In this document: in pieces, positions 1-64,000 of the stretch
Position numbering within the stretch: position 1 is the stretch's first letter
Layout: every line of letters begins with the position of its first letter
Source of the DNA: Oikopleura dioica
Taxonomy: Eukaryota; Animalia; Chordata
Direction of reading: 5' to 3'
Length of the DNA: 64,000 bases
Assembly: GCA_907165135.1 (NCBI GenBank)
Contig: OU015569.1
Location: forward strand, 6,076,001-6,140,000
Position numbers and translations under genes: made by a program
The notes under the pieces: model-generated
The model's database searches: none
Seen by the model: only the letters and a program-made list of their open reading frames with translations
What the model was told of the DNA's origin: nothing

Positions 1-60
1 AATGAGGTAACTGTATAAAAACTCGGTCTGCAAATGACTTTTCTCCTCTATTCCTAACAT
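1..60 (-). CDS. 5' end of an unidentified gene running off the window edge (MLGIEEKSHLQTEFLYSYLI..., or an internal exon in another frame)
   Basis: Strong acceptor TTTTAATTTCAG at about 72 followed by an ATG at 60 and an open frame to the edge; too short to identify. Confidence 0.25.
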   Translation of the reverse strand, partial: MLGIEEKSHLQTEFLYSYLI

Positions 61-437
61 GCTCCTGATACCTGAAATTAAAACAAAAAGCAAGCACTCT
101 AAGCAACTGAAATTATCACAAACAAGGAAATGGGTTCCTATATCTTGGTGGTAGGGTTCTCCTGGAAATATAAATGCTTTGTAAAGAGAGGATCGGTGAT
201 GTTTTCAGTGGTCTTAAAGAAAAACTAGCAATTGAACGATAAATTTCCTGCGTTTGCACATTGGGTAAATTTAAGCTGTTCGTTGTGAACATTTGCTGGA
301 CATCGCGGATAGATTGATAACTGAGATAGATCGAGAACTGCCTGATATTTGAACTGAATAGGTAAAATTGCCTTGGGATTCGTTTTCGGGGTGAAGAATG
401 AGGAGCGTGGAACATGGTCTTGAACTTTTTTGTGATT

Positions 438-2775
438 TTAGCACTGCGATTGCGGGGTGAAACGTGAGCTGTCAAGCGCAGGATCGTAAGGCTCGTAGGG
501 TTCGAAGGGGTCGAATTCAGAGTCTGAGCACACTGAGAGATTGAGTTTTGCTTCAAGACTGTTATCCAGTAACGAACTGAGTCCAAGGTCCTGATAAGCG
601 CCCGGATGGAAGTTTGGCTGATTCGTATTGCCAGGGTAGCCTTGTCCGGGGTGGTAGCCCGTACTCATATGACCACGGTAGGGATCGCTCCACTGTGCAG
701 GATCAGCCGACGAGATGTTGGGCTGCGAGTTCTGCTGATGAATCATATGCTGAAAAAAAAACACTAGAGAATGTGTCCTTGCTGTGAGAGTATTTACCGG
801 CTGCTGGTAAGAGTGAGCATGATGATCTTGTATTTTGGCGTGCTCATAATATTGCGCCCATTGGCTCGAGAGATTCTGCTGTTGCTGACTTCTGGGCTGT
901 TGGTGAGGGTTGTTTCCAGTGTTCCAAGGTTGCCATCCGTTTGCTGGCTGGCCTCCATACATGGGATACTGATTCCATCCTTGATTGACTGAATCTATTG
1001 GAGTTAAGCTTAAAAGCGGTCTTTTTGGTACCTGGATGCTGGTCGACTTGAGGCCACGGCCCGCCAATACCAGGCTGATTGCTTGGTGGAGGTGGACCGG
1101 GCGTGCCAGGATTCGGATGTAGCGAGAGATTATTCACTTGATTTGTCAACTGAGTAATCATTCCCTGATTAGGAGTCTGAGGCATCTGATGCGTAGGAGT
1201 ACCAGGGCCTGTATGCGAGTTCCCATGGATCTGCTAGGAATATATATGTAATTGAAAAAAGATATATTCTTACAAAATGATCCATGTTATGCGATGCTTG
1301 GCTATGCGTATTTGGCGGACCGATTCCAGCCTTATCTTGAATAAGTTTCTGGGCTTCTTGGATTTGTTGCTCCGTCCCACGGATGATAAAGGTCTTCCAA
1401 TTATCACCCTTGTCGCTAGCATTTTTCTCGATTTGAACAAACGCTCCAGAGTTCTCCTTGATCAGGCGAATATTTTCGCCGCCTTTTCCAATGACGACGC
1501 CGGCCCGGCTAGCTGGAACAGGGTATTCGACACAGTGTTGTCCTTGCCTGAACAAGACTAATAAGAAGAAGGAGAGATGGTCATGCACTTACATGAAACT
1601 TGAATCACTGTTGCCATGGAGAGGTGGATGCTGCTCCTGCAATTTTTGGCGCGCAATTTCAGAGATTCTATCGTTCGCCATTTGACAAGCTTCAGGAGTG
1701 CCGCTGATAGAGCATGAGCGCACGTCCTGAGTGGGATCGTCGGTTTTAAACTGGATCCTCGTGTTTGTCTCGTTTTGAATTTTGGAAATATTCTCGCCAC
1801 CTCTTCCAATGACAACTCCGACAGCGGCTTTGGGAACCTTAAAATCGAATTAACTTTCTAGAATCAATCGTTAAGAATTTGTTTTTTTTCTTACTGGACT
1901 CTTACCGAAACTTCGATTGAATGGCCAACAGTTTTCGTATTTATGATTGATGTTGCTGGTTTGGAACCGTCTTTCTGAGCCATCAGATTCATAATGGCGC
2001 CTTTGGCCGCCTCAACCTAGAATATAACTACTCATATCATTGAATTACGAAGATTTTTTACCGCTTGCGGTGTCCCAATGATCTTCAACGGTTTTTCTTC
2101 TCGAGTGATTTCAGCTGACTCCTTTGGAGATCAATTAATAAATTGTCCTTCGCTCTTTCTCAAATGTACCTGTACAAGGTGAAGCTTCACATTGAACTCC
2201 TGCATCAATTGCTTGAGCGTATTACCCCCTTTGCCAATGATGAGCCCACATTTATCTGGCGGTATCTGCATCTCAGTCTGCATCTAAATACGATTAGATA
2301 ATAATAAGTTCGCTTATTTGACTACCTGTCCCTGGTGCTTGTTCTCCCCATGTCCATAACTCATCCCATTTTCACGTGGTCCTCCCCTCGTTATAATTTC
2401 GTTCAGCTTCTGTTTTGCGTGATGAACTTGATGAAACGTACCGGTCAACGTACACGGTCTCTCACTTCCTCCAGTAGAATTGGGGACAATTTGAACGCGG
2501 CAACCGGTTTCTTGTTGAATCCGATTGATTTGCTAATAAAAAGAGCTAGAATGGTTTTAGTCAAATGTACGTACCTCGCCATTCTTCCCGATGATCAGAC
2601 CAACAAGTTGGTCTGGGACTGAGATGTTGTCCTGTATCTGCTGGGGGATAGGATGTGATTGCGGTGGGTTTAGACCATTCATACTCGAGTTCGCCGACGG
2701 GGTCACCACACCTTGAGCACCCGTTCTGAAAGTTTCCCGAGTAGTTACTTCGTTGAAAAGATTCACTCCGATCAT
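438..2775 (-). CDS. FUBP: Far upstream element-binding protein family (FUBP/KHSRP/PSI), 4 KH domains, multi-exon
   Basis: Four KH GxxG loops across spliced exons (VGLIIGKNGE, CGLIIGKGG, a third near 1780-1840, AGVVIGKGGE) plus C-terminal Y-rich motif (SQWAQYYE). The start may be the downstream MNGLNPP. Confidence 0.88.
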
Positions 2776-3220
2776 CAGAGAGTAAAACCAAAGAATTGTT
2801 TTTAAAATTTTACTGACCTCCTAGTTTATTCTAGAAGATTTTAAGTGGCAGTTAAATGAGATTTTTTCGTTCTGTTAACATTCGATAAATTCATTCGTGG
2901 AACACAAGTAAGGAACTGTAGGTTCACAGGACAAAGACAAAGGGTGAATACTTACAGTAGCATTCATAAGATTGATAGAAGTTCATTCGATAACATTCAC
3001 TTCTATCGAGCTAAGCCGATGTTTACGTTCTACTGAACCATATGAAATCATCAATGATAAAACACGAGCTTGGAATATAGAAAACCGCCTTTGACGATTT
3101 TCTTTTGAAATTTACAGAAGAAACTCGTCGTATATTGAAAATTGTTCATTTCATACAGTGCAGTTGCAGTCTGAGAGTAGTCAGGGTAGGGATAAATATA
3201 TATATTTATATAGACAATCT

Positions 3221-5575
3221 TTAATTATAACATTTTTTATTATTTGCGATTGGGTCTGGTCGCTCTCTCGAATAATGAATTGAGTTTTTTGAAATCTCGT
3301 CGAGCGTCCGACGGCGTTGGCGTTGTTGTGGACGGACGTCGCTCGATAGGGCAATCTCTAGACGAATTCGGCTCACTGATAGGGGATTGATTATCATTCG
3401 ATTGATGTCTTTTAAGTGTTGCTTATCAGGCATAACTCTGCTTTGGATACAAAATGTTCTTAATCCCTGACAAAACATAGAGAAAGAAGGATTTTCAACA
3501 TCCTCTGTTTCAGAAAAGTCCTCATCTGATGAAGCATAATCCGCCGAAACGATACCAAGAGTTGGACCGCTGGTAACTTGACTTCCACTGAAGCCTGTGT
3601 TGAGTACAGTTGCGCTCGCTAAATTGCTCTCTAAGAAAGTGTAATAATAGGAATAACCTACGTTTTTTACGCTTGGGATCATCATAAGGCGAAGGGTGGG
3701 CCTCAGGATTCAAAAGTTCTGGAGGTAAAGATCTCTTCGCTGCGTACGGATTTCTGAAATTCGTAAGGTAAATTTTCATAGAAGATGATTACTTTGTTGT
3801 CCGTGACACCTCAGCACCCCAGCTAAAGACGTCCTCAGTTTCTGTTTTCATTTTAGACGAGTTTTCTGCCTCTTTCTTTCCCTTTGCGCCAGTAAGGACG
3901 ATAGAAGCTCGAGGCGAATTAGAGCTTTTGGTGAAACTCGCGGGGTCGACCTTACAAAGAGAACTTACGGTTCGGTTTCACTTTGGGGTTTACCTTTTTG
4001 ACGAACGCATGATCAACCCCGATAACACCATCTGTGTCTGGTTGCACACTGTGAAGTGTATGCTGAGTTTTTGAGTTTGCTTCCTTTTCGGGACCGATGC
4101 AGTAAGTCCTTTTTGTACCTCGCGTGATGGTAGATCGGTTACTCGCAAATGTGACCTTGTAATCTTGCCCTACGAATCTTATATGGGAAATATATATGGG
4201 ATGAAATTATACCGGTAGGTCTATCCAGGTCACCAGTGCTATTCTTTCGCTCTTCATATTGCTTGACGGCAAGAGGCATTTGGGCCCCGGGAAGAGTAAT
4301 CCGCATATTTAATTTTTCAATGGATTTGGAAACATCGTCGCATGAGCGGAGGTTAATGATCGCTGCGCAACGGGTCTCTCCAGTAGCCGTTCGTAACAGC
4401 TTCACCTTTTTTGTAGCTATTCCGATGCCATTGAACAGATCTAACAAGATTTTATGCAACAAGTGGGAACCAATAAAGACCTTTAATTGTTGACTCCCTA
4501 AAGTCGACAGGAAGTCCACAAATATAGACCGACAAATCTGGGTCTATATCTTTCTTCTTCGGTTGCTTTTCGACTTGTTCACCACGCTTAGCCCTCGCAG
4601 CGGCTTTCCTTTCGGCCTTAGATTTTTGTTCCGCTTCGTCGTCAGAATGGTCAAGAAACTTAGTGGGACATTCCTCGTCGTCTTGCCATGAAGCATCACA
4701 ACCTTTTTGCCTTTTGAGCATCTCGACTTGGACTTTTACAGCGAACTCATGGGCGAAATAAATTTCATCACCGACCTGCAAATTGAAAGAATTGACATAA
4801 TCCTTGGACTTGAATCGGATGGAGTGGAAAGGACTTTTGACGGGACCAAATGTCTCGAACAGGACCCCAATAGGAATTCGATCTTTACGGAAAACCACAG
4901 ACCCCTGATCAAGAGGCTGTCCAGAGGTGTTTGTTGAAGCAACGATCGCCAAAATCGATGGCTCGAACATGATGCTTGAAATATGCCCTAATAACTCGAT
5001 CTTGGCACAGTCGGGGATCGTCATGCCGGAGACATCAGGGATGGGAGGGAGCTCGGAGGGCTTCAAGTCATGCTTAAAATTTCTTAATAAATCTTTCAGA
5101 AAACACTTAGATTTACTTTCCCACAGGGAGAGGCAAAAGCATTTTTTTCTTCTGGGGTAAGAGTTTCCCGAACTTTCTCGACTTTGGGCCGGAACTCTGC
5201 GACCATTTTTTCATAGTCTTCATCCTCAGATGACGAAGAGCTAGCATCTCCAGGTTTTATCTCCTGCTCAGAAATCTGATCGCAGGCCCGAGGAGTGATT
5301 GCCACAGGAATATACTCGTCAGATGTTACATTTTCATTCTTATTCTCCAAAACTGGGACGTACTCTTCTTTCTCGTACGTTTCGTAGCCCGCGACGAAAG
5401 CAGGAGCATATTGCTGGTCATCCCATTCGTCAAACTCATCCGGTTCCCCTCGTCCCATGTCATGCTCTTCCATTTCACGGAGAGCTTTTTCGAATTCATA
5501 CGCTTCTTTTGGGTCTAACATCGGGTGCTTTCTTTCATTTTTGCCCTTCGTAGAGTCGTCCGAGACGCTACTCAT
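3221..5575 (-). CDS. NAF1: H/ACA RNP assembly factor NAF1 with a C-terminal RRM extension
   Basis: Gar1/Naf1 domain (PLDQGSVVF...IGVLFETFGPVKSPFHSIRF) followed by the NAF1 signature KGCDASWQDDEECP...DHSDDEAE; acidic N-terminus. Confidence 0.85.
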
Positions 5576-5967
5576 AGTCTGAAGAAAGTCTAGATAGATG
5601 GGATTGATTATGTACTTTTATTAGCAGTTATTTAATTAGCATAAGAAGGTATGATATAATTACAACATTAAAGCACTAAATTGCCAAATACGGATTGATA
5701 AGCTGGATTGCGTTTTTGGTGTAGCGGTCAATGATTAATGCTGAGATGTTACTTGAGTCGGAAATCAGTAGCTGCAACAAAGAAGCAAACGTCGAAAAAT
5801 AGCTCTAATAAAATATGAAGGCGTCGACAATGCACTTTTTATTATTTTTCATAGATTATATTGGACAAGCACAGGTTGAAATCACTCGAGAAGGAATAAT
5901 TATGTCGAGAAGACGACTCTGCAAAGATAGAGCCTGTGTTGAGGTTTTCGTATAAGAATGATGCTAT

Positions 5968-7550
5968 CTAGTTGAGTGGAACAAGCACTGTCACGTAGTT
6001 TATCGGGAAGAAACCAGTCTTTCCATTTATTTCACCTTCGAACCAATTCTCATCTAAAAGTGTGTAAAATTTCCCGACATAGCGGCAAATTTTATTACCA
6101 ATTTGACTAGTCAAATGAATTATATCGCCTTCAGCAAATTCTAGCTCCCCTGGATTTTCGGGCTCGAAATCGTACAGTGCTACAATAGGGATAAGAACGA
6201 GACGTTATTTTTTAAGAGACTACCTCTACAAGAAGGCTTTCTAGGAGCATTGCTCGGCGTCCTTGCCGGTGCAACTGGCTGGTGTTGTTTCAAGGCCGAT
6301 GTTTCGAATGGATCGCGCTGAGATGTCGATATAGGATCACGCTAGAGTATAAAGAAAATCTTTTACGGGACAGACAATACCTTGAGAGTGATGTTGGCCA
6401 TTTGCTGGACAGGTGCACTGGAAATTGAGGATTGTCTTTGGTTGAGTTGCTGCAAGACTGGTCTTAGCGTTTCCGCACACTTAGCTAAATATTCAATTTT
6501 CTAATTAAATCGGTCTTTTTACCTCTTCGTGGAAGGTGATGAGGGACTGGACAAAGTGGCTTAGCTGGGCAACTTGTTCGATGTCATTACTAATAAAAGT
6601 AATACAGGTAAAGTGATAAAAACAAATCAGTACCTCAATAAATTATGCATAGAAGTTCCTGCGATTTGAATTGACTCTTCTAATTTTTCGTAGCTTTGCG
6701 TGACTTGCTCTTCGGTGACACCTTTTGTTCCCTGTTTCAATTTTCCTCTACGATAATCGTAATCAAGTCTCCTTCCGTGTAACTTCTCTCGCTGCTTTTT
6801 AATTTCTTTTATGTCTTTATCAACAAGCATTTGAAGCGGATCTAAATACTGTTATTAATTTTAGCTAATTTGATGAGATTACCTAGGAATTCAGCTTTAG
6901 CGTTGTCGTCAAGTTGATTTTTGGCGTCGGCAAGTTGACTCATCGCCTCTCCGACAACGGTGAGTGCGTTTCCGAAGTTTGACTCTGTTAGCTCCAGCCC
7001 CGCACGGCGCATCATCTTGCCCATCTTCTCTTCTAGCTGCTCAGGGCGCTGTCTATTTCCGTGAGTAATTTTGGAGTAACTAGTTCCAGTCATAAGATGG
7101 CCGCGCATGTTACGCCAGGGATGCACAGTCGAATGATGCACCTAGTCCTTACGGAGCACCGTTGGACACCGAAAAGAGCCGCCACTACAATTCGAGTAGC
7201 GGCCCGCACCAAATACTCACTTAGAATCGAATCCCTTTCTTGAATTGGGCTGCAAGTACTCTCTCGCTAAGGCAAGCAGCTCAACAGTCGACTTTTGCGT
7301 CACGTCCATTTTCCTCTCCATTTCCTAAGAACAGATATAGGACCGAGAAAGCGTTAAGACTTGTTCACCTTGAATGCTGGGTCCATTTCGGTTCTGCTCG
7401 GAGGGATCAACAAAAAATAGAAAAATTAGCTAGCTAAACACTATAAACATGGCAGAATGCAATTGTTGACCCAGCAAGGTTATCGGCATTTCCAACTTTT
7501 TCTGTCAGCGCCTGACTCGCTTTTCCGAACGTTTTCTTTAGGCCGTCCAT
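5968..7550 (-). CDS. SH3GL: Endophilin A (N-BAR + SH3)
   Basis: [21 protein letters not shown]-terminal helix, [18 protein letters not shown]-terminal SH3 ([14 protein letters not shown]...GFFPINYV). Confidence 0.9.
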
Positions 7551-8139
7551 CACGCGTCTAGGTTTAAGCCGTTTTTTAGTATAATCATCTTATATTGGTC
7601 GACATTTGCCAAATAAATATTTTCGTCTGTCTTTCAGACGCCCGAAAATTAAGAGCTTTAAATTTGCAACCAAATAACCTGTCCGCTAAGGAAGGATTTT
7701 TAATCGACAATTTAATGCATTACAACTGCATTAAAAATCCTGTTTAACTAATCTTAGGCCCGTTTTTATCGACTTCTCTGAACATCGACTCGACAAAAAA
7801 AATAAGCGATTTTCGGAGAAGATGGGCAACTGGGAAACATGGTGAAAAAAAGATTCGACTCAATAAAGGAATTTATTTTTAGCGAAAGGAAAAAGTGATG
7901 CATTCGGATAATCAAGTAATTATCAAAAAGAAAAGGTGCGTAAATGATTACTTGGAGAAAAAGGCTGAGAGCGAGATTGTTATTGGGAAGATCAGTTTCT
8001 GTTTACAGTAGTATTGAAGGTTATCGCGCAAGATTGAAGAATTCTGGATAGGGAAGAAGTAAGGAACAGTAGTAACAGTGGTGCTTACAAACTACGGGGA
8101 TTATATCTATACAGTGGAAAGAAAGAGGATTGAATGTCT

Positions 8140-9510
8140 TTAAGGCAAAACAGGAGACGCATATGTTGAAGGGAAGTGACCCTTTTCGCCACTAGCGGTC
8201 ACTCCTTCGCACCAGCCTATAAACGAAGTAAAAATAAATTTTCAGGTAAAGATGAACCTTGTTCGTCGGCGGCGCTGAGCTTCATAAACTCCATTCCAGC
8301 GGTCAGTTTTAACTCGCCCCCAGATTTTGGTTCATAATCGTAAAGAGCGTAGACTTTCTGGGTAGAAGAACCATCGAAGCTCTCGCGGCGCACTTCCGTG
8401 CCCGATGTTTTTCGAACAGGCTCGATTCCAGGGTCGTCAATTTTGATACTAAAAGTCAGTTCGTTGTTTTAATTCCGCATTTGTTTTTAACCTTTTGGTG
8501 CTCTTGATTGTTCCGTTGTTATTGTTTCCGTTGGCGTTAACGGCTGAATTCTTGTTTTCTTCCGGCTCGAAGTCAGGAAGAACCAGATCTTTGCCAAAGT
8601 TGACTTTTACGTTCCAAGTCTCCAGATCTGCGGCAATGTTGATGCTGTTAATCGCATCGTTGCCCATCCTCGTCTGTTCCGCCAGTTTTTGGTCGTACTT
8701 GGACAAATCGGTGATGCTCACGTAATCTCGGAACAGCGAGGAGAGGAACTCAATTTTCTTTTGAGCGTACATTTGCGATCGCTTGTGGATTCTCGTCATT
8801 TCCGCCACGTAAATAGGTGCCATTTGCTCCACTTCCACCAGGAGGTTTTTGTACTTTTCCTCCGATACCTTCAAGTCGGCAGTCTTTGCTTCCGATTCTG
8901 CCGAATCACTTGTTGCTTTCTGGGCGACAAGTTTGTGATAGTGTTTCTTTTGGGCTGCGAGTTTTTCGTTCACTTTATTCCACTTCTTTTGCGCTTTGGC
9001 GAAATCCTTCTCGAGATCTTCAAATTCCTTGTATCCGCCAAAGACTTTCGGCTTGTAGGTGTTCTTTTTCCATTCGTTAGTCTTAATCATAATTAAATAT
9101 TAATTCCCCTCAATTAGAATAACAGTGGCGCGGTGGTATTTACCTCGGTAACGCATTGGTTCACCAAAGCCCTTGACATATGTTCGTGAATCCTGATGAC
9201 AGGCTGCGTCGTCTCCAAAATCTGTTCACAGGCGCCCTGATGAGTACCGTACAGAGATGTCTTCTTGAACTGAGCCGAGTAACTGTCCCTCCACTTTGTC
9301 AACTTCTTAGCGTACTCGGCCTCAATCACGGACCGCTCTTGAATGCACTTGGCAAAAAGAGCTGCATGTTCAATGTCTCCATTTATTCTGAATCACAAAG
9401 CGTCAGAGCAAAACTACAAATGAGGGTCACCTGTCCAAATCAGCCTTATAGCCACCGTTCTCCCAGAAATTGACAGGCTGAGGCTCTTTCGACTTTTCCT
9501 TGACCGACAT
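8140..9510 (-). CDS. PACSIN: PACSIN/syndapin (F-BAR + SH3)
   Basis: NFWETGGYK, CIQERSVIEAEYAKKLTKW, DFAKAQKKW, SH3 (ALYDYEPKSGGEL...GWCEG...GHFPSTY). Confidence 0.88.
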
Positions 9511-9845
9511 GTTCTTTAAATATTTGCGTTAAAGTTGAAGGAATGTTTCGGGTGTATCTTTGATGCACATTGGGAGCCTCCTGTTAAGTTCTAGCGAGTT
9601 TTTGTTCAACAGTAATGCTCATCAATAAGATCATTTCGGAAGGGGATCAGTGGACATAAAAAGGAACTGAATGCGATGCGCTAAAAGGTACATAAATTAT
9701 GACAATTCTAATTGGTATTTAGAAGAAGAATGAAGAAGAGGTCGCTGAGAGGAGATAATTCTGAGAGGAGGTCATTGTGTTGAAAGAATAAACGTGACAT
9801 TAGTTAAAATGAGGCAAAAAGGTAGAAAAACAAATGCTGCGTCGA

Positions 9846-11026
9846 TCACTTTTTTGACTCCGGCGCTTTCAGGATTTCGTCATTTTGTTCGGACAGTGAG
9901 AAACTGCGATTCGTACTTCCCATCACCTTCGAGCGGCAATCTCTTGTAGTTCCATTATCTGGCTTTTTAAATTTTGATCTGAAAAGCTGGTTTTCGCATA
10001 AAATTTAATATGACATTCAAATCGCTGACGCGTTGTATGCTTTGCTGGCGTACCTGCACCAATTTGTAACGCTGGCGAGGCCGTTTGTGAAAGATTGCTT
10101 TCCCTTCGGACGCGCATCTTTCGTAGAGGCACTAGCCACCCAGCCCGCTGGCGAGTTTGAGTTCTCGTCTATTGGAAGAAATCCGAAGCTAGAGCTTGAG
10201 CCCGATTCCGAGGAACTAATCGTGGGCCCGCCAAAGCCCGCATCGTTGCCTAATGATCCAGCCTGGAATGGGGACAGGAACACATGCGTCGGACTGGGCG
10301 AACGATCCGATGATCTACGGCCACGTGAGCGTCTACTGCGCGACCTCGTTTGAAAGATTTCGTTTTTCTGAAGCTGCCGTGCGAGATGTGCATCTTCTGA
10401 AATAATTAACAATCATGATCGAAGAACATGATTAAAAAACCTTCTATTTGAGTGATTTCTCGATGATTGGCATGTCGACCGAAGGAGTTCGTCTCCCCTG
10501 AATTCCTAGCGCGAAGATATCGAATTGAAGGGGAAGGAATCGAAGGGGGTGCCGCAGGTAGTCGATTTCCTATGATAGGCGGTCGTAAACGCTCACTGAA
10601 TTTATTAATGAGTGAGTAAGCAATGAGAGACAAGCTGGAATGCACCTTTCCACGGGAGGACATTGAAGGGCCTCTCGATATGAGGGAAGCCTCGGGGATC
10701 TACTAACTAATCGTCGCTGCACAGAGTCATCGGGTACTTCTGTCAAGTCTTCGCTTACTTCAAATAAGGGAACGAATCTCTCTTCGTCAGATGAAATCGC
10801 CAGTAGCATCTCCATTGTTGATTCTACATCACCATCATTGCGCCGCTTTATGTGGGATATAAATTTTGCTTTCGTCAGAGACAGAGAGTGGATAATAAGT
10901 AGAAATCAAATAACTATTTTTATCCCTTGTCAATATTTTTTCAATTCCTTCGGGAGATATTTTCGGAAACATTTGGCTGAACTGTTCTATCGCCTTGTCA
11001 TACTCCAAAACGTTCTCAATCACCAT
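9846..11026 (-). CDS. CUEDC1: CUE-domain protein, CUEDC1-like
   Basis: LEYDKAIEQFSQMFP...ILTRRRNDGDVESTMEMLL CUE domain, restored by a GA-AG intron (10924-10846), and a downstream ISEDAHLARQLQKNE motif as in CUEDC1. Confidence 0.65.
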
Positions 11027-11880
11027 TCTATTAAAATTTAAATTAAGACTTCTCAAACAAGCTAATTTCTTTAGACCCATCAAAGATTTGTTAATTATCG
11101 TGGAAATATTTGCTATTCTAATCAGAGCGCATATAAATCACTCTTTATTTGCCCCCGAGGATTTTTATTTTGAAAAATAAATCGAAGAGTCATTTTTTAT
11201 CAAAGTCTTCAAAGTCGTTTATTCAAGTGGTTGTCTTATGAGCTAATGTGAAAATTGACAAAAGCGCTTATAAGCTAAAACACTAGAAGCGCTGTGTAAT
11301 ACTACATTAGAATTACGCTGTTTTTAACGGTTGAGGTGACTTGGAACATGTTAAAAGAATAAAATCGTCGTGAGAGTTAGTATTACCAAAAAAAGTAGCG
11401 TTTGTTCAACAGGAAATTAAAACGGGGTTCCTGACTTTCACTCTGATTGTTAATGCTCACTTTCAGTAAGCATCTTTTAATAAACAACGGTTTCAGTTAT
11501 GAAATAGGTAAATGTAAAATGAGGTTATTTTCTGTTGAAAGAAATGCTGAACCCAAAAAAGGAAAGAACACAATGTTAAGGGTGCGAGAAGCTGGAGGAA
11601 GGGAAGGTCGGTTACAGGTGATAGGAGAAAGCTGTACAAAAGGAAGAAAGTGAATGAAGACTTTTCGTATTTCAGTGGTGATTCTTCAAGACTTGCTAGA
11701 GGGTAAGAGCCTTTTAGCCAAGGTGAAAAGGTAATTAGTATCAATAAAGCAGAAAGAGGCTTTGCGATGAAGTAAATGGATATAATTTAGAAATAAAGCG
11801 GTGTTAAATATTAAGGATAAAAAGCTAGAACAATGTGAGAAAAAGGCATTTTGATGGCACGAGGGGTAGAAGCAATACTT

Positions 11881-12923
11881 TCAGTCTTCTTTGAGTTCTG
11901 CAGCGGTGTCGTAGCGAATATCTTAAAGGTCAAAAACGGAAATGGCGATGACACTCTTACCTGTGGCATATTCGCCAGCAGACTTCTTCCAGCCTCCGAG
12001 AAAATCGGTTTTTATTAATCGGTAGGCAAAGACGGCAATCATCAGGTTGAGAATATTAATGGAGATGAAAACGAGTGTCGTGTTGAAAGGGTGCTCGGGA
12101 TCGTTCAAGAACTTCCAAGTGTGGGCTGTGATGCGAGTGTGGAAGATCAAACGCACTCCACCGTAGCACAAAAGGTTCAACCATCGGAAGTTTGAGTAGA
12201 AGCTGAAATTGGAAGGAATATAAACTTTGCCATTTTCAATTATTCGAACCTGGAGTTTTTAGGGTTGCGGCCAGACATTTTCAAAATCATTCTTATATGA
12301 AGAGTAATGTTAGCTAGTTCGACGGCCAGTCCAACTGCAATTCCACCAACAAGCGCTTTGTGGTGGCCCAAGTAGAACAAGTGACCTTAAAGTTTAAACA
12401 GCTCGATTGGAACTCTTGAAAGCCTTCATTCTCACCGAACACAATTGCGTGGTGGACCAACAGATCAAGTGATTTCGAGAAGCCAGCTCCTTTGATCATG
12501 TCTATGGCATCGTAAAGGAAGTACCCAAAGGAGCAGCATGCCATTCGCATCACACTTTGATCGTAATTGTTCAGATCTCTGAAGAGCGCGGGGTTTCGAA
12601 TCAGAAGCACGACTGCCCAAACGCCTAGAAAGAGTTGTTGATTCTAGCTACTGGCTCTATCTTATTTGTATACTAACCTACTAAGATAGCATGAATAAGC
12701 GAGGTCCGTGTATTCTCAAACTTCCATTTTCTTATGGGATCAACTTCTGCTTGAATCTTTCTTGGAGTATGTTTGACGCCTATTTTTGTGATGCGAAGCC
12801 TATTTTTGTTTGCTGTTTTCAACAAAGAGTTCGTGATCACTTCCCTAGAGTAGCCATAATATGATGAAAATTTCTCGCGATGTAGATCCAAATCAAGAAC
12901 CACATTATAGTTAGGCCAAACAT
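11881..12923 (-). CDS. TLC-domain membrane protein, TLCD1/TLCD2-like
   Basis: N-terminal TM (MFGLTIMWFLIWIYIA), DPIRKWKFENTRTSLIHA, SFGYFLYDAIDM, LLVHHA, RLIKTDF. Confidence 0.75.
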
Positions 12924-13314
12924 GTTCGCTACTTTTCGATTCTATTCGTGTCTTAATGATCGAAGTGTCAGATGCTTTTGTAGAGAAAATCATTTTAGTC
13001 GAGTAATAGAATAAGTGAAAATAATTTTTTTGTTAACGTCACGGGTAATCAAAAAATAAACTCAAGAGAAATGTGAACGAATTTCCGCGGAGAATCGATT
13101 AACTGCTGAAGAAGTGCTAGAAGTTTGACATGTGGTGGCATTGAAGAGAGTATGAGAGAATGTCAATTATTGCAGATTTGGGAGTTCCTATAAAATTACA
13201 GTTCTTTGAATTGGTGAAACGGGGTGAATACGGAATCGAACTTGGACAGTATTTTTTCAATATCTCTTTTTAATTTTAGAAGCTTGAGAACATGGCGAAG
13301 TCAGTGTTGCATTT

Positions 13315-13870
13315 TTACATGTAGCAAGAGCCCTCTGGCGGCTGCTTGAGCTTGAAAACAGTTCTATCAGTCATTTGTCGCCGAACTTCAGTCAGGACAG
13401 TCTTCATGGTGTAACTCGCATGCCAAGGTCGCAGGGAGCTCATTTTGCTGATGTCTAAGACAATTTCAAACTGTTTTCTAAGAGATTCAGTGGATTATTA
13501 CCAATGCTGCCGTTATTTTGATTGACACAGGGGAGGTTTATACGGTTGACGAAGGTGACAACCGGAGCTTGTGAAGGGTAGTTTTTGCCACAATGAATTC
13601 TAAGACTCTAAGAAAAGCAATCAGAAAAAAGGAGGATTGTTGGACTCACATAAATTCTATTTTCGAATGGCGTTTTAGCTGGACCTAAAATTGTTCCATT
13701 CCAGTCTGTTAAAGTCATGTCATCATCATCTTGGAGTCCCCAGCTACAAAAAAATTGAAATAATAATCTAAAGCGTCTACCTACCTGACAGTTCCGTCGC
13801 TGCTTCCTCCTTTCTGACCCTCTTCAAGCTCCTCTAGGAGTCGAAAGTTCCGAGGGACAGTACACGACAT
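13315..13870 (-). CDS. UBE2V: Ubiquitin-conjugating enzyme E2 variant (UEV1/MMS2)
   Basis: [17 protein letters not shown]...[21 protein letters not shown]...LKQPPEG; four exons, absent from the ORF track. Confidence 0.93.
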
Positions 13871-13966
13871 ATACAAGAGCTCTTGGTGGTTAATGATTAG
13901 TTGAAAATGGTTGTCGAAAATTGAATTTGAATATAGAAATAGTGAAGTGAGAGAAGAGAAGAGAAT

Positions 13967-15276
13967 TTACAGAAGGTATACTTTTTTAAAATCTAACTTA
14001 GAAAAGGTTTCATTTGTTCGTGGACAAGTCATTGTATCGTCTGCTGGATTCGTGAGGAGATTGATTGCACGTTGGCCGTATACATTTCCATTGGGCAGCA
14101 TCAGCTTCAATTTAAGATAAGACAAAGTGGTCAGGGCTTGTATAGAGCTAGTACCGGAGGATTGTTCTCATTTATATCGTCCCCACTAGCAGCGCAGATG
14201 AATTGCGACTGCGTGCAATGAGAATACGGAAGCCGTTTTGCAATTGAATTTAAGAAGACAGAACAAACGGGGCACGAGTCGGATTGATGGTAATTTGAGT
14301 AGCACTGGTGTGTTTTTAAAGAGCTTAATCAAAGTAAACTAATCGAAGTTGATTCATCTTTACGCACCTTAATCCCGCCTCTAAAGTCGCCTCAAAAACG
14401 GAAACATCCGAAACTTGGTGAACTCTTAGAACATCGTTGCGACACATTTGGCAAAGAAACTCCCATCTGTCTTCGCTAGATAATGGATAGAGAAAAGTCA
14501 CAGAGGAGCATGTACCTGAATAAAGCTTTATATGCGCCAACATGTGTGGTCGGCTGAAAAACAAGAAGTGCCATCGCCCGTCCTAGCTCTGTCGACTTGG
14601 CAGATTGGGGAACGAGGTCTGTCATAAATTTTCTAGCGTACTCCATTGCCTCGATTCGTTTGTCCTCTGTTATCAGCGTTATAAAGTTCTGAAGACGGAG
14701 TTCCCATTCAAACCGCGACTTGATCTTACGCAGCCTCGATTTATTTTCAGCGCACCAGGCGAGACACTCTGCTGTGGACTGCTTCCGAAGCGACGCTTCC
14801 AAGTCTGTTATTTTGACAAAAAGGTTCGCGTTGACGAGATCGTTCAAGTTAAGAATCTGGGCAAGTTTGAGCGACGTCTCTTGATAGCCAAATTGGAAAA
14901 GATACTCCGTCAGCTGGCGATAGAATCGATCCGTGTTCCATGATTGAAGATTACTTTTAAATGACTGAAGATGATTCAATCTGTTCTTCAGAGCAGTACA
15001 CTCATTGTTTTGAGACATGGATATTTTCTTGACGCGCTCTCGAGCAGCATCAAGCTTCTTTTTAAACTCAGCTTTCTTCTTCGCAAATTTTTTTGGATTG
15101 TCGCGAAGCTTCTCTATTTCCGAAATGATCGTGTTCATATTCGTGACTTCTTTGTCGATAATACGTTGTCCGACGCGGAATTTTCTGTTCAGTGTTTCAT
15201 AGGGAACCCGAAGAAGAGAGAACTCCTGGACACGAATGCAGTCCTCAGTGTTGGTAGCTTCATCGAAGCTGACCAT
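13967..15276 (-). CDS. MAEA: CTLH/GID E3 ligase subunit MAEA (Gid9/FYV10)
   Basis: LRVPYETLNRKFR, LisH/CTLH (CLAWCAENKSRLRKIKSRFEWELRLQNFI), C-terminal degenerate RING and VLPNGNVYG. Confidence 0.9.
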
Positions 15277-15522
15277 TTTGTTCCGAGAACTAAAAAATCA
15301 AGACTGCCTGAGAATTTTCGTAGACAATATATTGAACTTTGACTTAGATGAGATTAAATTTGAAACTCTGCAGCAGAAAGCAGTAAAGATCGGAGTTAAC
15401 GTAGGACAGTCTTGAATTTCCATTTATTGCACAAACCAGAAGGTTAAAAAATAAGACCTAATAGACACAAAAGGACAGTAAGAAAAGAATATGCTAAAAT
15501 TGTTCTTAACAATGTTTAAAAT

Positions 15523-16298
15523 TTAAAGGTAGGATTGCGCTTCTCTATTAAGAAGAGTGAGCGCAGTTAATATGGCTAAAACGGCCCACTTGATCTTCGG
15601 ATAGTCATTCATTATAATAGTGACCATTCCGACATACGGAGCCATCGCTTTTGCTCGTCCGACGACGTCCTTCGGCCGGATCCACATTTGGCCTCGATTG
15701 TAGAGAGCTCGATCATCAACACTGTTGTTGTCGCCCTATGATTGGTATTACGTTATAGCCGATAACTTACAGGTAAACAGCATTACCTTGGTAAGAAGCT
15801 TGACTTCGCCAGTTTCTGTGTTTTCGTGACGTTTCAGGACTCTGTGCACAATCGGAATATCTCTACCCTCTATTTTGAAGACAACAATCTCGCCGGCATC
15901 AATTGGTTCCTTATCATCTGATTACTGGATGATGCCAAAGAAAAACTCACCTTTCGGTCGTGATACAGAAAAAGTAAGTCGCCTCGATAAAAGGCAGGTT
16001 CCATCGAGCCAGACAAAACAACGACAATAGGCGACTCTGAGAATGAATGCTCAAGTACCAATCTGCTTATTAATGATGACTCTACCTGTTCCAGATAAGA
16101 CGAAAAGACCTTTCCAGACCATAAGAGCGGAGGACACAATCATCGCAAAGTTAAGAAACTAAAATGAGACGTATAAGATACGAAAAAGGGCTTGGACCCA
16201 ACCTGGTAATAAACTTGACGTTTGTTCATCCGCCGGACGTCTGAGAAGGTGTCCGACTCCCAGACACCCTGGAACCAGTCTGATATGAATCCCAGCAT
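15523..16298 (-). CDS. SEC11: Signal peptidase complex catalytic subunit SEC11
   Basis: [42 protein letters not shown]. Confidence 0.95.
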
Positions 16299-16479
16299 CT
16301 AAATCTATCCTTTGAGACGAAGAAAGAATTAAAATGAAAATCCAAGGAATAATTATGTGAATTAAGTTGAGAGTGGGATTTCAGATTGAAAGTTTGAAGT
16401 GGAGATGTTAATTTTTATAAAAATAAATCTTGGAAGAACTCATCGTATTCTTGCTCCTTGGTTTTCTCCTCTTCGACGT

Positions 16480-17393
16480 TTACGGGCTTGCTCCAAATCG
16501 CATCTGGATCGGTTTCCTCGGCGCCGAGTTCCTCTTCGTCTTCCTTGATTTTTGCTGAATTTCTCTGTCTGTTTTGCGCTTCTTGGCGGAATCAGGATCA
16601 GATTTGACCTCTGCTTCTTCTTCGGCCTTGCGTTTCTTCCTAGCGAGAGCGTTTTGTTCTTTTGTAATAGCCTCCTGTTGCTCTTGCAAGAGCGTAACGC
16701 GATTTTTCGCTCTTCTTATTTCTGTATATTTTGTGTTATGATTTAGTTTTGCGCTAAATATTATTTACTTATCAGATTTAAAATGTAATCGAACCTGCAC
16801 TCGGCACAGAGTCGAACTTTGACAAGTGCCATTTTCTTTTTATCGTTTTCAGCATATCCAAACGGAACTTCCCAAGTTCTAAGGCCTTCAGTTTCGGAAC
16901 ATGTTTTCTTCTGTGCACAGATAAATTGGCCTTTTCCCTCGATCACTTCTTTTTCAATGCGCCAGCGGAATGCAATGCGATTCTCTATAAAAACCGCTTA
17001 GTTGTGTTATTTCATGGTTTTGAAACTTGCTTTTATAGTAAGTCAAGTCCGTTATTGCGTATTCTTTGAACAGCTTGTCCCAGTATTTCTTCGCGATTCT
17101 TTGTTCCCACGAAAGTGACTTTGGATTCTCTTCGTCACCGTCGCCGTCCTCCCACAAAAACTTGTGGTTCTCCTTTACCACGTCAATGTCTCTTTTGAAT
17201 TTTGTCTTGTCTGGTCGCATCGCCTTTCTACCTATAATTTGTGCTGGTCGTTGCCTTGCTGTAACAATTTACCTGCACTGCCATGGTAAGATAGATAGTT
17301 ATTAACAAGAGTCTTATGACGATCAAAAGCACTCTGAATATTCATCCCTGCTTTTTTTACTTTTGGTTTTTCAACAGGTTCTTCGATCGGCAT
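16480..17393 (-). CDS. FRA10AC1: FRA10AC1 spliceosomal C-complex protein
   Basis: VVKENHKFLW, WEQRIAKKYWDKLFKEYAITDL, GKGQFICAQK, LRTWEVPFGY, VKVRLCAEC. The start could be further upstream at 17535. Confidence 0.88.
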
Positions 17394-17537
17394 TCCATTC
17401 AAGCGTCTTTTAGTTGGTTTCAGGTTGTTTTCTGACTCCTTAATTCTCTGTTAGCGTCTGTTGATTATGTCACAGCCTTACGCTTGGCAGTTTTTTCATA
17501 AATTTGCTTGAGGAGTAATGAGAAGATCTCGACATGA

Positions 17538-18373
17538 TTAGTTTTTGAATTGATACTGTGACTGATGCTGTTGCGTTGGTTGTTGTTGTTGATGCTGCTT
17601 CGGTTGATGTTGCTGAAGCTGTTGTTGATGTAAGGTCGTTTGTTGATGATGCTGTTGCGGCCTAGTGACGATTTGTTCCTAAAAAGATAGTATTCTTAAG
17701 CTATGTGAAGGATGTACCTGTAGTTTGACTGGGACTTTGGGAACTTTTTGAATTTGCGCGGCACTCAAGTGAAAGACTGCGAGGTTGATGAGCTCTTTAT
17801 GGACGTTCTCCGGACTGAAATTTTCATAAATAGACGCTTTATTATATTTCTCGTAACCTTTCCGGATGCTCCAGCTCCGGAATAGACTTGAATAAGAGAA
17901 TAAGGACGTTGGAAACGTAAAGAATAGTATCCAAAAGAGTGTCAAGACTTCGATCGATGTTTGGTACGTCGCCGTTTTGAAGATGCTTAAAGATACGATC
18001 GAAAAGTAATAGCTCCAACGTTTCTTACAGTTTCAATATTTGTTGAAATGTCTTTTAGTCGTTCTCCGATAAGCGAAAAGTGGGACGCGAGGAGGGTAAA
18101 AACGGAAACGGGCTGAGACTGAATGCCACTTTGAAGCGGTGGAATAATCTGTTGATCAAGAGCGGGTGCTAATCGTCGAGCTTGATTGAGAGCTTGTCTG
18201 GCTTGTTGATTCTTGATTTGATTTCTTGACAGTTGATGAGTGTTCTGCTGATAAACTGGTCTTTGTTGGAATGACTTCTGCTGGGGCTGAGCGGTCTCGT
18301 TTTGCGTCTTCTGCGAAGACTCCTCGGACGTAGTCAAATTCTGCAAAAAATCCAGCGACTGCTCATTGGACAT
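17538..18373 (-). CDS. Q-rich protein with an HMGXB4 C-terminal-like helical domain, no HMG box
   Basis: Spliced product SHFSLIGERLK...SLDTLLDTILYVSNVLILLFKSIPEL...HKELINLAVF resembles the HMGXB4 C-terminus; Q-rich N- and C-termini. Confidence 0.55.
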
Positions 18374-18416
18374 CTAAATTTAAGAATAATTAATCGGGCA
18401 CTGGTACGCTTGGGCT

Positions 18417-19027
18417 TTATAATTCGACAGAAGAATTAATATCAAGCGCCTGGGTCGTCCATTTCTTCGTTTTCAGCCGCGGCATCGAGTCGAATTCCCC
18501 GTCCCACTCTAACCATTCTTCGAGACTCTGTAAGAATGTTTCTTTATTCCGGCAAAATAATCTTGCTTCACCTTGAAATTAAAAAGGTTTGGGCCTTCCA
18601 GTCCAGATGAATCAATAAGCTGCCGTTCTTTAAGAACTAGGGCGTTGATGTTTGCTTTAAAATTCTTATTTTTGAGCAAAAGTTGATCCAAAATACCTAA
18701 TCTACTTCCTGTTGTTTTTCGTTTGAGAATTTGATTAGTTTCGCTTATTTGGTTGAGTTCTTCGTCGAATCTATGCAGATACTTTCTGAAGAAGTCCTGT
18801 GCATCTGCCTTGGTAAAATCCTTCAAGTCTACAAGTCGCTCGCGCATTTCATCCTGATACCACTTAAACATCGATATTTTGGCGGCAATTTGTTCTGCCT
18901 TTCGGTCTTCTTTCAGCTGCAATCGTTCCTCGCGTATTTTCGCACCAGCCAGTTTTAAAGCTTTTCTTGAATTAGGATGTGGGGATTTTTTCTTCGCATT
19001 TTTTTGAATTTTGCCCGTCGTTTTCAT
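18417..19027 (-). CDS. TMA16: Translation machinery-associated protein 16
   Basis: HPNSRKALKL, ISMFKWYQ, YLHRFDEELNQI, GLEGPNL, EWDGE. Confidence 0.85.
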
Positions 19028-19142
19028 TCTGATAGTCAAACAAGGAAAAATAATTCGACTTGAAATTTATTTGCACAATGAAAATAAGGCACGTAAGGAA
19101 GCAATCTGGATAGGAGAAAAATTTTTACAGAAAATAGGAAAT

Positions 19143-21172
19143 TCAGTAAGGGTGCGCTTGTTTGGGGAAGAGAGGGGTCCTGTTTTGTTGATCGTCGTTC
19201 GGCGTTGACGTGAAAAAGTTGGTGGAGGGATGGAAAGGCATCGGGTAATGTTGCAGTGGAGTGGAAGTTGAAGAAGTCTAAAAACGGAATATGAGATCGC
19301 CGAGAGAAGAGTCCAGTTCTCACCCAGTTCAGAGGATAGGCAGGTTGAGGGAAGGTGGAACGATACTGAGAATAGTCCTGAGGAATGTACGAGTAGGTCA
19401 TGTTGTTCACGTTGCGCTTGAGTTGCTCTTCGTATTTTCGCTGCTCTTCCGCCAACTGTTCTTCGCGAAGGGTCTGTTCTTCTCGCTCTTTTTGATTTTT
19501 GAGGAATAAAGAGCTCTTGGAAGCTATAAACTCGCAAATATCGGTGCCAGCCGCTTTCATATCCTCTATCAAGTCAGATTCAAGCTTCGCGACAGTCTTC
19601 TTTATTCTGACCATTGGGAGCCGCGAGGAGGGATCGTCGCACCAGCAGTCAACCTAAATAGATTAAAAAAACACGTGAACAGAATAATATCTCGAACCTG
19701 CAATTTGGCTAGGATTCGAGTTGCTGAATCTAAGTTCCATTTGGGATTATGAGTTGGCCGCATTTTTCTGTCGCAGATTATGTTTTCCATTTCTTGAAAT
19801 TGCGGATCTGCAGAGACCACGTCGAAAAACGCTGGCTCGTAAAATAGGCCCTCATCTAAAAAGGAGATATTTGTAGAAGTAACAATCAATAACAAACCGT
19901 CTCCAACAGGAATGCATCGAGTAATCTCCCAAATGAGTAGGCCAAGAGCATAGACATCGGCCCTTTGAAAGGCAGTGAAATCCTTTAAATTGATTGTTTC
20001 AGCCAGTATTTCTGGTGCCATGTAGCGGCGAGTTCCAATTTTAATCTTGGGAAAGCTATTGCCAAAATCGGCTTTTCCATCTGGATTACGCTTAACTGCC
20101 ATTCCAAAATCAGCGACGCAACATGTTAGATCATTTTTCACGAGAATATTTCGCGACTTGATATCTCTGTGAGCGATGGCAACTTTGTATTTGCCTTGAT
20201 TCTGATCTCCAAAGGGCGAGTGGCCATCAATACCGCAGTGCAAGTGGACGAGGCCAGAGAGAGCGGAGTTGAGTAAACGGACGGCGATGAGTTTGTCGAT
20301 CTTTTCGACTCGAAGAAAGTCATAGAGGCTTCCAAGCTGATGATAAGCAGTAATCAGAAGCAGTTCTGTGTATCCATGGTCGCAAGAACGCATATCCGCT
20401 CCGATGAAATCCAAAATATTCAAATGGCGAAGCATACTCGTCGCATAAATGTTCGTTTCTCGATAAAAGGACTCTCCTTCTGTAGACTTCACACATTTGA
20501 TCGCGACCGTTCGTCCTTTAAAGCTCGCTTTCCACACCTCTCCGTACCGTCCCTTTCCGATGGGCTGTCCTGTGAAGCATGTCTTGCCAAGGTCCTTTGT
20601 AATTGTTCGTAGGAGCACTTCTGGGTCACCTTGTCCACTACCAGAAGTCTCATCAATCGCCGAGGTCGTCGTGTTCGCATGATCCACAGTTGATTCCAAC
20701 GGGACTCGCTCTTCTGCACTACTGTGATGCTTTTTCAGAAGATTTTTCACTCGACCGAGACAGTTACGTTTGATAGCAACTACGGAGAGAATAACGATTA
20801 TAAAACCGCCGCAGATACCTAAGTAAAAGTTAACGCTGGTGACTATTTTGGCATCATACTTATAACGAGTTTGAGAACGTTTGCTTGGTCGGAGTAAATA
20901 GAAACGTTAGATTCGGAAACGGCATTTTTTACATTGTTGCACAAGTCTTCTTTACAGCAGTCAACATGGGTTGAAGAACCTTTTATCGAGTTAAACGCGC
21001 AAACGCCGCGGTGAAGCAAATTGTCATGATCTAGACATCTTCTCTCCGAGCCTCCATCTGTATAATACGTAACGCAAGTGCCTTCGGTCGTACAAAAACC
21101 AGTCTCGGGGCAGTCAGGCTGGTCACAAACGCACAACACACTCATAACATCGAGAAAACAATCTGATTTCAA
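19143..21172 (-). CDS. TGF-beta/BMP type I receptor Ser/Thr kinase, ALK1/ALK2-like, with an unusually long C-terminal tail
   Basis: Cys-rich ectodomain ending CCKEDLCN, TM segment, GS box (TSGSGQG), GKGRYGEVW, HRDIKSRN, DFG, GTRRYMAPE, CWCDDPSSRLPMVRIKKT. The 5' signal-peptide exon was not resolved. Confidence 0.88.
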
Positions 21173-21353
21173 TGTAAGTGTATTAATTTTTACTTTTGAT
21201 TGGGTTTTATATTACGCTGGCATTATTTGAAGTAGTAAATGCCGTGAGCGTCAGAGAAGAAGAGGTTTTTCAAAAATTTCTAGATCTGAAGAAAGAACGT
21301 GTAAATCAATCAACAAAAGAATTTGGGCACATTGAATAAATTTATACTACTTT

Positions 21354-23000
21354 TCATGTTCGGAAGCTCATTCGCGGCTTCTGCTTGCGCTAGAAAAGAC
21401 GGTTTGCTTTTATATATTCCGGACTATTTTACTTGTTGTCGTTTGAGGTCGCGTTTGTTAAGGTCATATTCTAGTTTCTTTTGTTTTTCGGGATCTTGTT
21501 CTTCGAACATTTTCTTGTACTCTTCCCTGCGTGTTTCTTCCTTCTTTCGAGCAAGTTCTTCTTGCCTTTCTTGGTGTCGGATTCTATCTTGCGCTTCAGC
21601 TTGCTTCGCGCGGCGTTTCTTGTGCTTTTCGTAAGCCTCTAACATTACAGTTGCCCACAGAATGCTCTTGCAGAAATAAATACCTTTTCCAAGGCTAAAT
21701 TTAGCAAGTTGATCAACAAAGTAGACAGCCAGTTTCAAAAATTGAGTCGCATTCTGTTGAACATCCTTCATGTCAAAGACGAATATACAAACTTTGGAGA
21801 TAGGTTCAGACTCTTCACCGTCGGGCACTCGAGGTCCAACGAAACTGTCCGAAACGTGAAGAGAGATCAGCGAGTCTTTAGCAGAAGCAAATAGGTTGCA
21901 CATCTAGAATTCATTTTTAAAGTGCATTAAAGAGTCCCTCACCTTCTTATCGAAGACAGACAATGAATCCACTGTTTCAGCTACGTAAGACATATTTGAA
22001 AGGCCGAGCTTATCCGCGGAACGGATCTTATCGGCACAAAATGTTCCAACGTCTGGATAGTTCTCGAAGACCTCCTTGACAGTTGATGACTTTCCCACGA
22101 CAAAACAGAGAGGCTCAATCTTCTCCATCGTAAATTTAAGAATCATTCTGTCGGAAGTCGGTTGAATATACTAGAAAGTATATTCATCGATTTTCGAACA
22201 TCAATATCGCTTTCAATACCGTTGAATAGATAGCACTCATAGCATCCTGGCGTTTATTTAATCGAAGTGTCGCAAGAAGACCGTCAACATTCATTCTTCC
22301 AGAGCACCAGATACTGAAAACATGATCCGCATCTCTAGTCATCTGCAAAGACGAAACTGGTTCTTTTTGCATGCGATCATCACCAACGAGGGCAAATTGA
22401 CTCTCCAAGAAAGGCTTCGTTCAAGAATTAATTGCTGTAACAGCATTTTGGACATACCTGGGCAGTGCCGAACCAATCAGTAGCAATAGTTCCGTTTGTA
22501 AGTCTTCCATAAACGTAGTTAACAATGTAAATGACGATAATAGCGGATAGTCCGTATTCGATTGTGTAAACTGGTTTAACAGGTCGAGCATTTTTTGGCA
22601 CTTCGTTCACATTGATTACTTTCAAATCGTCACTCGGCTTAGAATCTTGAAATGTCAGCTATTACAAAAGAAAACAGATAAATTTAGTACTGGTAGGTAT
22701 GTTTTCGAATTCATCGGGGTCTAACTCTTCGTCAGTTCTATCCATCATTTCATGGCCAACATCGACACCTTCACTGAACTCGTTGAAATCAACTGGCTCG
22801 TCATCATCGATTTCTTCGATCACTGCTTCCTCGTCAACAGTTGCGGGCACATCATCCTTTGAGAAATAATATCAGAAACTCCTGCGATTCCTTGACTACT
22901 GAAATCAAGGAAGACTAACCTCGTCACCATTGAATGCTGCGAAATCATCCTGCGCATACGCAAAAGCGAAAAGAAAGAAAAGAAACGATGCTAACTTCAT
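21354..23000 (-). CDS. CCDC47: PAT complex subunit CCDC47 (calumin)
   Basis: Signal peptide MKLASFLFLFAFAYA, acidic luminal region, TM, LESQFALVGDD, IWCSGR, C-terminal coiled coil. Confidence 0.88.
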
Positions 23001-23287
23001 TTTTAGTTCATTAGCGAACCTAGATCTAAGATTAAGTCAGTTATATTTATCCGAAATCTGTAACATTTTCTACAAGCAGAGATCTCATTTATTAAAGTAG
23101 GAAAATGTTATGACGGAGAAGTCATCAACAAGATTGAAGAATAAAAATATAGTAAGGCAATCACGACGGAAATAATTACACAGAAAGTAAGAAATAGACG
23201 TAGTAGATGTTTTGGATATAGATAGGTGAGTGTACTTTGAGTTGACTCGTTGCGAACAGATGCATACTTTGAATAGCTGTACTTTGT

Positions 23288-25180
23288 TTATTTTTTAGCA
23301 GATTTTTTCGACTTTTCAGGTTTGTCTTTGGGTTTCTTTATGAGAATCTTCTTCAGCTTTCGTATCGTGCCAGATTTTTTAACTGAAACATTTTATCGAC
23401 TCTTTTAAAAAGATAAATTATAAGTTCTACCTCGAGCAACTTGTTTTTCAGCAGGAATATCGAACTGTGCTTCAGGTTCAAAGTTTTCTGGTTTAGAAGA
23501 GTTTTCGATCAGTTGACTCAGTTCGTCTTTTTTGTTCACAACATCGACGATTTGTGCCATCAGAAGTTCTTCCACTTCAACGTGGGAGTCATCTTCACAT
23601 GGTCTTAATTGATACTTAACCTTTGAGTAAGACCGATGATCCTTACTTATTGAGCACCTTTCGCATTTGATACTCTAGCTCGGCATGTCTCTCATCTAAC
23701 AGATTAAATCGAAGTCTAAGAAGTCAATATGTTTCTACCTCAGACAAAAGAAACTCACTGGTATCCAAGGAATTTGTGCTTTTCCGCGAGAGCGGTCCTG
23801 TTTTTAATTATCGAAATCCACTCTTTGAAGAGTTCTTGATCATCTTCAATAACTGCGTCGTCCTGAGACTCTGTTACTCGTATGATATCTTCGAGTTTCT
23901 GGCACTGAGATTCGAGCCCGTGAATCTCCTCTTCAACTTTGAGCAATTGTGAGCGAATTTCATCCGTGTTAACAGTCACTGTACGTTTAACGACAGGATT
24001 ACCATAACCTGGAGCTTTGCCTTTCGGCTTCGGCGGAGGGGGACGTTTTGGGCGTGAGGGGTTGAAAGGAGCCACGTTTGGCGGTGGAAGTGGTGCCATT
24101 TCTTTCTTTCGTGGCGAATTGACAATTTTCGGCGGCGGCGGGCGAGCGGGTGGTTTCTTCGCGAACGGATTCGTTTCTGAATCATCCTCTTCTTCATCTT
24201 CGCTAGCTGAGCCGAAGGGATTGCCAGGAGGTTCAGTAATTTTCGAGCGCGGTGCGGGTATTGGAACTTTTACTTCTTCCGCTCCTTCGTCGCTACTTTC
24301 ACAATCACCGAATGGGTTCCCATTTTCACTTTCTTTTCGTTTTTCTCTTTCTTCGGTTTCTTCTTTTAGACTTTCTTGCTCTTCCTCAGAATCATCTCCG
24401 AAAGGGTTCCCTGATTTTATCGATGGATTGTTGGATTGAGCATTGTCAGACTCCGAGTTCGAATCAATGGTAATTTCTTTAAACTTGAGCCTGAGATCAA
24501 AACCAGATTCAGAGGTCGCTGATTTTTCATCTTCCAGCTTTATCTTTTCTCCGGCTTCCTTCTTCATGAAATTCTCAAGTTGAGGCAAAGAGTTGTTGTT
24601 TAAAATATCTTCGTCTTTTAAATTGCTATAAAATGAGTCAAGATCATTTTGAAAGAATCATGATTCAAAGATTGAATTGTGTTTTAGAGCATGCCTGTGG
24701 AACAAATTTCGTGAAATCTCTTCTCGAATTCACACCGCTCAAAAAGCCTCCTCGTTAGCGATGACCCCTCTTTTTCTTTGCTGCTTATAAAACAAGTTTC
24801 TTCCGGGTTTTTCTTCATTCCTCTTTCTTGAGCAAGTAAGTAGTAAAGTTCGGCGACAAAAGTGATATTTTCTAACAGCGCTGAGCCTCGCAAAAGATCT
24901 TCTTGTGAGAAAAAGGGTTTGATTTTGAGCTTCGTTTCTGAAACTTGGACGATTTGCTCAAACATCTCGTCTGGAGATTGATTGGATACGTCCAATCTAA
25001 TCATATCGGGTCGATGCTAGGTGGATGATGAGTGATTTCCTCGCGTGCTTTACTTACATTATAAATGATAGAAAGATAGGCTTTTCCATCAACCCAATCT
25101 CTGGTGAAATTTTGAATCTCGGGTGAATTCCTCAATCTAAGGTGTCCATTTACCCATTTTAACAATTCTTTCAATTCCAT
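23288..25180 (-). CDS. MICAL-like/EHBP1-type protein (CH domain, degenerate LIM, NPF motifs, PxxP region, bMERB coiled coil)
   Basis: ELLKWVNGHL...IQNFTRDWVDGKAYLSII CH domain, four NPF motifs, proline-rich tract, C-terminal ELFKEWISIIKNRTAL. Confidence 0.75.
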
Positions 25181-25274
25181 CGCCAACAGACTAAATCTAC
25201 TCAATCAAAAAATGAGAATTCGAAGGTTATGTACACTTATTGCACGGGCAGATTATAGAAAACAGAAGAGATTT

Positions 25275-25848
25275 TTATGCTGAGCCAAAATACCGCTGCC
25301 CAATGGCGCGTACACGCAATAAAAATGACTTATTTTTGATTTCTCCATCTGGGTTATAAAATGGGTTCAATCGAAGCCGCAGCCAGATATCGTTCACGTC
25401 CTAAACAGATCCATCGTTCTCTCATTCTTTTCTATAAGTTCTATTCTTGCCTGGAAAAAATTGCGAACGGCGTCTTCGTTAATTTGATCGTGCACCATAA
25501 TAAACTTGGCTCCACCAGGAGTTAAGTACGCCGATATGTGCCACTCATTGAAACGGTCAACGCTCTTCAAAAAGCACTGACTAATTGATTTCGCATAATA
25601 AAAGAAAGAAAGCTATTCTGGTCTCACCTTGTTGCCCGTGCCCTGGCCTCCACTAGATCGAGCGACGCGTGTGCAATCAACTGGCAAAGATGGCGCTGCT
25701 CTTTCTCGCGTTTCTGATTGAACTCCGTTTCTAGCAGCGGTCTTTCTCTGGTCAAATACATTGCTCCAAAACTATTTCTTTAAACAGGAGTGCTTCCACC
25801 ATTCCTGTCACTTCCACCGACCAAGGCGAAGTAATAAGAGCCCGTCAT
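25275..25848 (-). CDS. TRAPPC2: TRAPP complex subunit 2 (sedlin)
   Basis: MTGSYYFALVGGSDRPLLETEF, HLCQLIAHASLDLV, LKSVDRFNEW, LNPFY; absent from the ORF track; needs a GA-AG and a GC-AG intron. Confidence 0.9.
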
Positions 25849-26581
25849 CGTCGTTTACGAGCCGTCTAGTAAGAATACAAATAAAACCAAGGACATTCGA
25901 AATGATATTTATTCATAATAATTATCTTGTAGAAAATAATCGGAGTCTAGCACAAGGCAATGTTTCGGATTTGAAGAGCTTGATGAACTCAGAACAGAAA
26001 TTTGACAAGGGTATGAACCTATTAGAATTTATCAACAGTTAGCTACAACGAACTGTGAAAACAACGCTGTGAACTTTAACAGAAAGGAATTTTTCGGTTG
26101 GAAAAACGGGCGAGAGATACATGTGGTGTAATTTAAAACTAGAACTACTAGAAAACTAGCTAATCAAAAGCTTTGAACAGGAGCCTTGCCAGATTTAAGA
26201 CGAACAGTTTTTTTAATCAACTGAAAAAAGGGTATTTTTCAACTGAACTCCTCTAGATTTATTTCATTGATAACCCGAGAAGTACAAAACCACGTCGTTG
26301 AAGTAAAGAAATCTTGCTTTAATTATCTTGATTATGCGAGTTTTTCTGGACACCAAGAAAAATCTACTAATTGAGCACATTTGTACAGGAAGAAGGACGT
26401 GAAACTGTGCTTGTGTTCCCGCAGCTCGTAATAGAACGGCTCACATGCCTTGTTGAACAAAGAATTAAAAATGAATACTTCAATATGTTGTATGTTTATA
26501 AGTCAGTGAGAAAATAATGAAATGTTCAGATGAGTGCGGTTCGGTAGGCTATAATGGAAGAAAGAGCGATTTTGAAGTCGG

Positions 26582-28228
<1,647 letters not shown>

Positions 28229-28360
28229 GTCCGCGGAGGACAGTCGATGCTGCGACTTTCGATTCTAAAAATATACCTCTTTATGTTAGAATAACTAATA
28301 TGAACGGACGTGAAGCAGATCTTAATGGCAGAGATTAATGCATTTTTGATGCGCGCGTGT

Positions 28361-29787
28361 TCACTTAAAATTTTCCCCTTCGTCTTCTTCACTTTTCACA
28401 TGGGAGACGCCTGCACCATACTCGACGCATTGGGATGGCTTCGCTGGGAAATGTCTCTGTGCCGCCGTCATCAACCGTTTAAGACCTAAACTTAAATCGT
28501 AAGCAAAAAAAAAATAAAATCAATAGTTTTTCCAATATCTGCTGATTCTGATTGCATTAAATAAATAATCAGCTATGGAAGCATTTCTGTTAGGAATGAT
28601 AACTCACCTTGGATAAACTTCCTTTGCGTTTCGTCGTTGAGCACATGGGCCACGTATTTCATTGAGATAGTTTCTCTACTGGGACGCATGTGGATACCGA
28701 CGTGATCAACACCAATCGGCCAAGGCGCGTTTCCGATCGCCATTTTCAAGTAAACATCGGATGCCTTGACAAAACATCAGTTCAAAATCGATAAATTTGC
28801 TTTTCACAGATTCGATTGCAGTACTACAGCATTAATTATGAATTAATGATCACCGCTCGAATGAATCCGCCCAAAACTTACCTTTATATAATTTCTGTCG
28901 ATGCAGTACTCGACAATCAACGATAAATGCTTCATGATGTCTTCGGGGCAGACGTTTCTTTTGATGCGATCGAAGAGTGGCTGAATGTACGAGTCCGTTT
29001 GTTTCCAAACAGCCGACAGGGCTCTGCCGTGATGGGAGGATTTTTCTTCTTGGGATCTGGAGTTGAGTTCCTCCGCCCAGCATCTTTGCCAGAATTTAAA
29101 TGCTTTGATGATCATGCCACTTCTTGCATTATACGAGACTTCTTTCAAAATGCCCTTGTTCGCTACTAGCCAGTCGTTGTCAACTTCTGGATGTTCATTT
29201 TTAAAGACTATGTTGTACTTCTTCTCTGCCTTCTCTTTTCCGGCAGCGATATCTTTTGTGACCTCCGTGAGATCCTCATCATCAAGCTGAAATTATAACT
29301 TGGCGATTATTTAGCATAACGGCTTTATACCTGATCCATTGCACTTTTAATTTCGTTTGTCCACCCGAGGATCTTGTAGTTTTCGTCTTTTCCAAGTTCG
29401 ATTTTGCGTAGACGAAAGAAGGTATCCTGGTCGTTTTCTCCAAAGAGACGGATGGGCTCATTTCGCGCCCGTAGTTTCTGAATGACAGTTTCTCGTGGCA
29501 TCATTTTCGCTTGATCTGGACCGAGACGATCGAGCATCGCCTGTGTTTTATCTTCTAGTTCCTGAATCCTTTGCTTCGATAAGTTTAAAATTGCCCTTTG
29601 GAAAACGATACCTGTCTCGAGGAGCAGGAGCTTTAGCAATTCCCATTCGTTGCTGATATTTTTCCTGTTCTATTCTTGCAAGGTCTCCTCGTTTGAAGAA
29701 TTTTTTCTTTGGGTCAATTTTCAATTCTGTTTCGACTTTTTTTCGCTTTCGGTCGATTTCCCCTTTCATTAACGCGGCGAAATCCAT
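28361..29787 (-). CDS. PRPF18: Pre-mRNA splicing factor 18
   Basis: [49 protein letters not shown]-type C-terminal domain. Confidence 0.92.
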
Positions 29788-29941
29788 CTTACAAATCTGA
29801 AGAGGGATTGTTGTTAGCGTAAAAATCCAGTTAGATGACAAGTTAGATACAATATAGATATAAGCGCGGAATAAAAATATTGTGAGGCAGGGCTGAGATG
29901 CGTAAAGTCGGCATCTGGGCAGTAAAGAAAACTTGAACTCA

Positions 29942-31051
29942 TCACTCGTCATAGTGAGAGCGGCCAACAGTCTTATTGAACTCGCGGCGCCAACTGGACC
30001 AGTAAAGCTGACAGGCTGCGTAAACTTCATCAGCTGATTCATTCCAGGTCTCCTCGACCTGGCCTTAATTATTTATTTGTAAACTTTCGATACTAATGCC
30101 CTGCTTACTTCTACGCTCTTCAGTCAACTGCTCTGGAAAATCAACCTCATTCTTCTCGATGTCAATCTGTTTCATCACAATATTCTTCCAAGTAAGCATT
30201 TGCCCCTGCTTTTCCCAAAATTGAAGAAACTCGTTGTCTTCTGAAAAATCAACATTCTTTCCTTCTTTCACGAGACGCAATTGCTCTTCCCAAGCCTTGC
30301 TGAAAATTAACGCCGCGTATTCATCTTCCGAAACACCAAGAATAGATAATTCGTTGTCGAACATGTTGGCTAACTCGTCGACGGGATCTTCCTCTGGAGC
30401 TTCCTCTTCGGGTAATCGAAACTTGTCCCAACGTTCACTTTCTAGATTCAGCTCTTCTTCGTCGGACACACTTTCATCTTCATCTAATTCTGATACATCT
30501 TCGGCTTGGTAAGATTCATCAGCGACATTCTCGTCCGAGTCAGACAATTCAAGCAATTCTTTAGCAGCTGCTTCTAGCTCAGCTGGAGAGTCTTAACAAA
30601 GGGATCTACTGAATTCTTTATTTCTTTTTATTGATGATGATTTTTCTAGTTTTTATTGCTGCGTTGAATTCAGTGGATTCCTAGCTTTGGCTTTTAATTT
30701 CCCGAGAAGCCCTTGCGAAAGAGCCGAACTGTAACTGAAGTAAGATTAACTTCTACACGCGGGAACGTACTAGTCTGTTGTGTATGATTCGGTGAAGATC
30801 ACTTTCGTTTTTCCGATATAACCTTCGGCGACATATTCCGTGTAAGTCCCATCATGTTGTCCAGGAACATAAACTTCGTCAAACTCAAAGTCCCCGTCAT
30901 TCGTGACTTCATGCTCGTCGGAATCATTGCTTTCAAGCCCGTCAGTGGAGTCTGAGTCTGACTCCTCTTCGTCGGAATCCTCATCATCGAAACAAACTTT
31001 ATTCCTCTTCTCAGATACGTGTCTTGGTAGAAACTCGTCTAATACACTCAT
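29942..31051 (-). CDS. Acidic protein of unknown function with motifs resembling the TGS1/PIMT N-terminal region
   Basis: Multi-exon D/E-rich ORFs; W-rich motifs FLQFWEKQGQMLTW and EETWNESADEVYAACQLYWSSW. Confidence 0.55.
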
Positions 31052-31300
31052 AGAGCCTCCGATGATATATTCTGATTCTTCGGGGAGTTTTCAACAATGC
31101 GATTCATGCTAAAGCTACTTGCATTAAACGAAACGGTTCGAAGTCTTTACGCTGATAATTTATTATCTGAGGACTTATGTTGAACTAGGAAGGAGAAGGT
31201 GACAACAAAACGTGTTTGTCAATAAATAAGAGTCAGTAACATGTATTCCCAAGATGGACGATTTCGTGAAGAAATGTAGATTTGAACTTAATGGTTTCTT

Positions 31301-32922
31301 TTAGACCTTGAGGAACTTCTTGAGGCCTTCAGTAGACATGGATTTAGGTCGCTCAAGAGGAAGTCCGACGGCTCGGGACCAGATCATCTGAGAGAAGCAG
31401 CCAAGAGCTCGGGAGACACCAAAGAGGACAGTGTAGTATTCCATCTGGGTGAGGTTGTAGTGCTAGAAACAGAGTAAGAAATAGAATACTAGAAACGATA
31501 TTTACCTGGAGGAGAACACCGGAGTGAGCATCCACATTGGGCCATGGGTTCTTGGCCTTGCCCTGCTCGAGGAGAATGTCTGGGACGATCTTGTAGAGCT
31601 GAGAAACGAGCTTGAAGAGCTTGTCGTCGGGAAGGTGCTTCAAAGCGAATTCTCGTTGGCAAGTGTATCGGGGATCAGTCTTTCGAAGGACGGCGTGACC
31701 GTAACCAGGAACGACTCGACCACCCTTGAGGAGTTCCAGATGAAGTCCCGGAGTTTCTCATCGGAGACTTCGTTGGAGCCAAGATCAGCAATGAGCTAAA
31801 ACAGTTTATAATTGAATAAATCTCTTCTTTTCGTACCTGAGTGAGCCAGACGAGGACTTCCTGGTTGGCAAGGCCGTGGAGGGGACCAGCCAAACCGTTC
31901 AAGGCAGCGGCAAGGGAAAGGTATGGGTCGGAAAGGGCAGAGCCAACCAAGTGGGAGGTGTGGGCAGAGACGTTGCCACCTTCGTGGTCGCTAAGATATC
32001 ATTTTTGAGAAAGGGCGCTTATGTTTCGGACTTACGTGTGGATGGTGAAGTAAAGTCGCATGAGTTCAACGAACTGGGGGTCGTTGAATCCGATCATGTT
32101 GCAGTAGTTGGCGGACCAATCGAGACCAGAGTCGGTGGCTGGAAGGTGTCCGTGCTTACCGTAAAGGTTGTTGAAAATCTTTCCGGCGATGGAAGGAAGG
32201 TTGGCAATGCAGTCCATGCAATCTTCATAGACATATTCCCAGTAGGAGGCTTTGTTAACACCCTGAGCATAAGCCTGAAAGAATCGTTAGTAATGAAAAC
32301 AACGTATTTTTTTACCTTCGCGAACTTGGACTGGGAGTTCATGAGAGTAACAGCGGCGGAGAACTGGGCCATTGGGTGGACATCCTTTGGGAGGTTGTCG
32401 AGCATCTCAGCGACGTGAGATGGGAGGCCAGCTCGCTGGTTCCACTCGTTGGTGAGGGCCTGGGTCTGCTCGACGGTTGGCACTTCACCGGTGACGAGGA
32501 GCCAGAAGAGAGCTTCGGGGAGGGGCTCGCCGCCTTCGACGGCAGATGGAAGGAGCTCCTGGCATTCAGGGATAGTCTTGCCTCGGAATCGGATACCCTC
32601 GTCAGCGTCAAGGACAGAGGTCTCCCAGACCATAGCCTTGATGCCTCGCATGCCACCGTAAGCCATATCGACTGTAACATTTCCAAGCTAATGATTGGCA
32701 ATCAATGGTTGTTATTTTGCAAAAAAGTGCTTACAGAATCGCCGCCATGATTTTTTCGGAATTCTTTGATCTCAGCAATCTTGCCGGGAATCTGGGCAGC
32801 AACGACTTCCTTCAAATCCTAAAGAGAAGGTGAGACAGATGATCAGCTTTACGATTTACCGTGGAGGAAGCAGCACGAGTCTGCGTTCGGAGGAGAGGTG
32901 TGGCGGCTCGTCGCAATGCCAT
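31301..32922 (-). CDS. CS: Mitochondrial citrate synthase
   Basis: [75 protein letters not shown]. Confidence 0.97.
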
Positions 32923-33746
32923 TCTAAGATTTGGAGTTGTGATTTTTAACAAATAAACGGAAAAATCGAACTAAGCAGAAGAACGAAAAATAAAAATGGA
33001 TCGAAGTGTATTCTAGAAAATATTCATTTTTACTTAATTTTGAAAAGTACTTTTCTAACATTTTACCAAGATATTTTCAAACTAAATCCTCATTCCTCGC
33101 TATATTCATTTATTATTCAAATTGAATTTCGATATTTTCGGATATTGAAAGCTTTTCTGAATGAAAAAAAAATTATCGCCGGTTTCTCTGGTAGAAAAGG
33201 GACTGGTATTGGTGAGGAATGGGATCTTGGTTGAGTAATAATCTCTGGACTGGGCGAACTCTGGCCCAAGTTGGCTGCACACAACGGGACGTGTTGATTT
33301 CAAGCGCGCTCATCTCAACCAATCAAATGCGCAAAAAGGAGCCTGAATCTATTCCCGGCCGAATTCCGTTTCTCTTCCCCATTTTTTCAACAGCTCTCTA
33401 ATCGTCATGTCTCATCTCCCGGGCAGAATGACGGTTATCGAAATAAACGTCCTCGCAGTTCTGCTTTTTCTCAAGCAAAAAAACGTGTTTGCTTTATTAC
33501 CAAATTATTGCGAGGTTTCACTAACAATAATTTTTTCATAATTTAATTGACTTTCATTTTCCTCTATTTGTACAATTTAACTTCTGAAAGTGAAGGTTTA
33601 TTTATTTTATGGTGGAATCAGTAACAAAAATCTATTTGTAGCGTGGATTTTCTCGGCCGATAAGAAAAAAATATAGTATGGACCATACTGTATGGTACAC
33701 TAATAAATAGTATAGTTTTGAGGGTCTGAGTCATCACCAATGACGT

Positions 33747-34064
33747 CATAAGGGCCCCCTTTGAAAAATGGGAATGTCCCTCTGTATCTCTGAAAATTTT
33801 CAGAAATATATGAAGATTTTGGCATCGTTGGAAAGCCCAGTTCAAACTGGTTGTGAGCACAAGGTGCGCATGAAGAAATTTCTAGAAAAGAATTTTTTTT
33901 GGGACAAAATCTTTTCTAAATATTTTTTTCGGAATTTCTTATTGCGCACCTGGTGAACATAACCAGTTTGAGCTGCGCTTTCCAACGATACCAAAATCTC
34001 TTTATATTTCTGAAAATTTTCGGAGATACAGGGGGACATGACCTGACATTTTCAGGTACTTATG
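33747..34064. mobile_element. Foldback/MITE-like long imperfect palindrome (about 320 bp)
   Basis: Arms about 33775-33890 and 33920-34039 are reverse complements at roughly 80-85% identity by eye; termini CATAAG/CTTATG; non-coding region upstream of CS. Confidence 0.7.
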
Positions 34065-34470
34065 CACTAGAATTGGAGATTTTCCGAGGCGTGGACACAA
34101 AAAAATCGTACCATTCGACTCCTTAGAACTTGCGCTACAAGATGAGCACAAAAAATATTGAGGTCACGATTTTGCTCCGCAGAAGTTATTTTCATCTATC
34201 ATCTGCTTTACTTTTCTTCTTTGATTGCAGTCGCAGAAGGCCCATTTTGAGCAAAGGAAACGAACAATTAAAAATGAAAACGTGCTTTTATTACGACCAT
34301 TTTCCTTTTGAGCCAAGCTGAATAGGGTAAAAGGAAAACGATTGTGTTACTTATGTAAATATGAGTTGCGTTACTCATAAACCAATCATCAAAATTGAGT
34401 TTCCTGTATGATTTGAAATAGAGCGAAAATCTCAAGAAAGGAATCCAGGAAAAAAAAATAAACAGAATCA

Positions 34471-36004
34471 ATGACTGAAGAGAATATAGAGCTGGAGAAG
34501 CGGGACTCAAATAGAAATGATGTTCAAATTGACGGGCAAAAACATGTTGTTATAGGCAAGGTTACGCATGCAGTTCGATAAAGAATTATTGCAGCTAGTT
34601 TCTTATATTTTTCTAACGGATTTATTAACCCTTACTCACAGATGGCCCGCAGAGACCGAAGGTGCAAATCGATGGTTGGGAAACAGGAGGAAGAGCCCCT
34701 GCAAAAACAAAGGAAGAACTACGGGTATCATGAAAAACGTTTTCTTTTGCTAATAATTTTTATTTAAGTACTACATGCGCTGTAAGACCCTTTGCTGTCC
34801 GCTGGGGAGTGCTTGCTCCAACAGATGTTATGAAATGGGGATGACTCGATGCTGGTGCTGCTTTGATTCGATGCATAATTGTAGTGAAAGCTATTTGATC
34901 GACGAAAATATACCGACGAGGCCAGAAAAGTATGCACAAATCGAAGAATGGTTTAGGAGTTTCAATTGCCAGGTATTTCTGGTAAAAGAGATTTAATCGA
35001 TTCCCATTCTAAAGCCTTTACCTTTGGTCACGATGATTACAACTTTGATCGAAGTTGGCTATTTCGTCTACGTCAGACATCTACCGGGGGGCTATAACGA
35101 AAACATCCTTGACAGTCCTCTCCTGTGGCGCTATGAAAGCAAATCTCTTTGGTACATCTGGATCACTTACTCGTTTTGTCATGGCTCGCTTACACATCTA
35201 CTTTCAAATTTATTCCTGAAAGTCTTCCTTGGGCTCTTTGTTGAAATGGAGCACAAGTGGCTACGCGTGCTTATAATTTATATACTTGGCGTTGCTCTTG
35301 GAGCGCTTTTTCATTCTGTCGTTAATCCCTGTTCGCCTCTGTGTGGCTCTTCTGGTGGTTGTTTTGCTCTTCTCGGTAATGCTCCGAATCTAACACCGTA
35401 CTTTCAACTATTTAGGCGCTGGAATCATCAAATTCAAGCGCCATTACAAATACAAGGGCAGAATGCGACGCTGGTGCAACTACTCTACCTGCATGATCAT
35501 TCTTTTCCTTACCGCCGCTGATCTCGTGTACACTTTGGTGAATTGGTTTTCCTGCGCCCCGGCTACAAATTCGACGGCAATCTCAGCGCACGTTGGCGGC
35601 CTCATTGCTGGTCTCTGTGTATCATACTGGGCGCTAAACAAGTTCCAAGAATCCTGGGGCCAGAATATATATCGCCATCATCGATATCGATATCAGGCAA
35701 TCACGGATGATGATGTCGTCTGTTGTGCGTATAAGGTACTTTTTACTCAAAGTTCGAAGCAAATCATTTTTATAAGCACTGTTGTGAGGCTTGGTTTCGT
35801 AATGCAGATTGTATTAAACTGTTCAAGGTAAATTGTTTCGACGTTCATTTCGTTTAAATAATAATTAAGGACTGGAAGGCTTGGCTTTTCGCAATCATTC
35901 TGATTGCTTCGTTTGTTGTATCGATTCTTCTCAATTTGATGAATACAGAAGAGGATGGATGCCTTGCGTCAGTCGAATTTAATCGAGATTGCTTCCAGTT
36001 GTAA
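34471..36004 (+). CDS. Rhomboid intramembrane serine protease (secretase-type, RHBDL-like)
   Basis: HGSLTHLLSN, EMEHKWLRV, catalytic GSSGG and SAHVGGLIAG; six-exon model starting MTEENIELEK with a GC-AG first intron. Confidence 0.82.
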
Positions 36005-36008
36005 TTAT

Positions 36009-36875
36009 TTATCTTCCGAAACTGAGAAGCATACCTTGGCCTTCCTTTTTCTTGTACAAAATAAACAAATATAATATAATAAAGTGACCAAATTGAGAAA
36101 GATTTATTGGATTGTTCTTGTTACACGCATTTTTGTCAGAAGTTTTCAAGATGAAGTTAGGCTTCGCCGGCGTCGAAGTCTCCATCTTCGAGTTCTTCTT
36201 CGAATTTTTCTTAGAAAAATTATTATAATGGCTTTTGTTGGATTTCATTTTACTGGTTATTTCCGCAGCGCTAACGCTGACAAGACGCTGAAGCTTGTCG
36301 GAAAGGATTTCGCAGCTGATTTGAGATTTGAGGATTCCCTGCGCGGACTTCTTAGCTTGCTCCACAAAAGTCATATCCTCTTGGATTCCAGCTTTGGTTC
36401 TGATCTCTTCGTTGACGGCGGACTTCATTTTTCCTTCTTTCGTTTTAATAACCTAAAAGATGACAATCGAATAGACTTTCAATTTTCCGTTCTCTTTATA
36501 AAGAACTTAAGCGTTTGCAAGTATTTTTTGGTGAGTAATTTACTTCATTTATAGTATCGTCGATTCTCTTTCGAACAGTTTTCATTTGAATCTCCGTCAT
36601 AAGTTTGCTCTTCTGAGATAATTGGCCAGAGTCTTTTAGATCGTGAAGCATGGCATGAAATTCTACATGCATGTTGACTCGGGATTTCTCTTCGCCAGCT
36701 TCAGTTGCAGACATTTGTCGAATGAAGGCGTTGGTTTTCTCCTGACTTGGATTGTCGTTGACATCGATCATTCCATCGCCGTCTTTTAGCTCATCGACAG
36801 CAACCGACTTGCCTAACTCACTTTTGCTCTCTATTTTCTTTGGATCGACTTACCAGAACTGCACTTGTTCCCCAT
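36009..36875 (-). CDS. Unknown protein with a predicted N-myristoylation motif (MGNKCSS)
   Basis: Short first exon MGNKCSS with GTAAGT donor splices in frame to the 36496-36771 and 36009-36428 ORFs. 3' end uncertain. Confidence 0.5.
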
Positions 36876-37588
36876 TCAAGATTTTCTATTCTCTTTGCGC
36901 GCTTTTTCGACGCTCGGCGCTCCTCTGAACCCTCAATGTGAAGCCACCGGAAGTAAATTTCGACGTAGCTTAATCACATCCTCTAAGTTTTTTTATTTGA
37001 TTTCTTTACATTGTAAAATTACAAAAAATGTAAATAGATTCTGTTTCAAATAAATTCTAAATTCAAACACTACGAAATTTCAAGTTCAGCATACAAGATA
37101 AGTTAAAAATTAGCGTTGAAGATTTTCTGGTAACGATCATTGATGGGAAAACCTGGTCACTACCAGCTCAAAGAGACGGCTCCCGTTCTTTATGGAAGGA
37201 GAGACTCTCGATTTGCAAGCGACTTGGTATCACTGAATGGCACCGAGTCCCTAGAAGAAAACAACAAAGATGGCGGCTTCTTGATCCAGACCTCCCGGAT
37301 ACTACCTCGGAGGTTGACGGTACCGACGAAGATACTGACACCGAAGATAGTGCATAGACTGAATTCCCCCTGTGATCAGCTTTTCATTTAAAATCAAGAA
37401 ATAAATTTTAAACCCAGTCCTTCCGGAAATAAAAAAATTCTCGCCAGAATCAACCTTTCTGCAACATATGTTTTCCGCAAATAGAACGTGCAGTTGCATG
37501 TAAAAATCTGCAGAGTACACTTGTTCTACCGCCATATAAATGATCGAGCGGAGTTGCTTCACATCACATTTTGTTTTTATCTTGAAAT

Positions 37589-38204
37589 ATGAGAATTCTT
37601 CCTATTTTGACAGGTATGAAGTGATAGTGAGCGGAGATATACTTTTAAGTTTTTGCGAGCGCCTGGGAGACTGGCGTCAGCTCGGTCGGAATGGTGCAAC
37701 AGAAGCCCGTTTCTGTCTCTATCGTCGGTCGAAAAAAGGCGAAGAAACAGAAGGCGGTGATCGATGATAGCGGCCTCTTTGGCAACAGCAAGGGTAATGG
37801 GAAAAACAACGACATCGAAGAACGAGGAACTCACCAATGCGGCGGTGTACGCATCCCTTCCATTGAGGTACCCTTCTTTCTGATTGTCACTCGTTCATGA
37901 TCGCTAAGTGCTCTGATGGAAACTGCGAGGAGGGATTTCCCCGGTACGAACGACCTTGCCACTTTCCCACTTCAGACATGGGAGGCAAGTTCAAGTGCCG
38001 AATCCTCTGCGGCGCCGGCTACGTGGTCGAGGACAACGCGCCGAAGAAAATAAAATGCATCGGAAATAAGGAACCGCTCTCAACTGTCCGGTTTTAAGCT
38101 TATTTTGCATGAAGACAGCTTGGTAAGAGCGCGTGAAGGCAAACGGCTTCCGCTGGAAGAGAACAATCAAGAACAACATCGTCAAATGTGTGCCCAAGAT
38201 GTAA
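37589..38204 (+). CDS. Small secreted Cys-rich protein with a sushi/CCP-like module
   Basis: Signal peptide MRILPILTVFASA split by a GT-AG intron; C..C...CRILCGAGY...KIKC...W...C pattern. Last splice junction uncertain. Confidence 0.55.
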
Positions 38205-39521
38205 ATCCAAATATCATCTGTGACCAGTTCAGTAGCTGGATGTCCCGTGGCTAGTTTCAATCGATTTGGGAGGTCGGGTTGAAATTTTCACTCATCACTT
38301 CTTTTTTAAAAAATAAACTCTAAACTGTATTTGTCGACTTCTTATCGCGTTCTTTATTTCGAAGATATGTGCTCCCATATTGGCTCTATTGCTGGAGGAG
38401 AATGATCACGTGCGAGAAAATCGGTTTTCGGATGATTTAGAACCGGACAGAGCTAGGCACCGTACCTGACTGTGAGCTACCACACTAGCTGCGACTCGCA
38501 GTAAGCTCTTGTGGACGCCAACGGCCAGGCGCCATTGTACTAGACTAAGATTAGCTCAACCACACTCGCCTGTTGCCCCGCGCTTTTCCAAAAGAAGGCG
38601 TTTTCTACCCTCGAAAATCGTCTTTCTAGCCGATTTCTTCCCATCTGACAGTATAATAACAAGGCTTGATTGCAGGGCAAGTTTCTTACCAGTCGAATGA
38701 CATAAGAAGCACGAACTAATTCCATCTGTTAGTATGAGAAAAATGTCTAGTCCTTTACGACAGCGTTAAATTCTCTCAAAACTTTTTCTAGGGAGAAACA
38801 GGCTCAGAGCAAATATAACGCGACTCGTTTTTTTTTCAGAGAGGTTGTATTAAAATCCTATTTTTCGAAAATATGAAAATCAGAATCTTTTTATGTTGGG
38901 AGTGGTGGAATATGATTATTTCGATTTAGAAATTGAAGAAGAGAGAGAGGGGAAGGTAGAGCTGGCGCGTTGAGTGGGATATTTCAATGTGTGGCGCGTG
39001 TGTGGACGCCGTCCCATTCTAATAGCGTTAGCTGAGTGGCCGCCCTCGGCTCTGCCCTGCGCTGCTGCTCTCCTATCTTTCAACATTGTAACGCTGAAGC
39101 ATAGCAGCAGAGTTAAAAAGAGACTAAAATTCGCTGTCAGTGTAGAACTAGGCCCGTCCGAGCCTCTAGCAATCGAAGAAGGGCCAAAACTTTGATAATT
39201 ACTTCAGACGGTTGAACGGTTCATCAACGGGTGCTCGCGCCGCTCTGCTGGAAGACATCCTCGCAACCAACAAGTCTAGAGGTCAGTCAACCCTCATCCT
39301 TTCCTTCGCTTGCAAATGTTATTTACAGTAGATAACAGTAATTTTTGAGTTTGAATTTCAAATAATGCTGCTCAATTTTTCGCGATTTTAGGATTTCGAG
39401 CACAAATTAAAATTCATGAAACTCGAGTTCTTGTTTATATTTCAGTATGCTAACTAAAAAGAAAAAAAAAATCAGTAAATGAAATACATGACTATATTCA
39501 GTTTAAATCGAGAGCGATAAA

Positions 39522-40545
39522 ATGCCAAAAGACCGAAATAAACCGCGTGGAAGAACCACTGCTTACGGATTCTTTGTCATCGACGAGAAAGAGAAGCATG
39601 CAAAGGTAGTCTTTCCGTCACTCAATTAATGAATTTACAATCGTTCCAGGAAAATCCCGGTGTCAAGATAAATTTCGGAGAATTCTCAAAACTCTGCGGA
39701 CAAAAATGGCAGACTATGGGCGAAGAGGACCGAGTTGACTACGAGAAGAAAGCAGCTGATGTAAGCATTCTTGCTCTACTTTGGAATATAAAATAAACTT
39801 TCCTAGGACAAAGTCAGATACGACAATGAAATGGCTAATTATGAGCCACCAGCTGGCGCAAAAAAGACGAAAAAGCGAAAGAAAGACCCCAACGCTCCAA
39901 AAAGACCGGCGACTGCGTTTTTCCTCTTCTCTACCGAGGTACTTATTCTAATTGGAAAAAATGTCTGACCTCATGTTTGCGCGAATTCGATGAATAGTTT
40001 ATACCCGAGAAAGATCTTTGAGAGTCTCTACCAGCTTATGTTCAAAGATCGACATGTTTCGTTAACTTGTAGGAAAACTTTGGGATCGCTTCTTGAGTTA
40101 TCAATTAGAAATCAAAGAAATAGTTTCTTGGTTATTCTGTGATTTATTCACGCAACTTTAAACGAACACAAATTTTCATCAAAAACCTAGAATCGGGAAA
40201 AAGCAAAGGCTCAACTTGAAGAGGGCGCTAAAGTTGGCGATGTAGCGAAGAAGCTCGGCGAAATGTGGAAAGCTGCCAGTGCGGTAGGATAAGTGCTAAG
40301 CTTTCCTTACGTTAACCTTTTCATAGGAAGAAAAGGAAAGATTCGCAAAACAGGCGAAGGAATCCAAAGCTTTGTACGACAAGGCAATGGAAGAATACAA
40401 AGCGTAAGTTACCGTAAAAATGTCATTTTTTCAATAATTAATCAGATCCGCGCCAAAAGAATCGCCCCCAAAGAGGAAGAAGAAAAAGGTGTCTTCCGAA
40501 GAAGACGAGCCATCCGATATCTCTGACGAAGACCACGATTATTGA
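39522..40545 (+). CDS. HMGB: High-mobility group B protein (two HMG boxes, short acidic tail)
   Basis: [52 protein letters not shown]; six coding exons; largely absent from the ORF track. Confidence 0.93.
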
Positions 40546-41698
40546 GCAGTAAGTTATCGTGCAGAATCTCTTAATTATGTTTGTACAGGGTGACACCTGT
40601 AGTTATTATTCACTATTCATGTCACCTGCATTTCATAGCGTTTCTACGTCGGAAAACTAAGTTTCTTTCAGCCTCACCTATGAATATATATATATCTTGA
40701 CCTTGTTCCCTTCACAAACAAGGACTTATTTTGACCTGACAATAGTGAACTGTAACACTAGCGGCAGGCGGAAAATTTCAGACACGATGTTGTTTTTATT
40801 TTATTTTACCCAGCTACACACAAAACAAGTCCGAGCATCAATTCAAAATTTTTTCGCTTATAAACTGCGAGTACTTTCAACATTTTTAAGGCAGCAAGGT
40901 CAACAATGCTTTTCAGTCAAAATTTTTTAATATTAGAGATTCAGTGAATGATGAAGTCATAGCTCTGGATTTTTACTGTTCCCTTGGCGATGATGCGTAG
41001 GCCTACACTTTTGTTCAAAACGTAAAGTATAAAGTAAATCGCCTACGTATGATTTTGTGCACTTTTTCCTCTCAAATTGATGTATTCAAAAAATATCATA
41101 TCTGCAGCATAAAAAAAAAGATCTCACGGTTACATCAATTAATCGCTGAAATACTTCGCTACCGCAAAAATCTCGATGTTGTCACGATTATGTGGCTTTG
41201 GTCGCTTCTGGTAAAAGTGTTTTTTGAAAATGTTCCCGTAGCGTATTTTTTCTCCTGGAACGGTTGAAATTTCTTAGCGGATCTTTTTCTCAATTTCGAT
41301 AAGACGGCGTCATTACTTCTACTATTTTATTGCAAGCTTTCACGCACTTTCAAGTGTTTTTTATCAGTCATTAATCCTTCTGAAGGGCAACTTGAAAAAT
41401 TCATGGGATAATTATGTAGTAATCCATCTGATACACCATTGATTAAAAAAAAGTAGGCTTCAAACATGCTTTACTGAAAACTATTGGAGAGATAACTCGC
41501 CAGCTCAATGATCTCTGTTAAACTAACGCTCTTCTCCTGATTTTGTTAAAGTTGAAATTCTGAAAAAAAGTATGTTCGACACATTAACTGCCAAATTCTC
41601 AATAAAAATCTCGTACACATTTGAATCGTTTGAATTTATTTATGGAGGTTATCGCATGAACATCGAGAAAATGGAGTTAAGAGCAAGTAGTTAGACAA

Positions 41699-43337
41699 TC
41701 ATACCTCCTTGCAAGCTTCGCATGCATGTGGCTGTTCAAGAAAAGAGTGAGCCTGGCGTTCATGTCTCTTTAAATCTTTCTTCCAGATGAATCCATTTTT
41801 GCAAATGCCGCCTTCAGATTAAAATTTGAGAAGGATCACAGGTGCAAGCAACATACATGTAAGTTGGATAATCATTTCGATTATGTTTGTTGGCGATATG
41901 AACTTTCAGATCGGCTTTTCGAGCATAGTAGACAACATTTGTGCACACAGTGCCTCCCTAGATAACTCAGTCAGGTTTTAGCTTGAAGAGGCAGACACTT
42001 ACATTCAAAGTGACTCTCTGCGATGTGAACCTCAAGTTCAAGTCTTGATTGAAATCGTATTCGACAGCATTTAAAGTCAGTAGTTATTGGATCCTTATGC
42101 TGCGTCAAAACATGTCGATTGAGCTCAAATTTTCTTCCGAAGCTCTTTTTGCAATGATGACCTAGAGACGTGAAGGCTACTCAGAGTTCATGGCTGACTC
42201 AGATACGAATTTCGGAGCAGTTTTTGTATGTTTGAGTGAAACATGGAGTTTCAAGTCGGCCTTCTGCTTGTAGCGTGTACCGCAGTAACTACAAGCAAAC
42301 GGTTTAATGTCCAGATGCACATTTAGATGTCTCTGTAAACGGATCACTTTCTTGAAATTAAAACCGTGAAATAACTCTACAATAATATACGAAATCCCGC
42401 TCTTCAAGCGTTGCGCATTGAACCCAACAAAATCACAAATTGTACAAACAGGTTTTTTTTAAGACAGCTCCTCAGCTGTGGAGCGGTTTTCAGTATCTTT
42501 GAATAAAGATATTTCAATTATCTCTTTTGCATCACGTAGGGGAGGGTCCATAGTGTGTTAAATAAGCTTTTGGTGTCTTCATCTTAATCGGTGGTGGAGT
42601 AATGACGTCATTATTCCGTCATTCTGCCTCTTTTGTCCACGGCACCAAAAAATTGAAAAGTGGTAAAAAGCGATAGACTCATGTTCATTTCGCACAGAGA
42701 TCTTCGTCACATCAGTATCAAGTATTTCTGATGTGTTCTGGTGTCAGCACCAATGTTAGTGGTGGAGTAATGACGTCATCGCCAATCTTTCCTATGATTT
42801 TAGTGTATTTTTGACTATCTGATTACTCCACCACCACTGATGGTATTGACACCAAATCCTTATTTAACACACTACAGACGTTCTCTGATAAGATACAAAA
42901 GAGAGAATAAAAAAATCTCGACTCTAAGGTTTTCAAAATCGCTCCACAGTTGAGGAGCTGTCTTAAAAAAAAACCTGTTACACTTGTATGTTTCTGCCAT
43001 AGGATCATCAAATACGCCCTCAGAAGTATTCGAAGAAGATGCCGATTCAGAATTATTTTTAACATAAGTTCGAGGAACTGATGGGTGATTTTTGCTGGAA
43101 ACTCAACGACGCCTCAGACAATTGTATTGTTTGAACCGGCGCAGGCTTAGCCGATATGCGAAGGAGAAAGGCTTTCAACTCATTGGCAACAAATGCTTTG
43201 ATCTTCTCGATTTCGCTTGTACTATCGACTAACTCGCTCTCTGGAACCCAAGATGGATTGTCAATGCCCTTCAGTACGACCAGATAATCTTTTTTCTGAT
43301 TCGCCTCTCGCACGTCGATAACTTTTCCAAATTTCAT
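41699..43337 (-). CDS. Chromo-like domain plus multiple C2H2 zinc fingers; this allele is interrupted by a MITE in the first finger
   Basis: N-terminal KVIDVRE..KDYLVVLKGIDNPSWVPESEL; fingers YKCTICDF...RHLNVH, FACSYCGTRY...LHVSLKH, CKKSFGRKFELNRHVLTQH and others. Confidence 0.7.
42447..42978. mobile_element. MITE (532 bp) with about 45-bp terminal inverted repeats and a 3-bp target-site duplication
   Basis: TIR AACAGGTTTTTTTTAAGACAGCTCCTCAGCTGTGGAGCG and its near-perfect reverse complement at 42934-42978; ACA duplicated at 42444-42446 and 42979-42981; three internal TGGTGTC..GTGGTGGAGTAA repeats (two direct, one inverted); no transposase ORF. Confidence 0.9.
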
Positions 43338-44058
43338 TTTCAACGATCAGAGTCAGGGGAGAACAAAAAGTTTGCTGTGACAGTCATTCTTAACGCAAAC
43401 CGGAGAATTAGCGAAGACAGCCAGAGCGACTACATCTCAGAGGACCTCTTCAATTTGATAAAAAATGAGGAAAAACGTCAAAGGAATTTGAATTGTCATA
43501 TTTTATTCTCGGTTATTTGGTTTCATTAAAAAGGTGTAGGGCATGCTTGCTCTGTAAGGGGTCAAGATGAGAAAAATAATCCTATGTAGACTTTGGTGAT
43601 GCACCTGGTTGGTTAATATATGAACGAAGATGGGGAAAAGGGTCGGTTGGCACGGTGGCGAGTGTTTTAGGTTACGATTTTGTCGGTTTTTTTATTTGTA
43701 CAATGAGTCCTAATAAAATAATAAGAAAAGGTTGTGGAGGAATTTTGAAAAGTGATATCTGTGATTAGACTTTTTATTTTTCTTCGAACAGACGCCACCA
43801 TGAGAGATGAGAGGAGTTGAACTTTGAGACGAACAAAAATGCACAAAAAGGCTAAATCACAAAATTCGCCGTGGCCGCGTATAATGTTTTGATGGTTTTG
43901 TTGGATGCCTTCCAGTTCAAATTTGAGGCGTCTGGATCCTCTGGAAATATTCTTAACATCGGGCAAACACTACAAATTTGAAGGTGAAAACATCCAAGGG
44001 CCTCCAGCGTAGAAAAGGGAGCCGATTTTCGATGAGGAAGGAGCTTCTTGAGTTGGAC

Positions 44059-45013
44059 TTATGATGTTTTGGCCATGTTCTTGACAGACATGAGGGCCTC
44101 CTTGCCGATGGCCTAAAAATAAACGTTATAACCATGATTAAAGTGATAACAAAGGAAGGAACTTTTTGGATGTCGGAAATGTATCATTAATTTAGTCTCG
44201 AGACGGTACATAAAAACCGGCTCAAGGTGGAAAAATTGAGTTCATCTACCACCCGTCAATTAACTTGCACAACATGGAAACGCACGAGTTACTCAAAAAA
44301 CGAGTGGACGAAAGAGAGAAAAAGGACTTGGCGATCGAGGGCACTTACGGAAAGAACGCAGACGAGGGCGTCTTCTTCAGCATCAATCTTGGCCTGGATC
44401 TCTTTTCGGACTTCGGGGTCGATAGCCTGGAGATCGTCTCGGGTTTCACCCTGATCGTCCATGAGGGTGACGAAACCTTCTTCGTCCATGTCGATAAGCT
44501 GCAATTCAGTTCGCTTGACGATTGGGCACTCCATGTTGTGGGTGGAGGGGCAGATATCTTCAAGCTTCTTGCCATCTAAGCGAATTCGTTAGGAAACTTT
44601 TGATTAAAATGAAGTTGAGGTGGAAAAAAACGAGTTGAATGTCTCGGGTGATTAGTATCAGAAAGGCACTAGGAGCCTCACCAATGTGGAAAGCAGGAAA
44701 TTACTATTGGCCGCAGATTAAGCGCACAAAAGAACTGATTTTTTTGATGAGCGCGGAGTATTAAATCCACGGCCGGAAATGATTAATTCGAAATACATGG
44801 AAAAAAGGGCTTACCGAAGATGTCGAGAGCGACCATGTGGACTTTAGCGTGGCCGTGCTTGCCAGTCTTGGAGGTGGACATATCGACGATCTTGCAGGCT
44901 TTGCCCTTGATCATGACGAATTCACCCTTTCGGAGAGCAGAGCACTGCTTTGGGTAGGTGAGGGAAGCTCCGGACTGCGTTCCTTCGAATTCGTAATCTT
45001 CGTGATCCGACAT
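44059..45013 (-). CDS. EIF5A: Translation factor eIF5A
   Basis: [14 protein letters not shown], hypusination site [22 protein letters not shown]; last exon [17 protein letters not shown]. Confidence 0.97.
44177..44307 (-). ncRNA. Intronic box H/ACA snoRNA (eIF5A last intron), predicted 18S pseudouridylation guide
   Basis: 131 nt hairpin-H(AGATGA 44247-44242)-hairpin-ACA(44182-44180); both pockets sit exactly 14 nt from their boxes and are complementary to conserved 18S motifs. Confidence 0.85.
44637..44774 (-). ncRNA. Intronic box H/ACA snoRNA (eIF5A first coding-region intron), paralogous 3' pocket
   Basis: 138 nt; 9-bp basal stem GGCCGTGGA/TCTGCGGCC, H box ATAGTA (44707-44702), ACA (44642-44640), pocket TTCCAC/ACTAA 14 nt from ACA. 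Confidence 0.8.
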
Positions 45014-46119
45014 GGTTACCTTCTGAAAGAGGGGAAATTAGTATTTCTCTCGGCGTCTTCTTTTTATGAAAATGGATTCTTTTATATAGGGAAAAATCAA
45101 CCCCATAAGGGTTCATTTTTTCCAACTCGATTGTCGAGTCCCAAAAACCTACTGTGAAAAGGGGAAAATATAAGAAAAAGAAATTCTCGAAAAATGACAA
45201 AACCTTTTAGCCAAATTTCGCTAGTAACGGTAATTGAAGGTAAAGGCAGTGAGTGGAGATTGTCGACTGTAAGGTTAAAAATGAGTAGAATTGAATGCAA
45301 GTGCAAATTGAATTTATTTTTCAAGCGCTTACCTTCGACAAGATCCGTTGTTTAGATAGATAAAAAATGTGGCTCGCTATTGGTTCGCTTGAACTGTGCG
45401 GAAAACTGGGGCAGTGAGGTACGGTGTTGTGGGGCGGTGGTGTGATGCATAAAACAGGCGAGATTAAAATGAAACGAAGTTAAAACAGATGAGGAGGGGA
45501 GGTAGGGCGGTGAAGATATGAAGGTTCGTTGCATAAAATAACGTGTAGATAGGTGCGTTTTTGGACTGAGAAGGTAAGGCAGGGCGGGGTGGTGCTCCTC
45601 AGCTGATTGGAGGGCGACGTGAAATTTCTCTGTAACTGGGGAAAACCATAATCTAGCGGATAGTGACACACGTGAGGAATGGAGCAACGTTTAGCTGCGC
45701 GCGAGCGGCCAATGATTCGCGCGGGCGGAGCTTCGTAGGCGCCGAGATCAAAACCAAGCACGACTTGAAGTGATGTAAGCACGCACTCACGCAACTCCCC
45801 GACGCCAAATACCTGAAAGGGAAATCTGAATGTCAATTTATCTTTCTCTTTAAATTTGAAAATTATTCGTTGGCTTTTATGCGTCATTTTATCCTCTTCC
45901 CCACTATTTTTCAAAAATTCGTGAAGCTTCCACCGAAGGAATAATGCTTGAGAAAAATTCTCCCTTTCTTATTGGCTAGAAAGCCATGGGAAACTGCGTT
46001 GCAAATTAGGAAGGCGGAGATCAGGCGCCTTCAGAACTCACTCGGGCCACACGCAGTGCTGAGAAGTTGTTACCTCAAAATTGACGCGCTGAGTGATTGA
46101 TTACCCTCTCCTTGATTAC

Positions 46120-48424
46120 CTAACGATCGTCGGAGTCGCGTCGTCGTCGCCGGAAGTTGTCGGAAGAGTACGAGTTGCGGCTGGAGCGAGTGCAGTGCTC
46201 GCCTCGGAAGTCACGCCGCATCGAGCCGCCACTGAAGCCGCGTCTTTCGCCGAAGGATGAGTGATCTCGATCGTCTCTTCTTTCTGTTCCTTGGTACCGG
46301 TTCGACTCGAACCTTGAACCTAGGAAAATGGCTCTAGAAGCTCGGAGGACCTTTTCTTTACCTTTGAATCGACCAAAGTTTCGATCGTCTCTCCTTAGAG
46401 TCGAGAAAGGACGGTCGTCGGTCCTTTCCCGATCTCCGTAATTCCGGCCGGAATTGTTGTAAACTCGAACTTCCCTCTCAGAATCGTTGCGATTTTCGTG
46501 CGTTCGAAATTCTTGACGAGAGTCGCTCCTCTCCGTTCGATCGTCCTTTCGGCGGAAGACTTCGCGATCGGAGTCGCGATTCGACTCGCGGCTGTCTCTT
46601 CGGAAGCGGCCATCCCTGTTCATGTGTCGGAGATAGCTGCCGGAGGAGTGTCGGCCTCGCTCGCCACTGTGATAGAATGCGCTCAGCCGATTTCGGTTGT
46701 TATTCCGGTCCGAGAGGGAGCTATATTCTTCTCGAAATCGACGCTCAATCACAAAAGACAGTACCTTTTAAACGGTCGAGCCGGGCCAGGCTTATCCTTT
46801 TCTCCCCTGGAGGAAAGCGAACTTTTCCTCGATCTATCAGAACTTTGACCATCCTCGCGTGGAACTGACTTGCGCAGACATGATTTAAGCTGCATCTCCG
46901 TTGTAGATGGAGGCTCGCTCTCGACCTTAGATAGATTTGGCGAGTTGGCGGACGAAGACACAGCATCCCAGGGAGTGTCGCTACTTCTATCAACGCGCAC
47001 TTGATTGAAGAGGCAGCCTTGACTCGTCACAGGAGTTGTATCCATAGCACAATTGCGTCCCGGAGAAGCTGGCGGTTCCGTTTTTACGAGTTCGTCATCC
47101 TCGTCGCTGCTCCAAGATTGTTTCTTCTGTTTCTTGAGGCAAGACGGTCTTGGCTTCGGCTCCGCCACCGTCGGACTAAACGAACCGCCTTCGTAAACGA
47201 AAGTCATCTCCGGGGTTGCTTCCTCCGACTCGCTGCTTGTAGATGAGTCCCTCTTCTTTCTGATATAGGATTAGAAAACAGGCACTCTAGTTTAAGAGTT
47301 ACCCTTTGAATGCGTCTATAAGAAATAGACGCCGTCGGGCAGGGCTTTCTTCCCCAAGTGCGCGCCCTCGCTGACCTGAGCCAGGAGTGGAAGAGAGCCC
47401 TTCTTTTTTGCTTTTCGGGGTCAATTGATCGTAGACGGAAAAGCGCGATGGCTGAGAGTTCTTTGGGGATCCGTTGCCTCTACCGTTCGTGGAAGAGTCA
47501 AACGAGCTGAACATCTCGTCCTTTTCCTTTTCCGGAAGTTCGAAATGGTCTCTGGCGAGTGTGGCATCGGCGTCTTTATTGAAAAATTAGTAGAGATCTT
47601 TGTAACTTATTCATAAGAGAAACACCTTATTAGAAAATTATGTTATTGAAATTCTCAACACTCTGGAATACCTTGTGCACGAGAGTTTCAATTTTGATTT
47701 TGCAAGCATTTAAACCGCCAAAAATATTTGATAGATTTGACGGAGTTTTGAACTTGCGTAATTTGAAAATCGATTATCAGAGATTGTACCCGGTGAATTT
47801 ACCTTTTTCTGGTTCTTGAATAACAAGACGAGGAGATAGGGAGTCATTCTCGGTCGAGTCTTCAGGGACACTCGCGAAATCGAGCGACTTCGGTTCGACA
47901 GGTTGTCGCCTCTCGGCGTCATCGGCTGGGGGAAGTGGTATCTAATGTCTCGTTAGAAATGCTAATTAACACTTATTTAAACTTACGTCTGCCGGGTCGA
48001 TTGTCGCAGGTGCCTGCACCTCTTCCCTGTTTGGAAGATAAGTTCCAGTGTTACGTCCAATGTAATTGGGTGTTGTTCCAGGCTCAGGACAAGGTAGAAG
48101 GGGGAAATCAAGGATATCAAGTGGTCCGTCTACGTTGTTGATGCGCCCCATTCTGGCCACGAGCGCCACTCTTTGACCCAAATAATCATCTTGGTTATGT
48201 GGTTCGTATTCAGCTTCCAGAGAGTCGTTGATGTGGAAGTTTTCCAATTCTTCTCCTTCATCGACGTCGCCGGCAAAAACTGTAGGTCGACCAACCCGGA
48301 CATCTTCGAACTCGTGCGCGTGATCTTGGAGAACGAAGTTCATATAGCGCCTCACTTCATCCAGTCGAAGACGGGTGTTCAAAGCGACGGCGATGATGAG
48401 CCTAGTCGGTTCCTCATGCTCCAT
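46120..48424 (-). CDS. Unknown, largely disordered protein(s) with an R/D/S/G-rich C-terminus; may be one or two genes
   Basis: Several long ORFs linked by short GT-AG introns; acceptor before the ATG at 48424. Exon phases not fully reconciled. Confidence 0.4.
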
Positions 48425-48638
48425 GGCATAAGACTTACGAAAAACCGTGTCTGAAAAAACATGCATCAGAAAAGAGTTATTAAAAAACTATGATTTTAGA
48501 ACTATAAAAATATAATAATTTCAAGACGAATACATGAATGAGAACGGGGGTTAACAAGATGCAAAAAGAGTGAATGAATGAAAGAACTCTTTTTGATTGG
48601 ATGTTGTTGAAAATTGTGAAGAGTGCAGAGCGGCGACT

Positions 48639-49097
48639 TTACTCGTTGGGATTTTGAATGACGATCAGAAGGAACTCTTTTTCTGAAGAGAAAGATGTTG
48701 AGAAATGATTGATAAAGGAGGACGATACCTGGAGCGATGATGATTTCGTACTTTTTACTTCGAACTCTAACGAATGTCAGATCGTTCTGAGGGTCAATAT
48801 CACGGACCTTAAGTTCTTGCTTAGTATTGGCTCTCTTTGTCGGTAAGCAGATCAGTAGACTCTAATGATGAGAGAGAAAGACTTACGACAGATCGCGCTT
48901 TAGCAGCGAGTTGTGTGATAAGACCGGCGTACTGGACGGTGGTAGAGTTATCCAAAGTGGTTCTCATTGGAATGCCTAAATAGGAATGATTTAAATGCAT
49001 CGAGGAATCCAGTTTTACCTTCTTTGTCGATAACGATCAAGCCAGTGACGCCCTTGTGTGACTGGAGACGCTTGATGGTTTCATCAACTTCCGACAT
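48639..49097 (-). CDS. DYNLRB: Dynein light chain roadblock
   Basis: [57 protein letters not shown]; four exons, absent from the ORF track. Confidence 0.95.
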
Positions 49098-49188
49098 TTT
49101 TGAGTTCCTGTCTTACCAGTCTGAAATACGATTGGATAAACACAGGATAACCTTTCACATTGTCTATTTGCACTGAAAAAGGAACTTT

Positions 49189-49585
49189 TTACTTCTGAGC
49201 AGCTCGCTTCTGGGAGGCGAGGACGGCAGAGGCCTTCTTGACGGCAGCTCGCTAAAAACAGCTATAAGGACGATGTTCTAGAAATGCGAGTACTCACGGT
49301 CTGGTCCTTTCGGAAAGCACCCTGCTTGGCAACGTTTCGAATAGATTTGAAGGTCTTTCGGGAGCTCTTCTTCATGGTAGTGTTCAATTTGCCGGCGGAG
49401 AAGTTGACGCCACCTTCGGCATTAGCAGAGACCTTGAGGCCTCGCTGTTCAACGAGAGTATTGAATCGGAGAGACTTTCGGCCGTTGAGGTGGCCAGGCT
49501 CCTTGGTCCAGGTTCGTCCAGCCCGCTTGATGTCGAAGGCGGAGAACTTGTTGATGATGGCCCACTGAAGATGAGAAGTAGACAT
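49189..49585 (-). CDS. RPL28: 60S ribosomal protein L28
   Basis: MSTSHLQWAIINKFSAF, WTKEPGHL, SLRFNTLV, C-terminal AAVKKASAVLASQK. Confidence 0.85.
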
Positions 49586-49769
49586 GATATCCGAGTTCAA
49601 GACTAAAAAAAGATGCGCGTTAAAAGAGTCAATCTACGTTAAGAATATCAGTAATATTAACTTATATCGACTGAACTTGAAGAAGGGATTTTTAAACGGT
49701 TAATCGAAATAATAAGGAGAAATAAATTATCAGTTAGATCAATTGTTTAGGCCAGAGGTTTTCGCAGAA

Positions 49770-51327
49770 TCAGGAATCTTTTAACGATGCAAAATACCGC
49801 TTGCTCGCTTCGTATGAGCCCATCATAATCGCACAAGCAGGGACAACTTTCATCAAACGTGGAGAGAACCCGCGGAAAAAGCCTCGCGTTCCATTTTCTT
49901 CCTTGATAAGACGAGCGATTGTGGATATACTCGGACTTTTGGTCATATCTGAGCCAAGCATCGTTTGTTGCCGTGTTTTGATAACATCGAATGGCTGATA
50001 GTTTATGACTTATTCCAAAATGAATGAGGTTCAAAGACTTACAAGAGTGAGAATGCCTGCGATTGCCGCTGCACAGGAAGCGCACACCAAATTTCTCGTG
50101 TGAAATGAGTCAATCGGCAGTTGCGTTTTCAAGCTTTCGTAGATGCCAAAGTAGAGGGCAGAGAACGGGACATCGCGGAGGAGTGTAGCGCTGAAACCAA
50201 TGCCAAGGGTGCGCCATCCTTGAGCACGAAACGTTCTTCCAAAGAGTGAGGTAGTTGCACCCCACGTTAACCCGTCGACTTGCATTCGCGTCCGAATCAT
50301 TTCCATCGGAGATACTGAAATGATATTAGGTTTTAAAAAATATAAATTCGGGTATGATGATTTAAAAGCGTTGATTCCTACCTATAACAGTTGTAAGAGT
50401 TCTTGCAGCAGCGCCACCGAAAAATGGAGCGATGTCGAGATAGGTTTCCGGTAGATAACTCTCAAACAGATCGCGAAACTGCTCGAACGAGGTAAAGTAC
50501 AGGATTGTAGCGGGAAAAGCCATCACCATCGTTGCGGGGAGTCCAGACCACAAGCTAGCAATACCTTCAGTTCGGGCTAGATGTGCCATCAAACGGAACG
50601 GATTAGACTCGCCAACTGGACATGAGATCGCTCTTAGGTACCTAAGTACAAATAAGAAAGTTGAAAAAAATTATGAAGAGTATGCTAGGAATAGAACGAA
50701 ACTGTCGGGACCATTGGAGACAGAAGCCGCAAGGAGCGCGATCTCCTGAACTATGAGGGACCTTTTTTCTTTACGGATGTTTCAAGCAGGCATGGAAAAT
50801 GAGATTCTGCTAACAAGACGTAAGCGTTCTCCCAGATTAGACCGTCAATTTGACGACCACGCTTCACTTTAAAAAGTGAGAAAGATCCATCCGAAATGGC
50901 TCAACCAAAACTGCAAAGAATGAAACTCACCAAGGTTTAGAGGCGACTGGCCGGTATGTGTCCGTTGAATGAGCGCATTCTTTGAAAGAATTAGGTCTGG
51001 AAAGACGAGGTGTCGTGCCCAGCCGAAGAAGGCATTCAGCAGAAGCTCGCGAACATTCAATTGCTTTTTTACCTTTCGGGTCTTGGCAACAGAGGATATG
51101 ATCCATGAGGCCATTGCAGAATGGGATTACTTGCGGTTTCAATCCCTTTTTGAGTCGACCACTCTGCAAGCGAACTGAAGGAATTATTAATATCCTGAAC
51201 ATCAGAGATCAGAAGGACCTTTTATGACGTCGAATGGCGTCATTGTCAGGGCTGTGATAGTCGCGCCCGACATCGATGCCAGCATCTGCTCCTTTGGCTC
51301 TAACCTAGGCCTAGGGTCGCGACGCAT
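49770..51327 (-). CDS. Mitochondrial carrier SLC25A39/SLC25A40 (glutathione transporter family)
   Basis: MTPFDVIKVRLQ, CNGLMDH motif, EGIASLWSGLPAT, RDVPFSALY, GFSPRLMKVVPACAIM. Confidence 0.9.
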
Positions 51328-51607
51328 TCTGAAATTCATGTCGGATTAAGATCTGGCGCGTGGAATAGACATGTAACATGTATAGTAACTGTATACTAAC
51401 TCGGGCAGTGACATAAGGTAGTCAAATGACTTTGAACTTTTTTAAAAACTAGAATGATTGACGAACAATATTTTAAGGTTGGTCAATCATTTTAGCGTGA
51501 TTTTTTGTTTTTGACAATTCCCAAAACAAGTCCAGGAGAACTTGGAATATTGGTTTAGAAGAATCCTGTTGTGAATTCCCAGAAGTCAGGGTCGAGTGGT
51601 AAAAATC

Positions 51608-54600
51608 TTAGTGCAATCTACATAAGTCGTCGACAAGTCTAACGACGTCGTCAAGTGTAACAGGTGCGCCATCCATAGTAAGATCGGTGATGACTTCTTT
51701 TTGCTTTTCTGGGCGGAGGTCCTAGAAAATTTAATTTTAACTTGTCAATGAGAAGAAGGAAAATAAATAAAAATAAGGTTTTTTATGTAATTCACCCGCT
51801 GATACGCTGCTTCATGGAGTTAAAAAGCAAGCGACAACTGATAATTGTTTTATTTCCCTCCCCTTAAATCCAACTCGAAGCACAAAGCCAAGGCTGGGTA
51901 AGAAAAGAGGTAAATTTTTAACTGAGTTGCACCGAAACGAAACGCACCTGAAACATCTCGACAAGGTCGCCATCGACGAAGCCTTTGCAGTCTTCCATTC
52001 TCGAGTCGCTTTCAAAGCTCCGCCAAGACTCATGATCGATTTTGCCGACTCCTCGGATGACTTTGCGCATCTTCGTTTCCAACTTCGACAAAAACTGCCA
52101 CTGCTTTTCGGGAAAAATGACAACTAAACAATCCGTCTAAGTATTCTAGAGAATGAAAAGTTAACTTACGAAGACCAACGTAGCCAGAGACGCTCCCCAT
52201 GAGAAAGGTTCTCTTCGGAGTTATGGATGACTCAACGTGAACGTCCATAACTAGATTACCCTCCACAATTGTATTGACGTGCTCTCCAACGTGATAATAT
52301 CCAATCGGAAGAAGTTGCTGCCTGTCCTCTTCATCTGGCGCGTCCGCGTTCTATCGACCGCTTTTAGTTTTACGGAATTAGAGGTAAATCGTTACCCTGG
52401 CGCAGATGAAAATATTCTCTGAGTTTTCAGCACCAATATAAGTATCATCGTCCATAATTTTGATGCACGTCATCCAATTAGGATGGTAGTCTCGAGCAAT
52501 TTCCTCCAGTGCACCCTCAAGTGGCTTGTATGAGAAAACTGAAATAAAAAAATTAACAAAACTTTGCTTATTCCGGGCGCAGTTAAGTCCTAATCGTTCT
52601 TTATGTTCGTAAGAAAGAAAGCTTTTCGAACAGTTCTATGATTGTTGGATATGAGTTCGAAAATTATCTGAGAGAATAAAAAACAATTAATAAATTTAAC
52701 TCGCTATTTTAGACCGGATTTAGTGCCTGTCATAAATCCGCGAAAAGAGTTACCCGAAATCGACCTCATAAGGTCTGCGGATAGAATGAATCCATTCTTT
52801 GACACGTCTACAGCAACGCAGGTTATGTGATTAGCTACCGGCGCCTCAGATTGAAGCGTCGTTTGCTCATTCATTTCGAAGACCTGTAAATAAAAAATGG
52901 GTGATTCTAGTGATTGAATGTATGATTACCTTAAGCTGCTGGTTTATTGCGCAAATTATCTTGTTCCCATTCAACGGCTTTACAGAGTAAATCGCACCAG
53001 TGACTGCTTTGGAGGAAACCAGAGTTAGCTATTGAATACGTAAGATACGAGAATCATGAGGAACTGGTACCTTTTCCTCTTTCGAGTAGCTGAATACGCA
53101 AATCCTGCCACTTTTGCACTCTTGTTCGTCGGCTGTTATGGCTGTGCCGACAACGATGAACTTTTCAGCTTTTTTGCCAAGCTCCGCAACGCACATGCAA
53201 ACGCTGATCTCCCCAACATCGAAGAGGTGCGCCCACTTTGGCACAAAGGTGAGCTCGTCACAAATAACCAGCGAGTTGACGCTCGTATATCCATTATGCA
53301 CATTGTGAGAGTTTTCTCTTTCGGTGAGTCCACTTTTGTACGGACCTGAGAATTATAAAATACCAAACATGAGGGAGAGAGGGCTTACATTGGAGGGAAA
53401 GGGGAGTGAAGAGCTTCTTATTCCTCTCCTGATCGGGGCCGGTAACTTCTTTGAGCTCATCTTCGTTGAACTCGCCTAAGTAGGCGAAGACTTGGCGCTC
53501 CTCGTAATGGAGAACAGCGTGAGGCGTCTCGTTCAGTCGGACAGTCGATGTGTGCAACTTCTGAATGTCGTCGATTTTGCCGATTAGTAACGCGTTCTCG
53601 TTTACAATCGCAAGAGCATTCGAGTAGCCTTCTGAGTCGAGGACGCACATGTGATTCACTTGCTTCAAGTTTACATTTGAGAAAAACAGTTTCTCATTCG
53701 AAGAGTGAATGACTGCTGGACGATCGGAGCAAGCGAAGACAGTAGATCCGTTCGATGTGTGGAACTTGTTCAAGCTCGTCGGCTGTGTTCCCAGTTGAAT
53801 TCGCTTCTTTGTTGAGAATGTATTGTCGTCTTTGAGCTTGATGTAGAACAGCGCGCCATCACCAATCGACACCAATAAGTATGGGGTCTTGTTTTCTCCG
53901 AACGAATTCAAAAGAACTGATCTTGGAATGATGTCTCCACCAAGTTCCATTTTAGCGATTTCTTCCATAAGAGGCAGCTTGTTTATAGATACAGATACGT
54001 CCCACAAACCAATTGTGAAGATATCACTTGCTGTGTTATCCTTCAACGGGCTGACGTCAATGCAGGCAACTTCGCTGTTGAAAACCTTTCTACTCTTCTC
54101 AACGATTTCGCAATCGTTTATTTCCAAGTAAACTGCTGTGTTTCCAACGCCAAGAATGACCTGGTTTTTATTGACACTGCACAAGTTGATCTGTGAATTC
54201 TCATCTGGCTCCCAGGTGCCTTTGAGGCTTTCTTCCGAGACGAGACGCACCTGTTTTTCGGTAATCTGCAGAAATTGATTGTCGGTAACGTTTCCAGCAT
54301 ACATCGTTTGCTCTTCGTTCGTGAAACCGGGTAGATCTTCGATTTCTGCAACTTCTTGACCTTCGAGTCTCAAGAAAATTGTTTGACCGACGAAAGAGAG
54401 CAAAAGGGAGTCTTGCTTAGAAGAAGAAGACAAGTACTTTAGAGCCCAGAGACCTTTGACACCGTCCAAATCAATAGAGGCGTATTCGTGGATCCCGACT
54501 CCGTTGCGGATGATTCGTAGAGAGCCACCCATTCCCACTCCAGAAGCGGTGACGAGTTGACCTTGTCCCTGTTTCTCGAAGTCGACAATGCACATGTCTT

Positions 54601-55749
54601 TGATCGGTCCAAGATTGTCGTACTGGTGGAGGGAAATAAAGTGCCGTCCGGAGTTGTCATCACTCATCTGCAATCGAATGAGCTCTGAGTCGCCAAATGT
54701 GGATCCAACGAAAACAACGCCGTTGTCTATGTACGAGAGAGTATTTGGAAGCGTGGCGCGTCCAAGCGGCTTCGTAGCAAGGCGCATTCGTTCTTCTGGA
54801 ATTCGAGTTTCATTGTAGTCAAGAAGAAGAAGGGAAAGTTCACCGCAGCTGTCGCCGCAGAGATACCGGTGCTTGTCGATTGGGGTAACGCACTCGATGG
54901 TACGCTGGACAATGTTTTCGATGCTACAAGTAGAGCGATTCTTGCTGTCGTGATAGGTTATGTTCACGTGGCCAACAAGAAGAATACCAGCGAGCGGTTC
55001 GGGAACAGGAACGAGTAGAATAGTGTCCTGTTCCACTTGTGTGTGTCGGAAAGGACCTTTGTGGATTGACGCGCCCGAGCCGCTGTTGTCCAAGGTGATC
55101 GCTATTGTTGACAAGTGTCGGCTCTAAAGGACTCTTTAGAATGTGCTCTTTCGGGAACGACGCAAAAACGAAGCTGTAACTAACTTACACTATTGTCGTC
55201 GTACAGCAGTGCTAGCGTAGGTTTGTTGGCAGTGTGAAGAAAGCACATGTCGACGACTTGAATCTCTTCGATTCGTTGCTCAGCCGTAGTTAGATGCTTG
55301 GACGATGAGTTGAGGTTGATCACTTTTAAAACACCGTCGTATAATCGAAGAGCGATGCAGCGAGCTTCGGGGTCGATACAAGCGTGCATTCCGCTCTGGC
55401 TGACCGAGTAATTCTTGTCGCGCATATCACCATAGGCTCTAGTGATGATCTTGCCGTCGACGTATTCGAGAATGCAGGCGTAGCAGCTCTCTGTCAAAAT
55501 AAAGATGCAGTCTTTCTTTTCGTTCTTGTAGCGGAAGACTTCGATGACTGCGATTTTGCCGTAGACGTTGAACTCGGTTATTGGCTTGAGACCGACATCG
55601 GTGGAAAGGTTGACTTCGACGCGCGACGACTTTGTAACAATAAGATTGAGATCGTCAGGGCTTGTGAATTGGCCGACAACAGAGTGGGTGACAGCACTTT
55701 GCTTGTGCGCCGTGACAACATAAGCACACCCGCCCAGGTCCGACTTCAT
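51608..55749 (-). CDS. DDB1: DNA damage-binding protein 1
   Basis: YVVTAHKQSAV, DPEARCIALRLYDG, NLGPIKDMCIVDFEKQGQGQLVTASG, GSLRIIRNGVGIHE, VFACSDRPAVIHSSN. Confidence 0.96.
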
Positions 55750-56635
55750 CACTCTGAAAATAGAAATGTTAACGGGAGAAAAATCCTCAACTGATATTTT
55801 AACAGGAGAATAAGAGAACGCAAAGGCGCGACTATCGGATTCGCAATACGTTAAGGCCGGAGAGACTGAGGTTTAACTACTGAACCTATTAACTTCGGTA
55901 GATTAGAGGAATAGAGAATACGGAACAATTATGTCTAGATTGGTTTGTAGAAATGATGTAACTAAAAAGATTGTCAGGATTGGATTAGAGGACTAGATAA
56001 TGAATATGGCAATGAAGAGAACTAGGAAAAACGTCAAGGAAAGACACCAAAAAACCCTGAGAAAGGTACTTAGGCTCGATGCTGTAGCTGACTCAGTCAT
56101 AATTCAAGAATTTTGAAAATTAAAAAGTTTGCTAGATGAATAACTTTCATACTAGTGGTAGTTTGAGTTATGGATTAGGCAATGTGAGTTATGGGAAGGC
56201 AATAGTAAGTTTGGCATTGATTTGTCTGGGGGCAATGATATAAGATCGGGTTCTCTTACGATAAGGAAGATTACTTGGGGCAGGTTTAAGTTCTTGGCGT
56301 GTTTTGAATTTAAAAGGGACTATACTGAGTTTCCGAGAAACGAGGATGAGAATTTGGCAATGAACCTAGAAAGTGCCGGAGCTCACTAGCGAAGCTACTC
56401 TGGCGGAGTTGCCCTGTGAATTCTCTACGACAAATAGATTGGAAGAAAATTATCAATGTGGAAGTTAGTTTTAGGGTTTGACGGACGACAAATAGAAGTG
56501 AATAAGTGACAACATGAAAACAGTATCCTAAAAAGTAACTCAAGATTATAGCACTATTGGAGAGTAAATCTCCCCGGGCCTTGCTGTATTGCTTTCCAAA
56601 GCGGTTGCGATTACGTGCGGAACGAAGGTGCTCGA

Positions 56636-57410
56636 TTAAACGAGGAGCTTCTCAATGTCAGATTTAATGGTGTCAATCTGCGACTGGAGCTGAGAACCAT
56701 CTTTCTGAGTGACAGAGGCGGCGATGACTGGTCGAGTGACGCCGCAAGCTCGGCCGAGCGCTTGCTTCGAGCGGACTAGAATTGAAATTTAATTAAAACA
56801 TTGATTGCTTTGAGAGGACATACCAAAGACGTAGGATACGTTCTTGTCTTCGCAGAGGAGAGGAAGATGGAGCAAGATCTAAAATAAATAATAAGGAGTT
56901 TGAAAAATGTGGGATTTTAAAATAAAATTTGAAAATTTAAATGTTCGCAACTCGGAAGGATCTGAAGAAAGAACAAAGACATTAGGAAAGAGGTCGCAGA
57001 CTGAGCCGAGAGAAGAGTCCGAAGATTCATCCCTAGCAGCGTCTTCAATCTTCATTCCGAGTCAAGCGTTTGAAATTACTATCCGCCAGTATTTTGTCTA
57101 ACGAAATCATCACGCAACCATTCTCAACATCAAGTCAAAAAAAATGTCGAGAAATTTGAGAATGGAAGTTGAAATCGTCGCTTTTCCTGGCGAAAATCGC
57201 AGAGTAAAATTGAAGAATTGTTACCTCGAGTGGCTCTGCGTCGGCGGCCATGACGACAAACTCGGCAATGCCTCTGTTGAGGGTTTTGGTAGCTTCGTTG
57301 GCACCTTTTCGGAGCTGCTTGTAATTAGTCGCCTGCTGCATCAAGTCCAAGATCGACTTGGTCAAGTGCGCATTCGCCAATGGGTAAGCTTTAGGGTTAA
57401 CCTCATCCAT
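56636..57410 (-). CDS. SNU13: SNU13/NHP2L1 (15.5K K-turn binding protein)
   Basis: [40 protein letters not shown]|[27 protein letters not shown]. Confidence 0.96.
56939..57192 (-). ncRNA. Candidate long H/ACA-like structured RNA in the SNU13 intron
   Basis: Hairpin closed by CGCCAG/CTGGCG, H box ATAGTA (57082-57077), second hairpin CTCGGAA/TTCCGAG (57061-56951), ACA at 56944-56942. No target assigned. Confidence 0.45.
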
Positions 57411-58063
57411 TTCTTGAAGGTGTTAAACTTAATATCTCTTAATCCGAATTATTCGTAAAGCTGACTCACCTTGGCAGTACTCTCCGCTCACACAAGATCA
57501 CAGCTTCACCGAGTTGTCCGTTCTGAAATAAGCACGCTTAGAAAAATCTCTTTGTGGATCAGAATCTCTGAGACAGAAAAAAATATTTTCATTAAGAAAA
57601 AGGAAATTTCTCGAAAAGGAGAAGAATTGGGAAAGAGAGACGTTTGGAGAAATGAATTACGCGCTCTAGGCCAATCGAAAACTTGGAAAGGACCACGCAG
57701 TGCTCAAGCAACCAATCAGCGTCGAGTATCAACGCTGCTCGCAGGATTTCTCGATTCGGAATTTCTTGCGCCCATCTTACAGACCTCTTACGAAGTATCA
57801 TTTATGCATTCTAAGATTCTTATTTCGCGTCAAACCTATTTTGACGTTTTTACCTTTATTTTTAGCCATTATTTTTAGTGGAAAAGAGACCTCCCGAATA
57901 AAATATTTTTTTTTTCACTGTTAAAAATGTGAGTTCAAAATCACTCCTATGATTAGTTGCAACAGTTCCGTGACTGTGTTTGAATTTATTCCAAAGAAAT
58001 TTTCGAGGAACGCGACTCCTCTTTTAGCCGCGAGTTTTATGTACTCGAGTTATCAGCAAGGTT

Positions 58064-60150
58064 CTAATCGAAGAGGCGGATTTCGGTCAGATATCGTCGA
58101 TTCTGAAATATAAATTTGTCTTTTTTGACCGTGGCCCTCAAGCGTTGGTGGTGTAATGGTCAGCATTGATGCCTTCCAAGCATTAGATCCGGGTTCGATT
58201 CCCGGCCATCGCATACTTTTTCGCCTCTCACCTGAGTGAATATAGCCATTTCTTCGTCAGACAACTTTTGAAAGTTCCAGTAGCTGAGTTCTTTTATCTT
58301 AAAATTTTTGTTCATTTCGTCTAGGTGAATTCCGTTGTAACACAGTCTCGGGTATTTCGAGTTTCTTTGTTGTCTCCAGTTTGGGAACTGTGACATCCAC
58401 TTCCAAAGCTGTTCGTACTGAACGAGGGATTCTGTGCTTCTCCAGTCAGTAGTCAGAACACAGATTTTCGCGCTTCCAGCAGCCTTTGGGTTCCAGTCCT
58501 CAACGCTCTGCTCAACCAGGCATCTCTCTTCGACTTGTTTAGATGCATTTTGTATGAGCTGTTTCGCCCTTTCGACGCTTTTAGCTGCAAAGGAATCATT
58601 TAATTCTGTAGAGTCAGCTCTTGGCAAATTAAAACAAATCCCTTGACTCCAAAATATTCCTTGTGAGAGTGCAGTTTGTCTTTGAAATGGTTGTAAAGTT
58701 TGAAATCTGCCCAAATTAGCTCCTGTAAGGCTGACTTAGCCTTCGCGGAGAGAATCGGTTTCTTCGTCGGATTCGAATTAAGTTTGAAATGAACTTATGA
58801 AAGGGTGAGACAAAGTGCCGCAGAAGACAGTTAATACTCATATCACCAGATGTCCAGCAAAACTTGAGCATGAAAATGGCCAACGAAGCGAGCATCTCCT
58901 CCATGATTAACACTAGATCGAACTCTTCGGATATTTTCTCGATCCATTGATCCGCAAGATACTCTATCGTATTTCTTTATTTTAATTCTCAAAAACTCAA
59001 ACCTGTTTTTTCCTTAGACCGTAATAAAACAGACGGATATCCGAAGAAATAAAACTGATGATTCATTAGAAACATGGAAGGAAGGGACTCGTATCCAAAC
59101 AAGTCCAAAAACTCATGCGGGCTCGCTAAAAACTCTTCAATCTCCGCTTTAAAATCCGGTTTTGTTTCACTTAGCGGAGATAAGAAATCAAAAAAATCTT
59201 GTAATGTCAATTTCTTTCTAATCCGTCTTGAATGATATCAGTAATCGCCGCAATGGCAGTATCATATTTGAGTAGTACATCCATGAGCTGATGAAATTGT
59301 CCTCGGGATTACGTAGAATAGAAACGGCGGAGAAACCTGGCTTCATGACTTTGCGCACTTCATCTCTGTCATAACGCAGGTGGACGAACGAGGCGTCGAA
59401 TTTTTGCGAAACTGGGAGATCTCTTCCTAAGTAGCAGTCATTCGCATTGAAGGGGCGAGTTCTGTTTGCGAACAACAAATTTCCACTAGAATCTTCACCG
59501 AAGAGCGCTTTTAGCTGATTGTTGTAGCTGAATCGCGCGATGATTTGGGCGACAGTTGTCGAACCAGTTTTTGATGTTTTCAAAAAGAAAATCTGCTTTT
59601 TTGGTATGCAGTCTTCTGGTGGGACAAGATCTCTTTCGTCGAAATCTTAATATAATTCTTTTGCACTTTTGCGATCACCAAAGCTTACCGTTTTCGTGAT
59701 CTAACGTGCATGTTGGAGCTACTGCCTTCGACAACTCAAGACTCTTTTCGCATGCTGACAAGGCTTTTCCTTAATCTCGTCTCAAAACCTGCTATATTTT
59801 ACTAAATTGTCGAACCTAAGTCTCGTTTTCGAATGCAAACGTGGTGACGAACATCTGGCAACATCTTCTTTATCTTCTTCGCCATTCCTATTTGACACCA
59901 AGGAAACGAAGCATAATCGCTATTGCAGCACCAACCGCCTTTTATTGTTCATTGATGAATTCTTTAAGTTTCGAAACGGAACTATTTTACAAAAATTATC
60001 GAAAGATGAATGAACTTTTTCATTGCCGCAAAATCCGTAGCATCGACCAGTTGTATAATTACACTTTGGCCGACAATTTTCATCTCCAATGACCTCGTAC
60101 ATATCCAAAGCCAAGTTCCCGATCGCAAATAAAGTCAAAATTCTCTTCAT
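58064..60150 (-). CDS. Galactose-3-O-sulfotransferase-like protein with an N-terminal Cys-rich module
   Basis: 5'-PSB motif FFLKTSKTGSTT, SILRNPEDNFISSW, FDLVLIMEE, DFKLYNHF; upstream exons give a hydrophobic leader and a Cys-rich segment. Confidence 0.75.
58142..58213 (+). tRNA. tRNA-Gly (TCC)
   Basis: 72-nt cloverleaf, anticodon loop CTTCCAA, T-loop GTTCGATT, downstream T-run terminator; one U-U mismatch in the acceptor stem. Confidence 0.93.
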
Positions 60151-60508
60151 CTTAGAATATTTTATAGATCAATGTTGATTGTTTTATTTGTTCCCGATCA
60201 GCGGCCAAATAAGAAGAACCTTGTAAGTTCAAGCCTCAATGTAGGACCTCATTGTAAGACCTACATTGTAGGTTTCTTTAGTGATCAAATGAAGCGTAAG
60301 TGCAGCCATTCTCAAATGGTATGTAAAATGTCCCGAGCTGCTTGACTTCACAGTGCTTATGCCGCCAACTGTCTCGCTTGATCCCGGTCATTGTCGATCT
60401 ACATAGATGGGCGCGCATGTTTGGCGCAAGAAAATCCTAGGATCAACGTCGTCATGAGCCGGTTAATTGCTGGTTCCGAGCAATCTCAATCTTCAGTCAC
60501 TCGCGAAA

Positions 60509-63500
60509 ATGAGACTCCTGAGAGGAGTGTTTTCTTATTTTTTTCTTAGTGGGTCCGTTAACGGCGAAGTTCCACCGGAACTCGCTGCCCTAGAATCAGT
60601 TGATTATGAGAATTTCCCACTGAGAACCATCATCAGTGGCGGTTTCTGGACAGAATGGTCCGAACTTCACTTGACGGGCGACGCTGCTACCCGCAAACGC
60701 GATCACGAACAAGAATGCAAAGATAAGTTTAACGATTTTTCAAATGAAGTTCGAAAATTTCGAATCTGCACGTATCCTGACTCGAATAATTGGAAAGGCA
60801 GCATTGCTGGCGGCATAAGTTGGTATGAAGGACCAGGAAAAGTTTGAAATCGCTAAGAGTCTAAGACCTTTCTAGACAAAGACCGTTTCAAAACTTGAAA
60901 AGACGCTCTTGAGTTCCGTGATGTATTGGACAAGCCAGCTGGCTACTTCTCCGTTGGTACCGAGCCAAATGCACGTGACGACTGGCGAAATATTCAACCT
61001 AAAGAGCTAACAGTGTTCAACCAAGCAATAGTTTCAAATTACGCCTCGACGAGCCCATTGTGTGATCCTTCTATCCATGCGATTGCCGAACTTTGTCTGG
61101 ATTTGTTTTGGAAAGGGGACAAACAATGCTTTGAAGCACCACTTAGTCTTTTTGATGTCCAGGAAAGGATCTTTATCATTTTTCAGAAATCCTTTGATTT
61201 GAGCTAAATTCTGATCCAAGAAAGACCGTAAATAATAACATATGTCAATTTAAAAGTCTTGCTGATGCCTGTGGCGAAGACATCAATAACTTTGATCCAG
61301 CTGTTCCAAACGCTGAATTAAAACGACTGTCTATTGAAGCCACTAAACAAGCTATACTGGATAATTATAGCGCAGAAGATGTTGGTGCTTCGAAATTTAG
61401 CTTTTTGGATCAGACTGATGCAGGCCAGCCGACGAAATACACGATGGAGCTTACCCGAACTGACACTTTTACTAAGCCTAATCCATGTCCCGTCATTTAC
61501 GAGTGGTCAACCTGGGACTGCTCATGTCCGTATTCAACGAATGATCTGGCTCTTCCTAAGTGCCTCTGCGATGCCCAAGGAAACAGTATTCGTCGCCGAT
61601 TTCAAGTGTGCATTCCCGGTTCTGTCCTTGTCGACATTGACGATCTGACTGGAGATGATGTGCGAGAACCCGTTTCATGCAATATTTATAAGAACAAAGC
61701 ACAAGTTTGTGATGGTGACGGACGAGGCTTTGATCTTGGTTACAATACGGCAAACCCATTGAATGCTGATTTTTCTCTCTTTAGCCAGGCAGATTTTGAC
61801 GACTTTCAACAAAATTGTGGTGGAGGAAGTACCGAGAAGGATGCACTAAACAATGATATTTGCGTCATCATCAAGCGATACTATCCATTCAACCAAAATG
61901 TGCAGCTACCAATACTGTTTGACGATTGTCTCGATGTCCCTATGTCTTCGTCAACGGGTGACATTCAATTTGTCTTCGGCGTTAATGAACAAAGACAGCA
62001 AAACCAGCAGTGTCCGAGTGTTCCTCAGTGGACTGAATGGACTGAAGTTGGTTGCACAGGAAATTGTGCCGCTGAAGGACGCAAGAGATTTACGCGGCAA
62101 TGCAAGGACGCGAATGGAATTGTTGTCGATGCTGCGCTTTATAAAGCCGAAGACTGTGGCTGCAAGCCGGAGACAAACTTCGTCATCCCTGCCGATGCGA
62201 CTGCATATCCTGATGGATATTACGAAGAGAAGTGCGCAGAATGCTGTCCAAGATGGCACAGTTGCACTCCAACTCCACAACAAGGCACTTTAGGGCAACC
62301 GGATTTTGTTGCTGCAGTAACATGCCAGTTTGACAATGACTTCGTCCAAGGGGCTAATTTTTATTTACCCGCAACTATTGCTAGAGTTTGCAGAGAGACC
62401 AATCCAGATCAATGTGGTAATACTATCATCAGTGAAGATCTACGTTGTATGTGCAAACCACCAGAGAGCAATAACTGGTTAACAGCAGTCTGGAATGATG
62501 GGAATACATACGACCTTTGCCCCGTTAATCTTGGAGCTGAAAGACTTCAGGCACTAGTTTAACATATTTAAGCCGTTTCCTTACTATAACCTTTTTACAC
62601 GCATGAAAGTTAAAACTCAACATAAGCTAACATCTCGATATTTTGGCGTGGTAAACAGAGATTGCGGGTTCGAGTGCTGTGCGGAATGGTCTCAGTGGAC
62701 AGAGTGGTCTGTCTGCGCTCAGAACGATGCTTGTCATGATTGCAACACGGCCTTTGTCTCTACGAATACTCGCACGCGTGAGAGCTCGTGTGGATGCGCT
62801 GCTGATAATATGGATGAACGACTACGACGTTGCAATGTGAATACCGAAGATGAGCTAAGAAAAGTTCAAACCCTTCCATGTACCGACTACACTTGTTGCC
62901 CGGAATACTGTCTTGGAACATTTTCCGTCTGCTCCGAGGATTGTAGAAATGCTACGGTTGATGCAGCTGGAATTTGTTCGGCCGATCCCGTCGAAAAAGA
63001 AGCAAAATTCGACCAGTGTTGTCGAAAACAGTTCGTCGGTGGTAACCCTTCCTCGATAAGTCAAGAAATTTGTGACAACGCAGGTCTGGTGGTTGACGAA
63101 ACAAGAACTCAGACTGCGACCTGTGACGATTTCGAATTCTGTTGTAAATTTGATGACTGGTCCGAATGGTCAGAATGTGCACTTGATAATGGTCTTAGCT
63201 GCCCGAGATTCAAAGAAAAGGGGAGAAAACATCGAACAAGAAACCCAATTTGTGGTGACAAAGATGTATGTGGGACAGATGAACATTGCCTCGAAGAAGA
63301 ATCATGCGATATAGATTGCAGTATGTCAATACAAACAATATAAATACATTATTATTTTCAAGATTATCATTCTTGACCAATGGTTAGACAATCATTCCAC
63401 AAAAATTCAGATCCGTGGAGCGGATGGTCATGTTGGTCAGAATGCTCAAAAAGTTGTGGCGGAGAAGGCCTTAGAAGTCGCGTCCGCAAGTGCACTGATG

Positions 63501-64000
63501 ATATGATTGGCTCAAAAAGCTGTCCATGTAACTTGGGCAACGTTGGTCATGACACTGTTTGTGCTGCTAATCAAGGTATCTGCGAGATACTATCTACTAA
63601 CTTAGTAGTACTAAGAAAATTACCAAAATGAGTTATTCTTTATTGATCTTAGGAGTTTGCGATGTTTCTGGAAGTGCCACATGGCTTCAAGCTGTCGGCC
63701 GTAACGAGCACCAAATCGATGATGGAGGCTTTATCGAAGTCGAGAGCTGTGGGTCCGAAAGCACTTGTCCATACTGGCGCACAAAGGATCTTCTAGACAG
63801 AGGAAGCGGCCACGACTGGAGTGAGTGGGGATCTATTGGAAGACTCGGAGTTTGGGTGAATGGACGATGTAGTTCGACATGTGGCGAAGGAGTCCAAACA
63901 AGACAAAGAGAGTGTGTTAGCGTGTCAGCTGATGGATCAGTGATCAATCATCCTCACGAAATGTGCGCAGGGGAACCACCAATGGCGTCTGCAGAAGACG
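60509..64000 (+). CDS. Large secreted Cys-rich protein with thrombospondin type-1 repeats (runs off the window)
   Basis: Signal peptide MRLLRGVFSYFFLSGSVNG; repeated WxxW motifs (WTEWS, WSQWTEWS, WSGWSCWSECSKSCGGEGLRSRVRKC, CSSTCGEGVQTRQREC). Confidence 0.85.

Follow-up and report, generated by a model that had tools for sequence, protein, structure and literature searches.

The second and last intron of the eIF5A gene of Oikopleura dioica encodes what is, with a probability that we put at about 0.9, a box H/ACA snoRNA of the canonical intronic type, about 131-134 nt long, in which one pocket is directed at U1192 and the other at U1295 of 18S rRNA. The gene lies in a stretch of 64,000 nucleotides, which we refer to as the window. 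A first-pass annotation made from the letters of this stretch had proposed a dual-guide H/ACA RNA with two 18S targets, and this reading is supported by the architecture of the element, its complementarity to the species' own rRNA, sub-threshold matches to Rfam families, and conservation together with covariation in relatives.

The host gene has three exons and was identified by reading the letters and by running Pfam per exon, with exons and read-through ORFs used separately and not as a joined protein. The exons matched IF5A-like_N (1.1e-28) and eIF-5a (2.5e-17), and the exon 1 ORF contains the hypusine-loop motif. As had been noted at first pass, the last intron is 236 nt long, with GT at 44348-44347 and AG at 44114-44113 on the minus strand, and it leaves 41 nt upstream and 64 nt downstream of the RNA. 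Introns in Oikopleura are typically small (35-90 nt), and in L016 and L018 the eIF5A gene ends with introns of just 45 nt and ~66 nt, respectively, supporting that intron 2 is unusually long here because of its snoRNA cargo. In the transcript-derived protein P0007 from a close relative, the end of exon 1 runs directly into exon 2, which in turn continues with exon 3 and 3' UTR sequence (frame-shifted in its final portion), i.e. both introns are absent. Thus, both introns are spliced out of the mature mRNA and the snoRNA must derive from the excised intron.

Two other features of the gene were observed. In one clade (P0010, P0014; L016:2454-2498), the 45-nt last intron is in frame and without a stop codon, so that prokaryote-style gene callers run through it into exon 3; such read-through ORFs helped to locate loci, yet they warn about ORF records of this kind. 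Moreover, the eIF5A 3' UTR (window 43990-44058, minus strand; about 1760-1830 in L008) shows about the same conservation as coding DNA, with 82.7% identity between the window and L008 for exon 3 and UTR together, and a motif near AAAUCGGCUC recurs in the eIF5A UTRs of the far more distant L012, L016, L018 and L022. This motif may be a regulatory element.

Table 1. The eIF5A gene and predicted features of the snoRNA in its second intron (positions in the window)
Feature	Position	Strand	Basis
eIF5A host gene, three exons	44059..45013	-	Reading of letters and exon-wise Pfam
eIF5A exon 1	45013-44815	-	
eIF5A intron 1, carries a paralogous H/ACA RNA	44814-44576	-	
eIF5A exon 2	44575-44349	-	
eIF5A intron 2, 236 nt, GT..AG, putative snoRNA host	44113..44348	-	
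eIF5A exon 3 including TAA stop	44112-44059	-	
Predicted box H/ACA snoRNA core, 131 nt; 5' end possibly 44309/44310	44177..44307	-	
5' hairpin	44249..44307	-	MFE fold and covariation
5' hairpin, lower stem, 7 bp	44307-44301 with 44255-44249	-	
5' pocket, 5' strand UUGAGU, predicted to pair with 18S ACUCAA 3' of U1192	44291..44296	-	
5' hairpin, upper stem, 10 bp	44290-44281 with 44271-44262	-	
5' hairpin, loop	44280-44272	-	
5' pocket, 3' strand AAUUGA, predicted to pair with 18S UUAAUU 5' of U1192	44256..44261	-	
H box AGAUGA (ANANNA) in hinge	44242..44247	-	
3' hairpin	44184..44239	-	MFE fold and covariation
3' hairpin, lower stem, weak, AU-rich	44239-44234 with 44188-44184	-	
3' pocket, 5' strand UUCCAC, predicted to pair with 18S GUGGAG 3' of U1295	44227..44232	-	
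3' hairpin, upper stem	44226-44217 with 44206-44197	-	
3' hairpin, loop	44216-44207	-	
3' pocket, 3' strand ACUAA, predicted to pair with 18S UUAGU 5' of U1295	44192..44196	-	
ACA box (44182-44180) and 3-nt tail UUU	44177..44182	-	

The minimum free energy (MFE) fold of the element consists of two hairpins, with the H box AGAUGA and the ACA at the places originally assigned to them (Table 1). The AAUUGA strand starts exactly 14 nt before the H box and the ACUAA strand exactly 14 nt before the ACA, in line with the spacing of the first-pass annotation. The element therefore has the architecture of the H/ACA class, i.e. ANANNA in the hinge, ACA at the end and bipartite pockets within the 14-16 nt of the class. 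The apical loops, UUUCCAUGU and UUUUUAUGUA, do not contain the CAB box (UGAG) that marks H/ACA scaRNAs, and the best targets are in rRNA. The predicted 3' end at 44177, 3 nt after the ACA, is that of the first-pass annotation, while the 5' end at 44307 carries an uncertainty of about 3 nt, since both the Rfam alignments and the conserved sequence extend 2-3 nt further upstream, with GU at 44309-44308.

The targets were predicted by scanning the pockets as bipartite guides, with the target U and the next base unpaired, against the species' own 18S, 5.8S and 28S rRNA (rDNA unit in L005). Each pocket had a single best match in rRNA: U1192 of 18S rRNA for the 5' pocket (12 bp, 6+6, one G-U) and U1295 for the 3' pocket (11 bp, 5+6, one G-U). 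The next best rRNA site had 9 bp with three G-U. The 13-nt target motifs named at first pass are each present once in the genome's own 18S. Shuffled pockets reached an equal duplex anywhere in rRNA in 3.7% (5') and 2.3% (3') of trials; therefore, complementarity alone is suggestive but not decisive, and it is conservation that makes the case.

In the species' own 18S, U1192 precedes by four bases the U in the GACUCAACACGGG loop, and we take that U to be at the position of the hypermodified P-site uridine (yeast 1191). The distance from U1192 to U1295 is 103 nt, and the same spacing is found for the yeast sites 1187/1290, the human sites 1244/1347 and the Entamoeba sites 1212/1315 (PMC3542256). 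Motif and spacing agree with the proposed identity of U1192 and U1295 with yeast Psi1187/Psi1290 and human U1244/U1347, both of which are known to be pseudouridylated in these two organisms (PMC5699541, PMC3542256). Judged by motif, by spacing and by the match of the guide to that of snR83, the sites would correspond.

In the proposed comparison with Rfam, made with cmscan at permissive thresholds, matches were obtained at 44177-44310 on the minus strand, in agreement with the coordinates of the RNA, but all of them were below the gathering thresholds: S_pombe_snR92 (RF01444) scored 25.6 bits (E 0.0016-0.012) against a threshold of 80, and snR83 (RF01264) scored 23.3 bits (E 0.0076) against a threshold of 75. 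The L008 ortholog scored 30 bits with S_pombe_snR92. The letters of the 3' guide agree with the consensus of both snR83 and S. pombe snR92. SNORA4 (RF00394) and SNORA36 (RF00340) matched neither the intron-2 stretch (E <= 10) nor the genome as a whole (E <= 1); for SNORA36 this is a weak negative, as its control also matched nowhere. The intron-2 RNA is thus predicted to work like the 3' hairpin of snR83, and by Rfam's rule it is not a member of that family. Across the window, a tRNA gene (58142-58213, plus strand, 62.7 bits) is the one feature that reaches a gathering threshold of Rfam.

Relatives were recovered using ORFs that start in exon 2 and run into the intron as protein queries, which led to similar ORF fragments in marine metagenomes and in a Logan assembly, and from these to contigs. 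Exon 2 is 97% identical in L006/L007, which are near the window, and 85% identical in the more remote L008 and L009. Identity between the window and L008 is 84.2% for the RNA block and 84.6% for exon 2, as compared with 53.7% and 55.2% for the intron flanks; between the window and L006, the RNA block is 95.5% identical and the flanks 65-67%. The conserved block in intron 2 coincides with the predicted RNA ends. Moreover, the close orthologs retain both the H box and the ACA, 97.3% of their cells are paired as compared with 33-44% in slid controls, and all stem changes but three keep pairing.

A covariance model, R1, was built from the window and the close orthologs. It matched eIF5A intron 2 in L022/L023 (46 bits) and eIF5A intron 1 in L024/L025 (46 bits), L016/L017 (37-43 bits), L018 (45 bits) and L012/L014/L015 (21-28 bits), giving homologs in at least five distinct relatives. 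No homolog was found in the intron portions covered by the cut contigs of L010/L011. In alignment A3, which contains seven two-guide homologs, 92.6% of the cells are paired and 25 of 31 pairs have changed on both sides; these counts are favoured by the fitting of A2 and A3 to the structure of the model. None of 500 shuffles reached either the pairing or the compensation of A3, and slid controls reached at most 47%. When the intron-1 paralogs described below were added, 89.1% of the cells were paired and 27 of 31 pairs compensated. Within A3, helices 1 and 2, which form the 5' hairpin, are 100% and 92.8% paired with compensatory changes in 5/7 and 9/10 pairs, respectively, helix 4, the upper stem of the 3' hairpin, is 91.9% paired with compensatory changes in 6/9 pairs, and helix 3, its lower stem, is 82.9% paired. 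Independently, RNAalifold recovered three of the four helices from the alignment, with 21 compensated pairs; it did not predict the weak and AU-rich lower stem of the 3' hairpin, which is the least supported element.

These data bear on the idea that a long, AT-rich intron has come to resemble an H/ACA RNA by chance. The fold differs from shuffled sequences only marginally (z = -1.9), and neither the H motif nor the ACA is long, both of which fit that idea. By contrast, it accounts neither for a conserved block with the same boundaries as the predicted RNA, nor for compensation that no shuffle equalled, nor for the recovery of homologs in several distinct relatives by a covariance model. The conserved block, the covariation and the RNAalifold result effectively refute chance resemblance, and we regard it as the least probable of all explanations. 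From the same comparisons, the block is shown to be under purifying selection, with invariant guides and compensatory changes in the stems.

The pockets had been expected to be conserved in orthologous introns, and the guide strands UGAGU, AAUU, UCCACC and GACUAA are invariant in all homologs, the seven aligned ones included, whereas the stems are almost wholly different. The H boxes of the homologs are in the same place and read AGAGAA, AGAUAA, AGAUUA, AGAAAG and AGAGCA, all of which fit ANANNA except AGAAAG (L022). ACAUUU is kept in L006, L007, L008, L012, L014 and L022.

In two clades (homologs at L016:2093-2229, L017:2076-2211, L026 near 855 and L018:335-465), the guides are perfect and there is no ACA at the canonical place. 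These homologs have UCA 14 nt after the start of the pocket and an ANA triplet at 16 nt, i.e. AAA in L018 and, in L016, AG|A across the 3' splice site. The 3' hairpin of the L016 homolog abuts the splice acceptor, and the guide ACUAAA is found where the branch point is expected. Separately, intron 2 of L012 contains an arrangement UUGAGU...AAUU...AGAAUA that was examined as a possible second copy and rejected; its spacing is 11 nt, it does not form a good lower stem, and L014, a near relative, lacks it.

The element could be a real H/ACA snoRNA with one incorrectly predicted target or one inactive pocket, for instance if U1295 were served by the paralog in intron 1 or if a pocket acted on another RNA. 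The scan for targets covered rRNA only, chance duplexes of equal length arise in 2-4% of shuffles, and two copies within eIF5A carry a U1295 guide, so that this site is doubly covered. However, both strands of both pockets are invariant amid stems that vary freely, no second rRNA site is near as good, and pseudouridines are known at both sites in yeast and human (PMC5699541, PMC3542256). We therefore consider a wrong target or an inert pocket improbable. Even less probable in our view is a conserved structured intron element that controls splicing or expression of eIF5A and forms no stable snoRNP. Its intronic position, in a gene that is highly expressed, would suit such an element, and the unusual conservation of the 3' UTR makes non-coding regulation of eIF5A plausible; but regulation does not require the joint presence of ANANNA in a hinge, ACA at the end, pockets at 14 nt and invariant complementarity to two known 18S sites. 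Moreover, the element switches between introns 1 and 2 among relatives, which fits cargo better than a splice signal.

As a dual-guide snoRNA, the intron-2 RNA would combine functions that are separate in yeast and human. Its 3'-hairpin guide (UCCACC ... GACUAA) is common to yeast snR83, S. pombe snR92 and human ACA4/SNORA4, and guides of the snR83 type target yeast 1290 and human 1347 (PMC3542256, PMC5699541). The partner guide in yeast snR83 serves Psi1415 (PMC5699541), whereas that in the intron-2 RNA is predicted to serve the equivalent of 1187. The predicted target of the 5' pocket, i.e. yeast Psi1187 and human U1244, is served by yeast snR36 and human ACA36/36B (SNORA36) (PMC3542256, PMC5699541), with which the intron-2 RNA has no detectable homology in sequence or structure. 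The two sites have separate guides elsewhere, snR36 and snR83 in yeast (PMC5699541), as had been claimed, and ACA36/36B and ACA4 in human (PMC3542256). The hosts also differ: human SNORA4 is hosted by EIF4A2 and human SNORA36A by DKC1 (PMC8759569), while in O. dioica the 1187-type guide shares one RNA with the 1290-type guide within eIF5A.

The suggestion of a reshuffled guide combination in an unusual host was therefore correct in part. The pairing of guides does differ from that in yeast and human, and the host is neither EIF4A2 nor DKC1; however, eIF5A is a typical kind of host, and the combination is common to all relatives in which the two-guide RNA was found, with eIF5A as the carrier in each of these clades. 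Like typical intronic snoRNAs, which occur one per intron on the sense strand of genes for the translation machinery and have paralogs in other introns (PMC4696412), the RNA has all of these properties. Movement of snoRNAs between hosts and same-host paralogs in different introns are well described (PMC4696412). A literature search found no paper joining eIF5A, intron, host gene and H/ACA snoRNA, which is a weak negative; searches on target switching of snoRNAs found nothing, and those on the targets of S. pombe snR92 returned only false matches to 'snR9_2'.

Intron 1 of the same gene contains a second H/ACA RNA (window 44637-44774, minus strand), which has a lower stem GGCCG/CGGCC, the H box AUAGUA and an ACA followed by UUC. 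This paralog is conserved in L006, L008 and L009. It resembles the intron-2 RNA in its eIF5A host, strand and class and in having a 3' guide for U1295 (11 bp), but unlike the intron-2 RNA its 5' pocket is without a convincing rRNA match (best 9 bp). The 5' pocket differs between the window and L008/L009, and the apical loop above it (UCAUCAAAAAA...GUUCUUUUG) is conserved. Overall, the paralog scores 17 bits with R1. A DNA search of the O. dioica genome with the 131-nt RNA returned only the RNA itself, and R1 at E <= 1 returned only the intron-2 locus; that the intron-1 paralog did not surface genome-wide can be attributed to its divergence.

Five of the recovered loci have the two-guide RNA in intron 2 of eIF5A, whereas more distant relatives have it in intron 1. 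By clade, the window lineage and L022 carry it in intron 2, and three or four other clades carry it in intron 1. This distribution suggests that a two-guide ancestor may have been duplicated within the gene, after which the copy in intron 1 would have lost its U1192 guide. The two-guide RNA itself appears to be an old resident of eIF5A genes of the appendicularian type. In L022, in which the two-guide RNA is in intron 2, eIF5A intron 1 contains a short hairpin (CAUCAUCAG / CUGAUGAU; L022:440-475) with UUAUCCAC in its loop, and UUAUCCAC has the letters of L022's own 3'-pocket guide. This hairpin may be a relic of an intron-1 copy. A wider scenario, to which we give slightly less than an even chance, is that the two-guide RNA is ancient eIF5A cargo in tunicates of the larvacean type that was duplicated within the gene and subfunctionalised, the intron-2 copy being the sole guide for the U beside the P-site hypermodified base and the intron-1 copy a redundant U1295 guide with a conserved apical loop.

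Intronic snoRNAs are usually released by splicing, debranching and exonucleolytic trimming (PMC4696412). The snoRNA in intron 2 would similarly be transcribed within the eIF5A pre-mRNA and, after splicing and debranching, exonucleases would trim the intron back to the snoRNP, in which dyskerin, Nop10, Nhp2 and Gar1 would be bound to both hairpins together with the H box and the ACA. Next, the 5' pocket would flank U1192 and the 3' pocket U1295 of 18S rRNA, in each case with the U and the next base unpaired and 14 nt from the box, and dyskerin would convert both uridines to pseudouridine. The genome encodes the dyskerin-specific DKCLD domain. On this reading, the RNA would be expressed and assembled into an RNP, and U1192 and U1295 would be converted to pseudouridine.

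Host mobility and same-host paralogs of snoRNAs have already been described (PMC4696412), and translation factors are typical hosts. The value of the finding is mainly in annotation. It is a new annotation of a familiar kind of gene, and the understanding of how H/ACA guides act is unchanged. It also provides a small and clean example of a stable association of a snoRNA with its host, of movement between the introns of one gene and of guide loss after duplication. A predicted guide can now be assigned to two universally conserved pseudouridines of the small subunit in a chordate in which the snoRNA set is almost unannotated. In a homology-based survey, about 34 snoRNA families were reported lost in O. 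dioica, raising the question of whether they are truly lost or have diverged (PMC5006418). The intron-2 RNA is a concrete case of divergence, in that function-level equivalents persist at about 25 bits as compared with the 75-80 bits required. If the scenario of an ancient cargo of eIF5A is true, the massive 'loss' of snoRNA families reported in Oikopleura (PMC5006418) would at least partly be divergence past homology detection, and the modification of two uridines in the decoding region would be coupled to the transcription of eIF5A throughout an animal class.
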